Below, piece after piece: positions 1-64,000 of a stretch of DNA of 64,000 nt. The notes below the pieces were generated by a model. The model was not told where the DNA came from. It saw only the letters and a list, made by a program, of their open reading frames with translations, and made no database searches. The position numbers and the translations under genes are program-made. Position 1 is the first letter of the stretch. Each line of letters opens with the position of its first letter. Origin of the DNA: an uncultured delta proteobacterium (GTDB lineage Bacteria; Desulfobacterota; Binatia; DP-6); NCBI GenBank assembly GCA_963815115.1, contig CAWFFN010000005.1, forward strand, positions 896,001 through 960,000. The letters run 5' to 3'.

Positions 1-565
1 CGTTCTCGATCGCCGTGCGCTTCGCCTGGTCCTTCGCGCCGGCCGCCATCTGCGTGTGCGAGCACGGGCCGATGAAGGTGAGCCCGGCGTCCTCGAGCGC
101 GCGCACGAACGCGGCATCCTCGGCCATGAAGCCGTAGCCGGCGAACACGGCATCGTACGCGTGCTGGCGGCAGATCCGGATGATGTCGGCCACCCGCTGC
201 TCGCGCTCCTCCTTGGTGGCGCCCGTGTAGTCGGGTACGGGATGCACGAAGCGCGGGTTCATGATGCGGAGCTCGGGCGACAGCGCGCGCGGGAAGACGA
301 TGCTGTCCTTCTCGGACAGCAGCATGCCGACCTGGACCATGCCCATCTCGCGGAAGACGTCGATCGCCTCCTTGCGGATCGGCCCGCGGCAGACGATCAG
401 CACCTTCATGTCGTCGCACGCGAAGGTGCGGGCCCACGCCGAGCGCGACTCGCCCAGGCGGCGGTCCCGGAACTGGTAGGGGTTGTCGCGGTAGGGCGCG
501 CGCGACTCGGCGAGCCGGCGATCGCGATCCTTCGCCGGGTCGAGGGGACGGGCTGGAATGGCCAT
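1..565 (-). CDS. Biotin carboxylase subunit of an acyl-CoA carboxylase (5' part, runs off window)
   Basis: Manual translation from ATG at 565 (TGATG overlap with upstream gene): [10 protein letters not shown]...KVLIVCRGPIRKEAIDVF...DAVFAGYGFMAEDAAFVRALEDAGLTFIGP, carrying the biotin carboxylase GYGF.AE/FIGP motif. Confidence 0.85.
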   Translation of the reverse strand, partial: MAIPARPLDPAKDRDRRLAESRAPYRDNPYQFRDRRLGESRSAWARTFACDDMKVLIVCRGPIRKEAIDVFREMGMVQVGMLLSEKDSIVFPRALSPELRIMNPRFVHPVPDYTGATKEEREQRVADIIRICRQHAYDAVFAGYGFMAEDAAFVRALEDAGLTFIGPCSHTQMAAGAKDQAKRTAIEN

Positions 566-2259
566 CAGTGGAACTCGCGCTGCGGTCCGACCATGGGCCC
601 CGGGACGTAGTGATTCAGGAGGAAGCGCAGGTGATGGGTGAGGACGCGGCGCAGGTCGGTGGGCATCACGATCTCGGAGATCGAGCCCAGCGACAGCGCC
701 TCGCGCGGGTTCATCAGCTCGCGCTCGTAGCGCTGGTTGAGCTCGGCCTCGCGCGCCTTCACCCACTCCGCCACCTCGGCCTCCGGGACGCCCGCTCGGC
801 GCTTCTTGGCGGCCTCGTCGCGCATCTTGCGGATCTCGGTCTTGTAGACGAACTCCTTGCCGGCGGTGCCCATGACCGCGACCCGCGTGGTGGGAAGCGC
901 GAGCACCACGTCGGCACCGGTGGCGTAGCTGTTGAACGCGGCGTACGCTCCGCCGAAGGCATTGCGCAGGATGAGCAGCACCCGCGGCGTGCGGATGTCG
1001 ATGATGGCGTCGAGCATGGCGCGCCCGGCCTGCACGATGCCGCGAGTCTCCTGGTCACGTCCGGGCAAGAAGCCGGTGGTGTCCTCGATGAAGATCACCG
1101 GGGTGTTGTAGATCGAGCAGAAGCGGACGAAGCGCGCGATCTTGTAGGCCGCGTCGACGTCGATCTGCCCGCTGGCGACGGCACTGTTGTTGGCGACGAA
1201 CCCGACGACATGACCGCCGAGCCGCCCGAAGGCCGTGATGGCGTTGCGCGCCCGGTCGGGCTGGACCTCGAAGTAGTCGCCGTGGTCGCAGATGCGCTCG
1301 ATCAGGATCGTGACGTCGAGCGGCGTGTTGAAGCCGGTGGGCGAGTTGAAGGCCTTGCGCAGGAGCGTGTCGATCTCGGTCGTCGGACGGTCCACCGAGT
1401 CGCTGGTGCGCTCGAAGGGCGGCGCCACGCGGCTCGAGTTGGGGAGGTAGCTCAGCAGGCGCTGCGCCGTGCGCAGGGCGGTCACCTCGTCGCTCACCGT
1501 CAGATCGGCGACGCCGCTCGCGCCGTGCACCTTCGGGCCGCCGAGGTCGTCCGGGGTGACGTCCTCGCCGAGGACGCTCTTGATGACGCCAGGACCGGTG
1601 AGGCCGAAGAAGGTGTTCGCCGCCTGGATGACGAAGCTGCCCTGGCGCGGCAGGTAGGAGCCGCCGCCCGCGTTGTACCCGAACATGCACATGATGCTGG
1701 GCGCGACGCCGCTGATCTTGCGCAGCGCCGTGAACGCCTCGGCGTAGCCGTCGAGGCCGCCGATCCCCGCCGGCACGAAGGCGCCGGCGCTGTCGTTCAT
1801 GCCGAGGCAGGGAATGCCGCGGTCGCCGGCCAGGTAGATGAGGTTGGCGAGCTTGCGGCCGTTGGTGGCATCCATCGAGCCCGCGCGGATGGTGAAGTCG
1901 TGGCCGTACAGTGCCACGTCGCGACCACCGATCTTGACCACCGCCGTGACGATGGATGCGCCGTCGAGATTCGGACCCCAGTTCTGGTACAGCACCGTCG
2001 GCTGCGTGTCGGGATCCTGCAGGACCTCGATCCGCTCCCACACCGTCATCCGATCCTTGGCGTGCTGGCGGATCGTCTGCATCGTGCCGGCGGCGACGTA
2101 TGGTTTGCGCCGCAGCTCCTCGCCGGCGGCGAGTGCCCGGTCGTAGGGACCCGGCGTCGCGGTGGTGGTGCCCGCGTCGGGACCGGCACCCGCGAGCGGA
2201 TCGTCGAGCGCGGGGACCGCGGGTGAGACCGTCGTCGTCTTCGGCTTCGGCTTCGCCAT
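565..2259 (-). CDS. Acyl-CoA carboxylase carboxyltransferase subunit
   Basis: [45 protein letters not shown] motifs. Confidence 0.9.
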
Positions 2260-2449
2260 GGACTTCCGGGAGCGGACCCAGGCGGGGAGGCCCGGTCCGA
2301 GCGCCTCTACCTAGTGGGGTCGGGAAGAAAACGCCAGCGGGCAGGGCGCCGGTCCCCCGAGCCGCGCCGCAGCCACGACCGACAATTCGCGGCATCCGAC
2401 CCGAGAGCAACCGTGCCGCGTCACGGCGGCGCGGTGCCCGCTCGGGAGG

Positions 2450-2890
2450 CTACGATGCCGCGTTGGCAGGGGTGAGCCGGCGGCCGGTGATCTCCGCCGG
2501 GATGATCTTGAACCACTGGTCGCGCGGACCGGGGGCCCAGGGCCGGACGGGGAGCTGGCGAAGAAGCTCGGACTCCCGGTCGATGGCATTGGTGATGTCA
2601 CGCCCGTAGCCGTGCACCGTGACGCTCCATCCCCGGCGGCCCTCGACGTCGATGTCGTCCACCTCGAAGGCCACGTGGGCGAGTGCCACCTCGGTCGCCA
2701 CCGTCAGCTCGGCCGTCCGGAACACCACGACGCCGTGCTCGTCGGCCGCGTAGTTGAGGGGAATCAGGTGGGGCCGGCCCTCGATCACGACCGCGAGGCG
2801 GCCGACACGGCCCCGCCGGAGCAGGCCGAGGCATTCGTCCCGTCCGAGTGGCTGGAGGGACCCTTCCGGGTTCACGGGCTCAGCGGTCAT
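2450..2890 (-). CDS. Pyridoxamine 5'-phosphate oxidase-like (FMN split barrel) protein
   Basis: ECLGLLRRGRVGRLAV..PHLIPLNY..VAFEVDD..GWSVTVHG..EITGRRL; start taken at MTAEPV. Confidence 0.8.
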   Translation of the reverse strand: MTAEPVNPEGSLQPLGRDECLGLLRRGRVGRLAVVIEGRPHLIPLNYAADEHGVVVFRTAELTVATEVALAHVAFEVDDIDVEGRRGWSVTVHGYGRDITNAIDRESELLRQLPVRPWAPGPRDQWFKIIPAEITGRRLTPANAAS

Positions 2891-2987
2891 GGTTGCTGGT
2901 ACTGCTTGGCCGACCGCTCTGTAAAGAGGGCCCGTGACGCGGTCGCCGGTCATGTACGTCCCGGGGCGGGACACGGCGGGGCGCGGG

Positions 2988-3653
2988 TCAGGCTCGGGTT
3001 TGCCCGGACGGCCGGCGCGGTCCGGACACCGCGGCGGACCCCACGAGCAGGAAGCGCCAAGGCCTCAGCGCGTCGGCGCCGGCGTACGCCACCCCGACGC
3101 GTGGGGTCCGTGCGACCGCCCCTCCTCGAACCGGCTGGGCGTCGAGAATGCGAAGCTGGCCCGCAACCAGGTCGGCGCCGTCGTCCGCGCGCGTCAGCCC
3201 GAGTGCCCGGCAGAGCGAGCCGGGTCCGCGGCAGAGCCGCCAGTCCGGCCCGTCGTCGAGCCCGCGCCGCGCGCGCATGAGCGCGATCCCTTCCAGCGGC
3301 TCCAGGGCCCGCAGCAGCACCGCTTCCGGCACGCCCGGCCCCTGGGTCACCACGTTCACGCAATGATGCATCCCATAGACGAAGTACACGTAGGCATGTC
3401 CCGCCGGACCCCACATGGTCTCGTTGCGCGGGGTGCGTCGGCCGCCGGCACTGTGCGCGGCGCGGTCGCGCGGGCCGCGGTACGCCTCGACCTCGACGAT
3501 GCGGCCGGCGGTGCGTCCCTCGCGGGTCTCGTGGACGAGCACCTTGCCGAGCAGTGCCCGGGCCACGCGCAGCGTGGGCTGCAAAAAAAACGAGCGGCCC
3601 AGGGGCCGCTCGTGCGAGGACAGGGACACTGAAGCGCGGCGAGCGCCGCTCAC
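2988..3653 (-). CDS. mpg: DNA-3-methyladenine glycosylase
   Basis: VARALLGKVL, GRIVEVEAYRG, GHAYVYFVYGMHHCVNVV, AVLLRALEP, GPGSLCRALG, RTPRVGV; GTG start overlaps etfA stop (alternative GTG at 3629). Confidence 0.9.
   Translation of the reverse strand: MSGARRASVSLSSHERPLGRSFFLQPTLRVARALLGKVLVHETREGRTAGRIVEVEAYRGPRDRAAHSAGGRRTPRNETMWGPAGHAYVYFVYGMHHCVNVVTQGPGVPEAVLLRALEPLEGIALMRARRGLDDGPDWRLCRGPGSLCRALGLTRADDGADLVAGQLRILDAQPVRGGAVARTPRVGVAYAGADALRPWRFLLVGSAAVSGPRRPSGQTRA
3583..3613 (-). terminator. Intrinsic terminator after etfA, lying inside the 5' coding region of mpg
   Basis: Minus strand reads ACGAGCGGCCC-CT-GGGCCGCTCG-TTTTTTTT: perfect GC-rich inverted repeat followed by T8. Confidence 0.8.
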
Positions 3654-4612
3654 GAGGCCTTCAGCTTCTTCACTTCCTCGGTCAGCTCGGGGACCGCCTT
3701 GAAGAGGTCCGCGACGAGCCCGTAGTCGGCCACCTGGAAGATCGGGGCCTCCTCGTCCTTGTTGATGGCGACGATGACCTTCGAATCCTTCATGCCGGCG
3801 AGATGCTGGATGGCGCCGGAGATGCCGACCGCGATGTAGAGCGTGGGCGCGACCACCTTCCCGGTCTGTCCCACCTGGAGGTCGTTCGGCACGTAGCCGG
3901 CGTCGACCGCCGCCCGGCTGGCACCCATCGCCGCGCCGAGAGCGTCGCACAGCGGCTCGAGGTAGGTGGTGAAGTTCTCGCCGTTCTTGAGACCGCGACC
4001 GCCCGAGCACACGATCGACGCCTCGGTGAGGACGGGACGATCGGATTTGGTCTCGGCGAACTCGACGAACTTGGTCTTGCCGTCGCCGGCCGGGGGCGAG
4101 GCCTTCGTCACGGTGCCGCTGCCGCCCGGCGTGGCGGGAGGGAAGGCCGTGCCGCGCACGGAGACGACGCGCGGGCTGCCCTCGATCTTGACGGTGACGA
4201 AGAGGTTGCCCGCCCACATCGGACGGACGAAGGTCGTGGCGTCGACGATGCCGCTGATGTCCGACACCATGCCCGCACCGAGGCGGGCGGCGAGGCGCGG
4301 GAGGAGGTCCTTGCCGACCGCGGTCGCGGTCGCGACGACGTCCTCGACGCTCTTCTCCTTCACCACCTCGGCGAGGGCCGTGGTGTACGCGTCGGCGACG
4401 TAGTGCTCGAACTGCGGGCCATCGACCGCGACGACGTCGACGCCGTACGTGGCGAGCTCGCCGGCGAGGGCGTCGATGCCCGAGCCGAGAACGACGGCCA
4501 GGCACTTGCCCCCCGCCTTCTCGGCGAGCGTCTTGCCCGCCGTCAGACCGACCAGCGTGGTCTTGGGGAACTTTCCGTGGAGATGCTCGGCGACGACCAG
4601 TACGTTTCCCAT
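3650..4612 (-). CDS. etfA: Electron transfer flavoprotein alpha subunit
   Basis: [49 protein letters not shown]. Confidence 0.95.
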
Positions 4613-4629
4613 GACGAAATCCTTCGACC

Positions 4630-5379
4630 TCAGATGACCTTGGCTTCCTCGTGCAGGATCTTCACCAGCTCCTGCACCGAGGCGACCTTGCGACCCGCGG
4701 CCCGCTTGGGCGGGGTCTCGAACTTCACGACCTTCACCCGCGGCGTCACGTCGACGCCCAGGTCGGCCACCGGAATCTCCTTCAGCTCCTTCTTGCGCGC
4801 CTTCATGATGCCGGGGAGCGAGGCGTAGCGCGGCTCGTTCAGCCGGAGATCGGCGGTGACGACCGCGGGAAGTGCGAACGCGAGCGTCTCGAGGCCGCCG
4901 TCGACCTCGCGGGTGACCTTGGCCTGGCCGTCCGCCAGCTCGAGCTTGGAGGCGAAGGTGGCCTGCGGCCAGCCGAGCAGCTCGGCCAGCATCTGGCCGG
5001 CGCAGTTGTTGTCGTAGTCGACGGCCTGCTTGCCCATGAGGATCAGCTCGGGCTTCTCCTGCTCGGCGAGCTTCTGGAGCACCCGCGCCACCGCCAGCGG
5101 CTCGAGGTTCTCGTCCGTGAGCACGAGGATGGCGCGATCGGCACCCATCGCGAGCCCCGTGCGGAGCTGCTCCTGCGCGGCCTTGGGGCCGATGCTCACC
5201 AGCACGACCTCGGAGCCCGCGTGCTTCTCCTTCAGGCGCAGCCCTTCCTCGACCGCGATCTCATCGAAGGGGTTCACCACCCACTTGATGTTGTCGATCA
5301 CGAAGCCGGTGCCGTCGGCGTTGATCTTGAGCTGCGTCTCCGGATCGGGGACGCGCTTCACGGTGACCAGGATCTTCAC
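4630..5379 (-). CDS. etfB: Electron transfer flavoprotein beta subunit
   Basis: [48 protein letters not shown]. Confidence 0.95.
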
Positions 5380-5424
5380 GGGGTGAGTCTCCTTCGGGGG
5401 GAATTCCGGAACCGAAACCCGCTT

Positions 5425-5453
5425 TCGCTACACCGCTCGGTCCCGGCAGTCAA
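5425..5453 (-). promoter_or_regulatory. Putative sigma70 promoter of etfBA
   Basis: Minus strand TTGACT-N17-TAGCGA (weak -10). Confidence 0.4.
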
Positions 5454-5471
5454 GGAAGCATGGGGTCGGCG

Positions 5472-6266
5472 TCAGCTCGCTTCCCGGCGCCCGACGTCGA
5501 AGCCGAGACGGCTGGAGAGATCGCGGCCTGCCTTCGCGATGAGCGGCGCAAGTTCCTTGTCGATGCGCTCGGCCTGGAAGCGGTAGGCCGGTCCCACCAC
5601 CGCGAGGGTGCCGACCACGTTGCGCGTGTAGTCGCGGATCGGGACCGCGACGGCGCGCACGTCTTCCATGTGCTCGCCCATGTCGATGGCGTAGCCGTTC
5701 GACGCCACCGACTTGAGCTGCTGCTGCAGCGCCTGGCGGTCGACGGGCGTCCGCTCGGTGAACTTGGGAAGCGGGTCGGGCAGGATGGCCCGTAGATCCT
5801 CCTCGGCCTGGAAGGCGAGAAGGGCCTTGCCGGCTGCGGTGCAGTGGAGCGGAAGCGTCTCACCCACCTGCGAGACGATGCGCACCGAGCGATCAGCCTC
5901 CACGATCTCCACGGGGACGACGCCGTCGCGACGGAGCACCGCCACGTAGGCGGTCTCGCGCGCCTGACGGACCAGCTCGATCATGATCGGCCGCGCCTGG
6001 CGGAGCAGGCCCATGTGTCGCACGTAGCTCTGCCCCAGCTCGAGACAGCGGACCCCGAGGCGGTAGTTCTCGGTGGCGCGGTTCTGCTCGATGTAGCCGC
6101 GCGACTCGAGGGTGGCGAGCAGGCGGAAGACGTTGTTCTTGTGCAGCTTGAGACGCTTCGACAGCTCCGTGACGCCGAGCTCTTCCGTGTCGAGGCAGAA
6201 CTGCTCGAGGACGTCGAGCGAGTGCGACACGGACTGGATGATGTAGTTCGATTTCTCGCGGCGCAT
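5472..6266 (-). CDS. IclR family transcriptional regulator
   Basis: IQSVSHSLDVLE, LGVTELSKRLKLHKNNVFRLLATL HTH, LPLHCTAAGKALLA. Confidence 0.92.
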   Translation of the reverse strand: MRREKSNYIIQSVSHSLDVLEQFCLDTEELGVTELSKRLKLHKNNVFRLLATLESRGYIEQNRATENYRLGVRCLELGQSYVRHMGLLRQARPIMIELVRQARETAYVAVLRRDGVVPVEIVEADRSVRIVSQVGETLPLHCTAAGKALLAFQAEEDLRAILPDPLPKFTERTPVDRQALQQQLKSVASNGYAIDMGEHMEDVRAVAVPIRDYTRNVVGTLAVVGPAYRFQAERIDKELAPLIAKAGRDLSSRLGFDVGRREAS

Positions 6267-6281
6267 TCGGTGGCCTTCCCA

Positions 6282-6322
6282 AAAACGCGTTTTAGACTAC
6301 GACGCTGCCATCGGGGAGTCAA
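6282..6322 (-). promoter_or_regulatory. sigma70 promoter of iclR with adjacent palindromic operator
   Basis: Minus strand TTGACT-N17-TAGTCT (6294-6322) immediately followed by the perfect palindrome AAAACGCGTTTT (6282-6293). Confidence 0.6.
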
Positions 6323-6468
6323 CGCGGGCCGGCGGCCTCGAGAGCTGGCCGCAAACGCCTGCAGAATCTAAGTCTTACATGGATCACGCTGCGATGTCCG
6401 AGCAGGCGAACGCCGTCTTGACAGGAACGCGACGCTGCGGAACGTTTGCGCGCCGAAGGGAGCAGACG

Positions 6469-7185
6469 ATGGACGGAAAGAGCGCGATGGTCGAGGTGCA
6501 GACCCCTGGCGGCGCGATGCCGGCTCAGCTCGCGCGCCCGGGTGGCGATGCGCCGGCTCCGGCAGTGATCGTCATCCCGGAGGCGTTCGGTCTGAACGCC
6601 CACATCAAGGACGTCGCCCGCCGGATCGCGGCGGAGGGCTACGTGACGCTCGCGCTCGACCTGTTTCATCGCGGCGGGCCAGGCCGCGTGGCGGGCTACG
6701 ACCAGCTTCCCGAGGCGCTTCGCCTGATGGGGGAGCTGACGGACGCCGGCATCGTCGAGGACGTCGGTGCTGCCGTCGCGCACCTCGAAGGCCAGCCGTT
6801 CGTCCGGGCAAACCGCATCGGCATCACCGGCTTCTGCATGGGAGGGCGCGTCAGCTATCTCGCGGCTTGCGCGCTGCCGGACAAGATCAAGGCGGCGGTG
6901 CCGTTCTACGGGGGTGGCATTCCGATCGACCGGACGGCGACGCTGGGGGCGCCGGTGCTCGCCTTCTTCGGCGAGGACGACGCCTTCATTCCGCTCGACC
7001 AGGTGCGTGCGCTGGAGGAAGAGGCCAAGCGCCGGGGCAAGTCGCTCGAGACGGTCGTCTACCCGAGCGCGCCGCACGGTTTCTTCTGCGACGAGCGCGA
7101 CTCGTATCGGCCGGACGCGGCGCGGGACGCGTGGGGTCGCCTGAAGTCGTTCTTCGCCAAGCATTTGCAAGCGTCTGACGGGTGA
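6469..7185 (+). CDS. Dienelactone hydrolase family protein
   Basis: PEAFGLNAHIKDVARRIA, GFCMGG nucleophile, HGFFCDER. Confidence 0.9.
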   Translation: MDGKSAMVEVQTPGGAMPAQLARPGGDAPAPAVIVIPEAFGLNAHIKDVARRIAAEGYVTLALDLFHRGGPGRVAGYDQLPEALRLMGELTDAGIVEDVGAAVAHLEGQPFVRANRIGITGFCMGGRVSYLAACALPDKIKAAVPFYGGGIPIDRTATLGAPVLAFFGEDDAFIPLDQVRALEEEAKRRGKSLETVVYPSAPHGFFCDERDSYRPDAARDAWGRLKSFFAKHLQASDG

Positions 7186-7188
7186 CGC

Positions 7189-8118
7189 GTGCGCATCCTC
7201 CTGGTCGGTCAGGCAGCGTTCGCGGAGCAGGTGCTGGCCGGGCTCGCGACGGCCGGTCACCACGTGGTGGGAGTCGTCTGCCCTCCCGACCGTGGCGACA
7301 AGCTCGATCCCGTGAAGGCGGCGGCCGTCGGCCGGGGCATCGCCGTGAGCCAGTTCGCCTCTCTCAAGGCCCCCGCGGCCCGCGAGGCCTTCGCGGCGGC
7401 CGACGCCGACCTCGCCGTGCTGGCCTACGTGACGCAGATCGTCCCCGAGCCGCTTCTCCAGCTGCCCCGGCATACCGCGATCTGCTTTCATCCCTCCCTG
7501 CTTCCCCGCTACCGGGGCGGCAGCGCGATTCCGTGGCAGCTCATCCGGGGCGAGACGCGCTCGGGCGTCACCGTCTTCTGGCCCGACGCGGGCATCGACA
7601 CCGGTCCGGTGCTCCTGCAGCGTGAAGCCGCAGTCGATCCCGAGGACACGGCCGCGACGCTCTATTTCAAGACCCTCTTTCCTCTCGGCGTCCAGACCGT
7701 GCTCGACAGCGTGCAGCTGATCGCCGAGGGTCGCGCGCCGCGCGAGCCGCAGGACGAGACGTGCGCCACGTACGACCCGCTGCTCACCGATGCCCACGCC
7801 GCGATCGACTGGAAGCGACCCGCCTCCGAGGTGCACGACCTGATCCGTGGCTGCGATCCGCAGCCGGGCGCGCACACCACCTGGCGCGACACCCGGCTCC
7901 GGCTGTTCGAGCCCCGGCGTGACGAGCGCAGCGGTCCGGCCGGCCAGGTCCTCGCCGTGGATGCGCACGGCGTGGTGGTCGCGGCCGCCGCGGGCTCGGT
8001 GCGCTGCGCGCGCGCCCGCGGCGACGGCCCCAAGGCCGCCGCCGTGGAGGTGGCGAGCGCGCTCGGCATCACGCCGGGGGCACGTCTGGGAGACCCTGGC
8101 GTTTCCGGCGGTCAGTAG
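7189..8118 (+). CDS. Formyltransferase family protein (Fmt-like / 10-formyl-THF hydrolase-like)
   Basis: FHPSLLPRYRGGSAI, GIDTGPVLLQ, AAIDW..LIRGCDPQPGAHT. Confidence 0.8.
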   Translation: MRILLVGQAAFAEQVLAGLATAGHHVVGVVCPPDRGDKLDPVKAAAVGRGIAVSQFASLKAPAAREAFAAADADLAVLAYVTQIVPEPLLQLPRHTAICFHPSLLPRYRGGSAIPWQLIRGETRSGVTVFWPDAGIDTGPVLLQREAAVDPEDTAATLYFKTLFPLGVQTVLDSVQLIAEGRAPREPQDETCATYDPLLTDAHAAIDWKRPASEVHDLIRGCDPQPGAHTTWRDTRLRLFEPRRDERSGPAGQVLAVDAHGVVVAAAAGSVRCARARGDGPKAAAVEVASALGITPGARLGDPGVSGGQ

Positions 8119-9053
8119 ACCAGCGGCACCGAGAAATCGAAGAGCTTGCGCTGATCGCAGCCGAGGTTGATGTCGAGGCGGCCGCGCAGCTTGACGTTGA
8201 CGTTGACCGTGAAGCCGAGCGGCTCGCCGCGCGGGATCGCCGCGGCGGCGAGGACCGAGCCGCCGGCCGCGTGGCCCTGCATCGTGCCGAGGATGAAGGG
8301 ATACTCGGGATCGGGGGCGGTGATCGTGGTGCCGTCGTGGACGGTGATGCTCGGACACACCGCGGTCCCGCCGGCGCTGCACTTCCAGCTGATCCGCTGC
8401 CCGGGCGAGAAGCCGGGCCGGGTGGTGTCGATCCCGTTCGAGTCGACGTCGTAGATGCTGCTCGGCTCGGGACCGTCGTCCGGGCCGTCGGCGACGGCGA
8501 TCGCCGCCTGCTCGGCTCCGGACAGCGAGCCGGCCGCCGTGGCGGTGATCGGATTCTGCCGCTTCACGTTGAGCCAGTGCATCGTCGGCGCGCGCCAGGC
8601 GGTGCAGTTGATCCCGGGTGAGTCGCAGGCGCGTGGCAGGAGCTCGGTGTAGACACCTCCCTGGCAGGTGCGATCGCCCGACGCCGACGGGAACACCATC
8701 ACGGTGGTACCCTGGCGCAGGTTGGCGAGATGCCAGATGCCACGGCCGTCGGTCCAGGCGCTTCCGAGAAGCACCGCGTTGCCGTGGTTCTTCCAGCCGC
8801 ACCAGCTGAACGCATCCTGTCCGGGCTCCGCCCCGTCGATGCCCTCGCGGAAGTTCCGCTGCCGGTACCAGAGCTCCACCAGCCGGCCCGGCGCGGCGAT
8901 GCCCTCGACGCCGTCGAGATCGTTGTTGTTGGTGGTCACGCGGTAGATGAGTGGCGCGTTCCCCACCGAGTGTACCGTGACGGCGCGCAGCACCAGTCCC
9001 GAGAGGACGACTACGCCCGCGGCCACGACCATGACCCTCTGCCCATGTGACAT
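8112..9053 (-). CDS. Hypothetical exported or membrane-anchored Cys-containing protein
   Basis: ATG after an AGGAGG RBS; N-terminal hydrophobic segment; codon usage typical of real genes here; no recognised family. Confidence 0.65.
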   Translation of the reverse strand: MSHGQRVMVVAAGVVVLSGLVLRAVTVHSVGNAPLIYRVTTNNNDLDGVEGIAAPGRLVELWYRQRNFREGIDGAEPGQDAFSWCGWKNHGNAVLLGSAWTDGRGIWHLANLRQGTTVMVFPSASGDRTCQGGVYTELLPRACDSPGINCTAWRAPTMHWLNVKRQNPITATAAGSLSGAEQAAIAVADGPDDGPEPSSIYDVDSNGIDTTRPGFSPGQRISWKCSAGGTAVCPSITVHDGTTITAPDPEYPFILGTMQGHAAGGSVLAAAAIPRGEPLGFTVNVNVKLRGRLDINLGCDQRKLFDFSVPLVY

Positions 9054-9093
9054 GAGACCTCCTTCGCCCGGGCGGGAAGGCTCGCGGTGCCAG

Positions 9094-9109
9094 TGCAGGG
9101 GTCGTGCCG
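9094..9109 (-). promoter_or_regulatory. Putative sigma54 (-24/-12) promoter of the 8112-9053 gene
   Basis: Minus strand CGGCACGACCCCTGCA = GG-N10-GC, just downstream of a sigma54 activator gene. Confidence 0.55.
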
Positions 9110-9163
9110 GCGGAATCGGCCGCAGCCTCGCAGGCGGACGGGTGGCCGCTGTAGCCGCTGTGC

Positions 9164-10480
9164 TCAGCTCGTTGCACGGCCTGCCGGTGTGAGGGGATCG
9201 CGAATGCCGTGTCGCTCCATGCGGCGCCACAGCGTGACGCGCGAGATGCCGAGTGCGGCGGCGGCACGCTGCCGGTTCCAGCGATGGTCGTTCAGCACGC
9301 GGAGGATGCGTGCTCGCTCGTCTGGCCAGAAGCTCCCGTCGAGCATCGGCGCGCGCCGCAGCAGCCCGGCGAGATCGTCTCCTTCGGCGGTGGCCAGGAT
9401 GAGCAGGGACTCGAGCGTGTTCTCGAGCTCGCGCACGTTGCCCGGCCACGAGTGATTGAGGAGCGGGCGCAGCGCGGCCGGCGCCGGCACCGCGAAGCGC
9501 GTGCCGTGGCGACGGTTGAAGGCGGCGACGAAGTGGGAGACCAGCAGCGCGAGGTCGGCGCCGCGCTCGCGCAGCGGTGGGAGATGGATGGTCAGCACGC
9601 GCAGCCGGTAGTACAGGTCGCGCCGGAAGGTCCCCGCCTCCACCATGCGCCAGAGCTCCCGGTTGGAGGCGGCGAGGAGACGGACGTTCACCCGGCGAGC
9701 CGCACTGCCCCCGAGCGGGCGCACCTCGCCGTCCTGGACCACGCGGAGCAGCTTCGCCTGGAGAGGAAGCGGCAGATCCTCGATCTCGTCGAGAAAGAGC
9801 GTGCCCCCGTCGGCGAGTCGCAACGCGCCCGGTCGCGACTCGAGCGCGCCCGTGAAGGCCCCCCGCGCGTGGCCGAAGAACTCGCTCTCCGCCAGCGTCT
9901 CGGGAATCGCCGCGCAGTTGACGGGCACGAAGGCCCGCCCGCTCCGGGGGCCGGCGGTGTGGATTGCCCGCGCCACCACCTCCTTGCCGGTGCCGGTCTC
10001 TCCCTCCAGCAGGACCGGTGCCTCGGTTCGCGCAGCGGTGCGCACGAGCGCCCTCACCCGCTCCATCGCGAGACTGGCGCCGATCAGTCCCGCGAGCGGC
10101 TCGTCGCCGGGGGATGCGACCCGTCGCGGCGGGGCGCAGGCTGCCGCCGCACCGACGCGAGCGCCGATCTCGGGTGCGCCCAGCATCAGGTAGTCGGTCG
10201 CGCCGCCCTTGAGCGCGTCGATCGCCGCTTCGGCCCGATCGTGCTCGCCCACGACCACGACCGGCACCGGCGGCGTGCGGCCGCCGACGGCTGCCATCAC
10301 GCGTCCCAGCTCGGCACGACCCGTGGGGCCGAGCACGATCACGTCGGGACGCTCGACGTCGAGGAGCGACCCTGGATCGCGTACGCTCGCGGACGCGCGC
10401 CGGAGGTCGGCGACGTGAGCCCGCAGCGCCTCGCACAGCGTGGCGGCAGATGGTTCGTCGTCGAGGAGCAGCACCCGCAT
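9164..10480 (-). CDS. sigma54-dependent activator (NtrC-like) with degenerate receiver domain
   Basis: GETGTGKE, VNCAAIP, GAFTGA, LFLDEI, FRRDLYYRL, WPGNVRELEN, C-terminal Fis-type HTH. Confidence 0.9.
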   Translation of the reverse strand: MRVLLLDDEPSAATLCEALRAHVADLRRASASVRDPGSLLDVERPDVIVLGPTGRAELGRVMAAVGGRTPPVPVVVVGEHDRAEAAIDALKGGATDYLMLGAPEIGARVGAAAACAPPRRVASPGDEPLAGLIGASLAMERVRALVRTAARTEAPVLLEGETGTGKEVVARAIHTAGPRSGRAFVPVNCAAIPETLAESEFFGHARGAFTGALESRPGALRLADGGTLFLDEIEDLPLPLQAKLLRVVQDGEVRPLGGSAARRVNVRLLAASNRELWRMVEAGTFRRDLYYRLRVLTIHLPPLRERGADLALLVSHFVAAFNRRHGTRFAVPAPAALRPLLNHSWPGNVRELENTLESLLILATAEGDDLAGLLRRAPMLDGSFWPDERARILRVLNDHRWNRQRAAAALGISRVTLWRRMERHGIRDPLTPAGRATS

Positions 10481-10567
10481 CGGCCGGACGACCTCCCTGA
10501 AAGGGGCACCCGCGACGCTAGTCAAATGCCGCCACGGAGACAACGACTGCGATCGGAATACGCGGGA

Positions 10568-10812
10568 TCGACCCGAGACTGCGTCTCGGGTCGAGAGGGG
10601 AGGCGAGGGTGGGGCGCTCGGTGGCGTGGGCGAGCGCCGTGCCGCGGCCGGCGAAGCCGGCGCGGCAAACGTGGCACGCGTGCCGTTTCAGCTCCGGGCG
10701 TGCTCCGAAACGTCTGCCGCGGCGGCTTCGCCGCCCGCGGCACGACGTCCGCACCGTAGATCGAGCTTCATTCCCGCTCTGCCTCCCGACCCGAGACGGA
10801 GTCTCGGGTCGG
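10568..10812 (-). repeat. Nested palindromic dispersed element, copy A (REPIN/MITE-like)
   Basis: Terminal 12-bp hairpins with GACCCGAGAC-NNN-GTCTCGGGTC cores at 10568-10594 and 10786-10812; inner inverted pair of GTGCCGCG..CGGCGAAGCCG.CGCGGCA.AC hairpins; homologous to 25737-26001. Confidence 0.85.
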
Positions 10813-11313
10813 ACTGATCTCGACCAGGACGACACCGGCGTCGACCATGTCACCCGGCGCGGCGGCCACGACGGCGACGGTGCCCGCGAGCTCGGCGCGC
10901 AACATGGTCTCCATCTTCATCGCCTCGAGCACGACGAGCGCCTGGCCGGCCTCCACCCGGTCTCCCGCGGACACCAGCACACGGATCACCTTGCCAGGCA
11001 TGGGGGCGATCGCCACGCCGGCTCCGCTGCCAGCGGAAGCGCGGCGCGGCGCCTCGCCGAGCGCGAAGGCGTGGGGGCGCCCGTCGAGTGCGACCAGCAC
11101 GCGATCGCCCTGACGGACGACGACGGCGCGCCACGCGCGACCGTCGACGGCGAGCACGAATTCCGTGCCGCCGCCGGGAACCGCGCCGACGGGACGGTGG
11201 GCGAGCTGTCGCACGTGGTGCTCCTGCCCGTCGACCGCGGCCGGAGCGCTCCCGGGAGGATCGGGCAGCTCGACGGTGAGCGTGCGCTCGCCCAGACGGA
11301 GTCGTGTCTCCAT
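10768..11313 (-). CDS. Biotin carboxyl carrier protein (separated C-terminal part of MCC-type alpha subunit)
   Basis: IAPMPGKVI, LEAMKME biotinylation motif; last residues encoded by the repeat element. Confidence 0.88.
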   Translation of the reverse strand: METRLRLGERTLTVELPDPPGSAPAAVDGQEHHVRQLAHRPVGAVPGGGTEFVLAVDGRAWRAVVVRQGDRVLVALDGRPHAFALGEAPRRASAGSGAGVAIAPMPGKVIRVLVSAGDRVEAGQALVVLEAMKMETMLRAELAGTVAVVAAAPGDMVDAGVVLVEISPTRDSVSGREAERE

Positions 11314-11317
11314 GCGC

Positions 11318-12808
11318 TCAGGTCGCGAGCCGCCAGCGTCCGAGGGTTTCCCACGGCGACGGAGCCACTGCGGGGCCGGCCGCGATGGTGGTCGCCCCGG
11401 TCGACGCCCGCAGGCCAAGCGCTGCGGCGACGGCGGCCGCCACGACCTCGGCCTCGTCCTGCCGCCAGCCCGAGAGGTGCTCGTCGACGAAGCCGGTGTG
11501 CGTCGCGCCGGCGAGGAAGGCGGGGTGGGCGGCCACGTCCTGCAGGAAGGCGAGGTTCGTCGCCGGGCCGAGCACCGTCGTCTCGCGCAGCGCCTCCCGC
11601 AGGCGCTCGACCGCGGAGGAGCGCCCCGGTCCCCAGACCGAGATCTTGGCCAGCAGCGAATCGTACTCGACGGGCACGGACATCCCCACGGCGATTCCCG
11701 AGTCGACACGCACACCCGGCCCGGCCGGCTCGCGCAGGGCGAGGATCACGCCGGCGCTGGGCAGGAAGCCTGCGGCCGGATCCTCGGCGCACACCCGCAC
11801 CTCGATCGCGTGACCGCGGGAGGTGACGTCGGATTGTGCAAGCCCCAGGGGCTCGCCGCATGCCACCCGCAGCTGCGCCGCCACCAGGTCGATTCCCGTC
11901 ACCCACTCCGTCACGGGATGCTCGACCTGCAGGCGCGTGTTCATCTCGAGGAAGTAGAAGCGTCCCTCTCCGTCGAGCAGGAACTCCACCGTGCCCGCGC
12001 TCGTGTACTCCACGGCGCGCGCCACCGCGAGCGCGGCCTCGGTGATCTCGGCCCGGAGCCGGGGCGTCATCACCGGGCAGGGTGTCTCCTCCACGATCTT
12101 CTGGTGGCGGCGCTGGATCGAACATTCCCGCTCGCCGAGATGGAGCAGGGTGCCGTGGCCGTCGCCGAGCACCTGCACCTCGACGTGGCGCGGTCGCTCG
12201 AGGAGCTTCTCGAGATAGACGCGCGGGTCGCCGAACGCGGAGTCCGCCTCACGGGCGGCGGTTTGCAGCGACTCCTCCAGCTCGTTCGCGTTCGCCGCCG
12301 CACGCATGCCCTTGCCGCCGCCACCGGCAGCGGCCTTGACGAGCACCGGATAGCCGAGGCTCGCCGCGCGTCGGGAGGCCTCGCCGACGTCGCCTGCAGC
12401 CACCTCGGCGCCCGGCACGAGGGGCACGCCCGCCCGCGCGACCATGGCGCGTGCGGTGAGCTTGTCGCCCATGGCCGCGATGGCCTCCGGCGACGGGCCG
12501 ATCCAGGTGAGGCCCGCATCGACGACGGCGCGCGCGAAGGCGGCATTCTCGGCGAGGAAGCCGTAGCCGGGATGCACGGCGTCGGCGTTCGACAGAGCGG
12601 CCGCTTCGAGCAGCGCATCGATCCGGAGATACGACTCGCGGGCCGGGGGCGGCCCGATGGCGACGGCGCCGTCGGCCGCGAGCACGTGCGGCGCCCGTCG
12701 GTCGGCGTCGGAATGCACCGCGACCACGGCGAGGCCCTGCGCGTGACAGGCGCGGGCGATGCGGATGGCGATCTCGCCCCGATTGGCGATCAGCACTCGC
12801 CGCATCAT
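11318..12808 (-). CDS. Biotin carboxylase subunit (3-methylcrotonyl-CoA carboxylase type)
   Basis: VLIANRGEIA, HPGYGFLAEN, GGGGKGMR, ERECSIQRRHQK, EMNTRLQVEHPVTE. Confidence 0.92.
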   Translation of the reverse strand: MMRRVLIANRGEIAIRIARACHAQGLAVVAVHSDADRRAPHVLAADGAVAIGPPPARESYLRIDALLEAAALSNADAVHPGYGFLAENAAFARAVVDAGLTWIGPSPEAIAAMGDKLTARAMVARAGVPLVPGAEVAAGDVGEASRRAASLGYPVLVKAAAGGGGKGMRAAANANELEESLQTAAREADSAFGDPRVYLEKLLERPRHVEVQVLGDGHGTLLHLGERECSIQRRHQKIVEETPCPVMTPRLRAEITEAALAVARAVEYTSAGTVEFLLDGEGRFYFLEMNTRLQVEHPVTEWVTGIDLVAAQLRVACGEPLGLAQSDVTSRGHAIEVRVCAEDPAAGFLPSAGVILALREPAGPGVRVDSGIAVGMSVPVEYDSLLAKISVWGPGRSSAVERLREALRETTVLGPATNLAFLQDVAAHPAFLAGATHTGFVDEHLSGWRQDEAEVVAAAVAAALGLRASTGATTIAAGPAVAPSPWETLGRWRLAT

Positions 12809-14409
12809 CACATGCGGAAGACGCCCCACGTGGTTCGTGGCACCGGCGCATGCAGGGCGGCCGCGAGGGCGAGTCCGAGCGCGTCACGGGTCTCCAGCGG
12901 ATCGAGGATGCCGTCGTCCCAGAGCCGCGCGGTGGCGTAGTACGGGCTGCCCTCGGTCTCGTACTTGGCCCGGATCGGGGCCGCCAGCTCCTCCGCCTCC
13001 GCGGCCTCGAGCGTCTCGCCCCGCGCCTCGAGCTGCTGGCGCTTGACGGTGAGCAGCGTCTGGGCGGCCTGCTCGCCTCCCATGACGGAGATGCGGCTGT
13101 TGGGCCAGGTGAAGAGGAGGCGCGGGGAGTAGGCGCGCCCGCACATGCCGTAGTTGCCGGCGCCGTGCGAGGCGCCGATCAGCACGGTCAGCTTCGGTAC
13201 CGCGGCGTTGGCGACGGCGTGCACCATCTTGGCCCCGTCCTTCGCGATGCCGCCTTGCTCGTAGCGCTTGCCGACGATGAAGCCGGTGATGTTCTGCAGG
13301 AAGAGCAGCGGCACGCGGCGGGCGCACGCCAGCTCGATGAAGTGCGTCCCCTTGAGCGCCGACTCGGAGAACAGAACGCCCTGATTCGCGAGGATGCCGA
13401 CCGGACAGCCGTGCAGGTGTGCGAACCCCGTGACCAGCGTCGGACCGTAGCGCGGCTTGAACTCGTGGAAGCGACTGCCGTCGACCAGCCGTGCGATGAC
13501 CTCGCGGACGTCCGTCATGTGCCGGGGATCGCGCGCGACGATGCCGTGGAGCTCCGCGGGGTCGTATGCCGGCGGCTCCGGCGCCTCGCGCGCCAGCGCG
13601 GGCGGGGGCGGAGCGGGCACGGCGGCCATGATCTCGCGCGCCAGGCGGAGCGCGTCGGCGTCGTCCTGCGCCAGGTGATCGGCCACCCCGGACAGGCGGG
13701 TGTGGACGTCGCCGCCGCCGAGCTCCTCGGCCGTGACGTCCTCCCCGGTGGCCGCCTTCACGAGCGGCGGGCCGGCGAGGAAGATCGTGCCCTGGTTGCC
13801 GACGATCACCGCCTCGTCGCACATGGCCGGCACGTACGCGCCGCCCGCCGTGCACGAGCCGAGGACGACGGCGACCTGCGGGATGCCGGCCGCCGACATG
13901 CGGGCCTGGTTGTAGAAGATGCGGCCGAAGTGATCCCGGTCCGGGAACACGTCCGCCTGCAGCGGCAGGAACGCGCCGCCGGAGTCGACCAGGTAGACGC
14001 AGGGGAGGCGGTTCTCGAGCGCGATCTCCTGGGCGCGGAGATGCTTCTTCACCGTGAGCGGATAGTAGGTGCCGCCCTTCACCGTGGCGTCGTTGGCGAC
14101 CACCACCGCCTGCTGGCGTGCGATGGTGCCGATCCCGGTCACCAGGCCGGCGCCCGGGGCGTCGTCGTAGCAGCCGTACGCGGCGAGCGGCGACAGCTCG
14201 AGGAACGGCGTGCCCGGGTCGAGCAGGCGTTCGACCCGCTCGCGAGCGAGCAGCTTGCCACGGGCGGTATGCCGGGCGCGGGCCTCGTCGGAGCCGCCCT
14301 GCGCGGCGCGCTGGCGCGCCGCGCGCAGCTCGGCCACCAGCCGTGCCATGTGCTCGGCGTTGGCGCGGAACTCCGGATCGCTCGGGCGGACGCGCGTCTC
14401 GAGCCGCAT
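12808..14409 (-). CDS. liuB: 3-methylcrotonyl-CoA carboxylase beta subunit
   Basis: [53 protein letters not shown], ends GVFRM. Confidence 0.9.
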
Positions 14410-14411
14410 CC

Positions 14412-15308
14412 TCACCAGAAGAGCGAGCGTCGGGCGGCGAGGCCGTCGGCGAGCATGCCGGCGATGCGCCCCTTCACCTGATCGACCTTCTCGGCGATGA
14501 CCTCGTCCTCGTCGTTGGGATTGCCCTCGAAGCGCATCGGCTCGCCGAAGTGGATGTGGTACTTCACGGGAAGCGGGATGAGGCCCAGCGGGCCCAGCCA
14601 GGGCCAGGTGAGGGTCACCGGGAAGGCGGGCATGCCGAGCAGCCGTCCCAGCCCGCGCAGGTTGGCGATGGCAATGGTCTGCTCCTCCGAGCCGACGACC
14701 GCGACCGGCACGATCGGGCTGTGCGTCTCGAGCGCGAGCCGCATGAATCCGTAGCCGAAGTCCTGCAGCTGGTAGCGCTCCCAGAAGAGCTTGTTCATGC
14801 CCCGCACGCCCTCGGGGAAGGCGATGACGCACTCGTCGGCCTCGAGCAGGTCGACGCAGTTCTTGCGGGTGCCGACGACCGACCCCGTGCGCACCATCGC
14901 GATGTTGACCCACGGGACCGTCGGCAGCCAGTACTCGCCCATGCCGCGGATGATGCGCGGCGGCTCCGCCTCGAGCACCATCGCCGTGCCGATCATCGAA
15001 GCGTCGATGGCGACCTGCCCGGCATGGTTGCCAATGAGCAGCATGCGCCCCTGCGGGAGGCGGTCGATGCCATGCGTCTCGACGCGGAACCAGTAGCGGT
15101 AGAGGAGGGCGCTCATGACGAGCCCACGCCTCGCGGCGACGGGGCTGAAGCCGAACGCGTCGTAGCCGTAGGCGTTCAGGTGGGTCGGGATGCGGCGCAG
15201 GCGGGAGTCGATCTCGTCCTCGATCTCGGCGAGCGACTCCTCGGCGACCTTCGACGTTCCCGGGAACAGCCCGGCGACCGTCTGGAGCAGTGACTCAGCG
15301 ACGGACAC
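14412..15308 (-). CDS. Lysophospholipid/glycerol acyltransferase family protein
   Basis: [13 protein letters not shown] (HxxxxD-like), [19 protein letters not shown]; GTG start estimated. Confidence 0.85.
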
Positions 15309-16326
15309 TGGCGAAGGTGTCCTCGAGCGAGTGTCGCGGCGTGAAGCCGGTGGCGTTGCGGAATCGCCGGCCGTCGAGCGTGCAGGGATACTTGACGAAG
15401 TCGAACGCGCCGGGCGGCACGTGGTAGAGGCCGAGATTGAAGAGCTGCCCGAAGACCAGTCTGGCCAGGGGCTCGGGGATCGGGAGCGCGACGCCGCCGG
15501 TCTGCTCGACCGCCACCGAGAGCGGTACCGCGCCCGGTCCCACCACGTTGAACACGCCGTGCGTCCCGCTCTGGAGCGCGAGGGCGACCGCATCCGCGAC
15601 GTCCTCCTCGTGGATGAACTGCATCATGGGGTCGAAGCCCATGATGGTGGGGACGTAGCGCTGGCGGAGGTACTGCGCCATCGAGCCCGAGACGTGAGGT
15701 CCCAGGATGCTCACCGGACGGAGGATGGTGGTGGCGATCTCCGGATGCCGCCACAGGAACGCCGTGCACAGCGTGTCCACCTCGGCGAGGTCGCGAATCT
15801 CGGGATAGGTGCGGCTGACGTTCAGGGGATACTCTTCGTCGACGTAGTACGGGTTGTCGGGGAGCGCGCCGTACACGTAGCTGCTCGAGATCACGACGAT
15901 GCGCTTCACCCCGTGCGCGACGCAGTACTCGAGGAGCATCTTCGTCCCGAGGACGTTCACCTCGTGCCGCACGCGCGGCTCGACGCGGAAGTGCCGGATG
16001 AGAGCGTGGTGCACGATGGCGTCGGGCCGCTCGGTGCGGAAGATGTCCTCCATCTTGCGCTTGCGGAGATCGAGGACGTGCACGCTGATCTCCGGGGGAT
16101 GGTCGTCCCACGGTGTCCGATCGACGCCGGTGAGGGCGAAGGTGCCGCCGAGCCGCCTGGCGATGAGCTGCCCCTGCCCGCCGGCGATGCCGGTGATGAG
16201 GATCTTCTCTCCCGGCCGGGCGCCGGCCTGGGGGGCGGCCGCGGCGGAGGCGGCGGCCGTCGCCTCGGGAGTCGGGGTGCCGCGGGCGGCGCGCCGCCCC
16301 GGCCCATCGATCGAGCCACGCGCCAT
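15295..16326 (-). CDS. NAD-dependent epimerase/dehydratase family protein
   Basis: ILITGIAGGQG, VNVLGT, SSSYVYGA, GFDPMMQFIHEEDV. Confidence 0.85.
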   Translation of the reverse strand: MARGSIDGPGRRAARGTPTPEATAAASAAAAPQAGARPGEKILITGIAGGQGQLIARRLGGTFALTGVDRTPWDDHPPEISVHVLDLRKRKMEDIFRTERPDAIVHHALIRHFRVEPRVRHEVNVLGTKMLLEYCVAHGVKRIVVISSSYVYGALPDNPYYVDEEYPLNVSRTYPEIRDLAEVDTLCTAFLWRHPEIATTILRPVSILGPHVSGSMAQYLRQRYVPTIMGFDPMMQFIHEEDVADAVALALQSGTHGVFNVVGPGAVPLSVAVEQTGGVALPIPEPLARLVFGQLFNLGLYHVPPGAFDFVKYPCTLDGRRFRNATGFTPRHSLEDTFASVRR

Positions 16327-16407
16327 GTCGCTGGCCGGGTTACGCCGGGGCGGCGCCCGCGGTCAAGCCGTCGTCGAGCGGAGGGCGCCCGGGAGCCGCC
16401 CCGGCCC

Positions 16408-17364
16408 CTACTGCTGCTGCTGGGGGAGTGCGTCGGGCGGTGGCTCGGGCTCCGCGCTGGCCACGTTCTCGCGCACGTGCTCGCAGCCGTCGTCGTCGAC
16501 GGCGGGCCGCACGCGGACGTCGACCGAGAGCCGCTGACCCGCGTGGCCGCGATAGACGCCGCGCACCGGAGCCACGTCGCCGTAGTCCCGGCCGTACGCC
16601 ACCCGGATGTGGCCGGCCGACACCGGCACGCCGAGCGTCGGATCGAGGCCGAGCCAGCCGATGTCGGGAACGAAGACCTCGGCCCAGGCGTGCGAGGCCT
16701 GACCGCCGATGACCTCCTCGAGGCTCGCGGCCGCGGGGTTGCGCGGCACGAGGTAGCCGGAGACGTAGCGCGCCGGAAGCCCGCGGCTGCGCGCCAGGGC
16801 GATGAGGAGGTGGGCAAAATCCTGGCACACGCCCGCGCCGGCGTTGAGGACGTCGTGCACCGAGGAATGGACGTGCGTGGAGCCCTTCTCGTAGCGGAAG
16901 TTGTCGTGCACGACGGTGGTGGCGGCGCGGACGAACCCCAGGGCGCTCCCGCCGCTCGCCTCCTCGACCGCGCGCAGGAGCGGCGCGATTCCTTCCGGGT
17001 TCGGCACGTAGGTGGACGGCACCAGGAAGTCGTAGTGCGCGTCCAGCAGTGCTTCTCGCTCGCGGTCGACCGCGGCCAGCGCGATGCCCCGGTCGAGCGC
17101 GGGTGCCGGCTCCTGCACCATCACGGTCGACTCCGCCTCGACCCGCAACCGGCGGTGCTTCTGGACGATGTTGAAGCGGTGGACCCAGTTGCCGAAGTAG
17201 TCGCGTGACGTCGAGGGCGCCGTCGCCGGGGTGGTGCGAAGCCGAAAGCCGATGCAGTGCTGGGCCTCGTCGTCATGCGGCTGGAGGTGGAGCTCGTTGT
17301 AGCTCTCGGAGACCGGGCCGTCGTACTCGAACTGGGTGACGTGATGCAGACGAACGCGGTTCAT
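16408..17364 (-). CDS. Transglutaminase family protein
   Basis: HVTQFEY N-domain, GVCQDFAH, ARYVSGY, SHAWAE, GRDYGDVAPVRG. Confidence 0.9.
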   Translation of the reverse strand: MNRVRLHHVTQFEYDGPVSESYNELHLQPHDDEAQHCIGFRLRTTPATAPSTSRDYFGNWVHRFNIVQKHRRLRVEAESTVMVQEPAPALDRGIALAAVDREREALLDAHYDFLVPSTYVPNPEGIAPLLRAVEEASGGSALGFVRAATTVVHDNFRYEKGSTHVHSSVHDVLNAGAGVCQDFAHLLIALARSRGLPARYVSGYLVPRNPAAASLEEVIGGQASHAWAEVFVPDIGWLGLDPTLGVPVSAGHIRVAYGRDYGDVAPVRGVYRGHAGQRLSVDVRVRPAVDDDGCEHVRENVASAEPEPPPDALPQQQQ

Positions 17365-18317
17365 GTGCCGACCTCGTAGTAGAAATAGGTGCGCGCCACG
17401 TGCTCGCCGATGGCGCGGCAGGTGCGCTCCACCTCGGCGAGGAATGCGTGCAGCCCGCGGCCGACGATGTCCTCGATGCGGTCGTACTTGAGACCGTCGT
17501 ACAGCCGTCCCGTCAGGCGCTCGGCCTCGTTCGCATAGGCATCGGGTCCCGAGCCGCTGAGCGCGCGCAGCGCCGTCTGCAGCACGCCGATGCTGAAGCG
17601 CAGCGAGCGGGGGTGCTGGGGATGGAGCAGGAGGAGCTCGGCGACGCGCTCGGGCTCGATGCGGGTGTTGTAGGTGCGGCGGTAGAACTCGTACGCCGCG
17701 ACCGACTTGAGCACCGCCATCCACTGGTGGTTGTCCGGGTCGCTCATGCCGGGCAGGCCCTCGACGAGCGTGTGGTACTGCACGTCGACGATGCGAGCCG
17801 TCATCTCGGCCCGCTCGAGCACCTGACCGCCGTTCAGGAAGTGCCAGCCCTCGTCGCGCGGGAAGGTGGCGCGGCTGACGCCCATGAAGCGATGGCTTCC
17901 CGACTTGACCAGGTCACAGAAGGCGTGCGGGCCGGAGGCGAGCACGTCGTCGACGCGGAACCGGGTCACCTCGAGGTACAGGCTGTTCAGGTCCTCCCAC
18001 ATCTCGCGCGAGATGCGGTCGCGGATGGTGCGCGCGTTCTCCCGCGCCTTGGACACGCATTCCACGATCGAGTCCGGGTTGTCCGGGCTGAAGCCCAGGA
18101 ACTCGAACACCGAGCGCGGCGCCGCCTCGTCGTACTGCGCGAAGAAGCGCTCATGCGCTCCGCTGATGATGACGAGCGGCTCCCAGCGCAGGCGATAGGG
18201 CTGATGCGCGCCCTCGAGCATCATGTAGTAGTTGACGTCGAGGATGCGGGCGGTGTCCTCCGCCCGCTCCATGTAGCGGGCCATCCAGAAGAGCGAATCG
18301 GCGATCCGGGAGAGCAT
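17361..18317 (-). CDS. Alpha-E domain protein
   Basis: [51 protein letters not shown]. Confidence 0.9.
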   Translation of the reverse strand: MLSRIADSLFWMARYMERAEDTARILDVNYYMMLEGAHQPYRLRWEPLVIISGAHERFFAQYDEAAPRSVFEFLGFSPDNPDSIVECVSKARENARTIRDRISREMWEDLNSLYLEVTRFRVDDVLASGPHAFCDLVKSGSHRFMGVSRATFPRDEGWHFLNGGQVLERAEMTARIVDVQYHTLVEGLPGMSDPDNHQWMAVLKSVAAYEFYRRTYNTRIEPERVAELLLLHPQHPRSLRFSIGVLQTALRALSGSGPDAYANEAERLTGRLYDGLKYDRIEDIVGRGLHAFLAEVERTCRAIGEHVARTYFYYEVGT

Positions 18318-19774
18318 CAGTCCTCGCCCTGCAGGATCCAGGTGTCCTTGCTGCCGCCGCCCTGCGAGGAGTTGACCACCATCGACCCGTCGCGCAGCGC
18401 CACGCGCGTGAGACCGCCGGGTACGATGGTGACCCGGTCGCCGTCGTACAGGCAGTAGGGCCGGAGATCGACGTGCCGGCCGACGAGGCGGCGGCCGTCG
18501 GCATCCCAGCAGGGAACGCGCGACAGCCCGACCAGCGGCTGCGCGATGTAGTTGCGAGGGTCGGCGCGCAGGCGGTCGCGGAAGGCCGCCAGCGTGGCAC
18601 GGTCGGCCATCGGCCCCATCAGCAGGCCGTAGCCGCCCGATTCGCCCACCGGCTTCACGACCAGCTCGTGCAGGTGCTCGAGCACGTAGCCGAGATCCTC
18701 GGCGCGGTGGCACAGGTAGGTGTCGACGTTGCGCAGGATCGGTTCCTCACCGAGGTAGTAGCGGATGAAGGTGGGCACGTAGGCGTACACCGCCTTGTCG
18801 TCGGCGACGCCGTTGCCGACCGCGTTCACCAGCGCGACGTTGCGTGCCCGGTAGGCGCCGATGAGTCCGGGAACGCCGAGGATCGAGTCGGGCCGGAAGG
18901 CGAGAGGGTCCAGGAAGTCGTCGTCGATGCGGCGATAGATCACGTCGACGCGCCGCAGGCCCCGGATCGTCTTCATGAACACCACGTCGCCGTCGACCAC
19001 GAGATCGCGGCCCTCGACCAGCTCGATGCCCATCTGCTGGGCGAGGAAGCTGTGCTCGAAGTAGGCGCTGTTGTAGATGCCCGGCGTCAGCAGCACGATG
19101 CTGGGACGGTCGCCGCCGCGCGGCGCGACGCTGCGCAGGATCTGCAGCAGCTCCGTCGGGTAGTGGTCGACGGGACGCACCTCGTACTCCTGGAACAGCA
19201 TGGGGAAGGTGCGCGTCATCACGAGCCGGTTCTCGATCACGTAGGAGACGCCGCTGGGCGTGCGGACGTTGTCCTCGAGGACGACGAACTCCCCGTTCCG
19301 GGAGTCGCGCACGAGGTCGATGCCGGCGATGTGCACGTGAATGCCGCGCGGCGCTTCGATCCCGACGACCTCGCGGCGAAACTGCGCGCACGACAGCACC
19401 AGGGCGCGCGGGATCTTGCCGTCGCGCAGGATGCGTTGCGCTCCGTAGACGTCCTGCAGGAACAGGTTCAGCGCGACGACGCGCTGGGCGAGGCCGCGCT
19501 CGACACGGTCCCATTCCGAGCGCGGCAGGATGCGCGGCACGAGGTCGAAGGGGAAGAGGCGTTCCGTCCCGCGCCCGTCGCTGTAGACCGCGAAGGTGAT
19601 GCCCTGGAGGAGGAACGAGAGATCGGCCAGTCGGCGGCGCTCGTCGAGCTCCTCGCGGCCCATGGTTCTGAGCCGAGCATGGATCTTGCGATAGTGCGCA
19701 CGCGGTGCGCCGGAGTCCTCGAACATCTCGTCGAAGAACCCCCCGGGATCGTATCCGTTCAACAACGAGGCCAC
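18317..19774 (-). CDS. Circularly permuted type 2 ATP-grasp protein
   Basis: [57 protein letters not shown]; start estimated. Confidence 0.92.
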
Positions 19775-19919
19775 AGTCACCTGCGAGATGGCCGAGCAAC
19801 CCGCGTGCCGCGAGTATCGGCTCACATTGCCCAAAAGACCGGCGATCTGTCCCGGACCGGGCCTGTTTGGCGGGCGGGGCGCTGCCCAACCGGCAGGCAG
19901 CCCTCGATTCGCGGGATAT

Positions 19920-21449
19920 CTACAGGGTGAGCCGGCGGTGGGCGTCCAGCATGGCGGTGCGGATGGGCACGCCGTGGGGGCAGGCACCCGCACAGGGCGC
20001 GGGACAGCCGGCGCAGACCGACGCCGACTTCTCCAGCCGGGCATAGAGGCGCATGCCCTCGCGCTCCCAGCCGTAGTCGCGGGCGTACATGCGGTAGCGC
20101 AGCACGTCGTGGATCGGAAGGCTCTCGGGACAGGACCCCAGGCACAGCCCGCAGTGCGGCTGGCAGTAGTCGCCCTCCACCAGCTGATCGTAACGCTCGA
20201 GAAGCGCCACGTCCTCCTTGCGCAGCGCGCTGCCCGATGCGGCCAGATACTCGTCGACGTGCTGCAGCGTGGAGAACGAGATCACCAGGCAGGAGACGTT
20301 GGGATTCGAGAGCACCCAGCGGAACGCGGCCTGCGAGTATGCCGCCTGACCGTCGCGGAAGCCGGCCAGGTCGGCGTGGCGCGCACCCTTGAGCGTCTTC
20401 ATCGCCACGATGCCCACGTCGTGCTGCTTGGCCTTCTCGATGATGTGCCCGAAGTGGGGCCACATCCCGAAGTGGTACGCGAGCATCATGACGTCGAAGC
20501 GTCCCGAGTCGATCGCCGTGTTCGCGACCTCCTCCAGGTTCGGCGTGTGCGTGCTCACGCCGAGGAAGCGGGCCTTGCCCTGCTCCTTCAGGCGGTCGAA
20601 GGCCTCGTGGATGTTGGGCGCCATCAAGCGATCGACGCGGTCGCACGAATGGATGTGGATGAGATCCACGTGGTCGGTCTGGAGCCGGCGCAGACTCTCC
20701 TCCACGGACTCGATGATCCGGGGCACTGGCGTGTCGCTCGGCAGGTGACCGTCGGGCCGGCAGAACTTGGTGGCGAGGAAGATCTGGTCGCGCCGCCCCT
20801 TCATCGCCTGGCCGAGGAGCGTCTCCGAGCCGGCGTCGGCGTAGTCGGGAGCCGTGTCGACGTATGTGACGCCGCGCTCGAGCGCGGCCGAGGGGACCTC
20901 GAGATCGCGGATGCGGCCGGAGCCGAGCGAGATGTCGGAGACCATGACGTTGGTGCGCCCGAGGCGCCGGTGCGCGCGGATCTGCGAGCCCGCCCACTCC
21001 GGACGCGGCGATGGTGCGGTGCTCTCGACCTTGGCGTTGAAGATCTCGCGGCCGACCGCGATCCAGCCGGCGTTCCGGCCGACGGCCGCCGCGGCGCCGC
21101 CCACCGAGGCCGCCACGGCGGCGCCACCGGCGCGCAGCACCGCGCGACGGGTCGATCCCTCCGTCGTGGCGACGAAGCCCGCGGGTGCGCCCGCCCCGCA
21201 AGCCGGACACGCCACCCGGTGAACGCGCAGGGTCGTGGCGACCACGGCCGCGAGCAGCACGATGACCGGGAGCCAGAGCTTCCACATCGGCAGCAGGCTT
21301 TTCTGCATCCCTTCCATCACGTCGTGCAGGAGGTCGCCGCCGAGCCACGCTGCCAGGAGAAAGCCCAGTCCCCACAGCGCAAGCAGTGAGCCTCTCGCCA
21401 GGCGCATCGCCCGCCGTTCCATCTGACGACCGCAATCCGGGCAGATCAT
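19920..21449 (-). CDS. Aldo/keto reductase with C-terminal Fe-S Cys motifs and N-terminal membrane/Tat-like extension
   Basis: [41 protein letters not shown]-terminal CGLCLGSCP and [13 protein letters not shown]. Confidence 0.85.
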
Positions 21450-21503
21450 GACGCTCTCCTCGCTGTTGACAGCCCGCGCCGCGTCGGCGCAGGGAGTCGC
21501 CTC

Positions 21504-22313
21504 ATGACCTACAGGCAGGGGCGGGACTCGCGCAACGGGCGGATCGGCGGTGTGCTCCTGCTGCTCGCGCTCTCGGCCGGATCGAGCAGAGCCATCGACC
21601 TCGGGACGGCGCGGCTGGTCGACCTCACGCATCCGTTCGACGAGACGACGATCTACTGGCCGACGGCGCGCCATTTCCAGCTCGAGGTCGTCGCCCACGG
21701 GGAAACACCCGGGGGGTGGTGGTACGCCGCCAACAACTTCTGCGCCGCGGAGCACGGTGGCACGCACATGGACGCACCCATCCATTTCGCGGAGGGCCAC
21801 TGGACCGCCGACGAGATCCCGCTCGAGCGCCTGATCGGGCCCGCGGTGGTGGTCGACCTCCGCGCACGGGTTGCCGGCGATCGTGACGCGCTGCTCCGGG
21901 TGCAGGATCTCGAGGCCGACGAGGCCGCCCATGGTCGGATCCCCGATGCGGCCATCGTGCTCGTGCGCACCGGATGGTCGCGCTACTGGGCCGACCCCGG
22001 CAGCTATCTCGGCACCGCCGTCGCGGGCGACACCGCGCATCTGCACTTCCCCGGCGTCTCGGGCGACGCGGCGGCGTGGCTCGTCACTCGGCGCCGGATC
22101 CGCGCCGTCGGCATCGACACGGCATCGATCGACCGGGGTCAGTCGCACGACTTCCTCGCACACCGGGCATTCGGGGCCGCGAACGTCCCGATCTTCGAGA
22201 ACCTGGCCGCGCTCGAGGAGATGCCGGTGCGCGGCGCGACGTTCGTCGGGCTTCCGATGAAGATACGCGGCGGCAGCGGCGGCCCGCTGCGCGCGATCGC
22301 GGCGCTGCCGTGA
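21504..22313 (+). CDS. Cyclase family (kynurenine formamidase-like) protein with signal peptide
   Basis: VDLTHP, EHGGTHMDAPIHF, GIDTASID, PMKIRGGSGGPLR. Confidence 0.88.
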   Translation: MTYRQGRDSRNGRIGGVLLLLALSAGSSRAIDLGTARLVDLTHPFDETTIYWPTARHFQLEVVAHGETPGGWWYAANNFCAAEHGGTHMDAPIHFAEGHWTADEIPLERLIGPAVVVDLRARVAGDRDALLRVQDLEADEAAHGRIPDAAIVLVRTGWSRYWADPGSYLGTAVAGDTAHLHFPGVSGDAAAWLVTRRRIRAVGIDTASIDRGQSHDFLAHRAFGAANVPIFENLAALEEMPVRGATFVGLPMKIRGGSGGPLRAIAALP

Positions 22314-22790
<477 letters not shown>

Positions 22791-22838
22791 GGTCGCGAAC
22801 CGGGATGCAGGACCGCCCATGAGGCGGCGTTTGACCGG

Positions 22839-22873
22839 CGTGCTCGGGAGGGCGGAATGCCTTCCCGGGCACG
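22839..22873 (+). other. 15-bp hairpin between glnB and the small ORF (possible terminator or processing stem)
   Basis: CGTGCTCGGGAGGGC-GGAAT-GCCTTCCCGGGCACG; two G-U pairs form only on the + strand. Confidence 0.5.
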
Positions 22874-22901
22874 CGCCGTTTCGCAGCGTGACGGGCCGCT
22901 C

Positions 22902-23144
22902 ATGAACGGAAGGGACGTGGACATCTCCGGCGTGAACGCCCGCCTGGTGGAGGCGGCGGAGACGGGCGAGACGATCGAGGTCATCCTCGTCGTGCGCGGC
23001 AAGGTGCGTCCGGTCCGGGGCGCCGACCGCCGCCGCTGGCGGATGCGGGTCGACAGCGACCACGTGCTGACGTTCCGCGCCGATGCCGTCGTGGCTGCGA
23101 CGCCGATCCCGAAAGGGGCGGGCCCGGGGACACGCGGCCGGTGA
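22902..23144 (+). CDS. Small hypothetical protein (80 aa), possible Sm/Hfq- or SH3-like beta-barrel
   Basis: MNGRDVDISG..LVEAAETGETIEVILVVRGKVR..VLTFRADAVVAATP; GC3-rich codons; fold call is pattern inference. Confidence 0.6.
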   Translation: MNGRDVDISGVNARLVEAAETGETIEVILVVRGKVRPVRGADRRRWRMRVDSDHVLTFRADAVVAATPIPKGAGPGTRGR

Positions 23145-23252
23145 GCACCACCCGTGGAGCGGGTGCTTTCACGGCGAGCAAGCCGATGCCCGTGGAACGA
23201 GCGGTGCTGTCGTCGTCAGGCTCGAAAGGTGCGAGGGGCGAGGGCGTCATCC

Positions 23253-23268
23253 TGGCACCGCCCTTGCT
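23253..23268 (+). promoter_or_regulatory. sigma54 (-24/-12) promoter
   Basis: TGGCACCGCCCTTGCT matches TGGCAC-N5-TTGC(A/T). Confidence 0.8.
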
Positions 23269-23277
23269 CTGAAGACC

Positions 23278-23427
23278 CGTGTAGTCTTCGGCTGGCCCGG
23301 CAAAGACACACCAGTCCCCCCCTGGTGGCCGGCGCGCGGCAGGCCAAAAAGGCGAGTTAGGCAAACGGGTCCGCATAACCTGTTGGGTCGATGGGCAGCC
23401 TGGCCGCCGCCAGCCGAAGACTACGCG
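23278..23427 (+). ncRNA. Putative sigma54-transcribed structured RNA (~150 nt)
   Basis: 19-bp closing stem (23278-23296 with 23409-23427, one G-U) starting at the predicted +1; internal CACCAG-TCCCCCC-CTGGTG hairpin; GCGGCAGGCCA/TGGCCGCCGC stem. Confidence 0.6.
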
Positions 23428-23598
23428 AAAGCCGACCGGCCCGCGCTGCGGCTTGCGGATTGAGCGGTGCGCTTTCGGCCGCGACCAGCCTGCTCGCGAT
23501 CGAGCCCACGCAGTCCGGGAACACGTGCGTGGGGTCAGGACGACGCGGTCCAGCGCGGTCTTTGAACCCCGGGACGAAAGGGTTAGTCTCGGCCGGTC

Positions 23599-25791
23599 AT
23601 GGCGGAGTCCAACGACCGAGCGAATCTCACCCGCTGGCTGGAGCTCGCCCGCAAGGAGCGCCGCGGAGCGGAGCCGGACGACCTGGTCTGGCAGACGCCC
23701 GAGGGTCTGGCGGTCAAGCCGCTCTACTCGCAGGCGGACGTCGCCGGTCTCGACGTCCTCGACACCGTGCCCGGCGAATTCCCGTTCCTGCGCGGCCCGC
23801 GCGCCACCATGTACGCGGAGAAGCCGTGGACGATCCGCCAGTACGCCGGCTTCTCCACCGCCGAGGAGTCGAACGCCTTCTACCGCGCCAACCTCGCTGC
23901 CGGACAGATGGGCCTGTCGGTCGCCTTCGATCTCGCCACCCATCGCGGCTACGACAGCGATCACCCGCGCGTCGTGGGCGACGTCGGCAAGGCCGGCGTC
24001 GCGATCGACTCCGTCGAGGACATGAAGATCCTCTTCGACGGCGTGCCGCTCGACAAGATGTCCGTGTCGATGACCATGAACGGCGCCGTGCTGCCGGTGC
24101 TGGCGAGCTTCATCGTGGCCGGCGAGGAGCAGGGCGTGCCGCGGGCCAGGCTCACCGGGACCATCCAGAACGACATCCTGAAGGAGTTCATGGTCCGCAA
24201 CACCTACATCTACCCGCCGGCACCCTCGATGCGGATCGCGGCCGACATCATCGAGTACACGTCGAAGGAGATGCCGCGCTTCAACTCGATCTCGATCTCG
24301 GGCTACCACATGCAGGAGGCCGGGGCGACGTGCGATCTCGAGCTGGCGTTCACCATTGCGGACGGGCTCGAGTACGTGCGCGCCGCGCTCTCGAAAGGGC
24401 TCGACATCGACGCCTTCGCGGGGCGCCTGTCGTTCTTCTTCGCCATCGGGATGAGCTTCTACATGGAGGTGGCGAAGCTGCGCGCGGCGCGTCTCCTGTG
24501 GGCCACGCTGATGAGGAAGCACTTCGGGCCCAAGCAGGCGGCCTCGCTGATGCTCCGGACGCACTGCCAGACCTCGGGCGCGAGCCTCACCGAGCAGGAC
24601 CCCTTCAACAACATCGTCCGCACCACCATCGAGGCCATGGCCGCCGTCTTCGGCGGCACCCAGAGCCTGCACACGAACTCCTTCGACGAGGCCATCGCGC
24701 TGCCGACCGACGCCTCGGCACGCGTCGCCCGCAACACCCAGCTCATCCTCCAGCTCGAGACCGGGATCCCGAAGGTGATCGACCCCTGGGGCGGCTCGTA
24801 CTTCATGGAGGCTCTGACCCACGCGCTCGCGGCGAAGGCGCTCACCATCATCGACGAGGTCGAGCAGCTCGGCGGCATGACCAAGGCGATAGAGGCCGGC
24901 ATGCCGAAGCTGCGCATCGAGGAGGCTGCCGCCCGCCGTCAGGCGCGCGTCGACCGGGGCGAGGACGTGATCGTCGGCGTGAACAAGTTCAAGCTGGCGG
25001 AGGAGCCCGAGATCGACACGCGCGAGATCGACAACACGGCGGTGCGCGAGGCGCAGGTACGCGGTCTCGAGCGCATCCGCGCCACCCGCGACGCGGGCAA
25101 GGTCCGTGACACGCTGGCGGCACTCGTGCGCTGCGCGGAGACGGGGGAGGGAAACCTCCTCGGGTTCGCGGTCGAAGCGGCGCGGGCGCGGGCGACGATC
25201 GGCGAGATCTCGGACGCCCTCGAGAGCGTCTGGGGCCGCTTCCAGGCCCAGATCCGGTCGATCTCCGGGGTCTACGGCGGGCACTTCGCGGACGACGCCG
25301 ACTGGAAGGCAATGCGCGAGGAGATCGACCGCTTCGTACACGATCAGGGCCGGCGGCCGCGACTCCTCGTGGCGAAGGTGGGCCAGGACGGGCACGATCG
25401 CGGCGCCAAGGTGATCGCGACCGCCTTTGCCGACCTCGGGTTCGACGTGGACGTCGGCACGCTCTTCCAGACGCCCGAGGAGGTGGCACGCCAGGCGGTC
25501 GAGAACGACGTGCACGTGGTCGGCATCTCGACCCAGTCGGGCGGCCACAAGACGCTCGTGCCGCAGCTCGTCCGCGAGCTCGAGCGCCTCGGCGCCGGGG
25601 ACATCGTGGTCACGGTCGGCGGCATCATCCCGGCGAAGGACTACCGGATGCTCGAGCAGGCGGGCGTCAAGGCGGTCTTCGGCCCGGGCACGAACGTGCC
25701 GAAGGCGGCGCGCCGCGTGCTCGAGCTGATCAAGGTTCCGACCCGAGACTTCGTCTCGGGTCGGACGGGGAGCGAGCGTGCGACGTCTTGA
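23599..25791 (+). CDS. scpA: Methylmalonyl-CoA mutase
   Basis: [52 protein letters not shown]12 motif. Confidence 0.95.
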
Positions 25792-26001
25792 CCGGTGCGA
25801 TCGTCGTGCCGCGAGCGGCGAAGCCGCCGCGGCAGACGAGCCGGCAGCGGAAGCGACATGCTCGTGAGCGGCGAACGCTCGCCTCTGGCCTCTCCCAAGG
25901 GTTGCCGCGCCGGCTTTGCCGGCCGCGGCACGGCGGTCGTCGGGTTCACGGGGCGCCACACGCTCGCCTCCCCTCTCGCCCCGAGACGAAGTCTCGGGGC
26001 G
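25737..26001 (+). repeat. Nested palindromic dispersed element, copy B
   Basis: Terminal hairpins TCCGACCCGAGAC-TTC-GTCTCGGGTCGGA and CGCCCCGAGAC-GAA-GTCTCGGGGCG; same inner hairpin pair and CTCGCCTCCCCTCTCG block as copy A. Confidence 0.85.
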
Positions 26002-26006
26002 TGGTA

Positions 26007-27017
26007 ATGCGGCTCGCGGCCGACCTCGTGGCCGGCGATCGCCGCGCGCTCGCCAAGGCGATCACGCTGGTCGAGAGCACGCGCGGCGACGACCAGGCGG
26101 GGGCGCAGCGGCTGCTCGAGCAGGTCCTGCCCCGGACCGGGCGCGCCGTCCGTGTCGGCGTGACCGGCGCGCCGGGCGCGGGGAAGAGCACGTTCATCGA
26201 GGCGTTCGGGCTCTATCTCATCGCGCGGGGGAAGCGCGTCGCGGTGCTGGCCGTCGATCCGTCGAGCGCGCGCTCCGGCGGCAGCATCCTCGGCGACAAG
26301 ACGCGCATGGCCCGGCTGGCGGTCGCGCCGGAGGCGTTCATCCGGCCCAGCCCGTCTGGGGGATCGCTCGGCGGCGTCGCCCGCCGCACTCGCGAGGCCA
26401 TTCTCGTGTGCGAGGCGGCGGGCTACGACGTCGTGCTGGTCGAGACCGTCGGCGTGGGTCAGTCCGAGGTGGCGGTCGCCTCGATGGTCGACTTCTTCCT
26501 GGTGCTGATGCTCCCGGGCGCGGGCGACGAGCTGCAGGGCATCAAGAAGGGCATCCTCGAGCTCGCCGACGCGCTCGCGGTCAACAAGTGCGACGGCGAC
26601 AACGTGCGGCGCGCGGAGCGCGCGGCGGGCGAGTACCGGGCAGCGCTGCACCTCTTCCGTCACGTGAGCGCGAACTGGGACCCTCCCGTGTTGCTGGTGA
26701 GCGCCCTCGAAGGTCGGGGCATGGAGCAGGTGTGGGCCACGGTCGAGGACCACAGGGCACGCCTGAGCGCGTCCGGCGAGCTGGCCGCACGGCGCCGCGA
26801 CCAGCAGCAGCAGTGGTTCGTGTCGATGCTGCGCGACGGCCTGGAGGAGCGCTTCCGCCAGCGCCAGGACGTCCGCCGGCTCCTCCCCGACCTGGAGGCG
26901 GCGGTCGTGGCGGCGAAGATCACGCCCACGGAGGCGGCGCGCCGATTGCTCGCACTGCTCGACGACGGCGGCGACGGCGGCGAGCGCGCGAGCGCGCCGC
27001 GCCGTGCGCGGGGGTGA
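26007..27017 (+). CDS. meaB: Methylmalonyl-CoA mutase-associated GTPase
   Basis: [59 protein letters not shown]. Confidence 0.92.
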
Positions 27018-27020
27018 ACC

Positions 27021-28035
27021 GTGAAGATCCGCGTCGGACTCGGACTCGCCCAGCTGCCGTTCGCGGACGCGCGGGCGTTCTGGCGCTTCATCGAGCGCTG
27101 CGAGGCGAGCGACCTCGACTCCCTGTGGCAGACCGACCGCCTGGTGTCCTCGGTGCCCCAGCTCGAGCCGATGAGCGTGATGGCGGCGCTCGCGGGCGGC
27201 ACCGAGCGGCTCAAGTTCGGCATGAACGTCACGGTGGTGAGCTTCCGCGACCCGCTCGTGCTCGCCAAGGAGTGCGCCACGATCGACTTCCTGAGCGGCG
27301 GCCGGTTGCTGCCCGCCTTCGGCGTCGGTCCGGCGATCGCCCCCGAATGGGCTGCCACCAGCCGGCCGTACGCCGGCAGCGGCGCGCCGCGCGGACGAGG
27401 CGCTGGAGATCATGGCGCGTCTGTGGACGGGCGAGCGCCTGACCTTCACGGGCGAGCACTACCGCTACGCCGGCGCGCGCATCGCCCCGCTGCCGGTGCA
27501 GCGGCCGCTGCCGCTGTGGATCGGCGGCAGCAGTCCGGCCTCGATCCGGCGCACGGCGCGGCTGGGAACCGGGTGGCTGGCCGGTCCGCAGAGCCCGGAG
27601 CAGGTGGGGCCGGTCATCGCGGCGATCCGCGAGGCCAGCGCCGCCGCCGGCCGGCCGATCGATCCCGACCACTACGGGGTCACCGTCCCGTTCCGCTTCG
27701 GATCGCCCGACGAGCCGCTGGTGCAGGCCGTCGGCACGCAGCTCGCGCAGCGCAATCAGGGTGCCGATCCCGCGCGTCACGTCGCGATCGGCGGCGCGGC
27801 CCACATCCTCGACCGCCTCGACGAGTTCCGGGCGGGGGGCGCGTCGAAGTTCGTGCTGCTCCCCATCGCCGCCGGGGACGCCGAGGTGCTCGATCAGACC
27901 GAGCGCCTGATCGGTGAGGTCCTCCCGGTGGTTCACGGGCCCGAGGGCAACGGCTGGCGAAAGCGCCCGGCGGCGGAGTACACTACACCTGCCGCGCCCG
28001 CCGCGCGCACGCCCACGAGGGAGCCCGAGCGATGA
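27021..28035 (+). pseudogene. LLM-class flavin-dependent oxidoreductase with apparent +1 frameshift near 27387 (probably sequencing error)
   Basis: DSLWQTDRL, LAKECATIDFLSGGRL in one frame; ADEALEIMARLWTGE..PLWIGG in the next; removing one C joins them. Confidence 0.75.
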
Positions 28036-30072
28036 CACGCGAAGCGCACCTGCTCTACGACGCCGACGGCAAGCCCACGCACGATGCGCCGTGGATCTTC
28101 CGCACCTACGCCGGGCACACCAACGTCGCAGGAGTCGAACGCGCTCTACCGGGCGAATCTCTCCCGCGGCCAGACCGGCCTCTCGATCGCCTTCGACCTG
28201 CCCACCCAGTGCGGCTACAGCTCCGACCATCCGCTGGCGGTGCCGGAGATCGGCAAGGTGGGCGTTCCCGTCAACACGCTCGACGACTTCGCGCTGCTCT
28301 TCGACGGCATTCCCGTCGACGAGATCAACACCTCGATGACGATCAACGCGACCGCGATGTGGCTGCTGGCGCTCTACGTCGCCCTCGCCGAGCAGCGCGG
28401 CGTCGACCCGGCGCGGCTCCAGGGCACGACGCAGAACGACATCGTGAAGGAGTACCTGGCGCGCGGCACCTACATCTTCCCGCCGCGCGAGTCCGTCCGC
28501 CTCATCGTCGACATGTACGAGCACTGCCTGCACCACGTCCCGCGCTGGAACGCGTCGAACATCTGCTCGTACCACCTGCAGGAGGCGGGCGCGACGCCGA
28601 CGCAGGAGCTGGCCTTCGCGCTCGCCACCGCCATGGCCGTGCTCGACGCCGTGCGCGCGCGCGGCGGCTTCAGCGGCGACGACTTCGAGCGCTGCGTCGG
28701 GCGCGTGTCCTTCTTCGTCAACGCCGGCATCCGCTTCGTCGAGGAGATGTGCAAGCTGCGCGCCTTCGCCGAGATGTGGGACGAGATCACGCGCGACCGG
28801 TACGGCGTGACGAATCCGAAGTACCGGCTCTTCCGCTACGGCGTGCAGGTGAACTCCCTCGGCCTCACCGAGGAGCAGCCCGAGAACAACGCCTGGCGCA
28901 TCCTCATCGAGGCGCTCGGGGTCACGCTCAGCCGCACCGCCCGCTGCCGGGCGCTCCAGCTGCCGACGTGGAACGAGGCGCTCAGCCTGCCGCGGCCCTG
29001 GGACCAGCAGTGGTCGCTGCGCCTCCAGCAGATCCTGGCCTACGAGACCGACCTGCTCGAGTATCCCGACCTGTTCGACGGCTCGCCCGTGGTGGCGTCC
29101 AAGGTCGCGGCGCTCAAGGCGGCCGCCTACACGGAGATCGCGACCATCGAGGAGCTGGGCGGCGCCATCGAGGCGATCGAGTCGGGCTATCTGAAGGCGG
29201 CGCTGGTTCGCAGCCAGGCGCAGCGGATGGCGCGCATCAATGCGGGCGACGCGGTGGTCGTCGGCCGCAACCGCTGGACCGAGGGCCTGCCGTCGCCGCT
29301 GCTCTCGGGCGAGGACGGAGGACTCTTCCGGGTCGACCCCGGGTCCGCCGCCCAGACGCTCGAGATGCTGCGCGCCACCCGCAGCCGGCGCAGCCAGGCG
29401 GCGGTGGACGACGCGCTTCGCCGCCTGCGTGACGACGCGGTCGCGGGCAAGAATCTCATGCCGGCGTCCATCACCTGCGCGAAGGCGCGGGTCGCGACCG
29501 GCGAATGGGCGGACGTGCTGCGGCAGATCTTCGGCGAGTACCGGCCGGCGACGGGAATCGACGGCCAGCAGCTCGGCCTCGAGAACGCCCGGGTCGCCGC
29601 GGTGCGCGCCCGGGTCGCCGCCTGGACGGCGGGGCACGGGACGCGGCCGCGCATCGTCGTCGGCAAGGCCGGGCTCGACGGCCACTCGAACGGCTCGGAG
29701 ATGATCGCGGTCGCCGCCAAGCACGCCGGCTTCGACGTGGTCTACGGCGGCATCCGCATGACGCCCGAGGAGATCGTCCAGTCGGCCGTCGAGGAGGATG
29801 CCTCCGTGCTCGGCCTCTCCGTCCTCTCCGGGTCGCATCTCGAGATCGCGCGCATGGTGCTCGAGGCGCTCGAGCGACAGGGAGCGCGCGAAGCCATCCC
29901 CGTCGTCCTCGGCGGCATCGTGCCGGATGCGGACGTCGAGCCGCTCGGGCGCCTCGGCGTCAAGGCGGTCTTCACGCCCCGCGACTTCGACCTGATGGCC
30001 GTGATGGACCGCATCCTCGACGTCATCGGTGCGCCCCGCGATGAGCCCGAGGCACGCGTCGCCAGCGCGTGA
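28032..30072 (+). CDS. ecm: Ethylmalonyl-CoA mutase (MeaA/Ecm) with apparent +1 frameshift near 28131
   Basis: PWIFRTYAGH then ESNALYRANLSRGQTGLSIAFDLPTQ, RYGVQVNSLGLTE, WNEALSLPRPWDQQWSLR, GLDGHSNG. Confidence 0.88.
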
Positions 30073-31087
30073 GCCGGCGAGGCGTGGCGGCGCGCCCCCG
30101 GCGCTCGATGCCGGCGTGCGGGCGTTGCTCGAGCGCGCGGCACGGCTCGAGAAGCACCCGCTCGCGCGTCTGATCACGCTGGTCGAGCAGGAGCACGACG
30201 CCGGTCGCGCCGGGCGTGCCGCGCTGTTCCGCCACCTGGCGGCCCATGCCGACGCCTACCCGCTCCGCGCCCGCGTGATCGGCATCACCGGAACGCCGGG
30301 GTCGGGAAAGTCGACGCTGATCGGGCGGATCGCCCTCGAGCTGCTGCACGATGACCCGAGCGCGCGCGTCGCGGTGCTGGCGATCGATCCCTCGAGCGCC
30401 GAGTCGGGCGGGGCGCTCCTCGGCGACCGCGTGCGCACGCATTTTCCCGTCGGGGAGCGCCGCATCTTCTTTCGCTCCCAGGCGACCGACGGCGATCTCG
30501 GCGGCGTCGGGCGCCGCACCTTCGCGGTCACGCGTCTCCTGCGTCACCTCTTCGATTTCGTCTTCGTGGAGACGGTCGGCATCGGGCAGAGCGAGATCGA
30601 GGTCACGGCGCTCGCCGATCTGACGGCGCTCGTCCTGCAGCCGCTCGCGGGCGACCATGTCCAGTTCCTGAAGGCGGGCGTGATGGAGGTGCCCGACGTG
30701 TTCGTCATCAACAAGTGCGACGAGGCCGCGCTGGCTCGGCGGAGCCTGCACGAGCTGCGCTCGGCGCTCGACACGGCCCGCGTCGGCCGCGAGGCCCATC
30801 CCATCTTCAAGACGAGCGCACTGCGCGGAACCGGGATCGCGGAGCTGGCCGCCTTCCTGCGCCGGACGGTGCAGCCACCCGACGCGACGTCCCTGCGGCG
30901 CCGCGAGCGCCACTTCCTCGCCCGGGCGGTGGCGGGACGTTACGGCCGCTTCGGTGTGGAGGAGCTCGAGCGGGTGATGGCGGCGTGGCCCGCCGAGCGT
31001 GCCAGGCGGGCCTCCTACGAGGAGCTCGAGGACGCCGCGCTGGAGGAGATCCGCGGCCGCATCCGGCCGCGCGAGGCGGGGGCGTAG
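30041..31087 (+). CDS. Second MeaB/ArgK-family GTPase
   Basis: GTPGSGKST, DPSSAESGGALLGDRVR, VETVGIGQSE, INKCD; start uncertain. Confidence 0.85.
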   Translation: MSPRHASPAREPARRGGAPPALDAGVRALLERAARLEKHPLARLITLVEQEHDAGRAGRAALFRHLAAHADAYPLRARVIGITGTPGSGKSTLIGRIALELLHDDPSARVAVLAIDPSSAESGGALLGDRVRTHFPVGERRIFFRSQATDGDLGGVGRRTFAVTRLLRHLFDFVFVETVGIGQSEIEVTALADLTALVLQPLAGDHVQFLKAGVMEVPDVFVINKCDEAALARRSLHELRSALDTARVGREAHPIFKTSALRGTGIAELAAFLRRTVQPPDATSLRRRERHFLARAVAGRYGRFGVEELERVMAAWPAERARRASYEELEDAALEEIRGRIRPREAGA

Positions 31088-31089
31088 CC

Positions 31090-31710
31090 GTGCTGCGGCT
31101 CTACGACCACCTCGCGTCGGGCAACGGCTACAAGGTCCGATTGCTGCTCCATCAGCTCGGCATCCCGTTCGAGCGGGTCGAGCTCGACATCGTGCAGGGC
31201 GAGACGCGCACGCCGGAGTTCCTGGCGAGGAACCCGAACGGCCGCATCCCGACCCTCGCGCTGGAGGACGGAAGCCACCTCGCCGAGTCGAATGCCGTCC
31301 TCTTCTACCTGGCCGACGGGACCGCCTTCCTGCCTGCAGATCGCCTCGCGCGCGCCCGCGTGCTGCAGTGGATGTTCTTCGAGCAGTACAGCCACGAGCC
31401 GAACATCGCGACGGTGCGCTTCTGGCTGCACACGGGGCTCGATGAGGAACGGCGGTCCATGCTCGCTCTCAAGCGGCGGCTGGGCCACGCTGCTCTCGGC
31501 GTGATGGAAGGGCATCTGCGCGAGCAGACCTTCTTCGTCGGCGAGCGCTACGGCATCGCCGACATCGCGCTCTACGCCTACACCCACGTGGCGGACGAGG
31601 GCGGCTTCGAGCTCGAGCCCTATCCCGCGGTCCGGGCGTGGCTCGAGCGCGTGCGCGCCCAGCCCGGCCACGTTCCGATCACGTGGGAAGGCTCGACGGC
31701 GACGCCCTGA
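31090..31710 (+). CDS. Glutathione S-transferase family protein
   Basis: SGNGYKVRL, NPNGRIPTL, LAESNAVLFYLA, WMFFEQYSHEP, IADIALYAYTH. Confidence 0.9.
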   Translation: MLRLYDHLASGNGYKVRLLLHQLGIPFERVELDIVQGETRTPEFLARNPNGRIPTLALEDGSHLAESNAVLFYLADGTAFLPADRLARARVLQWMFFEQYSHEPNIATVRFWLHTGLDEERRSMLALKRRLGHAALGVMEGHLREQTFFVGERYGIADIALYAYTHVADEGGFELEPYPAVRAWLERVRAQPGHVPITWEGSTATP

Positions 31711-31730
31711 CGGCCCTCGAGTCGCCCGCG

Positions 31731-32528
31731 CTACTCGGGATCGACGAAGCGCGCCGGCCGCTTCTCGAGGTTCGACTGCACCGCCTCGAGCTGGTTGGGC
31801 GAGCCGATCAGCGAGCGCTGGATCGCCTCCTCGAGCCGGAAGCCCTCCTCGCGGCTGGCCGCCACGGTGGTGTTGAGGAGGCGCTTCGCGGCGCGCACCG
31901 CGCTCGGCGACTTGCCGGCGATCTCCCGTGCCATCGCCAGCGCCGCCTCGCGCGGCGACTCCTCGACGCGCGTCGCGAGGCCGAGCGCGACCGCCTCCTC
32001 GCCCGACACCACGCGGCCGGTGAACGTCAGCTCCTTGGCGACGTCGAGCCGCACGAGATGGCGCAGCGTCTGGGTGCCGCTCATGTCGGGGATGAGACCC
32101 CAGCGCACCTCCATCACCGACAGCCGGGCGTCCGGCGCGACCAGGCGCAGGTCGGCGGCGAGCGCGATCTGCAGTCCGCCCCCGAACGCCACGCCGTGCA
32201 CGGCCGCGATCACCGGCACCGGCACCTCCGCCCACACCCAGGCGGCGCGCTGCGCGAAGTTGACGGCGTCGCCGGTCTCGCGCTCGGCGAGGCGCTGGCC
32301 GCCGCCGCCGTCGAGACCCATGAAGCTCGCGAAATCGAGCCCTGCCGAGAAGCCGCGGCCCTCTCCCGACAGCACCACCGCACGCAGGGACGGATCGCCC
32401 GCCAGCCGCCGGCCGGTAGCGACCAGCGCCTCGAACATCGCCGGATCGAGGGCGTTCAGCTTGTCGGGGCGGTTCAGCCGGACGTCGGCGACGCCGCCGC
32501 TCGTCTCCACGTGCATGCGCTCGGACAT
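31731..32528 (-). CDS. Enoyl-CoA hydratase/isomerase family protein
   Basis: LNRPDKLNAL, FSAGLD, AFGGGLQIALAAD, MEVRWGLIPD. Confidence 0.9.
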   Translation of the reverse strand: MSERMHVETSGGVADVRLNRPDKLNALDPAMFEALVATGRRLAGDPSLRAVVLSGEGRGFSAGLDFASFMGLDGGGGQRLAERETGDAVNFAQRAAWVWAEVPVPVIAAVHGVAFGGGLQIALAADLRLVAPDARLSVMEVRWGLIPDMSGTQTLRHLVRLDVAKELTFTGRVVSGEEAVALGLATRVEESPREAALAMAREIAGKSPSAVRAAKRLLNTTVAASREEGFRLEEAIQRSLIGSPNQLEAVQSNLEKRPARFVDPE

Positions 32529-32609
32529 GCCCGGTGTATCGAGCCTGGGGCGCGCCGGGTCAAGCCGCGGTCCGGGACCGGCAGCGGCGCTACGCGTCGA
32601 TGCGATCGC

Positions 32610-33260
32610 TCAGGCCAGCGAGGCGCGGCGCGCGCGCACCCACTCCACCACCAGCGGCAGGATCGAGATCACGACGATCGCCAGGATGACGGCCTCGAAG
32701 TTCTGCTGCACGATCGGCATGCGTCCGAAGAAGTAGCCCGCGAGGGTGAGGCCGAACACCCACACGCATCCTCCGGTCACGTTCCACATCGCGAAGCGCG
32801 GGTACGACATCTCGCCGATGCCGGCGATGAAGGGCGCGAACGTCCGCACGATGGGCACGAAGCGCGCGAGGAAGATCGTCTTGCCCCCGTGGCGGGCGTA
32901 GAACTCGTGGGTGCGCCGGACGTGCTGCGGATTGAGCAGGCGCGAGCGCGGGCTGGAGAACACCTTCGGCCCCAGGTAGTGGCCGATGGCGTAGTTGGCC
33001 GCGTCGCCGAGCACGGCGGCGGAGACCATGACGAGCAGCAGGAGCGGGAGCGAGAGCGGCGATCCGTCGATCGAGGCGAGCGCTCCCACCGCGAAGAGCA
33101 GCGAGTCGCCGGGCAGGAAGGGCGTGACGACGAGCCCGGTCTCGCAGAAGAGCACCACGAAGAGCACGACGTAGAGCCAGGGACCGAGCGTGCCGGCCCA
33201 CACGTTCAGGTGCCGGTCGAGGTGCAGCAGGACGTCGATGATGGTGCCGATCAAGTCCAC
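32610..33260 (-). CDS. dedA: DedA family membrane protein
   Basis: FCETGLVVTPFLPGDSLLF, ARFVPIVRTFAPF. Confidence 0.92.
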   Translation of the reverse strand: MDLIGTIIDVLLHLDRHLNVWAGTLGPWLYVVLFVVLFCETGLVVTPFLPGDSLLFAVGALASIDGSPLSLPLLLLVMVSAAVLGDAANYAIGHYLGPKVFSSPRSRLLNPQHVRRTHEFYARHGGKTIFLARFVPIVRTFAPFIAGIGEMSYPRFAMWNVTGGCVWVFGLTLAGYFFGRMPIVQQNFEAVILAIVVISILPLVVEWVRARRASLA

Positions 33261-33294
33261 GACGGGTCCACGAGGGCTCCGGGCGGCGGCGCTC

Positions 33295-34041
33295 TCAGGC
33301 GCCGCGCTGGAAGCGGAGCGGCACCCCGTGGCACCGTTCCGGGTCGAGGTGAAAGCCGCCGCCCGTCGCCGTCGGCGCGAAGGCCGCCAGGGCGGGACGC
33401 GCGGCGCCGAGATCGGTCACGTCGAGCACCAGGCCCGTGAGCCCCTCGCCGTCGGCGTCGTCGGCGACGAAGCGGAGCCGCACCCCGCCTGCCGCCACCG
33501 CGTCCGTGCCGAGCCGCTCGAGAGCGAGCTTGCCGGCGAACAGCTCCGCGGCGCCTGCCACGTCGCGGCTGCGGGCGGTGACCTCGGCCAGGGCGAGCCC
33601 GGCCAGCGGACCGCTGCCCGCGGGAGCGTGATGCGACTCGCCGGGCGGCGGCGTGGCGAACTCGACCAGCACGCCGCGCGTACCCTTCGGATGGAGGAAG
33701 CAGATGGTCCCGGCGAGACCGGCGCGCGGCGTCTCGTCGATGAGCGGAAAGCCGGCCGCGCGCGCGCCGGCGAGCTCGGCGCCGACGTCCGGGGTCTCGA
33801 AGCACACGTGGTGCAGGCCCTCGCCGCGCTTCTCGAGAAACCTGGCGACACCTCCCTTGGCGTCGACCGGCTCGAGGAGCTCGATCTCGCTGCGCCCGAT
33901 CGGAAGCAACGCCGCCTTGACGCCCTGGTCGAGCACCGTGGCCTGCTTCGAGACGCGCAGCCCCAGCCCGTCGCGCCAGAACGCCAGACCATCCTCGAGG
34001 CGCTGCACCACGAGGCCGACGTGATGCACGCGGGTCAGCAT
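33295..34041 (-). CDS. mce: Methylmalonyl/ethylmalonyl-CoA epimerase with extra C-terminal VOC-like region
   Basis: VHHVGLVV, EIELLEP, RGEGLHHVCF, FLHPKGTRGVLVE. Confidence 0.82.
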   Translation of the reverse strand: MLTRVHHVGLVVQRLEDGLAFWRDGLGLRVSKQATVLDQGVKAALLPIGRSEIELLEPVDAKGGVARFLEKRGEGLHHVCFETPDVGAELAGARAAGFPLIDETPRAGLAGTICFLHPKGTRGVLVEFATPPPGESHHAPAGSGPLAGLALAEVTARSRDVAGAAELFAGKLALERLGTDAVAAGGVRLRFVADDADGEGLTGLVLDVTDLGAARPALAAFAPTATGGGFHLDPERCHGVPLRFQRGA

Positions 34042-34107
34042 GGGAGGGGCGTCTCTACCAGGCGCTTCCGGGGCCTGCAAGGCGACATGGGCCTCCGCGC
34101 GGATGCC

Positions 34108-35145
34108 CTAGAACGTGAAGCTGCCGAAGCCGACCGTGATGCCGGCGGAGCCGACCACGAGCAGCACGCGGGCGCCCCGTTCGAGTCGCCCGGCGTCGCG
34201 CGCGACGCTCAGGCCCAGCGGAAGCGCAGCCGAGACGGTGTTGCCGTACTCGCGATGGGTGGGGAAGAACCGGTCCTCCATGCCGAGGCGACGGGCCACC
34301 AGCGTGCAGGCCGGCTCGCTCGGATTGTGACCGAAGCCGATGTCGGCTACCCGCGCCCGGAGCTCCGGCAGCGATTCCCACACCTCGCCCACGCGGCGTA
34401 TGCCCGCTGCCACCAGCGGGCGGGAGAGCGAGAAGAGACGGTCCGGCACGCAGCGGACGTCCGGGACGCCGGGATGGAAGTCCGCCAGCCCGCGGAGCGG
34501 AAGCACGCACAGCTCGAAGAACTCCGGAAAGGTGCGGAACGCGAACAGCCAGTCGTCGTGGCCCCGATCCGCCACCAGGACGGTTGCCGTCGCCGCCTCG
34601 CCGATGGTGAAGGAGGCGAGGCGGTGCTCGAGCGCGCCCGCGTCGTCGAAGCGGAAGTCGGCCCAGGCGCGGTAGAGTCCGCACTCGCACCCGACGATCA
34701 GGGCGCACCGATATGCCCCGGTCGTGAGAAAGCCGTGCGCGACGTGCACGGCGCGCAGCCAGCTCGCACAGGCGTCGAGGACGTCGAAGCTGGTCGCCTG
34801 CGTCAGCCCCAGCTCGCCCTGGAGCGCGGTCGCCATGGCCGGCTCGAGCCAGCCGCGGCCGACGGCCGCGTAGATGACGAGATCGACGTCGGCGGCCGCG
34901 ACGCCCGCCTGCTCGAGCGCCTGGCGGCTGGCGCGCAGGCCGACGTCGACCGCCTTCTCGCCGTCGGCGAGCACGTGACGCACCTCCGTCCCGGCGGCGG
35001 CGCAGAAGGCCTCGACCGCTCCGGTGACCGCCGCGAGCGAAGCTGCGTCGAGCCGGTCGCGGCTGTGGCTGCGGATGAGGTCGAGGACGTCGGCGTTGGT
35101 GAGGCGGCGGCGCGGCAGCGCGTGCGAGATGGCGGCGATTCGCAT
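34108..35145 (-). CDS. Stand-alone KAS III-type ketosynthase, PpyS/PyrS (alpha-pyrone synthase)-like
   Basis: GRGWLEPA (Glu), FDVLDACASW (Cys), FTIGEAATAT, FGH (His), YGNTVSA (Asn), VGSAG C-terminus. Confidence 0.8.
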   Translation of the reverse strand: MRIAAISHALPRRRLTNADVLDLIRSHSRDRLDAASLAAVTGAVEAFCAAAGTEVRHVLADGEKAVDVGLRASRQALEQAGVAAADVDLVIYAAVGRGWLEPAMATALQGELGLTQATSFDVLDACASWLRAVHVAHGFLTTGAYRCALIVGCECGLYRAWADFRFDDAGALEHRLASFTIGEAATATVLVADRGHDDWLFAFRTFPEFFELCVLPLRGLADFHPGVPDVRCVPDRLFSLSRPLVAAGIRRVGEVWESLPELRARVADIGFGHNPSEPACTLVARRLGMEDRFFPTHREYGNTVSAALPLGLSVARDAGRLERGARVLLVVGSAGITVGFGSFTF

Positions 35146-35173
35146 GGCGGGATCTGCGTGCCGCGGACGCCCG

Positions 35174-37753
35174 CTATTCCGCCTGGATGCCGGTCAGGAT
35201 CGGCTGTCGCGTGGCGTGTCGCGCGGCGCCCCAGCCGGCCAGGATGGTGGCGACCAGGACGAGGGCCACGAAGCGGGCGGTGGTGGCGAACGCGAAATGG
35301 AAGTCGAGGTAGTAGCCCAGGAGATAGCGATAGTTGACGTCGAGCCAGATCCAGGTGGTCACGACCCCGAAGAACAGACCGAGCACCGACCCGAGAATCC
35401 CGATGGCAGCCGACTCGATCACCACGGAACGCCGCACCGTGCGCTCGTCGGCGCCGATGACGCGCCAGAGCGCGAGCTCGCGACGGCGCTCCCATAGATC
35501 GGCCAGCAGCAGGTCGAAGATGCCGGCGAGGGTGACGATGACGATCAGCAGCTCGATGGCGACGGTGAAGGCGTACGCCTCGTCGATCTTGCGCGCCAGA
35601 TAGTCGACGCCCTCCTCCAGGGACTGGACCTTCAGCCGATAGCGGTTGCTGAACGTCTCCAGGATGAGACGGCGGACGGCGTCCCGCGACGCACCCGGCT
35701 CGAGGAAGACGAGGATGCGATTCACCGTGGGCTCCCGCCAGTGGGTGACGAAGACGGATCGGCTGAGGATCACCGTGCCCCGGTTCGAGACGTAGTCCGG
35801 TACGATCCCGACCACCGGCAGGGTGAGGACCCCGCTCGGCGTGTCGAGGTCGACCGGATCGCCGAGCCGCTTGCCGAAGCGATCGGCGAAGCTCTCCGAC
35901 ACGTTGATGCCTCGCCCCTCTCGCACCGCGCGGGCGGCGCTGTCGGGGTCGCCGGCGCGATACCACGACCTCGGGTAGCGCGACGGCTCGAGCAGCCCGT
36001 CGCTCAGCGCCGCGAGCGCGACACGCTGGCCCTGGTACATCATGCCGGGAACGATGCGCAGCATGTCCGTCGCCCGGACGCCGGGCAGCGCTCGCAGATC
36101 CACCGCCAGCGTCGCCGGGATCGGGCTCTCCAGCCATCCGCCCTCGGTGGCGACCGCGCTCACCGCGAGGTCGCTCGCGAGGAAGCCGTTGACGAAGTAG
36201 CCCTTCACGGACGTCCGGTGGCTCAGGGACAGCGAGGCGACGGTGATCGCGACGGCGAGCACGAGCGCGATGGCGGCGACGGTGACCCCGGTGCGGGTCG
36301 GCGCACGCAGCAGGCTCTCCGCCGCCACGCGTCCCTCGGGTCCGAACAGCCGTGCCAGCCACCGCCCGAGGAGCCGCGCCGACACGTGCACCAGCGGCAC
36401 GGCGATGACGATCGCCGACGCCAGCCAGAGGGTCGAGCCGATGTTCCCCCACAGGCTCGACTTGAGCCGCACCTCGAGGGCGAGTGCCGCCACCACGACC
36501 GCGCTGGTGGCCAGCCACAGCACGACCAGCAGACCGACGCGCGTGTGCGGCCCCAGGCTGCGCGGGTCCGCCCGCAGCACCTCGAGCGGCTCGCGCGACG
36601 TGACGCGCCGGGCGGCGAAGTACGATGCGAAGAGCGATGCGCCGATGCCGGCGGCGGCGAGCGGCAGCAGCGTTCGCGCCTCGACGACGAGACGGTCGAC
36701 GGGGAAGCGGAGCTGGAAGATCACCCCCATCGACGCCGACACCATGCCGAGCAGCAGATGAGCGAGCCCGATGCCCAGCGGAAGCCCGACCAGGACGCCG
36801 AGCACGCCCAGCGCCAGGGCCTCGAGGAGCAGCAGGCGCAGGAGCTGTCCCGGATCGGCGCCGCTCAGCCGCAACGAGGCCAGCACGAACGCGCGGTGCG
36901 CCGCGCCGGTCGAGGTCGTGTTGTAGACGATGTAGATGCCCGCGAGGAGGCAGAGGAGGCTCAGGCCGGTGAGCATCGCCTGGAACGACGCCAGGATGCC
37001 CTCGTAGAGCGTGCCGCGCTGGAGCGGTGGCGCGATGCTCAGGGTCGGCGGGAGGGTCGCCCCGAGGCGGCGCTGTACCACCTCCGGCGCGGCGTTACCC
37101 CGGAGTACCAGGTCGATCTGGTCGACGAGGTGGTCCTTGCCGAGAGCCATCTGCGCGGCGGGCAGGTCCATCACCGCCAGCGCGCCGCCGAACGCCCGCG
37201 CCATGCCCTGTGGCTCGAGCAGGCCGCGTACGGTGAACGTCGCCATCCCCTCCCTCGTCGAGAGGCGGAGCGGGTCGCCCACCCCGAGTCCGCGGCTGGC
37301 GGCGAAGCTGGTGGTGAGCGCGATCGAGCGCGGATCGGCGAGCCACGCCAGGGTGTCGGAGCCGCCATCGGTGAGGCCGATGTGGTAGCGCGCGAGCGTG
37401 TCCTCCTGGGTCAGGTCGACGCCGAACAGCTCGAGCGTTTCGCCGGGATCGTCCGCCACCGCGAGCGAGCCGCGCACGAGTCCGAGCGCCACCTCGACGC
37501 CGGGATCGGCGCGCGCGGTGTCCACCGTGGCTTCCGGGAACCCGACCTCGCCCGTCCCGAGCGTGATCTCGAGCTGCGCGGGGCCGGCGATCAGCTCGAG
37601 CGTGCGCCGGAAATCGTCCAGCACGCTGCGGTTGATGATCGCGATCGCGACCATCAGGGCGGTCCCGGTGGCGATGCCGCCGATCACCAGCGCCGTCCGG
37701 GCGCCGTTGCTGCGCAGCTGATGCAGGCTCACCTGGCGGAAGAGCCGCAGCAC
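35174..37753 (-). CDS. ABC transporter permease (duplicated FtsX/MacB-type)
   Basis: Two repeats of TM, large periplasmic domain and 3 TMs; ERRRELALWRVIGA motif. Confidence 0.88.
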   Translation of the reverse strand: MLRLFRQVSLHQLRSNGARTALVIGGIATGTALMVAIAIINRSVLDDFRRTLELIAGPAQLEITLGTGEVGFPEATVDTARADPGVEVALGLVRGSLAVADDPGETLELFGVDLTQEDTLARYHIGLTDGGSDTLAWLADPRSIALTTSFAASRGLGVGDPLRLSTREGMATFTVRGLLEPQGMARAFGGALAVMDLPAAQMALGKDHLVDQIDLVLRGNAAPEVVQRRLGATLPPTLSIAPPLQRGTLYEGILASFQAMLTGLSLLCLLAGIYIVYNTTSTGAAHRAFVLASLRLSGADPGQLLRLLLLEALALGVLGVLVGLPLGIGLAHLLLGMVSASMGVIFQLRFPVDRLVVEARTLLPLAAAGIGASLFASYFAARRVTSREPLEVLRADPRSLGPHTRVGLLVVLWLATSAVVVAALALEVRLKSSLWGNIGSTLWLASAIVIAVPLVHVSARLLGRWLARLFGPEGRVAAESLLRAPTRTGVTVAAIALVLAVAITVASLSLSHRTSVKGYFVNGFLASDLAVSAVATEGGWLESPIPATLAVDLRALPGVRATDMLRIVPGMMYQGQRVALAALSDGLLEPSRYPRSWYRAGDPDSAARAVREGRGINVSESFADRFGKRLGDPVDLDTPSGVLTLPVVGIVPDYVSNRGTVILSRSVFVTHWREPTVNRILVFLEPGASRDAVRRLILETFSNRYRLKVQSLEEGVDYLARKIDEAYAFTVAIELLIVIVTLAGIFDLLLADLWERRRELALWRVIGADERTVRRSVVIESAAIGILGSVLGLFFGVVTTWIWLDVNYRYLLGYYLDFHFAFATTARFVALVLVATILAGWGAARHATRQPILTGIQAE

Positions 37754-37759
37754 GAGATG

Positions 37760-38476
37760 CTAGCGCGCGAGGGCGCGCGCCGGGTCGCGCGGCATGTCGA
37801 CGAGCGCCATGTCCTGACGGAGGGCGCCGTCGACCAGACGCAGCACGCGGTGGGCGTACGCGGCGAACACCGGATCGTGCGTCACCAGCAGGACGGTCAC
37901 GCCGGTGGATTCGTTGATCTCGCCGATCAGATCCATGAGCTGCCGTCCCGCGACCCGGTCGAGGTTGCCCGTGGGCTCATCGGCCAGAATGATCGCCGGC
38001 CGGATGACGAGCGCGCGCGCGATGGCGAGGCGCTGCTGCTCGCCGCCGGAGAGGTGAGTGGGATGATGGCCCGCCCGGTGCTTCAGGCTCACCTGGGCGA
38101 GGGCCTCGTCGACGCGTTCGTCGACCTCCGCCTGGCGCACGCCGTCCAGCACCAGGGGCATGCCGACGTTCTCGCGGGCGCTGAGAAAGGGGAGGAGGTT
38201 GAAGGCCTGGAGCACGTAACCGATGCGGCGGCGCCGGAGAGCGGCCGATTCGGCGGCGCTCATTCCCGCGACGTCCGCGCCGTCCACGAGGACGCGGCCG
38301 TTCGTCGGGGGCGTCAAGCCGGCGATCAGGTGCAGCACCGTGCTCTTGCCCGACCCGCTCGGGCCGGTGAGCGCCCAGAACCCCGCGGGCGGGCACGCGA
38401 AGGAGAGATCGTCCACGGCGCGGACCGCGGTCTCGCCGCTGCCGAAGACCTTGGTGACCTGACGGAGCTCGATCAT
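37760..38476 (-). CDS. ABC transporter ATP-binding protein (LolD/MacB type)
   Basis: GPSGSGKST, LSGGEQQR, ILADEPTGNLD, VTHD. Confidence 0.93.
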   Translation of the reverse strand: MIELRQVTKVFGSGETAVRAVDDLSFACPPAGFWALTGPSGSGKSTVLHLIAGLTPPTNGRVLVDGADVAGMSAAESAALRRRRIGYVLQAFNLLPFLSARENVGMPLVLDGVRQAEVDERVDEALAQVSLKHRAGHHPTHLSGGEQQRLAIARALVIRPAIILADEPTGNLDRVAGRQLMDLIGEINESTGVTVLLVTHDPVFAAYAHRVLRLVDGALRQDMALVDMPRDPARALAR

Positions 38477-39029
38477 GTCCCGGTAGCGAAGCGCTCCCGC
38501 AGCTTCTGCGTGACCTCGTCGAGCCAGGCGAGCTCGGCCCGGACGCTGAGCTCGGCGCCGTCGATGAGGAGCTGCGTGACGAAGGAGTCCACCGGAGAGC
38601 GGGCGAGTCGGCGCCGGTGCACTCCGAGCAGGCTGAGCTGGCGCATGTAGGCTTCGCGCTGGTGATCGATCAGGCGGAGCAGCTCCGGCATGCGGGCCGG
38701 TCCGGCGAAGAGCAGCTTCACCGCGAGCTCCTGGCGGAGCGGCCGGGGCGCGTCGGTGGGGGGAGCAGGATGAAGTCGTCGAGGCTGCGGCGGCCCTTCT
38801 CCGTGATCCGGTAGAGCTTGCGGCTCGACTCCGGACCGGCCAGGACGTGCTCGATCAGCCCGTCGGCGGCGAGGCGGTCGAGCACCCGGTAGACCTCGCC
38901 GAAGTTGAGCTGCCAGAAGTTGCCCAGCAGCCGCTCGCAGTGCCGCTTGAGCGCGTAGCCGTGGACCCCGTCGGGATGCTGGGAGACGACTCCCAGGAGC
39001 GCGTAGCGGATGCCGGTGCCCTGGCGCAT
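38473..39029 (-). CDS. PadR family regulator with frameshift in a 6-base homopolymer at 38758-38763
   Basis: IRYALLG, HGYALK, NFGEVYRVLDRL, RKLYRITEKGR, then in the next frame PLRQELAVKLLF..AELAWLD; one extra base restores the frame. Confidence 0.8.
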
Positions 39030-39070
39030 GGCTCCTTCCCGAGATCGGGCGGTGGCGAACGACACCACGC

Positions 39071-39096
39071 TGACACGCGCCCGGGCGGAGTGTCAA
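39071..39096 (-). promoter_or_regulatory. Inverted-repeat operator overlapping a TTGACA -35 upstream of padR
   Basis: TGACAC-G-CGCCCGGGCG-GA-GTGTCA; minus-strand TTGACA at 39091-39096. Confidence 0.5.
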
Positions 39097-39387
39097 GGGC
39101 GAGAAGGGCGCTGCACGCCAAAACCCTTCCGATCCGGAATACGCGACGGCCGTCGTCCCGGCCTCCGTGCCGGCGGCGGCGCGCGGGATGCCCGGCCCGC
39201 GTCCGGCAGCTCCGCCCGTCACCCCGATGTTCGATGCTGCGCATCGAGCCGGTGGGGAGATGCTCCGGTGCAGAGTAAAATGTGGGCCTGCTAAGCAAGC
39301 TAGCATTGACTCCACGGGGACCCTTCTGGCAGGCATGATGGTGAGAGGACCGCGCCCGAGCGCGGGCGCGGTCATCGGGAGGCAACG

Positions 39388-39750
39388 ATGGAGCAGCAAG
39401 CGCGACGTGCAGCCGGACAGGGCGAGCGCGGCGACGACTCGGGGGTCACCTGGCTCGCCCCGCTCCTGCCACCCCAGGTCCTCGGACGTCCGTATCGCTC
39501 GCCCGAGCAGCAGCTGATGGCTGCGGTGCTCGAGGATGCCATGCGAGAGCTGTCGCGGCCCGTGCAGGTGTGGATCGGCGCGGCGGGGCGACAGCGGGCC
39601 GAGGTCCAGACCTGGTTCGAGTCGGACGATGTGGCGTGGCCGTTCTCCTTCCTGAACGTCTGCGAGGCGCTCGATCTCGACCCCGCGCGCCTGCGCAGGC
39701 GGATCGCGCGGCTCGGGTCGGACGGCGGCCGCGTGCTGGCACTGCGATGA
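39388..39750 (+). CDS. Hypothetical small helical protein
   Basis: GGAGG RBS; PEQQLMAAVLEDA...WFESDDVAWPFSFLNVCEALDLDP; ATGA overlap with next gene. Confidence 0.75.
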   Translation: MEQQARRAAGQGERGDDSGVTWLAPLLPPQVLGRPYRSPEQQLMAAVLEDAMRELSRPVQVWIGAAGRQRAEVQTWFESDDVAWPFSFLNVCEALDLDPARLRRRIARLGSDGGRVLALR

Positions 39751-40463
39751 CACCGGAACCGATCCTGGACGAACGGGGCGCCCGGAGCTGGGGCCCGGCG
39801 CGTCAGACGCTGCGCGCCCTCCTCGCGCGGCAGGCCGACCTCGGTCTGTCCGCCTCGGCGGTCGAGGCGATGGTCTGTCGGGTGCACTTCCTGTGCTGTC
39901 GCGCGGGAGAGCAGATCGTCTCGGGTTCGGCACAGGCGGGCGCCGTCTGCCTCGTCGTCGGCGGGGTGGTGAGGATCGTCTGCGAGGGCTCGTCGTCGAA
40001 GCCGATCACGGTGCAGATGGTCGGCGCGGGCGGCATTCTCCAGCTCGACACCGCGACCTGCGAGTCGGGCTCCGACGTGGTCGCCATCGCGCACACGCCC
40101 GCGCTGGTGGCCTACCTGCCGAGCACGGCGTGGCGGGAGGTGGCCTGCCACCTGCGCGTGGAGGAGAGCCTGCGCCTGGCCGCTCGTGCCTGGCAGACGC
40201 TGTCCCGCCGGCTCTACGAGCGCTCGGCGCTGCTCGCCATGCCGGTCGCGGACCGGGTCCTGCACCAGCTGCGGGTGCTCGCCCGCGACTTCGGCCGGGC
40301 GCATCCGGCAGGCGTCTGCATCGACCTCCCGCTCAGCCATGCCGATCTCGCCGGCATGGTGGGCGCGGCACGCGCCAACGTGACCCGTGCCGTCGTCGGG
40401 CTGCGAGCGGCCGGCCGCCTGGTGCGGGCTCCGGGACGGTTCGTGCTCGCGGCGGGTGCCTGA
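39747..40463 (+). CDS. Crp/Fnr family transcriptional regulator
   Basis: cNMP-like beta domain (VCLVVGGVVRI), PVADRVL..LARDFG, LPLSHADLAGMVGAARANVTRAV HTH. Confidence 0.82.
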   Translation: MTPEPILDERGARSWGPARQTLRALLARQADLGLSASAVEAMVCRVHFLCCRAGEQIVSGSAQAGAVCLVVGGVVRIVCEGSSSKPITVQMVGAGGILQLDTATCESGSDVVAIAHTPALVAYLPSTAWREVACHLRVEESLRLAARAWQTLSRRLYERSALLAMPVADRVLHQLRVLARDFGRAHPAGVCIDLPLSHADLAGMVGAARANVTRAVVGLRAAGRLVRAPGRFVLAAGA

Positions 40464-40520
40464 AGCGACCAAGCTACCCAGCAAGCACGCATGCTGCCGC
40501 TCCGGCTTCGACGAGGCGTC

Positions 40521-40937
40521 TCAGCCGTCGATCAGCGTGAATCCGCGGGTCGTCTTCCCGATCCGGGCGCGGTAGGCGAGGAAGTCGCGCCGGTCGATCG
40601 TGAACACCCTGGTCGTCCGCAAAGCCTCCGCGGCGGCGACGAGCGACGCGTCGGCGAGGTCCATCGGGTGGTCCGCGTATCGATCCATCAGCTCGAAGGC
40701 TCTCGCGAGGGAGCGCTCGGCGAGGAACCACACCGTCATCCCCTCGGCCTCGACGAACGCACGCAGCGCACGGGCTCCTCGGCTACCGGGATGCAGCAGG
40801 TGCATCGCCTCGGTCAACACCGGCACCGTCGTGACGAGCCGAGCACGCAGGGTCTCGAGGATGCACCGTGCGCCCTCGTGGGCGTCGTCCTTGGGGTCGA
40901 ACAGGGCGACCAGCGGACCGGTGTCGACGAGGATCAC
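40521..40937 (-). CDS. vapC: PIN-domain toxin
   Basis: ILVDTGPLVALFD, VLTEA, MDLADASLV, VFTIDRRDF. Confidence 0.9.
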   Translation of the reverse strand: MILVDTGPLVALFDPKDDAHEGARCILETLRARLVTTVPVLTEAMHLLHPGSRGARALRAFVEAEGMTVWFLAERSLARAFELMDRYADHPMDLADASLVAAAEALRTTRVFTIDRRDFLAYRARIGKTTRGFTLIDG

Positions 40938-41194
40938 CGACGATGCTTCGAGCGCAGGATGGCTCGAAGTCCCTGCTTTGCACGCCGGGCAGGCACGCGC
41001 GCGGAGCCACCCGCCCCCAGGTCGATCGCGCGATAGATCTCGTAGGGAGCCGCACCGCGCTCGTCGAGCACCGCCCGACGTGCTGCCAGGAGGCCATGCT
41101 TCAGCACACCAGAGACGGAGAGGCCCGTGTGGCGGCGGACCTCCGCGAGGGCGTGTTCCGCTTCTTCGTCGAGCCGCACCGTCCTGGTCGCCAT
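40934..41194 (-). CDS. Antitoxin (RHH-like, VapB role)
   Basis: MATRTVRLDEEAE..LSVSGVLK; GTGA overlap with vapC. Confidence 0.8.
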   Translation of the reverse strand: MATRTVRLDEEAEHALAEVRRHTGLSVSGVLKHGLLAARRAVLDERGAAPYEIYRAIDLGAGGSARVPARRAKQGLRAILRSKHRR

Positions 41195-41213
41195 GTATGA
41201 CGTCTGTAATACA
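41194..41213. promoter_or_regulatory. Putative TA autoregulatory operator
   Basis: Imperfect palindrome TGTATGAC-GTCT-GTAATACA at the antitoxin start. Confidence 0.55.
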
Positions 41214-41516
41214 GGTGAGCGCGGGCCGCAAGCGGACCCGGGCGTTGGCGTTCGACGCGTCGGATGCTGTGGACAGGCGAGCAGGAAGAGCCTACTGCGC
41301 GCGTGGGCTTACAGGACGGCCGAAGTCAGACGTTCGCCAGCGGTTCGACTTCTGCCGGGGCCCCTGGACAGCCCGTCTTCAGGGGGGCAAACGCGCGAAC
41401 CTTGACGCCTCGATATCGGGCGCTCGCCGGTCGCCTCGCCCACCACTCTCGCTGGGGCTTGCGCCGATCGGCACAGCTGGCCGACTACCTGCGCGTCCGG
41501 TAGTGGTGGAACCGCC

Positions 41517-42587
41517 ATGGCTCGCTTCGGCTGGGCCTGCTCGATCGTCCTGATCGCCTTCGCCGTTGTTCGCTCCGCAGACGCCCCGACCGTCCGTGTC
41601 CGGTATCACGTCGATGCGAGGCACTACTTCGAGACCAGTCCGCGCGCCACGCGTTCCCTGCTCTTCGAGCTGTACTCCACGCGCCCCTGCGTCGGCCCCG
41701 CCCTGAAGCAGGAATTCGTCCAGGTCGAGGCGGTTCCTGCGGCGCCAGCTCGCCTCCGACGGCAGACGAAGAATGCCACGCGGCAGCCTGCGGCGCTGAC
41801 GCTGGAGACGGATGTCGCGTTGGAGACGCCGCCGCCTGCGCTGTACCTGCGCGTCACGGGCCCGGGCGTGAAGCCGATTGGTGACGACTGCCAGCGGCAG
41901 GCGACGGAGGTCGCCGGCCGCGAGGCGCAGCGCCCGCCGCCGTGCCCCCGCGATGCGGTTCCCTTCAACCTGCTCTGCGTGGACCGGTACGAGGCGAGCC
42001 TGTGGGAGATCCCGGATGCGCGCGTCGACCTGATCCGCAAGGTCATCGACGGGACCGCTACACTGACCGATTTCACGGGCCCCGGCGTCCGGCAGGTCGG
42101 GTTCCCGGGACCCCCGTTCGGCCATGCGGCGGTCCCCGGCAGCTTCCTGCCAGGGGGCGCCTACATGCCCCGCGTTTACGCGGTCTCGATTCCCGGCGTC
42201 CTGCCCTCGACCCTCGTCTCCGCCTACCAGGCCTGGGCCGCGTGCGGATACTCCGGGAAGCGCCTGTTGACCAGCGCCGAATGGAGTGCGGCGGCGGCGG
42301 GAACTCCCGCCGCCAACCGCCGGGACGGCGCGAACGACTGCAACACCGGTGCGGGCATCCTCCCCGCGGGTGCACCGGTCAAGACCGGCTCCCGGTCGCG
42401 CTGCGTGTCGAGCGCTGGCGCCTTCGACATGGTGGGCAACGTCTCGGAGTGGACCATGGACGGCTACACCACGACTCGCTATCGCGGCGGCGCGTGGGAT
42501 GCCGGCGACGAAGCCGGCATCTCGTTCACATGGCTGGACGAGCCGGTCACCCAGGACAACGCCGTAGGACTTCGCTGCGTTCGCTAG
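41517..42587 (+). CDS. Secreted FGE-sulfatase/C-type-lectin fold protein
   Basis: Signal peptide; CVDRYEAS, GKRLLTSAEW, FDMVGNVSEW, RGGAW, GLRC. Confidence 0.8.
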   Translation: MARFGWACSIVLIAFAVVRSADAPTVRVRYHVDARHYFETSPRATRSLLFELYSTRPCVGPALKQEFVQVEAVPAAPARLRRQTKNATRQPAALTLETDVALETPPPALYLRVTGPGVKPIGDDCQRQATEVAGREAQRPPPCPRDAVPFNLLCVDRYEASLWEIPDARVDLIRKVIDGTATLTDFTGPGVRQVGFPGPPFGHAAVPGSFLPGGAYMPRVYAVSIPGVLPSTLVSAYQAWAACGYSGKRLLTSAEWSAAAAGTPAANRRDGANDCNTGAGILPAGAPVKTGSRSRCVSSAGAFDMVGNVSEWTMDGYTTTRYRGGAWDAGDEAGISFTWLDEPVTQDNAVGLRCVR

Positions 42588-42765
42588 ATATGGAGCCACA
42601 TCTGGAGGTGGAGCAGCATGCCTCGGCCCTCTTGCATTCGGATGCCATCGGCAGGGCCTCGATCTGCCTTCGGTCGTCCCCGCCCAGCACTCGCCCGATG
42701 CGGCGGGCGACCGCGGTCACCAGCCGTGCGACGTCCGCGTCTGTGAGGTGTGCGTCGCCCGCACG

Positions 42766-44013
42766 CTAGCCGAGCGCGCCCGAGCGGTGCAGCTCCTCGA
42801 TCCGCGCGGCGTCGTAGCCGAGCACCTCCCGCAGCACCGCGTCGGAGTCCCGTCCGGGCTCGCGTGCCGCGATCCCTGGAACGGGCAGCGCCTCGCCGAT
42901 CGGTTTGATCGGCGACGGCATGAGGTCGGTGCCGGCTTCGGGATGCGGGCGCATCGGCATGCGGGCGGCGAACTGCGGGTCGCGCGGCACCGTCTTCACC
43001 GTGTTCACCGGGCAGATCGGCGTGTTCACGCGCTGCCCGAAGGCGATCCACTCGTCGGTGGTGCGGGTGGCGAAGATCGCGGCCAGCTCGCGCCGGAGGA
43101 CGACGTTCCCGCGCGCGTGGTCGGCGTAGCGCGCGCCGGGGTTCGCGGCGAAGAGATCCGAGCGGCCGATGCCGTCGCAGAAGTTCTTCCAGAACTCGCG
43201 CTCGGACGCCATGAAGAGGATCAGGCCGTCCTGCGAGCGGTAGTACTGGTAGCGGACCGCTTCCTTCATGCTGTCGTCGCCGACCGGGCGGCGCGGTCCC
43301 TTGCCGTCGCCGTCGTTGCCCGTCACCTGGTCTTCGGGGCGTTCGTAGGCCTTGTTGCCCTCGATGCCGTTCCAGTTGAACGCCGCCGCGGCGTCGCTCT
43401 GCGCCACCTCGAAGCGGCACCCGGCGCCCGTGGCGCGCGCGCGGACGATGGCCGCGCAGATGCCGAGCGCGGCATACAGGGGACCTGCGTTGATGCCGAC
43501 CGGGGTATAGGAGGGGATGGTCGGGAAGCCCTCGGCGTCGTACGCCGGGCGCGCGACGCCTGCCCAGGCGTCGTACGCGATCCCGTGGCTCGGCATGTCC
43601 TTGTAGGGGCCGGTCATGCCGTAGCCCGAGTGGGTGCAGAAGACGATCCTCGGGTTCGCCTCGCGCAGCCGGTCGTAGCCGAGGCCGCGGCGCTCCAGCG
43701 CGCCGGGCCGCATGCCCTCGATCACCGCGTCGGCGCGGCGCACGAGGTCGAGATACGTCGCCACGCCTCCGGGGGTCTTCAGGTCGAGGACGATGCTTCG
43801 CTTGCCGCGGTTCAGATGCCAGTGGAGGAGCGAGATGCCGTCGATGATGGGGAACGCCATGCGGCGCACGTAGTCGCCGCCCGGGTTCTCCACCTTGACG
43901 ACCTCGGCGCCCAGGTCGGCGAGATGCATGCCGACGGCACCCGGGCCGAGAAGCGAGCTCTCGATGATGCGAACGCCGGCGAGGAACCCGCCGGTCGCGG
44001 GATCGGTAGCCAT
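42766..44013 (-). CDS. Class III CoA transferase (CaiB/BaiF family)
   Basis: LADLGAEVVKVENPGGD, NRGKRSIVLDLK, GMRPGALERRGLGY, SGYGMTGP. Confidence 0.9.
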   Translation of the reverse strand: MATDPATGGFLAGVRIIESSLLGPGAVGMHLADLGAEVVKVENPGGDYVRRMAFPIIDGISLLHWHLNRGKRSIVLDLKTPGGVATYLDLVRRADAVIEGMRPGALERRGLGYDRLREANPRIVFCTHSGYGMTGPYKDMPSHGIAYDAWAGVARPAYDAEGFPTIPSYTPVGINAGPLYAALGICAAIVRARATGAGCRFEVAQSDAAAAFNWNGIEGNKAYERPEDQVTGNDGDGKGPRRPVGDDSMKEAVRYQYYRSQDGLILFMASEREFWKNFCDGIGRSDLFAANPGARYADHARGNVVLRRELAAIFATRTTDEWIAFGQRVNTPICPVNTVKTVPRDPQFAARMPMRPHPEAGTDLMPSPIKPIGEALPVPGIAAREPGRDSDAVLREVLGYDAARIEELHRSGALG

Positions 44014-44054
44014 CGGGGGCCCGGTGTAGCACGCGGCCCCCGGCCGCCGACACC

Positions 44055-44819
44055 TCAGCCCAGCACGCGCCCGCGCGCGACCGTGCCGCCGCCGTCGACC
44101 GGGAGGAGCGCGCCGGTGACGAACTCGCTCTCCCGGCTCGCGAGGTACACCACCGCCCAGGCGACGTCGTCGGGCTGCCCGAGGCGCGTCAGGTGCATCG
44201 CTTCCAGCTCCGCGCGCCGCTCGGCCGACATGCCCGCGTCGCGCCGCTCGTTCACCACGTAGCCGACGGAGAGGGCGTTGCACCGGATGCCCTGGCGGCC
44301 GTAGTCGACCGCGATCGAGCGCGTCAGCGCGTTCAGGCCGCCCTTGCTGGCGACGTACGGGGCGAAGCCGGCGCTGGCGCGCTCCGCCTGGCGCGACGAC
44401 ACGTTGACGATCGAGCCGTGACCCGCCCGCAGCATGTGCGGGATCGCGGCGCGGCAGAGCCACGCCACGCTCGTCAGGTTGACCCGCAGCACGCGCTCCC
44501 ACGATGCGGTGTCGAGCTCGCCGACCGGGCTGCGACCGATGGCCACGGCGGCGTTGTTGACCAGCACGGTGAGGCCGCCCAGACGCGCGGCCGCCGTCTC
44601 GACGAGGCCGGTGCACGCGGACTCGCCAGCGAGGTCCGCCGGGAGGAAGACCGCCTCGCCCCCCGCCGCGGTGATCGTCTCGACGACCGCGGCTCCGCGC
44701 GCGCCGTCGCGTCCGTGCACCGCCACGCGCGCCCCCTCGCGGGCACACAGGATCGCCGTGTGCTTGCCGATGCCCGAGGTCGATCCGGTGACCAGCAGGC
44801 GTTCGCCAGCGAGCCGCAT
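44055..44819 (-). CDS. Short-chain dehydrogenase/reductase
   Basis: TGSTSGIG, LVNNAA, YVASK, VDGG. Confidence 0.9.
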   Translation of the reverse strand: MRLAGERLLVTGSTSGIGKHTAILCAREGARVAVHGRDGARGAAVVETITAAGGEAVFLPADLAGESACTGLVETAAARLGGLTVLVNNAAVAIGRSPVGELDTASWERVLRVNLTSVAWLCRAAIPHMLRAGHGSIVNVSSRQAERASAGFAPYVASKGGLNALTRSIAVDYGRQGIRCNALSVGYVVNERRDAGMSAERRAELEAMHLTRLGQPDDVAWAVVYLASRESEFVTGALLPVDGGGTVARGRVLG

Positions 44820-44830
44820 CGGTGCGGCGC

Positions 44831-45880
44831 TCAGAAGCCGTACGCCGCCTTGAGCTCCGGGTCCTTGGCGGCCAGCATCTGGGCCAGGTTGACCATCACC
44901 TTGCACTGCTTCCAGGTGGCGTCGTCCTGCATCTTGCCGTCGATCATGTGGACGCCGCGACCGTCGGGGATCGCCTCGAGCACCTTCTTCGCGAAGCGCA
45001 CCTCGTCGGCGGGCGGGCTGAAGACCTTCCGCGCGATCGCGATCTGGCTGGGATGCAGCGACCAGGCGCCGACGCAGCCGAGCAGGAAGGCGGCCCGGAA
45101 CTGATCCTCGCAGCCGAGCGCGTCGCCGATGTCGCCGAACGGACCGTAGAAGGGCAGGGCGCCCATCGCGGCGCACGCGTCCACCATGCGCGCGATCGAG
45201 TAGTGCCACGGATCCTGCTGCGCGGTCGGCCGCGGAGCGTCCGGATGCGCGGGGTCGGGATCGCTGCGCACCAGATAGGCCGGATGGCCTCCGCCCACGC
45301 GCGTGGTCTTCATCCGACGCGAAGCCGCCAGGTCGGCGGGCCCGAAGCTGATCCCCTGCAGGCGCGGGCTGGCCGCGCAGATCTCCTCGACGTTGGTCAC
45401 GCCCTGGGCGGTCTCGAGGATCGCGTGCACGAGAATGGGGCGATCCACGCGATGCTTGGCCTCGAGCTGCGCCAGGAGGCGGTCGACGTAGTGGATGTCC
45501 CAGGGTCCCTCGACCTTCGGGATCATCATGACCTCGAGGCGGTTGCCGATCGCGCCCACCAGGCTGCCGATGTCGTCCAGGCACCACGGGCTGTCGAGGC
45601 TGTTGACGCGCGTCCAGAGCGGGGTGCCGCCGAGGTCGATCTCGCGCCCGATCCGCATCAGCCCCTCGCGCGCCGCCAGCTTCTTGTCGGCGGGGATGGC
45701 GTCCTCGAGGTTGCCGAGGAGGATGTCGGCCTGCTTCGCCATGTCGGGAAGCTTCGCCGCCATCTTCTCGTTGGACGGATCGAAGAAGTGGATGCAGCGC
45801 GAGGGCTTGATCGGAATCTCGCGCACCGGGTCGGGGGCCCCGATGGCGAGCGGCTTCAGAAAATCCCGGGGGCTTCGCAT
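44831..45880 (-). CDS. mcl: Malyl-CoA/beta-methylmalyl-CoA lyase (CitE-like)
   Basis: [56 protein letters not shown], resembling Chloroflexus-type Mcl. Confidence 0.85.
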
Positions 45881-45946
45881 GGCCCCCTCATGTAGACGGC
45901 GCCGCCGGGCCGGTGCAACCCGCGCGGGGCGCGGGCCGGGGATGCC

Positions 45947-46612
45947 TCAGCGCCGCCCGTAGTCCAGGGGAGCCCCCTTGCGCTGCGCGTAGATGTAGGC
46001 CTCGAGGGCTCGCATCTTGGGATCGTCGGGCGCCAGCGGCGTGCCGCGCACGGGATGCTCGATGCACCAGTTGATCATGTCCCGCAGCAGGGCCACGCGC
46101 CCGAGCTGGACCTGGAACTTGGGGTAGGTCTCGGGGTGCGTGTTGGCGGCGTGGGGATGGCACATGTCGCACGACACGGCGATGGTGCTGCCCAGCTCGC
46201 TGGCGTCGTGGAACACGCGCGAGCCGCTGGCCGCCATGACCATCGACTCCCGTGACCACGTCTCGACGTCGCGCTTGCTGATCTGCCCGTAGGTCTGCCC
46301 CTGCCCCCGTCCGATCAGGCGGCTGTTGTCCGCCGGCTGTACCAGCTCGTGCTTCTCGAGCTCGTCCTTGACCCAGTCGCGCTCGGGGTTCTTCTGGCGC
46401 CACTGCGACATGAGCGCGTCGGCGATCTCCTGGCCCTGCTCGCGGGTCTTCGGCCCCGACGGGACGGACGTGGTCGTGTGGTTGTCGCAGAGCGTGACGA
46501 CCGTCGTCCCCGGCTGCGCATTCGCGCGCCCGAGCCACCGCGTGCCGAGCAGGCCGCCACCGAGCGCCACCGCGGCGACGCCGACCAGCAGCATTCCTCG
46601 CCTGGTTCTCAT
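45947..46612 (-). CDS. Exported monoheme cytochrome c with SoxA/TsdA-like domain
   Basis: Signal peptide; CDMCH; YPKF...LRDMINWCI. Confidence 0.75.
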   Translation of the reverse strand: MRTRRGMLLVGVAAVALGGGLLGTRWLGRANAQPGTTVVTLCDNHTTTSVPSGPKTREQGQEIADALMSQWRQKNPERDWVKDELEKHELVQPADNSRLIGRGQGQTYGQISKRDVETWSRESMVMAASGSRVFHDASELGSTIAVSCDMCHPHAANTHPETYPKFQVQLGRVALLRDMINWCIEHPVRGTPLAPDDPKMRALEAYIYAQRKGAPLDYGRR

Positions 46613-46623
46613 CGTCGCCCCCC

Positions 46624-47739
<1,116 letters not shown>

Positions 47740-47741
47740 CG

Positions 47742-49076
47742 CTATCGCCCTCCGCTTCCCGGGCCGCCCGCCGCGCGCTCCTCGAATGGCAGCACGCGGC
47801 GCATGGCGAGCTCCTCGTCCCGGAACGGCCGCTGGGTGCGCGAGCGCTCCTGCTGAGCGGCGTGCTGCCGGGCGTTCTCGTCCTTCAGCCGGTCGTCCGT
47901 CATGGAGAAGAGCAGGGCGACGACGGCGTCGATCTCGTCTTCGCTGAGCGCCAGGGGCTCGATGCCCCCGTCGAGGTACGGGTTCGCCTCGCCGCCCTTG
48001 TTGTAGTGATCCATGACGTCCCACAGGGTCTGGAGCGAGCCGTCGTGCATGTAGGGCGGCGTGACGCCCACGTTGCGGAGCTGGAGCGTCTTGAAGCCGC
48101 CGATGTCGGAGCGGTCCTTCGTGACCATGAAGCGGCCGAGCTCGGACATGTCGGTCTCGAGCGCCAGGTGATCGATCGCCTCGAGACCGGCCTTCCCCTT
48201 CGTCTCCGCCAGCGTCTTCAGCGCCTTCTTGGCGAGCTCGTTGAAGTTCTGGTGCCGCGCCGCGACGCCGATGTTGTGGAAGCGGTTGTCGGTGCCGATC
48301 GGGTTCGACGGGTTGAGCGCGTGGCAGCTCATGCAGCGCGCCTTGCCGTTGAACAGCACCCAGCCCTGGCGGGCCTGATCGGAGATGGCCTGCCCGTCCC
48401 CGGCGAGGAACCGGTCGAACGGCGAGCCCAGGAAGACGAGCGTGCGCTCGAAGGCGGCGATCGCGCGCCCGATGTCGTCGTAGTTGGGTGGCCGGCCGTA
48501 GGCCTTCTGGAAGAGCTCCCGATAGGCGGGATCGCCGGCGATCGCCTGCACCACGGCCTCGCCCGAGGGCTGCCCCATCTCGACCGGGTTCACGATGGGC
48601 AGCTTCGCCTGCTCCTCCAGGCTCGGGGCGCGGCCGTCGAGGAAGAACTCCTGGAAGAAGAGCGCGTTCAGGGTGGTGGGCGCGTTGCGCCGGCCGAGCT
48701 GGTCGCCGATGCCCTCGGAGACCGGCCGCTGGTCGGTGAAGCCCTTGGCGACGTCGTGGCAGGTGGCGCACGCGACCGTGCCGTCCTTGGAGAGATGCAG
48801 GTCGAAGTAGAGCTTGCGCCCGAGCTCGATGCGTTCGGGCGTGGTCGCGTTGTCGGCGGGAATGAGCTCGCTCCAGGTCGCGATATCGACGCCTCCCGGC
48901 TGCCTGGGCACGGTGGGGGCGACGCCGAGCTTCTCGAGCAGCTCGAGCTGCGCCTGCGGCGCGAGGGCGCCGTGCAGGCCCTCGTCGGCCGCGTGGCCCG
49001 CCTCGGTTGCGCACGGCAGGCCGGCGCCGACGAGCAGCAGGAGGGTGGTCATGCCGAACGTTCCTCGCCTCATCAT
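47742..49076 (-). CDS. Diheme cytochrome c peroxidase (bCcP/MauG superfamily)
   Basis: LGRKLYFD, CATCH, RNAPT, NPVEMG, CMSCH, LRNV..PYMHDGS. Confidence 0.9.
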   Translation of the reverse strand: MMRRGTFGMTTLLLLVGAGLPCATEAGHAADEGLHGALAPQAQLELLEKLGVAPTVPRQPGGVDIATWSELIPADNATTPERIELGRKLYFDLHLSKDGTVACATCHDVAKGFTDQRPVSEGIGDQLGRRNAPTTLNALFFQEFFLDGRAPSLEEQAKLPIVNPVEMGQPSGEAVVQAIAGDPAYRELFQKAYGRPPNYDDIGRAIAAFERTLVFLGSPFDRFLAGDGQAISDQARQGWVLFNGKARCMSCHALNPSNPIGTDNRFHNIGVAARHQNFNELAKKALKTLAETKGKAGLEAIDHLALETDMSELGRFMVTKDRSDIGGFKTLQLRNVGVTPPYMHDGSLQTLWDVMDHYNKGGEANPYLDGGIEPLALSEDEIDAVVALLFSMTDDRLKDENARQHAAQQERSRTQRPFRDEELAMRRVLPFEERAAGGPGSGGR

Positions 49077-49879
49077 GAGTTCTCCCCTGTGAGCTCGGTC
49101 GTTCGCAGGTCTCCGATGCTGCCCGGGCCCGTGCTCGCATGGCACAGCGCGCAGGTCTCCGATGGTGTTCGCGCCGCATCCGACACCAGCAGATAGGAGA
49201 CCGGATCGTGGGTCCACGCCAGGATCCGCTCGCCACCCGCCTCGATCCAGCGGAACTCGACGTTCCCCGATCGGAGCGCGCGACCCACCGGCGGCCAGGC
49301 TCGCCGCGGCAGCACGAACAGCGAGACCGGCCGCGCCCCGCCGTCGTAGAGCACGTAGCCGGCCGGCGTGCCCGCGAGCTCGACCGCCGCGGCGCCGCGC
49401 AGCGCGAAGCCGCGGGTCTCGGCCTCCGGCACGTCCGTGAAGAATGGGACCTGCCGTTGCAGCCAGCGGCTGACCTCGACCGCGTCGCGCGACGCGAGCC
49501 CGATGGGCGCCCGGCCTCGGGTCGTGGTCCGGTGCACGTCGAGCGCGGCCCGCACCTCGGGCGGCAGCGCGCGCTCGCCACGCCGCGCGAGCGTCCCGGC
49601 CAGCACGACCCCCAGGATGGCCACCGCGACGCCGGCCGCGCGCAGCGGCCATGGCCGGGACCGCGGGCGCAGGCTCGCCGCCACCCGGGTCCCGAGATCG
49701 TCCGGCACCTGCCGCGGATAGAGGACGCCGACCATGCCGCGGAAGGCTCGCTGACGCTCGAAGGCGTCGCGACAGGCGGCGCAGCGCCCGAGATGCGCTT
49801 CCACCTCGATGGCGCCCTCGACGTCGAGCTCGTCGTCGGCGTAGGCCTGCACCCGGTCGCGCATCATCCCGCAGCTCAT
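49073..49879 (-). CDS. Zinc-finger anti-sigma factor with C-terminal CxxCH
   Basis: AYADDELD..EAHLGRCAAC, single TM, extracytoplasmic domain ending CALCH. Confidence 0.82.
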   Translation of the reverse strand: MSCGMMRDRVQAYADDELDVEGAIEVEAHLGRCAACRDAFERQRAFRGMVGVLYPRQVPDDLGTRVAASLRPRSRPWPLRAAGVAVAILGVVLAGTLARRGERALPPEVRAALDVHRTTTRGRAPIGLASRDAVEVSRWLQRQVPFFTDVPEAETRGFALRGAAAVELAGTPAGYVLYDGGARPVSLFVLPRRAWPPVGRALRSGNVEFRWIEAGGERILAWTHDPVSYLLVSDAARTPSETCALCHASTGPGSIGDLRTTELTGENS

Positions 49880-50470
49880 CGGACGGCTCGCTCTGCGGGG
49901 CGGCTTCCGACGATGCCGCGCTCTCGAGCCTGGCGCAGCAGGGTCGCGCGCAGGAGCGCCCGTCCGCGTGCGAGCCGCGACATCACGGTGCCGAGAGGAC
50001 AGCCGGCCACCTCCGCGATCTCGCGATAGGCGAAGCCGGCGACGTCCTTCAGAAAGACCGGCACGCGGTAGGTTTCCGGCAATGCGACGAGCGCCGCGCG
50101 CACCTCCTCCGACCACTGCTGCTCGATCAGGAGCTCCTCGAGATCGGGGCCGCAGTCGTTCGGGAGGAGCGGTGGAACGGGCTCGGCGCGCCCGGCGTCG
50201 GCGTGTCGCCGCTGCCGCCGCCAGCCGGACACGAACTCGTTGCGCAGGATGGTGAAGATCCAGGCCCGGAAGTCGCTGCCGGCACGAAACGCCGCGAAGC
50301 GCTCGAACGCCCGCAGGCACGCGGTCTGAACGAGATCAGGCGCGTCGGAGGCGGCCGCCAGGGCGCACGCGAAGCTCCAGAGCGCAGGCAGGTGCGGGCC
50401 GAGCTCGGCCTCGAACTGCCGTCGTCGCCTGCGCGTCTGGCCCGGTGCGAGCAGCCGTTGCCCCCTTCAC
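49876..50470 (-). CDS. ECF sigma factor (5' end disrupted at a 5-base homopolymer or non-canonical start)
   Basis: Manual translation: QFEAELGPHLPALW..DLVQTACLRAF..FRAWIFTILRN..LPETYR..YREIAEV..GTVMSRLARGR; GTG at 50470 is in frame if the run at 50461-50465 is one base shorter. Confidence 0.8.
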
Positions 50471-50547
50471 TGGCACAACGCCCGAGAACGCCCCTTTATT
50501 CCCTGAGCCAGCCGGGGCGGCGAGGCAAGTCCCGTGTCTCGGAACGG

Positions 50548-51252
50548 CTAGCGCCGCGCCAGCCCCACACCCTCGCAGCGCAGGAAGTGCGAGTAGGTCA
50601 GCCACTGCGTGTCGGGATAGTACGCGAACACCGCGCTCCCGCCCTTGATGTCCTCGATGACGCTGCGCGCGGCCTCGCGCGGCAGCGCCGGGCATCCCCA
50701 GCTCCGACCGAGCCGCCCGTACTGCGCGATCATCTCGGGCTCCACGTAGTCGGCGCCGTGGACGACGATGTTTCGCTCCAGGGCCAGGTCGTTCACCCCC
50801 GGCTCGAGGCCGTTCAGGCGCAACGAGTAGCCCGAGCCGCCGTTGTACGTCCACTCGGTGCGGAAGAGTCCGAGGCTCGACTGCCGCGAACCCGGGACGT
50901 TCGAGAAGGCGACGGCATAGTTGTCGCCGCTGCCCTCGCCGTGGGCCACCAGCTCGTGATGGAGCACGCGATGACGCGGGACGTCGATGACCCAGAGGCG
51001 CTGCTGCGTCGAGGGCATCGAGTAGTCGATCACCGTGAGCAGGGGCGAGGAGAACTCGCCTTCCTGAACCCCGCAGCGCCAGGCCCGCATCGCCAGATCG
51101 AGGACCTCGGGCCTCGGCCAGTCGGTCTGCGCGACCGGCGGGAGATACGCCACCCGGCGTTTGACCCTGGGCGCACAGCCCGCGACGTGCAACGCCAGGA
51201 CCAGCAACACGAACCGACCCACCACCGCCGCCACCACCGCCCGGCTCCGCAT
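50548..51252 (-). CDS. Murein L,D-transpeptidase catalytic-domain protein, probable lipoprotein
   Basis: VAGC lipobox-like; IDYSMPS, VAHGEGSG, SSLGLF, IVVHGADY, GRSWGCPA. Confidence 0.85.
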   Translation of the reverse strand: MRSRAVVAAVVGRFVLLVLALHVAGCAPRVKRRVAYLPPVAQTDWPRPEVLDLAMRAWRCGVQEGEFSSPLLTVIDYSMPSTQQRLWVIDVPRHRVLHHELVAHGEGSGDNYAVAFSNVPGSRQSSLGLFRTEWTYNGGSGYSLRLNGLEPGVNDLALERNIVVHGADYVEPEMIAQYGRLGRSWGCPALPREAARSVIEDIKGGSAVFAYYPDTQWLTYSHFLRCEGVGLARR

Positions 51253-51274
51253 AGGTGGTGGCCTCCTATAACAT

Positions 51275-52867
51275 TTGCCACCCCCCGCGCCAGAGCGCGG
51301 GACCGGGGCGGCCGATCGGAGCCGCTTCGCGGACCGAGCACGTCCCCCGGCCGCGGGCCCGAGAGAAGAATTTCTTGACAGGAGGTTGGCCGCCGGTGCC
51401 AATGCGCTGGTGGCCGCGACGACCGACGTGCGTGGAGGGCGACCGACCCGGTGGCCCTACTTCGCGGTAGCAGTCGCCCTGGTGGCGAGCTGGTTCGAAG
51501 CGCGCGTCGCGGGCGTTCCGTTCGAGGCCGCGGGCCTGAGTGATTTCTGGCAGTTCCTCGATCCGGTCCTCCTGCGCGACGACCTCCTCCGCGCCGCGCT
51601 GAGCCTGCACATGCAACCCCCGCTCTTCAACGTGTTCGTCGGCGTCGCCCTCAAGCTGTTCGGTTCCGCTGCGGGCTTTCCGCTCTCGCTCTCGTATCTC
51701 GCGATGGGAGCGCTGCTCGTCCTGACCATGCTGTGGGTGATGAGACACCTCGGAGCGTCGGACGTCGTGGCGGTGGGCGTGTGCGCGCTGTTCGCCTTGC
51801 ACCCGGCGTTCATCGTCTACCAGCGTTGGCTCTTCTATTCCCTGCCAAACGCCCTGCTGCTTTTGCTCACCACGGCGGCGCTGATTCGCTTCCTCGAGAC
51901 GAGGCGAGATCGCTGGGCGCGCGCGTTCGCGGGCGCGGCGACCGTGCTCATGCTCGCCCGGCAGATATTCCACCTGCTCTGGTTCGTCGGCGCGGTCGCG
52001 GTGATCGGCGCGATGATCCCACGAGCCGAGCGCCGTCGTCTTCTCGTGGCGTCTCTGACGCCGTTGCTGGTCGTGAACCTGCTCTACCTGAAGAACTGGC
52101 TCCTCGTGGACGAGTATGGCGCCAGCACATGGGCCGGCATGGCCCTGCACCTCGGCATGGACATCCCCGAGCAGTTCACGCTCGACGAGGTCCGGCCACT
52201 CGTGGAGGACGGTCGCGTGCCGCCCGTCTGGCTCGCGGGGGCGTTTCCCGCGCCCGAGATCGTCGCGCCCCTGGGCTACTTCCCGCCGAACCCAGGCACC
52301 AATCCCGCGCTCGACGCGCCGTACCGGAGCACCGGCTTTCCGAACTACAACCATCGAGAGTACGCACGCATCTCGCACGACATGCTGCGCGGTGCGCTCG
52401 CCCTGATCCGTGCCTACCCCGACCGGTACCTCGCCCGCATACGCCTCGGGACGTACGAATTCTTCCAGCCCGGTCCGCGGCGCCTCTTCGGCTGGCATCG
52501 GATGAACGAGTCCCGGCTCCGGCCGTGGATCGAGGCGTGGAACCGGTGGCTGTTTCTGGGTGGCCTGCTCGGCGGGACCGGCCTCGACGTGCCGAACCTG
52601 CTGATGCTGATCTACCCGGCGTCCATCCTCTTCGCGCTGGCGCGCGCGAGCTCGCGCTCCCCACAGCGAGCGACGTTCGCCTTCATCGCGATCTCGCTGC
52701 TCTGGGTCTTCGTGCTCACCAACCTGCTCGTCCTCGATGAGAACGACCGCGTCCGATTCGAGACCGACCCCCTGCTCGCGGTGCTGGTCGCGACGGGCCT
52801 CAGCGCGGCGCTGGGGCGGTACGCCCGGACGCGAAGCCCACCGGACGCTACGACTGGTACAGCTTGA
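51275..52867 (+). CDS. Polytopic membrane protein, GT-C-like glycosyltransferase (true start probably near 51390-51430)
   Basis: Many TM segments; WQFLD..HMQPPLFN; ENDRVRF. Confidence 0.6.
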   Translation: MPPPAPERGTGAADRSRFADRARPPAAGPREEFLDRRLAAGANALVAATTDVRGGRPTRWPYFAVAVALVASWFEARVAGVPFEAAGLSDFWQFLDPVLLRDDLLRAALSLHMQPPLFNVFVGVALKLFGSAAGFPLSLSYLAMGALLVLTMLWVMRHLGASDVVAVGVCALFALHPAFIVYQRWLFYSLPNALLLLLTTAALIRFLETRRDRWARAFAGAATVLMLARQIFHLLWFVGAVAVIGAMIPRAERRRLLVASLTPLLVVNLLYLKNWLLVDEYGASTWAGMALHLGMDIPEQFTLDEVRPLVEDGRVPPVWLAGAFPAPEIVAPLGYFPPNPGTNPALDAPYRSTGFPNYNHREYARISHDMLRGALALIRAYPDRYLARIRLGTYEFFQPGPRRLFGWHRMNESRLRPWIEAWNRWLFLGGLLGGTGLDVPNLLMLIYPASILFALARASSRSPQRATFAFIAISLLWVFVLTNLLVLDENDRVRFETDPLLAVLVATGLSAALGRYARTRSPPDATTGTA

Positions 52868-53072
52868 CGACCTGCACGGTGCCCGCCGGGGCGGCCTTGA
52901 TGCAGAGGTCGCACAGGGTGCACTCGTCCAGGTTCTCGTCGACGATCTCGAGGGCCCCGCTCTTGGTGGTCCGGAAGATGTTGACCGGGCAGACCTCGGC
53001 CAGCTTCTTCGCCAGCGCCGGGTCGGTCGCGACCGCCGTGTCCACCCGCACGTCGATGAACATGCCCGCCAT
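52848..53072 (-). CDS. Small 4Fe-4S ferredoxin
   Basis: VCPVNIF and ECTLCDLC. Confidence 0.8.
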   Translation of the reverse strand: MAGMFIDVRVDTAVATDPALAKKLAEVCPVNIFRTTKSGALEIVDENLDECTLCDLCIKAAPAGTVQVVKLYQS

Positions 53073-53075
53073 GGT

Positions 53076-53978
53076 TCAGTGTCCCTTCAGCCGTTCCTTC
53101 ACCAGCGCCGGGATGTCCTCGATGCGCTCGGCGACCGAGATGCCCGCCGCCTTCATGCGCTCGATCTTGTCCGCCGTGGTGTCGGCCTTGCCCTCGACGA
53201 TCGTCCCGGCGTGCCCGAAGCGCATCCCGGGCATCTCGTCCATGAAGCGACCCGCCATGAAGGCGATGATGGGAAGGCGCGACCGGTGCTCGCGCACCCA
53301 GTCGGCCAGCTCGGCTTCCATCCGGCCGCCCGGCTCCGAGTAGATCGCGATCGCCCGGGTCTCCGGGTCGGCCTCGAAGAGCGGCATCAGCTCGGCGTAG
53401 GTCGAGCCGATGATGGCGTCGCCGCCGATGGAAACGGCGGTGGACTGCCCGAGCCCGGTGGCGGTGAGGGTGTTGCAGATCTCCGTCGTCATGCCGCCCG
53501 AGCGCGACATCACCCCGATCGGTCCCTTGGTGAACGCCCGGCGGACGTTGACCGCGGGGCCGCCGAGCCCCCCCATCTTGGCCTCGTCCGGCGACAGGAT
53601 GCCCAGGCAGTTCGGCCCGATGATGCGCGCGCCGCGGAGCTTGGCCAGCTCGACCATCTGCGCCACCTCGCCCCGCGGGATGCGCTCCGTGACGATGACG
53701 ATCAGCTTGACGCCCGCTTCGATCGCCTCGAACACCGCATCGCGCGTGAACCGGGGCGGGACGGTGACGATGGTGCCGTCGACGTGCGTCTTCGCCGTGA
53801 TGTCACGCACGCAATCGTACACCGGAACGCCGTAGACGTCGCGTCCGGCGCGGCCGGGAGTGACGCCGCCGACGATCTTCGTCCCGTAGTCGAGACCCTC
53901 CCGTGTGAGATTCACCGCCTCGCGGCCGGTGATCCCCTGGATGATGACGGTGGTGTCCTTGTGGATGAGGATGGACAT
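53076..53978 (-). CDS. SucD-like CoA ligase (ADP-forming) alpha subunit
   Basis: IQGITG, GVTPG, IIGPNCLG, SRSGG, FGHAG phospho-His. Confidence 0.88.
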   Translation of the reverse strand: MSILIHKDTTVIIQGITGREAVNLTREGLDYGTKIVGGVTPGRAGRDVYGVPVYDCVRDITAKTHVDGTIVTVPPRFTRDAVFEAIEAGVKLIVIVTERIPRGEVAQMVELAKLRGARIIGPNCLGILSPDEAKMGGLGGPAVNVRRAFTKGPIGVMSRSGGMTTEICNTLTATGLGQSTAVSIGGDAIIGSTYAELMPLFEADPETRAIAIYSEPGGRMEAELADWVREHRSRLPIIAFMAGRFMDEMPGMRFGHAGTIVEGKADTTADKIERMKAAGISVAERIEDIPALVKERLKGH

Positions 53979-54379
53979 GCGACGTGCTCCGGCAGGCCGC
54001 GGGCGAGGTAGCACGCGATGTCGGGGAGGGTCAAGGCGGCGACGTTCGCGGCGACGTTCGCACGATGTTCCGCCGGTTGCGCGCGCGACGCACCGATGTC
54101 GCACGACGATGTCGGAGAGTCCCGGCTGGGTGTCGGCGGTTTCTCCGTGCGTCGAGCGACGCGTCGACGAGTGACGTTCCCCGACTGCGCCCCGCCGGTA
54201 CCGAACCGCGCGAGGATGAAGCGTGCCATCGTCGGCGCTCCGCTAGCGCACATGCCAGAGCAGGCACGATGTTCGCGTCGAGCAGGAGGTCGGACTGCTT
54301 GACTACATAGCTGTGCTGAAGGGTATATTAAACTGACACCTGCGCCGCGCGGTCCCGCCCGGGCCAGGGAAGATCCCCC

Positions 54380-55915
54380 ATGCATCTCACCAAGCCCGCT
54401 GTCCCGTCGCGCTGGCGGGCGGGTTGCGCCGCGGTGCTCGTTGCCACCATCGCGGCGATCCCGGCCGCGAGCGCCTTCGTGCTCGGCCGGACCGGCGGCG
54501 GCGGGGTGACGGTGCAGGTGAAGCGCGCGGGCCCCGGACAGGGCGCGCGGACCGTCGGCGGACTGCGCGTCGTCGACGGGAGCACGGCCGAGGTGCTGGC
54601 GGCGACGACCCTCGGCATGCGCGGCAAGGTGAAGGTGAACCCGCCACCCGGGGTGGAGTTCGCCGTCGCCAGCGTCACCCGACCGAAAGGCCTGCGCGAG
54701 GGCGTGAGCCCGGTGTTCGCGTACGATGGGAGCGCGCCAGCGAGGCTCAGGATCGCCCTCGAGCCGGTCACGGCCATGGTCGGTGTCAGCGCCCTGGTCA
54801 TCCGACGGCTCGCCGCGCCGGGCAGCATGGTCGCCACGCTGGGACCGGTGACGATCGCCGGGCCGGATGGCGTGGCGGTCTCGATCGCCGGCGCGCTGTT
54901 CACGCCGCTGTTCAACGACACCAGCGCCTTCCTGCGCTGGGTGGACACGGGCGAGGCGGTGCAGCGGGCCCGCCAGCGCCAGCTCGTCCTGCAGGACCAG
55001 GGGCTGAGCGATGAGCCGTCGACGCGCATCGTCGACCGACCGCTCGCGCCCGACCTCCGCATCGAGGGCGAGCTCACCACCGATGGCCCCGACGTCACGG
55101 GCGAGTTGCGGGTCGTCGATCCGACGACCGGCGAGGTGCTCGAGCGCCTCGCCGTGGACACGCAGGGGCGCGACTGGGGCGACCTCCTCGCCGAGGTGTC
55201 GCGGCAGGTCGCCAAGCGCCTGCGCGCCCGCCGCACGACGACCACCACCACGAGCACCACCGTCTCCACGAGGGTGTCGACCAGCTCCACGAGCCCCACG
55301 CTCCCGACGACGACCACGTCCACCTCCGCCCGCCCGACCACCACGACCACGCTCGCGAGCCGACCCTGCACCTCGGTGATCCCGGCGTCGTTCTGCCGGT
55401 GCAGCGGCGGCAGCCACACGACGTGCACGTCGGATGCCATCTGCCAGCAATCCGGCGAGGACACGTGCGTCGACGTCGTCGGGCACACCGTGGTGACCTT
55501 CCGTCTCGCCGGGAGCGGTGCGCGCCTCGGCGCGCTCCAGATCGACGGCGGGGGCGACGGCCTGGTGGACGTCCCCGGCGGTGTCGGGGTCCGCATCGGC
55601 TGCGGCTCGGCCGGCATCACCGAGTGGTCGCCGGTGCCCGTTTCGGCCGACGACATCGTCTGCCCGACCTTCTATCACCCGGACACGACGGTCACGGTGA
55701 CGGCGCGTCGCGACCTGCCTCCGTTGCCCTTCCTGGGCGACCTGTACTGCGCCAGCACCTTCACGGGCTTCAGCGGCACGGGGGGCTGTGCTGGCATGGG
55801 CGACTGCACCAAGCTCGGCTGTACGTGCAGCATCGTCACGGGAGCCGAGAAGACCGAGATCGTCGCGACGTACGAATCGATCGGAAGCGGCTGCGTCCCG
55901 GCCGCCGCGCCGTGA
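54380..55915 (+). CDS. Secreted hypothetical protein with Thr/Ser linker and Cys-rich C-terminal domain
   Basis: Signal peptide ending ASA; [11 protein letters not shown] linker; many Cys after it. Confidence 0.7.
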
Positions 55916-56007
55916 CGATCGCGGCGGCCGGCGTCGCTTGCATCCGCCGCCGACCGCCGTATCCTTTTCGCGTTGCCGACATCGAACCTGGCGGAGGAAA
56001 CGAAAGC

Positions 56008-56598
56008 ATGCGATTCCGCTCCGGCCTGCTCCTGCTCGCTCCCGTGCTGGGGGTTGCCCTGCTCGCCGCGTTGCCGGGACCCCCGTGGGCGGCGGAGCCG
56101 ACCCCAACCCAATCCGGAGAGACGATGAAGAAGACGTTCGTCAAGCCGAGCGACGATGAACTCAAGAAGCAACTGAGCCCCGAGCAGTACCAGGTGACCC
56201 AGCACGAGGGCACCGAGCCGCCCTTCCACAACCAGTACTGGAACAACCACGAGGCCGGGATCTACGTCGACGTCGTGTCCGGCGAGCCGCTGTTCAGCTC
56301 GCGCGACAAGTTCGACTCCGGCACCGGCTGGCCGAGCTTCACGCGGCCCATCGACGAGAAGGACGTCATGCGCCGCGAGGACCGCCGGCTGTTCATGCGG
56401 CGCACGGAGGTGCGCTCGAAGGAGGCTGATTCGCACCTCGGGCACGTCTTCGACGACGGGCCGGGACCCGACGGGCTGCGCTACTGCATCAATTCCGCGT
56501 CGCTGCGCTTCATTCCCGTCGACAAGCTCGAGGCGGAAGGCTACGGCGAGTATCGCAAGCTCTTCGACTCGCCGCCGTCGAGCGCGAAGCACGACTGA
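56008..56598 (+). CDS. msrB: Peptide-methionine (R)-S-oxide reductase with signal peptide
   Basis: [36 protein letters not shown]. Confidence 0.93.
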
Positions 56599-57311
56599 GC
56601 GCCACCGCCCGAGAAACGCACCCCGATCGGGCGCCGCCGGCGCTTCAAGCGCAGCGACCGGGCTGCCATGGGCTCCGGAACGCCCGCCGCGTTCCAGGTC
56701 TCGGTCGAGATGGCGACCTCGCCGGCACCCGCCGCCGTGCACAGGTGGGCCGCGACGTTCACGGGGTCGCCGAGGGCGGTCAGGTCGTCGGTGCCGTGCG
56801 GCCCGGGGATCAGACCGAGCCAGGCCGTGCCGGTGTGCACGCCGACCGCGACCGGCGGCCAGGGCCGACTCTCACGATCTCCGTCCGGGGACGCGACCAG
56901 CGCGTGCGCGGCGTCGACCGCCGAGCGGGCGTGGTCTCCCGACTCGCCGGCGAAGAAGAGGGCCACCACGCCGTCGCCCACGAACTTGTCCACGGTCCCG
57001 TCGAAGCGGCCGACGACCGAGCTGGCCCGGGCATAGAATCCCCGCATGACCTCGCTGAAGCCGGTCGGGGTGAGGCGCTCGGCGAGCGCCGTCGAGCCGC
57101 GTACGTCCGCGAACAGGATCGACACCTCGCGCTCGCATCCGGGTGCGATCGCGCGCAGGCAGGGGGTGCAGAGAGGGCTCGGGGCGGCCGTCCGCCGCTG
57201 CCGGAACAGCCGGGCGATCCGGCCGATCAGGCCGCCCGAGGGCGCCAGGCACAGCTTGCAGCGGGTGGCAGGGGGAAGCTCCGGCAAGACGCGACGCCCG
57301 AGGCGGACCAT
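56541..57311 (-). CDS. Class III adenylate/guanylate cyclase domain protein with N-terminal CxxC pair
   Basis: CKLC..CTPC; [32 protein letters not shown]. Confidence 0.75.
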
Positions 57312-57431
57312 GCCCCTACTACGCGCGGGTCCCCGGGGCGGTTTCCGGGGCGTCCGGTTGCGCCCTCCGACGAAAGGGAATAGGGCACCAGCGGCTTCTG
57401 CGGCAGGCAGGAGTGGCGGGGAGGGCGGTCG

Positions 57432-57977
57432 ATGGCGACGCTCGCGGAGCGCATGGTGGGCGCGGCCCGGCTCGACGCCGGGACCTACGAGGAGGTCGAG
57501 GCCGACGCCGGGGCGACGGGACAGGCCGCGCTGGTCGTCGTCATCTCGAGCATCTGTCTCGCGATCGGCGGACACCTCGGCGCCGGGGTGATCGGGCTGG
57601 TGCTGGTGACCCTGTTCCGCCTGCTCGGCTGGTACGTCTGGGCCCTGGTCACCTGCCTCATCGGGACCCGGTGGCTCCCCGGCGCCAAGACCCAGGCCGA
57701 CGTCGGCCAGCTGCTGCGCACGCTCGGCTTCGCCAGCGCGCCCGGCGTCGTCGCGGTCCTCGGGGTGATTCCCGGGCTCGGCGAGGTGATCAACGTCGTC
57801 GTCGGACTGTGGATGCTGGTTGCGATGGTGATCGCCGTGCGCCAGGCGCTGGACTACGAGAGCACGGGTCGTGCCGTTGCCGTCGTCGCGATCGGCTTCC
57901 TGGCGTATCTCGTGGTGGCTGCGCTGACCGGAATCGTCATCGGGGCCCTCAGCCCCAGCGCGCCCGCCGCGCCTTAG
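57432..57977 (+). CDS. YIP1-family membrane protein
   Basis: YEEVEAD..QAALVVV, LRTLGFASAPG, IAVRQALDY. Confidence 0.8.
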   Translation: MATLAERMVGAARLDAGTYEEVEADAGATGQAALVVVISSICLAIGGHLGAGVIGLVLVTLFRLLGWYVWALVTCLIGTRWLPGAKTQADVGQLLRTLGFASAPGVVAVLGVIPGLGEVINVVVGLWMLVAMVIAVRQALDYESTGRAVAVVAIGFLAYLVVAALTGIVIGALSPSAPAAP

Positions 57978-57978
57978 C

Positions 57979-59181
57979 TCACGCCTGCATCTTGGCGACC
58001 GCCTTCCCTGCCGCCTCGTACATCGAGACGGTGCGGTCGCAGTACTCGACGCCGTACTTGCGGAGGATCGTGAAGCCGTCGTCCTCCCAGGCGCCCGGGA
58101 TGCGGAAGATCGCGATGGCATCGGCCGGATCGCGACCCGACTCGACGCATCCCTTGATGACGCCGCGGGCGACGATGTCGACGCGGGTGTTCGACACCAC
58201 GTTCATCATCACCGCGATCTTCTTCACGCCCGGCTTGGAGAGGATGAGCTTGGTCAGCTCGCAGGCCTTCTTGACGCTCGGGTTGCCGCCGATCTCGCAG
58301 TAGTTCGCGGGTCGGCCGCCGTGCTTGCGCACGGCATCGAACAGCGTCAGCGAGCCGCCGCCGGCGCCGATCACGAGACCCAGGTCGCCGTCGAACTCGC
58401 GCACGTTGCCGGCCACCCCGCGGTGATCCGACGCGTCGACCTCGGCGCCGCGGATCTCGAAGGGCGTCGGCGGCTTGGCCTCGCGCGTCTCCTCCTTGCC
58501 GATGCCGATGTCCTTCAGCAGGGCGGCGTGCTTGTCGCGCGCGTCGGCCTCGAGGTCGACGTGCCCGTCGAGGACGACGACGCGTCCGTCCTCGAGCCGC
58601 CCGATGGGATTGATCTCGGCGAGCGTCAGGTCGTAGCGCAGGAAGAGCTCCACGAGGGTGGCGAGGATGGGCGTCATCCTGTTGAGGACGTCGCCGGTCA
58701 CGCCGACCGCGCCGATCGCCTCCTTCGCGCGGTAGGCGCTGAAGGGGATGATCGTGGAGAAGTGAGTGCGCGAGACGTGCTCGGGATGGGTCTCCGCGAC
58801 CTCCTCGATGTCGATGCCCCCCATGTCGCTGAAGACCAGCACCGGGAGCTTGCGGCGGCCGTCCCAGGTGACGGCGGCGAAGTACTCCTGCGCCACCGGT
58901 GCGCGCTGCTCGACCAGCACTCCGCGCGGCTTCTGCCCCTTGATCTCGAGACCGAGGATCGCCTTCGCGGCATCGGCGGCGCCGGCCGGGTCGTCCGCGA
59001 ACTTGACGCCGCCGGCCTTCATGCGGCCGCCGGTGAGCACCTGCGACTTGAGCACCAACGGGCCGCCGATCTCGGCCGCGACCTCGCGCGCCTCGGCAGG
59101 GGTCTTGGCCACCCGGCCCTTGGGCAGCGGGATGCCGTGCCGGCCGAAGAGCAGCTTCGCCTCGTACTCGTAGAATCGCAT
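57979..59181 (-). CDS. SucC-like ATP-grasp CoA ligase beta subunit (non-canonical ligase motifs)
   Basis: YEYEAK, KSQVLTGGRMKAGGV, GGIDIEEVA, EINP; ligase region IGAGGGSL and PANYCEIGGNP. Confidence 0.85.
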   Translation of the reverse strand: MRFYEYEAKLLFGRHGIPLPKGRVAKTPAEAREVAAEIGGPLVLKSQVLTGGRMKAGGVKFADDPAGAADAAKAILGLEIKGQKPRGVLVEQRAPVAQEYFAAVTWDGRRKLPVLVFSDMGGIDIEEVAETHPEHVSRTHFSTIIPFSAYRAKEAIGAVGVTGDVLNRMTPILATLVELFLRYDLTLAEINPIGRLEDGRVVVLDGHVDLEADARDKHAALLKDIGIGKEETREAKPPTPFEIRGAEVDASDHRGVAGNVREFDGDLGLVIGAGGGSLTLFDAVRKHGGRPANYCEIGGNPSVKKACELTKLILSKPGVKKIAVMMNVVSNTRVDIVARGVIKGCVESGRDPADAIAIFRIPGAWEDDGFTILRKYGVEYCDRTVSMYEAAGKAVAKMQA

Positions 59182-59491
59182 TGCTCGATCTGCCCGCTTG
59201 GGGGCGCGAGCTAACACGTTGCGTCAGGCACGGTCAAGGCGTGCGACCCGCGCCGGAGGGCCGGCACCCGGTCGGCGCGCGGTCGCCGGCATGGCTCGCG
59301 CGCGTGGCGCACCGATCCGCTCCCGAATGCGCCGCGCTTTGTCCCGCAGGCACAACTGGCGCGCCGCGGAATGCGTGGAGAAGCGCATTGCGCGGGTGAG
59401 AACCGCTTCACTATTCTTCGCGCTGTCTCCGTTCAGCAGCGCCCGCTCCACGAACGGGCAGAACCGAAACGAACTCTCGATTGGGGGACCC

Positions 59492-62284
59492 ATGATCGTG
59501 AACGCGTTTCGAACTCGGGCGCGGGGCGTCCGGCGGACGATCTCCGGCATTGCGACGCCATTTCTCGGAATCGCGCTCGCTCCGTTGCTCGTCGCGACGG
59601 CGGCGACCCGCGCGGGGGCGGTGCCGAATCCGACGGTCACCGGACCGGTGACCGCGGTGTGCAGCCCGATGTGTCCATCGCCACCGGGACCTGCCAACGG
59701 CATTCACATTCCGGATGCCTTCGACGGCGGCAGCAACCTCCAGGAGTTCATCGACGCCGACTACGTCGAGGAGGAGTTCTTCTTCGAGGGCACCGCGACG
59801 GCCTTCGAGCGCGATCCGGGTGCGCCGGCGTGGGACACGACGGGATTCTGGACCGCGCGGCCGAGCACGACGCTCGCGCCGGCGGCGTACAAGAGCCGCG
59901 TGCTCGTCCACCGGCCGGCCGACCCCACGAAGTTCAACGGGATCGTGGTGCTCGAGTGGTTCAACGAGACCGCCGGGATCGATCTGCCGCCCGACTACGG
60001 CTACTTCCGCACGCAGCTGCGCCGCGAGGGCGCCATCTTCGTCGGCGTGAGCGCGCAGGCGGTCGGCATCAACGGCGGCATCCCGGCCGGCTTCGCCCTC
60101 AAGTCCTGGGACCCGGTGCGCTACGGATCGCTGCTCCACCCCGGCGACAACTACTGCTACGACATCTTCTCCCAGGCCGCGCAGGCGATCCGGAATCCGT
60201 CGGGCCTCAGCCCGATCCCCGCTGACTACCACATCACCGCCATGATCGCAGACGGGGAGTCGCAGTCCGCCGGACGCATGGTCACCTACGTCGACGCCAT
60301 CGCCCCGCTGGCGCAGGTCTTCGACGGGTACTTCATCCACAGCCGCGGCGCTGCCGGGTCCGGCCTCTTCTCGGGCGCCGGAGGCGCGGTGCCCAGCCCC
60401 TCGAAGATCCGGTCCGACGTCCCCCCCGTGCTGGTCTTCGAGACCGAGACCGACACCACGGGTCACTTCAACGCGCGCCAGCCGGACGGTCCCAACTACC
60501 GGCTCTGGGAGCCGGCGGGTACCGCGCACGTCGACAACTACGATTTCACGTTCTTCAACCAGAACGCGGCGACCTCCGAACCCTCGTATCCGCCCACGGT
60601 CTGCAACTTTCCCAACAACATGGCGAACGAGCACTACGTGATGAACGCCGCGCTCTACCACCTGGGCAACTGGATCACCGGCGGCGCGCCTCCTCCGAAC
60701 GCTCCGGCTCCCATCACCGTCGTCAGCGGCGCGATCCAGCGTGACGCGAACAACATCGCGCTCGGCGGCATCCGGCTGCCCGAGATGGACGTGCCGATCG
60801 CGACCCATCAGGGCACGGGCAACACCGGCAGCCCCTTCTGCGTGCTCTTCGGCCGCACCATTCCGCTGCCGGTCCCCGTGAGCTCGCTCTACCCGACCCA
60901 TGACGCCTACGTCACGGCGTTCACCACCGCGACGAACAATCTCCTGACCGCCGGCTTCATCCTCCCGGCCGACGCGGCCGAGACGATCGCAGCCGCGCAG
61001 AGCTCCAGCGTCGGCATCGCCTGTGGCAACGGCGCTCCCGAGGCGGGTGAGGAATGCGACGATGGCAACGTCTCGCCAGGCGACGGCTGCTCCGACACGT
61101 GCACGGTGGAGACGGGCTACTTCTGTACCGGTGCGCCGTCGATGTGCGCGCCGATCTGCGGCGACGAGCTGGTGACCGGCCCCGAGCAGTGCGACGACGG
61201 CAACACCGTGGCCGGCGACGGCTGCTCGGCGACCTGCACGGTCGAACCCGGGTTCAGCTGCATGGGCAACCCGTCCGCATGCGTCGCGATCTGCGGCGAC
61301 GGTCTCGTCGTCGACGGCGAGGTGTGCGACGACGGCAACACGGCCGGCGGCGACGGGTGCGGGGCGGAATGTACGGTCGAGATGGGCTGGAGCTGCGCCG
61401 GCGAGCCGTCCATGTGCGCGCCGATCTGCGGTGACGGGCTGGTCCGCGGCTCCGAAGCGTGCGACGAGGGTGCCGCCAACGGCACGCTTCCGAGCTGCTG
61501 CGCGGCGACGTGCCAGTTCAAGTCCGCCGGCACGACGTGCGACGACGGCAACGCCTGCACGACCGCCGATGCCTGCGACGGCGGCAGCGGCTGCGTCGGC
61601 GGGCCGCCGCCGAGCTGCGACGACGGCAACGTCTGCACCGCGGACTCCTGCGACACGGCGACGGGCTGCGTCCACGACGGCCCGCCACGTGACGGCTTCG
61701 CGTGCGACGATCACGACGGCTGCACGCAGGGCGACGTGTGCTCGAACGGGCAGTGCGCCGGCACCAGCGGTGCCGACTCCGACGGCGACGGCTACTGCGA
61801 CGCCACGGAGACGGCGGTCGGCTGCAATCCCAACGACGCCGCCGAGATCCCGGCGCAGGCGACGACCTACGGCGGTGGGCACTCGGCGGGGGACATCCTG
61901 GTCACCTATCTCGCGCCGGCCGATCGCAAGGTGGCGCGGGCGACCGATCCGAGCTGTGCCGCCACGGGCGCCTGCGCCGCGAATCACTTCTGCACGGCCG
62001 GGAAGATCGCCGATCCGTGCACGGCCAACGCCGATTGCAACCTGCCGGCGAACACCTGCCGGGTGGTCGCGAACTACGGGGCGGCGCCCGATCTGACGGT
62101 CCGGCGTCCGTTCCTGCTGAACCGGACGGTCGTCACGAGCTTCGAGCCGTTGACGCCGGGCTGCTCACGCAAGGTGGACCTGGCGATGGACACGTCGCGC
62201 AAGTCCAACAAGCTGAAGCTCCGCGTGAGCGGGACGGTCGGCGGCCGCAAGCGCAACGACTCGGACACGTTCACCTATCGCTGA
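59492..62284 (+). CDS. Secreted alpha/beta-hydrolase-domain protein with Cys-rich repeats
   Basis: YVEEEFFFEGTA, FNGIVVLEWFN, GVSAQAVG, GESQSA nucleophile, GTAH, GGIRLP; then CGDG..CDDGN repeats. Confidence 0.82.
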   Translation: MIVNAFRTRARGVRRTISGIATPFLGIALAPLLVATAATRAGAVPNPTVTGPVTAVCSPMCPSPPGPANGIHIPDAFDGGSNLQEFIDADYVEEEFFFEGTATAFERDPGAPAWDTTGFWTARPSTTLAPAAYKSRVLVHRPADPTKFNGIVVLEWFNETAGIDLPPDYGYFRTQLRREGAIFVGVSAQAVGINGGIPAGFALKSWDPVRYGSLLHPGDNYCYDIFSQAAQAIRNPSGLSPIPADYHITAMIADGESQSAGRMVTYVDAIAPLAQVFDGYFIHSRGAAGSGLFSGAGGAVPSPSKIRSDVPPVLVFETETDTTGHFNARQPDGPNYRLWEPAGTAHVDNYDFTFFNQNAATSEPSYPPTVCNFPNNMANEHYVMNAALYHLGNWITGGAPPPNAPAPITVVSGAIQRDANNIALGGIRLPEMDVPIATHQGTGNTGSPFCVLFGRTIPLPVPVSSLYPTHDAYVTAFTTATNNLLTAGFILPADAAETIAAAQSSSVGIACGNGAPEAGEECDDGNVSPGDGCSDTCTVETGYFCTGAPSMCAPICGDELVTGPEQCDDGNTVAGDGCSATCTVEPGFSCMGNPSACVAICGDGLVVDGEVCDDGNTAGGDGCGAECTVEMGWSCAGEPSMCAPICGDGLVRGSEACDEGAANGTLPSCCAATCQFKSAGTTCDDGNACTTADACDGGSGCVGGPPPSCDDGNVCTADSCDTATGCVHDGPPRDGFACDDHDGCTQGDVCSNGQCAGTSGADSDGDGYCDATETAVGCNPNDAAEIPAQATTYGGGHSAGDILVTYLAPADRKVARATDPSCAATGACAANHFCTAGKIADPCTANADCNLPANTCRVVANYGAAPDLTVRRPFLLNRTVVTSFEPLTPGCSRKVDLAMDTSRKSNKLKLRVSGTVGGRKRNDSDTFTYR
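61022..61760 (+). repeat. Intragenic Cys-rich repeats (135-nt Myxococcus-type units plus CDDGNxCT units)
   Basis: Units start at 61022, 61157, 61292 and 61427 (last partial), followed by three CDD..CT..C units. Confidence 0.85.
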
Positions 62285-62299
62285 GAAACATCCGGCCGT

Positions 62300-62332
62300 G
62301 GACGAGGGGCGGGGACGACCCGCCTCTCGTCC
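62300..62332 (+). other. 14-bp intergenic hairpin without U-tract
   Basis: GGACGAGGGGCGGG-GACGA-CCCGCCTCTCGTCC. Confidence 0.5.
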
Positions 62333-62383
62333 GCTCCGCGCGTCGCCCGCGTGACCGAGCGGTCACGCAGAAAGGATCCCGCG

Positions 62384-64000
62384 ATGACGAAGAATCCGAA
62401 TCCGCCGGCATGGCGTCGGAGCACGAGCGGCCTCGGCACGGGGCTGCTCGCGATCGTGCTCCTCGCGGCAGGCATCGCCCCCGCCGCCGCGGACGAGCTC
62501 GCGATCAACGTCCTCTCGAACCGCGCCGACCTGATCTCGGCCAACAACGCGCTGGTCCAGGTGGCGGTGCCGCCGGACGTTGCCACCGCCGACGTGCGCG
62601 TCGCGCTGAACGGCACGGACGTGACCGGCGCATTCGGCGTCGACGGCAGCGGCCGCTTCGTCGGCGTCGTCACCGGTCTGCAGATCGGCGACAACCACCT
62701 CGAAGCGTTCGTCGCCCCGCCGACGCTCAAGGACGCCGCCGAGATCACCATCACGAACTATCCGATCGGTGGCCCGGTCTTCTCGGGTGCGCAGCTGCTG
62801 CCGTTCATCTGCGCGACGACCGTCGCGACGCCGGTCACCGTGACGGTGCCGAACACGGCGCTCAGCGGGACGGCGACGACCCGGGTGAGCGGCCTCGACG
62901 CCGATCCGGTCGACGCTCAGTGCAACGCGGCGTCGAAGTTCACGCTGTTCTACCAGCCGAAGGCGCTCGAGGGCGGCAGCTGCACGTTCACCACGCCGAA
63001 CACCGCCGGCTCCTGCTTCCAGACCTACGACCCGAACAGTCCGCCGGCGGACGCGGACGTCGCGGATTTCACCAACGACCGGGGCGACACCGTGAAGAGC
63101 ATCATCCTGGTCGAGCGCGGCACCGTCGACCGGGGCATCTACGACCTCGTCACCTTCTACGACCCCGGCCAGCCGAACACGCCGCAGAACCGGCAGCGGG
63201 GCTGGAACGGCAAGCTGCTGTGGTCCTTCGGCGCCGCGTCGGGGCCCCGGCGGTTCGAGCAGCCGCCGAGCGTCAGCGTGTTCGACGCCAGGGCCCTGTC
63301 GCGCGGCTTCATGGTGGCGTCGGGATCGCTCAGCGATCACGACACCAACTCCAACGACACGCTCGCGGCCGAGTTCGTGATGATGGTGAAGGAGCACATC
63401 GCCGAGACCTACGGCGAGATCCGCTACACCATCGGCACCGGGTGCTCCGGGGGTTCGATCCTCCAGTACAACATCGCCGCCGCGTACCCCGGCCTGCTGA
63501 ATGGCATCCAGCCCAACTGCACCTTCCCCGACACCCTCACGACGGCGATGGAGGTGGTGGACTGCGGCCTGCTCGGGGGCCGGTACTACACCGTGGCGCC
63601 CGGCAGTGCGCTCACGACCGCGAAGCGCACCGCCATCAACGGCCACGCCAACGCCAATCAGTGCCTGGCCTGGGTCGGGTCGTTCCTCAACTTCGGCAAT
63701 CCCACGCTCGCCGGCAACTGTGGAAGCGGCTTCCCCACCTCCGTCACCTATGATCCGGTGCTCCGGCCGGACGGCGTGCGCTGCACGACCTTCGACCACG
63801 ATGCGTCGATGCTGGGCACCTTCGTCGACACCGACGGCAACACCAAGGCCCAGTCGCCGCTCGACAACGTCGGCGTCCAGTACGGCCTGCAGGCCCTCGC
63901 CGGAGGCGCCATCACGGCGGAGGACTTCGTCCAGCTGAACGAGGGCGTCGGCACCTTCACGTCGGATCTCGTCTGGGTGCATCCGCAGCGCGGCGTGGCG
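62384..64000 (+). CDS. Secreted DUF6351/tannase-like hydrolase (runs off window)
   Basis: Manual translation after AAGGA RBS: signal peptide, VLSNRADLIS, NYPIGGPVFSG, WNGKLLW, TIGTGCSGGS, PLDNVGVQYGL. Confidence 0.8.
   Translation, partial: MTKNPNPPAWRRSTSGLGTGLLAIVLLAAGIAPAAADELAINVLSNRADLISANNALVQVAVPPDVATADVRVALNGTDVTGAFGVDGSGRFVGVVTGLQIGDNHLEAFVAPPTLKDAAEITITNYPIGGPVFSGAQLLPFICATTVATPVTVTVPNTALSGTATTRVSGLDADPVDAQCNAASKFTLFYQPKALEGGSCTFTTPNTAGSCFQTYDPNSPPADADVADFTNDRGDTVKSIILVERGTVDRGIYDLVTFYDPGQPNTPQNRQRGWNGKLLWSFGAASGPRRFEQPPSVSVFDARALSRGFMVASGSLSDHDTNSNDTLAAEFVMMVKEHIAETYGEIRYTIGTGCSGGSILQYNIAAAYPGLLNGIQPNCTFPDTLTTAMEVVDCGLLGGRYYTVAPGSALTTAKRTAINGHANANQCLAWVGSFLNFGNPTLAGNCGSGFPTSVTYDPVLRPDGVRCTTFDHDASMLGTFVDTDGNTKAQSPLDNVGVQYGLQALAGGAITAEDFVQLNEGVGTFTSDLVWVHPQRGVA

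Follow-up and report, generated by a model that had tools for sequence, protein, structure and literature searches.

The stretch of DNA analysed here (the window, 64 kb) carries, in this order, genes for a cyclase and a P-II protein, a small open reading frame termed orf95, a sigma-54-type promoter with a structured RNA, and genes for a mutase and MeaB. The P-II nitrogen regulatory protein gene (22392-22790, + strand) was identified by Pfam (PF00543, E 6e-32) and is followed by orf95 (22902-23144, + strand), the product of which is probably ∼80 amino acids long, with an ATG at 22902. The gene after the RNA, at 23599, encodes a methylmalonyl-CoA mutase (PF01642, E 1.6e-233). The promoter occupies 23253-23268 on the + strand, with the GG of the -24 element at 23254-23255 and the GC of the -12 element at 23266-23267, and the RNA spans 23278-23431 on the same strand. 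The original prediction, made from the letters of the window, had described a promoter of the form TGGCAC-N5-TTGCT, a 19-bp stem with a single G-U pair that forms on the + strand only, an enclosed hairpin with a C-rich loop and a mutase gene starting ∼170 nt later, and all of these can be read from the sequence. The promoter is present exactly, with N5 being CGCCC; the two arms of the stem pair fully; the one G-U pair is U23280-G23425, which on the minus strand is an A-C mismatch; the hairpin arms CACCAG (23309-23314) and CTGGTG (23322-23327) flank TCCCCCC (23315-23321); and the ATG of the mutase lies 172 nt from the end of the stem.

The consensus fold is a three-way junction formed by a closing helix (P1) and two enclosed helices (P2 and P3), with a conserved A-rich tail at the 3' end. 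The 5' arm of P1, CGTGTAGTCTTCGGCTGGC (23278-23296, + strand), pairs with the 3' arm, GCCAGCCGAAGACTACGCG (23409-23427, + strand), and the inner 10 bp of this helix, CUCGGCUGGC/GCCAGCCGRG, are almost invariant across the RNA family. P2 (23297-23332, + strand) has the base CCGGC/GCCGG, pairing 23297-23301 with 23328-23332, above which an A-rich internal loop is followed by an apical hairpin (23309-23327), the C-rich loop of which, UCCCCCC, occupies 23315-23321. P3 (23336-23407, + strand) has the base GCGGCAGG/CCUGGCCGC with a bulged G, and its distal arm is variable, contains A-rich unpaired stretches and differs in length between forms of the RNA. The predicted folding energy of the + strand is −86.7 kcal/mol compared with −68.4±4.5 kcal/mol for dinucleotide shuffles (z −4.09, none of 200 shuffles being as good). 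The minus strand gives a z of −2.33, with 4 of 200 shuffles as good. The window RNA obtains 174 and 158 bits from two covariance models, R1 and R2, respectively, whereas the minus strand scores 32.5 bits.

Homologues of the RNA element were found by BLASTN in 8 relatives. Model R1, which was built from 8 sequences, detected the RNA in 16 of the 25 genomes of the family to which the window belongs, representing 8 of 14 genera, where the family amounts to the whole order within the genome collection used. The second model, R2, returned the identical 16 genomes plus an extra copy in one of them (G016). The RNA is present as a single copy in the genome of the window and as 1-2 copies per related genome. 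Outside the family, R2 gave no matches in 133 other genomes of the class and 149 other genomes of the phylum; these searches were of samples under stricter filters and the absence holds for the genomes searched. When 185,579 species genomes were scanned with an exact pattern, 17 loci were obtained, 6 of which score 65-170 bits and are in family genomes already found. The remaining loci, in other phyla, score ≤28 bits or have no model match and are considered chance matches. The same pattern applied to metagenome contigs gave 90 stretches that reduce to 80 loci, of which 69 pass the model (E<1e-6) and 51 are distinct. Genomes and metagenomes together provide 66 distinct RNAs.

Three size classes can be distinguished among these sequences: long forms of 156-161 nt, which include the window RNA, middle forms of 134-148 nt and short forms of 94-125 nt. 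The core common to all of them consists of the inner P1 pairs (CUCGGCUGGC/GCCAGCCGRG), the P2 base (CCGGC/GCCGG), a YGY linker, the P3 base (GCGGYAGG/CCUGGCCGC) and the A-rich 3' tail, and it is the three-way junction with its helix bases, rather than the P2 loop, that is the best-conserved part of the family. The covariation called for by the original prediction is seen both in the alignment of 8 sequences and in that of the metagenome copies. Among the 8 close homologues, 9 of the 52 predicted pairs stay paired through changes on both sides, and within the P2 stem a CG pair becomes GC in 2 of the 8 sequences and a GC pair becomes AU in one, while the loop is fixed. Standard pairs are formed by 93.8% of cells across the 51 distinct copies from metagenomes, a share that drops to 28-48% if the 3' partners are shifted by 1-3 columns, and 22 pairs show double changes against 10.9±1.7 in shuffled alignments, none of 500 shuffles reaching 22. 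The metagenome copies were aligned by fitting them to the model, and they had been retrieved with a pattern in which inner P1 and the P2 base are fixed, so that the invariance of these two parts in that set is by construction. Outer pairs of P1 covary (for example AU:4 GC:3 GU:1), as do pairs of P3 in the metagenome alignment (pair 81-182 is GC:26 UA:21 UG:4 and pair 79-184 is CG:44 GC:6). In the pattern-free genome set, inner P1 of G014 contains a compensated change from C-G to U-A. U-G and G-U pairs are frequent in the metagenome alignment (for example UG:26, GU:24 and UG:33), which together with the scores of 174 and 32.5 bits for the two strands places the RNA on the + strand. Hence, the window element is a conserved, structured, strand-specific RNA that is not the product of chance. 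The proposal of an undescribed ∼150-nt structured RNA behind a sigma-54-type promoter on the + strand is borne out; promoter and fold are both kept in relatives, and Rfam contains no match.

The exact promoter pattern has one match in the 64-kb window, and with one mismatch allowed there are 4 compared with 3.1 expected. A single promoter site is within chance, and it is the comparison with relatives that carries the case. The motif GG-N8-TTGC lies ≤60 nt upstream in 62 of the 63 distinct RNAs for which enough upstream sequence is available, compared with 262 of 9520 (2.8%) background windows of 60 nt taken from the same loci, and the lone exception with no recognisable sigma-54 motif is G014. 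The distance from the C of TTGC to the conserved TCGG is 21-22 nt in most forms and 28 nt in many short forms. From the spacing of TTGC, the predicted transcription start therefore falls on the initial pairs of P1, around 23278-23280. The genome of the window encodes the corresponding sigma factor (rpoN, a PF04552 match of 208 bits, one copy) and numerous sigma-54 activators (49 PF00158 matches, ∼38 of them above 160 bits).

Further upstream on the + strand, the sequence TGC-N11-GCA followed by TGCCCG-N3-GAACGAGCG (23164-23203) is a candidate binding site for such an activator, that is, an enhancer-binding protein. The element is located 50-90 nt before the GG at -24 and forms conserved columns across 17 long-form upstream regions. 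The outline of this element may be that of an NtrC-type dyad. The full form is present in the genome at the RNA locus only (1 among 5 loose matches) and therefore no regulon could be drawn. A Pfam scan of the flanks of short-form loci did not find an activator gene within 1.5 kb.

The most constant neighbour of the RNA is orf95, which in 18 of 21 long or related forms precedes the RNA in the same orientation and ends 122-180 nt from it. In relatives, genes for P-II or Amt are usually located upstream of orf95. The signal to which the RNA responds is probably nitrogen status, a proposal that derives from this neighbourhood of P-II, Amt and orf95, and with which the Amt gene located after the RNA in L103 agrees. 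Homologues of orf95 occur in 19 of the 25 family genomes, including 5 in which the models found no RNA (G007, G012, G015, G017 and G022). Two genomes, G016 and G007, have after the orf95 homologue a sigma-54 motif that leads directly into an open reading frame with no RNA at that place, and in G007 this motif is also preceded by an element similar to the upstream site, GAACGAGC. Since G016 and G007 keep the motif where the RNA is missing, the promoter after orf95 seems to predate the RNA at that position or to be more widespread than it. The open reading frames after the motif in these two genomes have no Pfam match and look truncated; a guess that they encode a permease found no support. No Pfam or NCBIfam match was obtained for orf95 itself. 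The AlphaFold model of the protein has a pLDDT of 73.7, with which Foldseek gave no convincing structural match (the best E value was 0.17, with weak RelE/YoeB-like rows) and VIA-align gave Z scores ≤4.5 to beta-propeller blades only. The possibility that orf95 is an Sm/Hfq-like RNA binder was considered but gained no support; a profile search of PDB sequences yielded E values of only 0.31 and 0.42.

The original prediction had offered, as one option, that the RNA is a structured leader of the mutase operon. The mutase gene does follow on the same strand in 10 long-form loci, 61-168 nt after the RNA. However, the gene downstream varies and in several cases is convergent. In G005 and G018 a convergent FAD monooxygenase gene follows the RNA and the mutase is 1.3 kb further away; a convergent DUF7508 gene follows in G010; and the ends of a convergent MazF-like gene and a convergent NHL-like open reading frame lie 17 nt and 4 nt after the RNA in L101 and L149, respectively. 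OsmC (L151), an open reading frame of unknown function (L081) and Amt (L103) are found after other long forms. Moreover, the mutase has what may be a promoter of its own. A -35/-10-like motif, TTGAAC-N16-TAGTCT (23562-23589, + strand), ends 9 nt before the ATG, and a TTGAAC with a TAnnnn box is found at an equal distance from the ATG in G001, G002, G003, G006, G023, L086, L117 and L133, whereas conservation is lacking in the stretch that separates the RNA from this motif. A stricter sigma-70 scan did not call the motif. It is a candidate promoter that would produce a nearly leaderless mutase mRNA. Because the following gene varies or is convergent, and because the mutase has its own conserved promoter-like motif ∼10 nt before the ATG, a role of the RNA as leader of the mutase operon is unlikely, and the window RNA is probably its own transcription unit, a stand-alone gene.

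The context is different in other genera. The 145-nt forms (G021 type) are found after a P450 gene and are followed by a T-rich stretch and then a ParA-like open reading frame, ParB and bactofilin. In 16 distinct copies of the middle and short forms a small open reading frame (∼100-150 amino acids) begins 5-30 nt downstream. Its product is characterized by the motif LPxQxF..RRLMxAVLxDA...WLM...PLxFxDVCDxLGLD and has no Pfam or NCBIfam match. This small helix-turn-helix-like protein family has 21-23 paralogues in the genome of the window, none of which adjoins the RNA. In the 16 copies directly before the small protein gene, the RNA looks cis-acting.

The apical loop of P2 is C-rich or CCUCC-like in 46 of the 66 distinct RNAs, has 4-5 nt and is mostly GNRA-like in 18, and is something else in 2; the short forms have no C-rich loop. 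The UCCCCCC loop is unpaired in the predicted fold and is invariant while its stem covaries. With 18 of 66 members having a short loop and with the junction being the best-conserved part, the C-rich loop is not the only function of the family. Among copies before the small protein gene, those with a C-rich loop have GGAG, GAGG or GGGGG ahead of the start codon and in those with a GNRA loop the start codon comes 5-11 nt downstream of the RNA and is preceded by none of these sequences, a correlation judged by eye from few, related sequences. The co-occurrence of loop and GGAG fits a possible anti-Shine-Dalgarno role in cis. The original prediction had further proposed a search for G-rich Shine-Dalgarno targets. 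The genome contains 2077 runs of at least six G, of which 220 are located 3-14 nt before plausible start codons, and this search singled out no target as the candidate sites are too many for one to be named.

There is no U-tailed terminator on the + strand between 22700 and 23800 and no T run after the RNA; on the minus strand the P2 hairpin is called terminator-like. A gene for Hfq (PF17209) was not found in the genome, which is rated 100% complete. In these two respects, the lack of a U-tailed terminator and of a detectable Hfq gene, the RNA departs from an Hfq-dependent trans-acting sRNA.

Relatives of the RNA are represented in contigs of all 4 soil metatranscriptome runs, from 4 studies, with 85-99% likeness over 23288-23430, in contigs that show neither ends nor strand and that may reflect DNA carry-over or read-through. 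Two contigs (X17 and X20) extend into the promoter and the downstream flank of a relative. The flanks of the window RNA (23100-23287 and 23431-23613) have no cover in the 4 runs and the contigs are uninformative on the ends of the transcript. One contig of 138 nt (X19) is circularly permuted, with 23399 joined to 23292 and an overlap of 30 bases, for which the simplest guess is an artefact of reverse transcription or assembly at the shared CTGGCC.

Thus, we propose that the window RNA is a stand-alone, activator-dependent and probably nitrogen-responsive regulatory sRNA, the C-rich loop of which pairs with Shine-Dalgarno regions, a reading to which we give an even chance. An enhancer-binding activator at the candidate site 23164-23203 would fire the sigma-54 promoter at 23253-23268, probably in response to nitrogen status, and the RNA would fold into the three-way junction with the 19-bp helix joining its 5' and 3' ends. 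The exposed UCCCCCC loop would then pair with G-rich Shine-Dalgarno regions and block translation, and we infer that it would do so in trans. The junction and the long P1 may stabilize the RNA and set its 3' end, with neither a classical terminator nor Hfq being required; since no terminator and no Hfq gene were found, P1 would protect the ends of the RNA. It is on the junction, however, that a different explanation is built, in which the core is recognised by a protein and the RNA serves to sequester or scaffold it, titrating or delivering the protein as GlmY and CrcZ do. The orf95 product or a member of the small helix-turn-helix-like protein family are the candidates for such a partner. We consider this somewhat unlikely and at the same time a serious rival, because the junction core is best conserved and because short forms lack the loop. 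The sequence of the helices is conserved beyond what pairing needs, and is common to long, middle and short forms that have different loops. The ends of the RNA are paired in a long helix, and neither a terminator nor an Hfq gene was found, a combination that is typical of stable protein-bound RNAs. The upstream linkage of orf95 in 18 of 21 long or related forms and the small protein gene after the RNA in 16 distinct copies, with 21-23 paralogues in the genome of the window, would be in agreement with the one and the other partner, respectively. On the other hand, orf95 has no known RNA-binding fold and is also present in the 5 genomes in which the models found no RNA, the invariance of the core in the metagenome set is partly imposed by the search pattern, and the RNA contains no repeated protein-binding motifs.

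The alternative that the RNA is a ligand-sensing or otherwise cis-acting 5' leader, riboswitch-like, and in the window an orphaned or read-through leader of the mutase-MeaB operon, we regard as decidedly unlikely. A three-way junction with a conserved core does resemble aptamers, and short forms have a GNRA-like P2 loop; in 16 distinct copies a start codon lies within 5-30 nt, Amt follows the RNA in L103, a ParA-like open reading frame follows the 145-nt forms, and the mutase is on the same strand 61-168 nt downstream in 10 long-form loci. However, P1 is unlike a switching helix, as it has 14-19 bp, is very stable and has no evident alternative pairing, and the leader reading is further opposed by the convergent genes after the RNA in G005, G018, G010, L101 and L149 and by the conserved promoter-like motif of the mutase, with the unconserved spacer before it. 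A weak match of 16 bits to the c-di-GMP-I-GGC riboswitch might be counted in favour of a leader, but it is far under the gathering score of 59 and 13 relatives have no match. In a further reading, which is in our view unlikely, the lineage would use the junction as a new modular RNA domain, placed at the +1 position of various sigma-54 promoters and binding a specific protein or small molecule; the domain would stand before small helix-turn-helix-like protein genes, before parA, or alone. It is highly improbable that there is no RNA gene at all and that a sigma-54-like motif arisen by chance lies beside a fortuitous palindrome, a terminator working in both directions or a repeat element. The exact promoter motif taken by itself is within chance for one window and the minus strand also folds (z −2.33), with a P2 hairpin that is terminator-like there, but the element is present as a single copy, no T run follows on the + strand, and promoter and fold are kept in 8 genera and in 69 metagenome loci, the homologues showing covariation and G-U pairs that form on one strand only. 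A REP/MITE repeat or a plain terminator is ruled out by the one full copy in the genome and by the lack of a T run.

If the modular reading holds, the RNA would represent a new class of sigma-54-coupled riboregulator, acting both as a cis leader and, where the downstream gene has been lost, as a free RNA. The occurrence of the junction alone in some places and before a gene of a multi-copy protein family in others offers a natural experiment on the interconversion of leaders and free sRNAs. The family is in any case a concrete, alignable candidate for Rfam, with a conserved promoter, covariation and ∼66 distinct sequences. Its host lineage is uncultured, lives in soil, is rich in sigma-54 functions and apparently lacks Hfq, and the RNA offers a handle on post-transcriptional and possibly nitrogen-linked control in bacteria represented only by metagenomes.

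To our knowledge, sigma-54-dependent sRNAs have been described in only a few cultured proteobacteria and myxobacteria. A literature search returned no paper on Binatia together with sigma-54 and none that describes the RNA, a result that does not by itself prove unpublished status. The comparison with Rfam suggested by the original prediction gave no match at the gathering threshold in the 64-kb window; below threshold in Rfam 15 the best score is 16 bits, with three chance-level rows at the locus, and there is no match at E≤1 among 13 homologous loci. The 16-bit row is the c-di-GMP-I-GGC riboswitch (RF03167; gathering score 59, E 0.43 on 551 nt, with a 38-nt insertion), which shares a three-helix junction with the window RNA and is the sole Rfam model that aligns across it. 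This lead was dropped because the 13 homologous loci have no match to it at E≤1. The sRNAs of the RsaE/RoxS type pair with Shine-Dalgarno sequences through loops that are C-rich or contain UCCC. The window RNA resembles them in its exposed C-rich hairpin loop, the sequence of which is kept while the stem covaries, but differs in fold, phylum and promoter type, and 18 of the 66 family members do not have the loop.

The original prediction had also drawn attention to Pxr of the myxobacteria, a sigma-54-dependent sRNA that one report describes as three successive stem-loops encoded between nla19 and a NADH dehydrogenase gene (PMC5568312), and the targets of which are given as unknown in another (PMC11928866). 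The window RNA, in contrast, forms a three-way junction with a 19-bp closing helix and is located beside orf95 and P-II. With fold and neighbourhood both different, it is not a member of Pxr. Closer in circumstance are NrsZ of Pseudomonas, NfiS/NfiR and NcS25 of Burkholderia, stand-alone sRNAs of the NtrC/sigma-54-dependent kind that the respective reports tie to nitrogen status (PMC4253122, PMC6606865, PMC10117139). The Rfam search revealed no relation in sequence or structure between the window RNA and these sRNAs, and the lack of an identified Hfq gene in the genome of the window is a further difference, but like them it appears to be a stand-alone sRNA gene served by sigma-54 and an activator, with a nitrogen control that its neighbours make probable. 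We conclude that the RNA family, which is absent from Rfam, is new and that it is of a known kind, the sigma-54-dependent sRNA.

The genome from which the window derives contains about 38 strong matches to sigma-54 activators and 55 YGGCAY-N5-TTGCW sites, which indicates a heavy reliance on sigma-54. One activator gene (PF00158; window 9584-10087, minus strand) lies 13 kb upstream of the structured RNA. On the 3' side of the RNA, within window 23562-23601, a TTGAAC-N16-TAGTCT motif that ends 9 nt before the ATG of the methylmalonyl-CoA mutase gene is kept in relatives, and its conservation at this position suggests that the mutase mRNA would be nearly leaderless; the motif was not called in a sigma-70 scan. 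The region from 23599 to 31087 holds two mutase-MeaB pairs in tandem, with the first mutase at 23599-25791 and its MeaB at 25788-27017, followed by a luciferase-like monooxygenase (27021-27917), a second, more divergent mutase (28084-30072) and a second MeaB-like GTPase (30029-31087).

Two loci with homologues of orf95, the ~80-residue ORF upstream of the long-form RNA, occur in genomes that lack that form (L175 in G007:C16 and L179 in G016:C129). At both, a sigma-54 motif (GGCAT/GGCAC-N5-GTTGC) is located ~100 nt 3' of the orf95 homologue, preceded in G007 by a GAACGAGC-like element, and runs within ~35 nt into an ORF whose N-terminus is hydrophobic; this ORF looks truncated and has no match in Pfam.

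In the G009 copy of the RNA (L052/L016, G009:C153:4951-5085), P3 is shortened and the 3' arm of the closing stem P1 shows a ~15-nt direct duplication (GCCGGGGGTTGCCCG, present twice); this copy may be decaying or rearranged. In the 145-nt forms (L046 and ~20 metagenome loci), a perfect inverted repeat (GGCGGAC-N12-GTCCGCC) immediately precedes the -24 element, and a T-rich stretch 10-25 nt past P1 is followed by a ParA-like ORF; the repeat and the T-rich stretch may represent an operator and a terminator particular to this subgroup. A 138-nt contig from a soil metatranscriptome is circularly permuted (window 23292-23399, with 23399 joined to 23292) and has a 30-base overlap between its ends. 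The join falls at CTGGCC, a sequence common to the P1/P2 and P3/P1 borders, and the permutation is either an artefact or a real rearranged or circular molecule.

The window also encodes (about 39310-39747, G000:C5:935310-935747, plus strand) a member of a small-protein family of ~100-170 residues with the motif LPxQxF...E(K/Q)RLMxAVLEDA...W..SDD..WPFSFxNxCxxLGLD, which has no match in Pfam or NCBIfam. The same genome has 21-23 paralogues, and other members include L116:1125-1499 and L089:1158-1499 (both minus strand) and those at further loci. Sigma-54-like motifs lie 5' of some paralogues, or these adjoin activator genes. One subfamily lies directly 3' of the RNA in other genera, and at L091 and L099 an AAA_22 ATPase comes after the gene of this subfamily.
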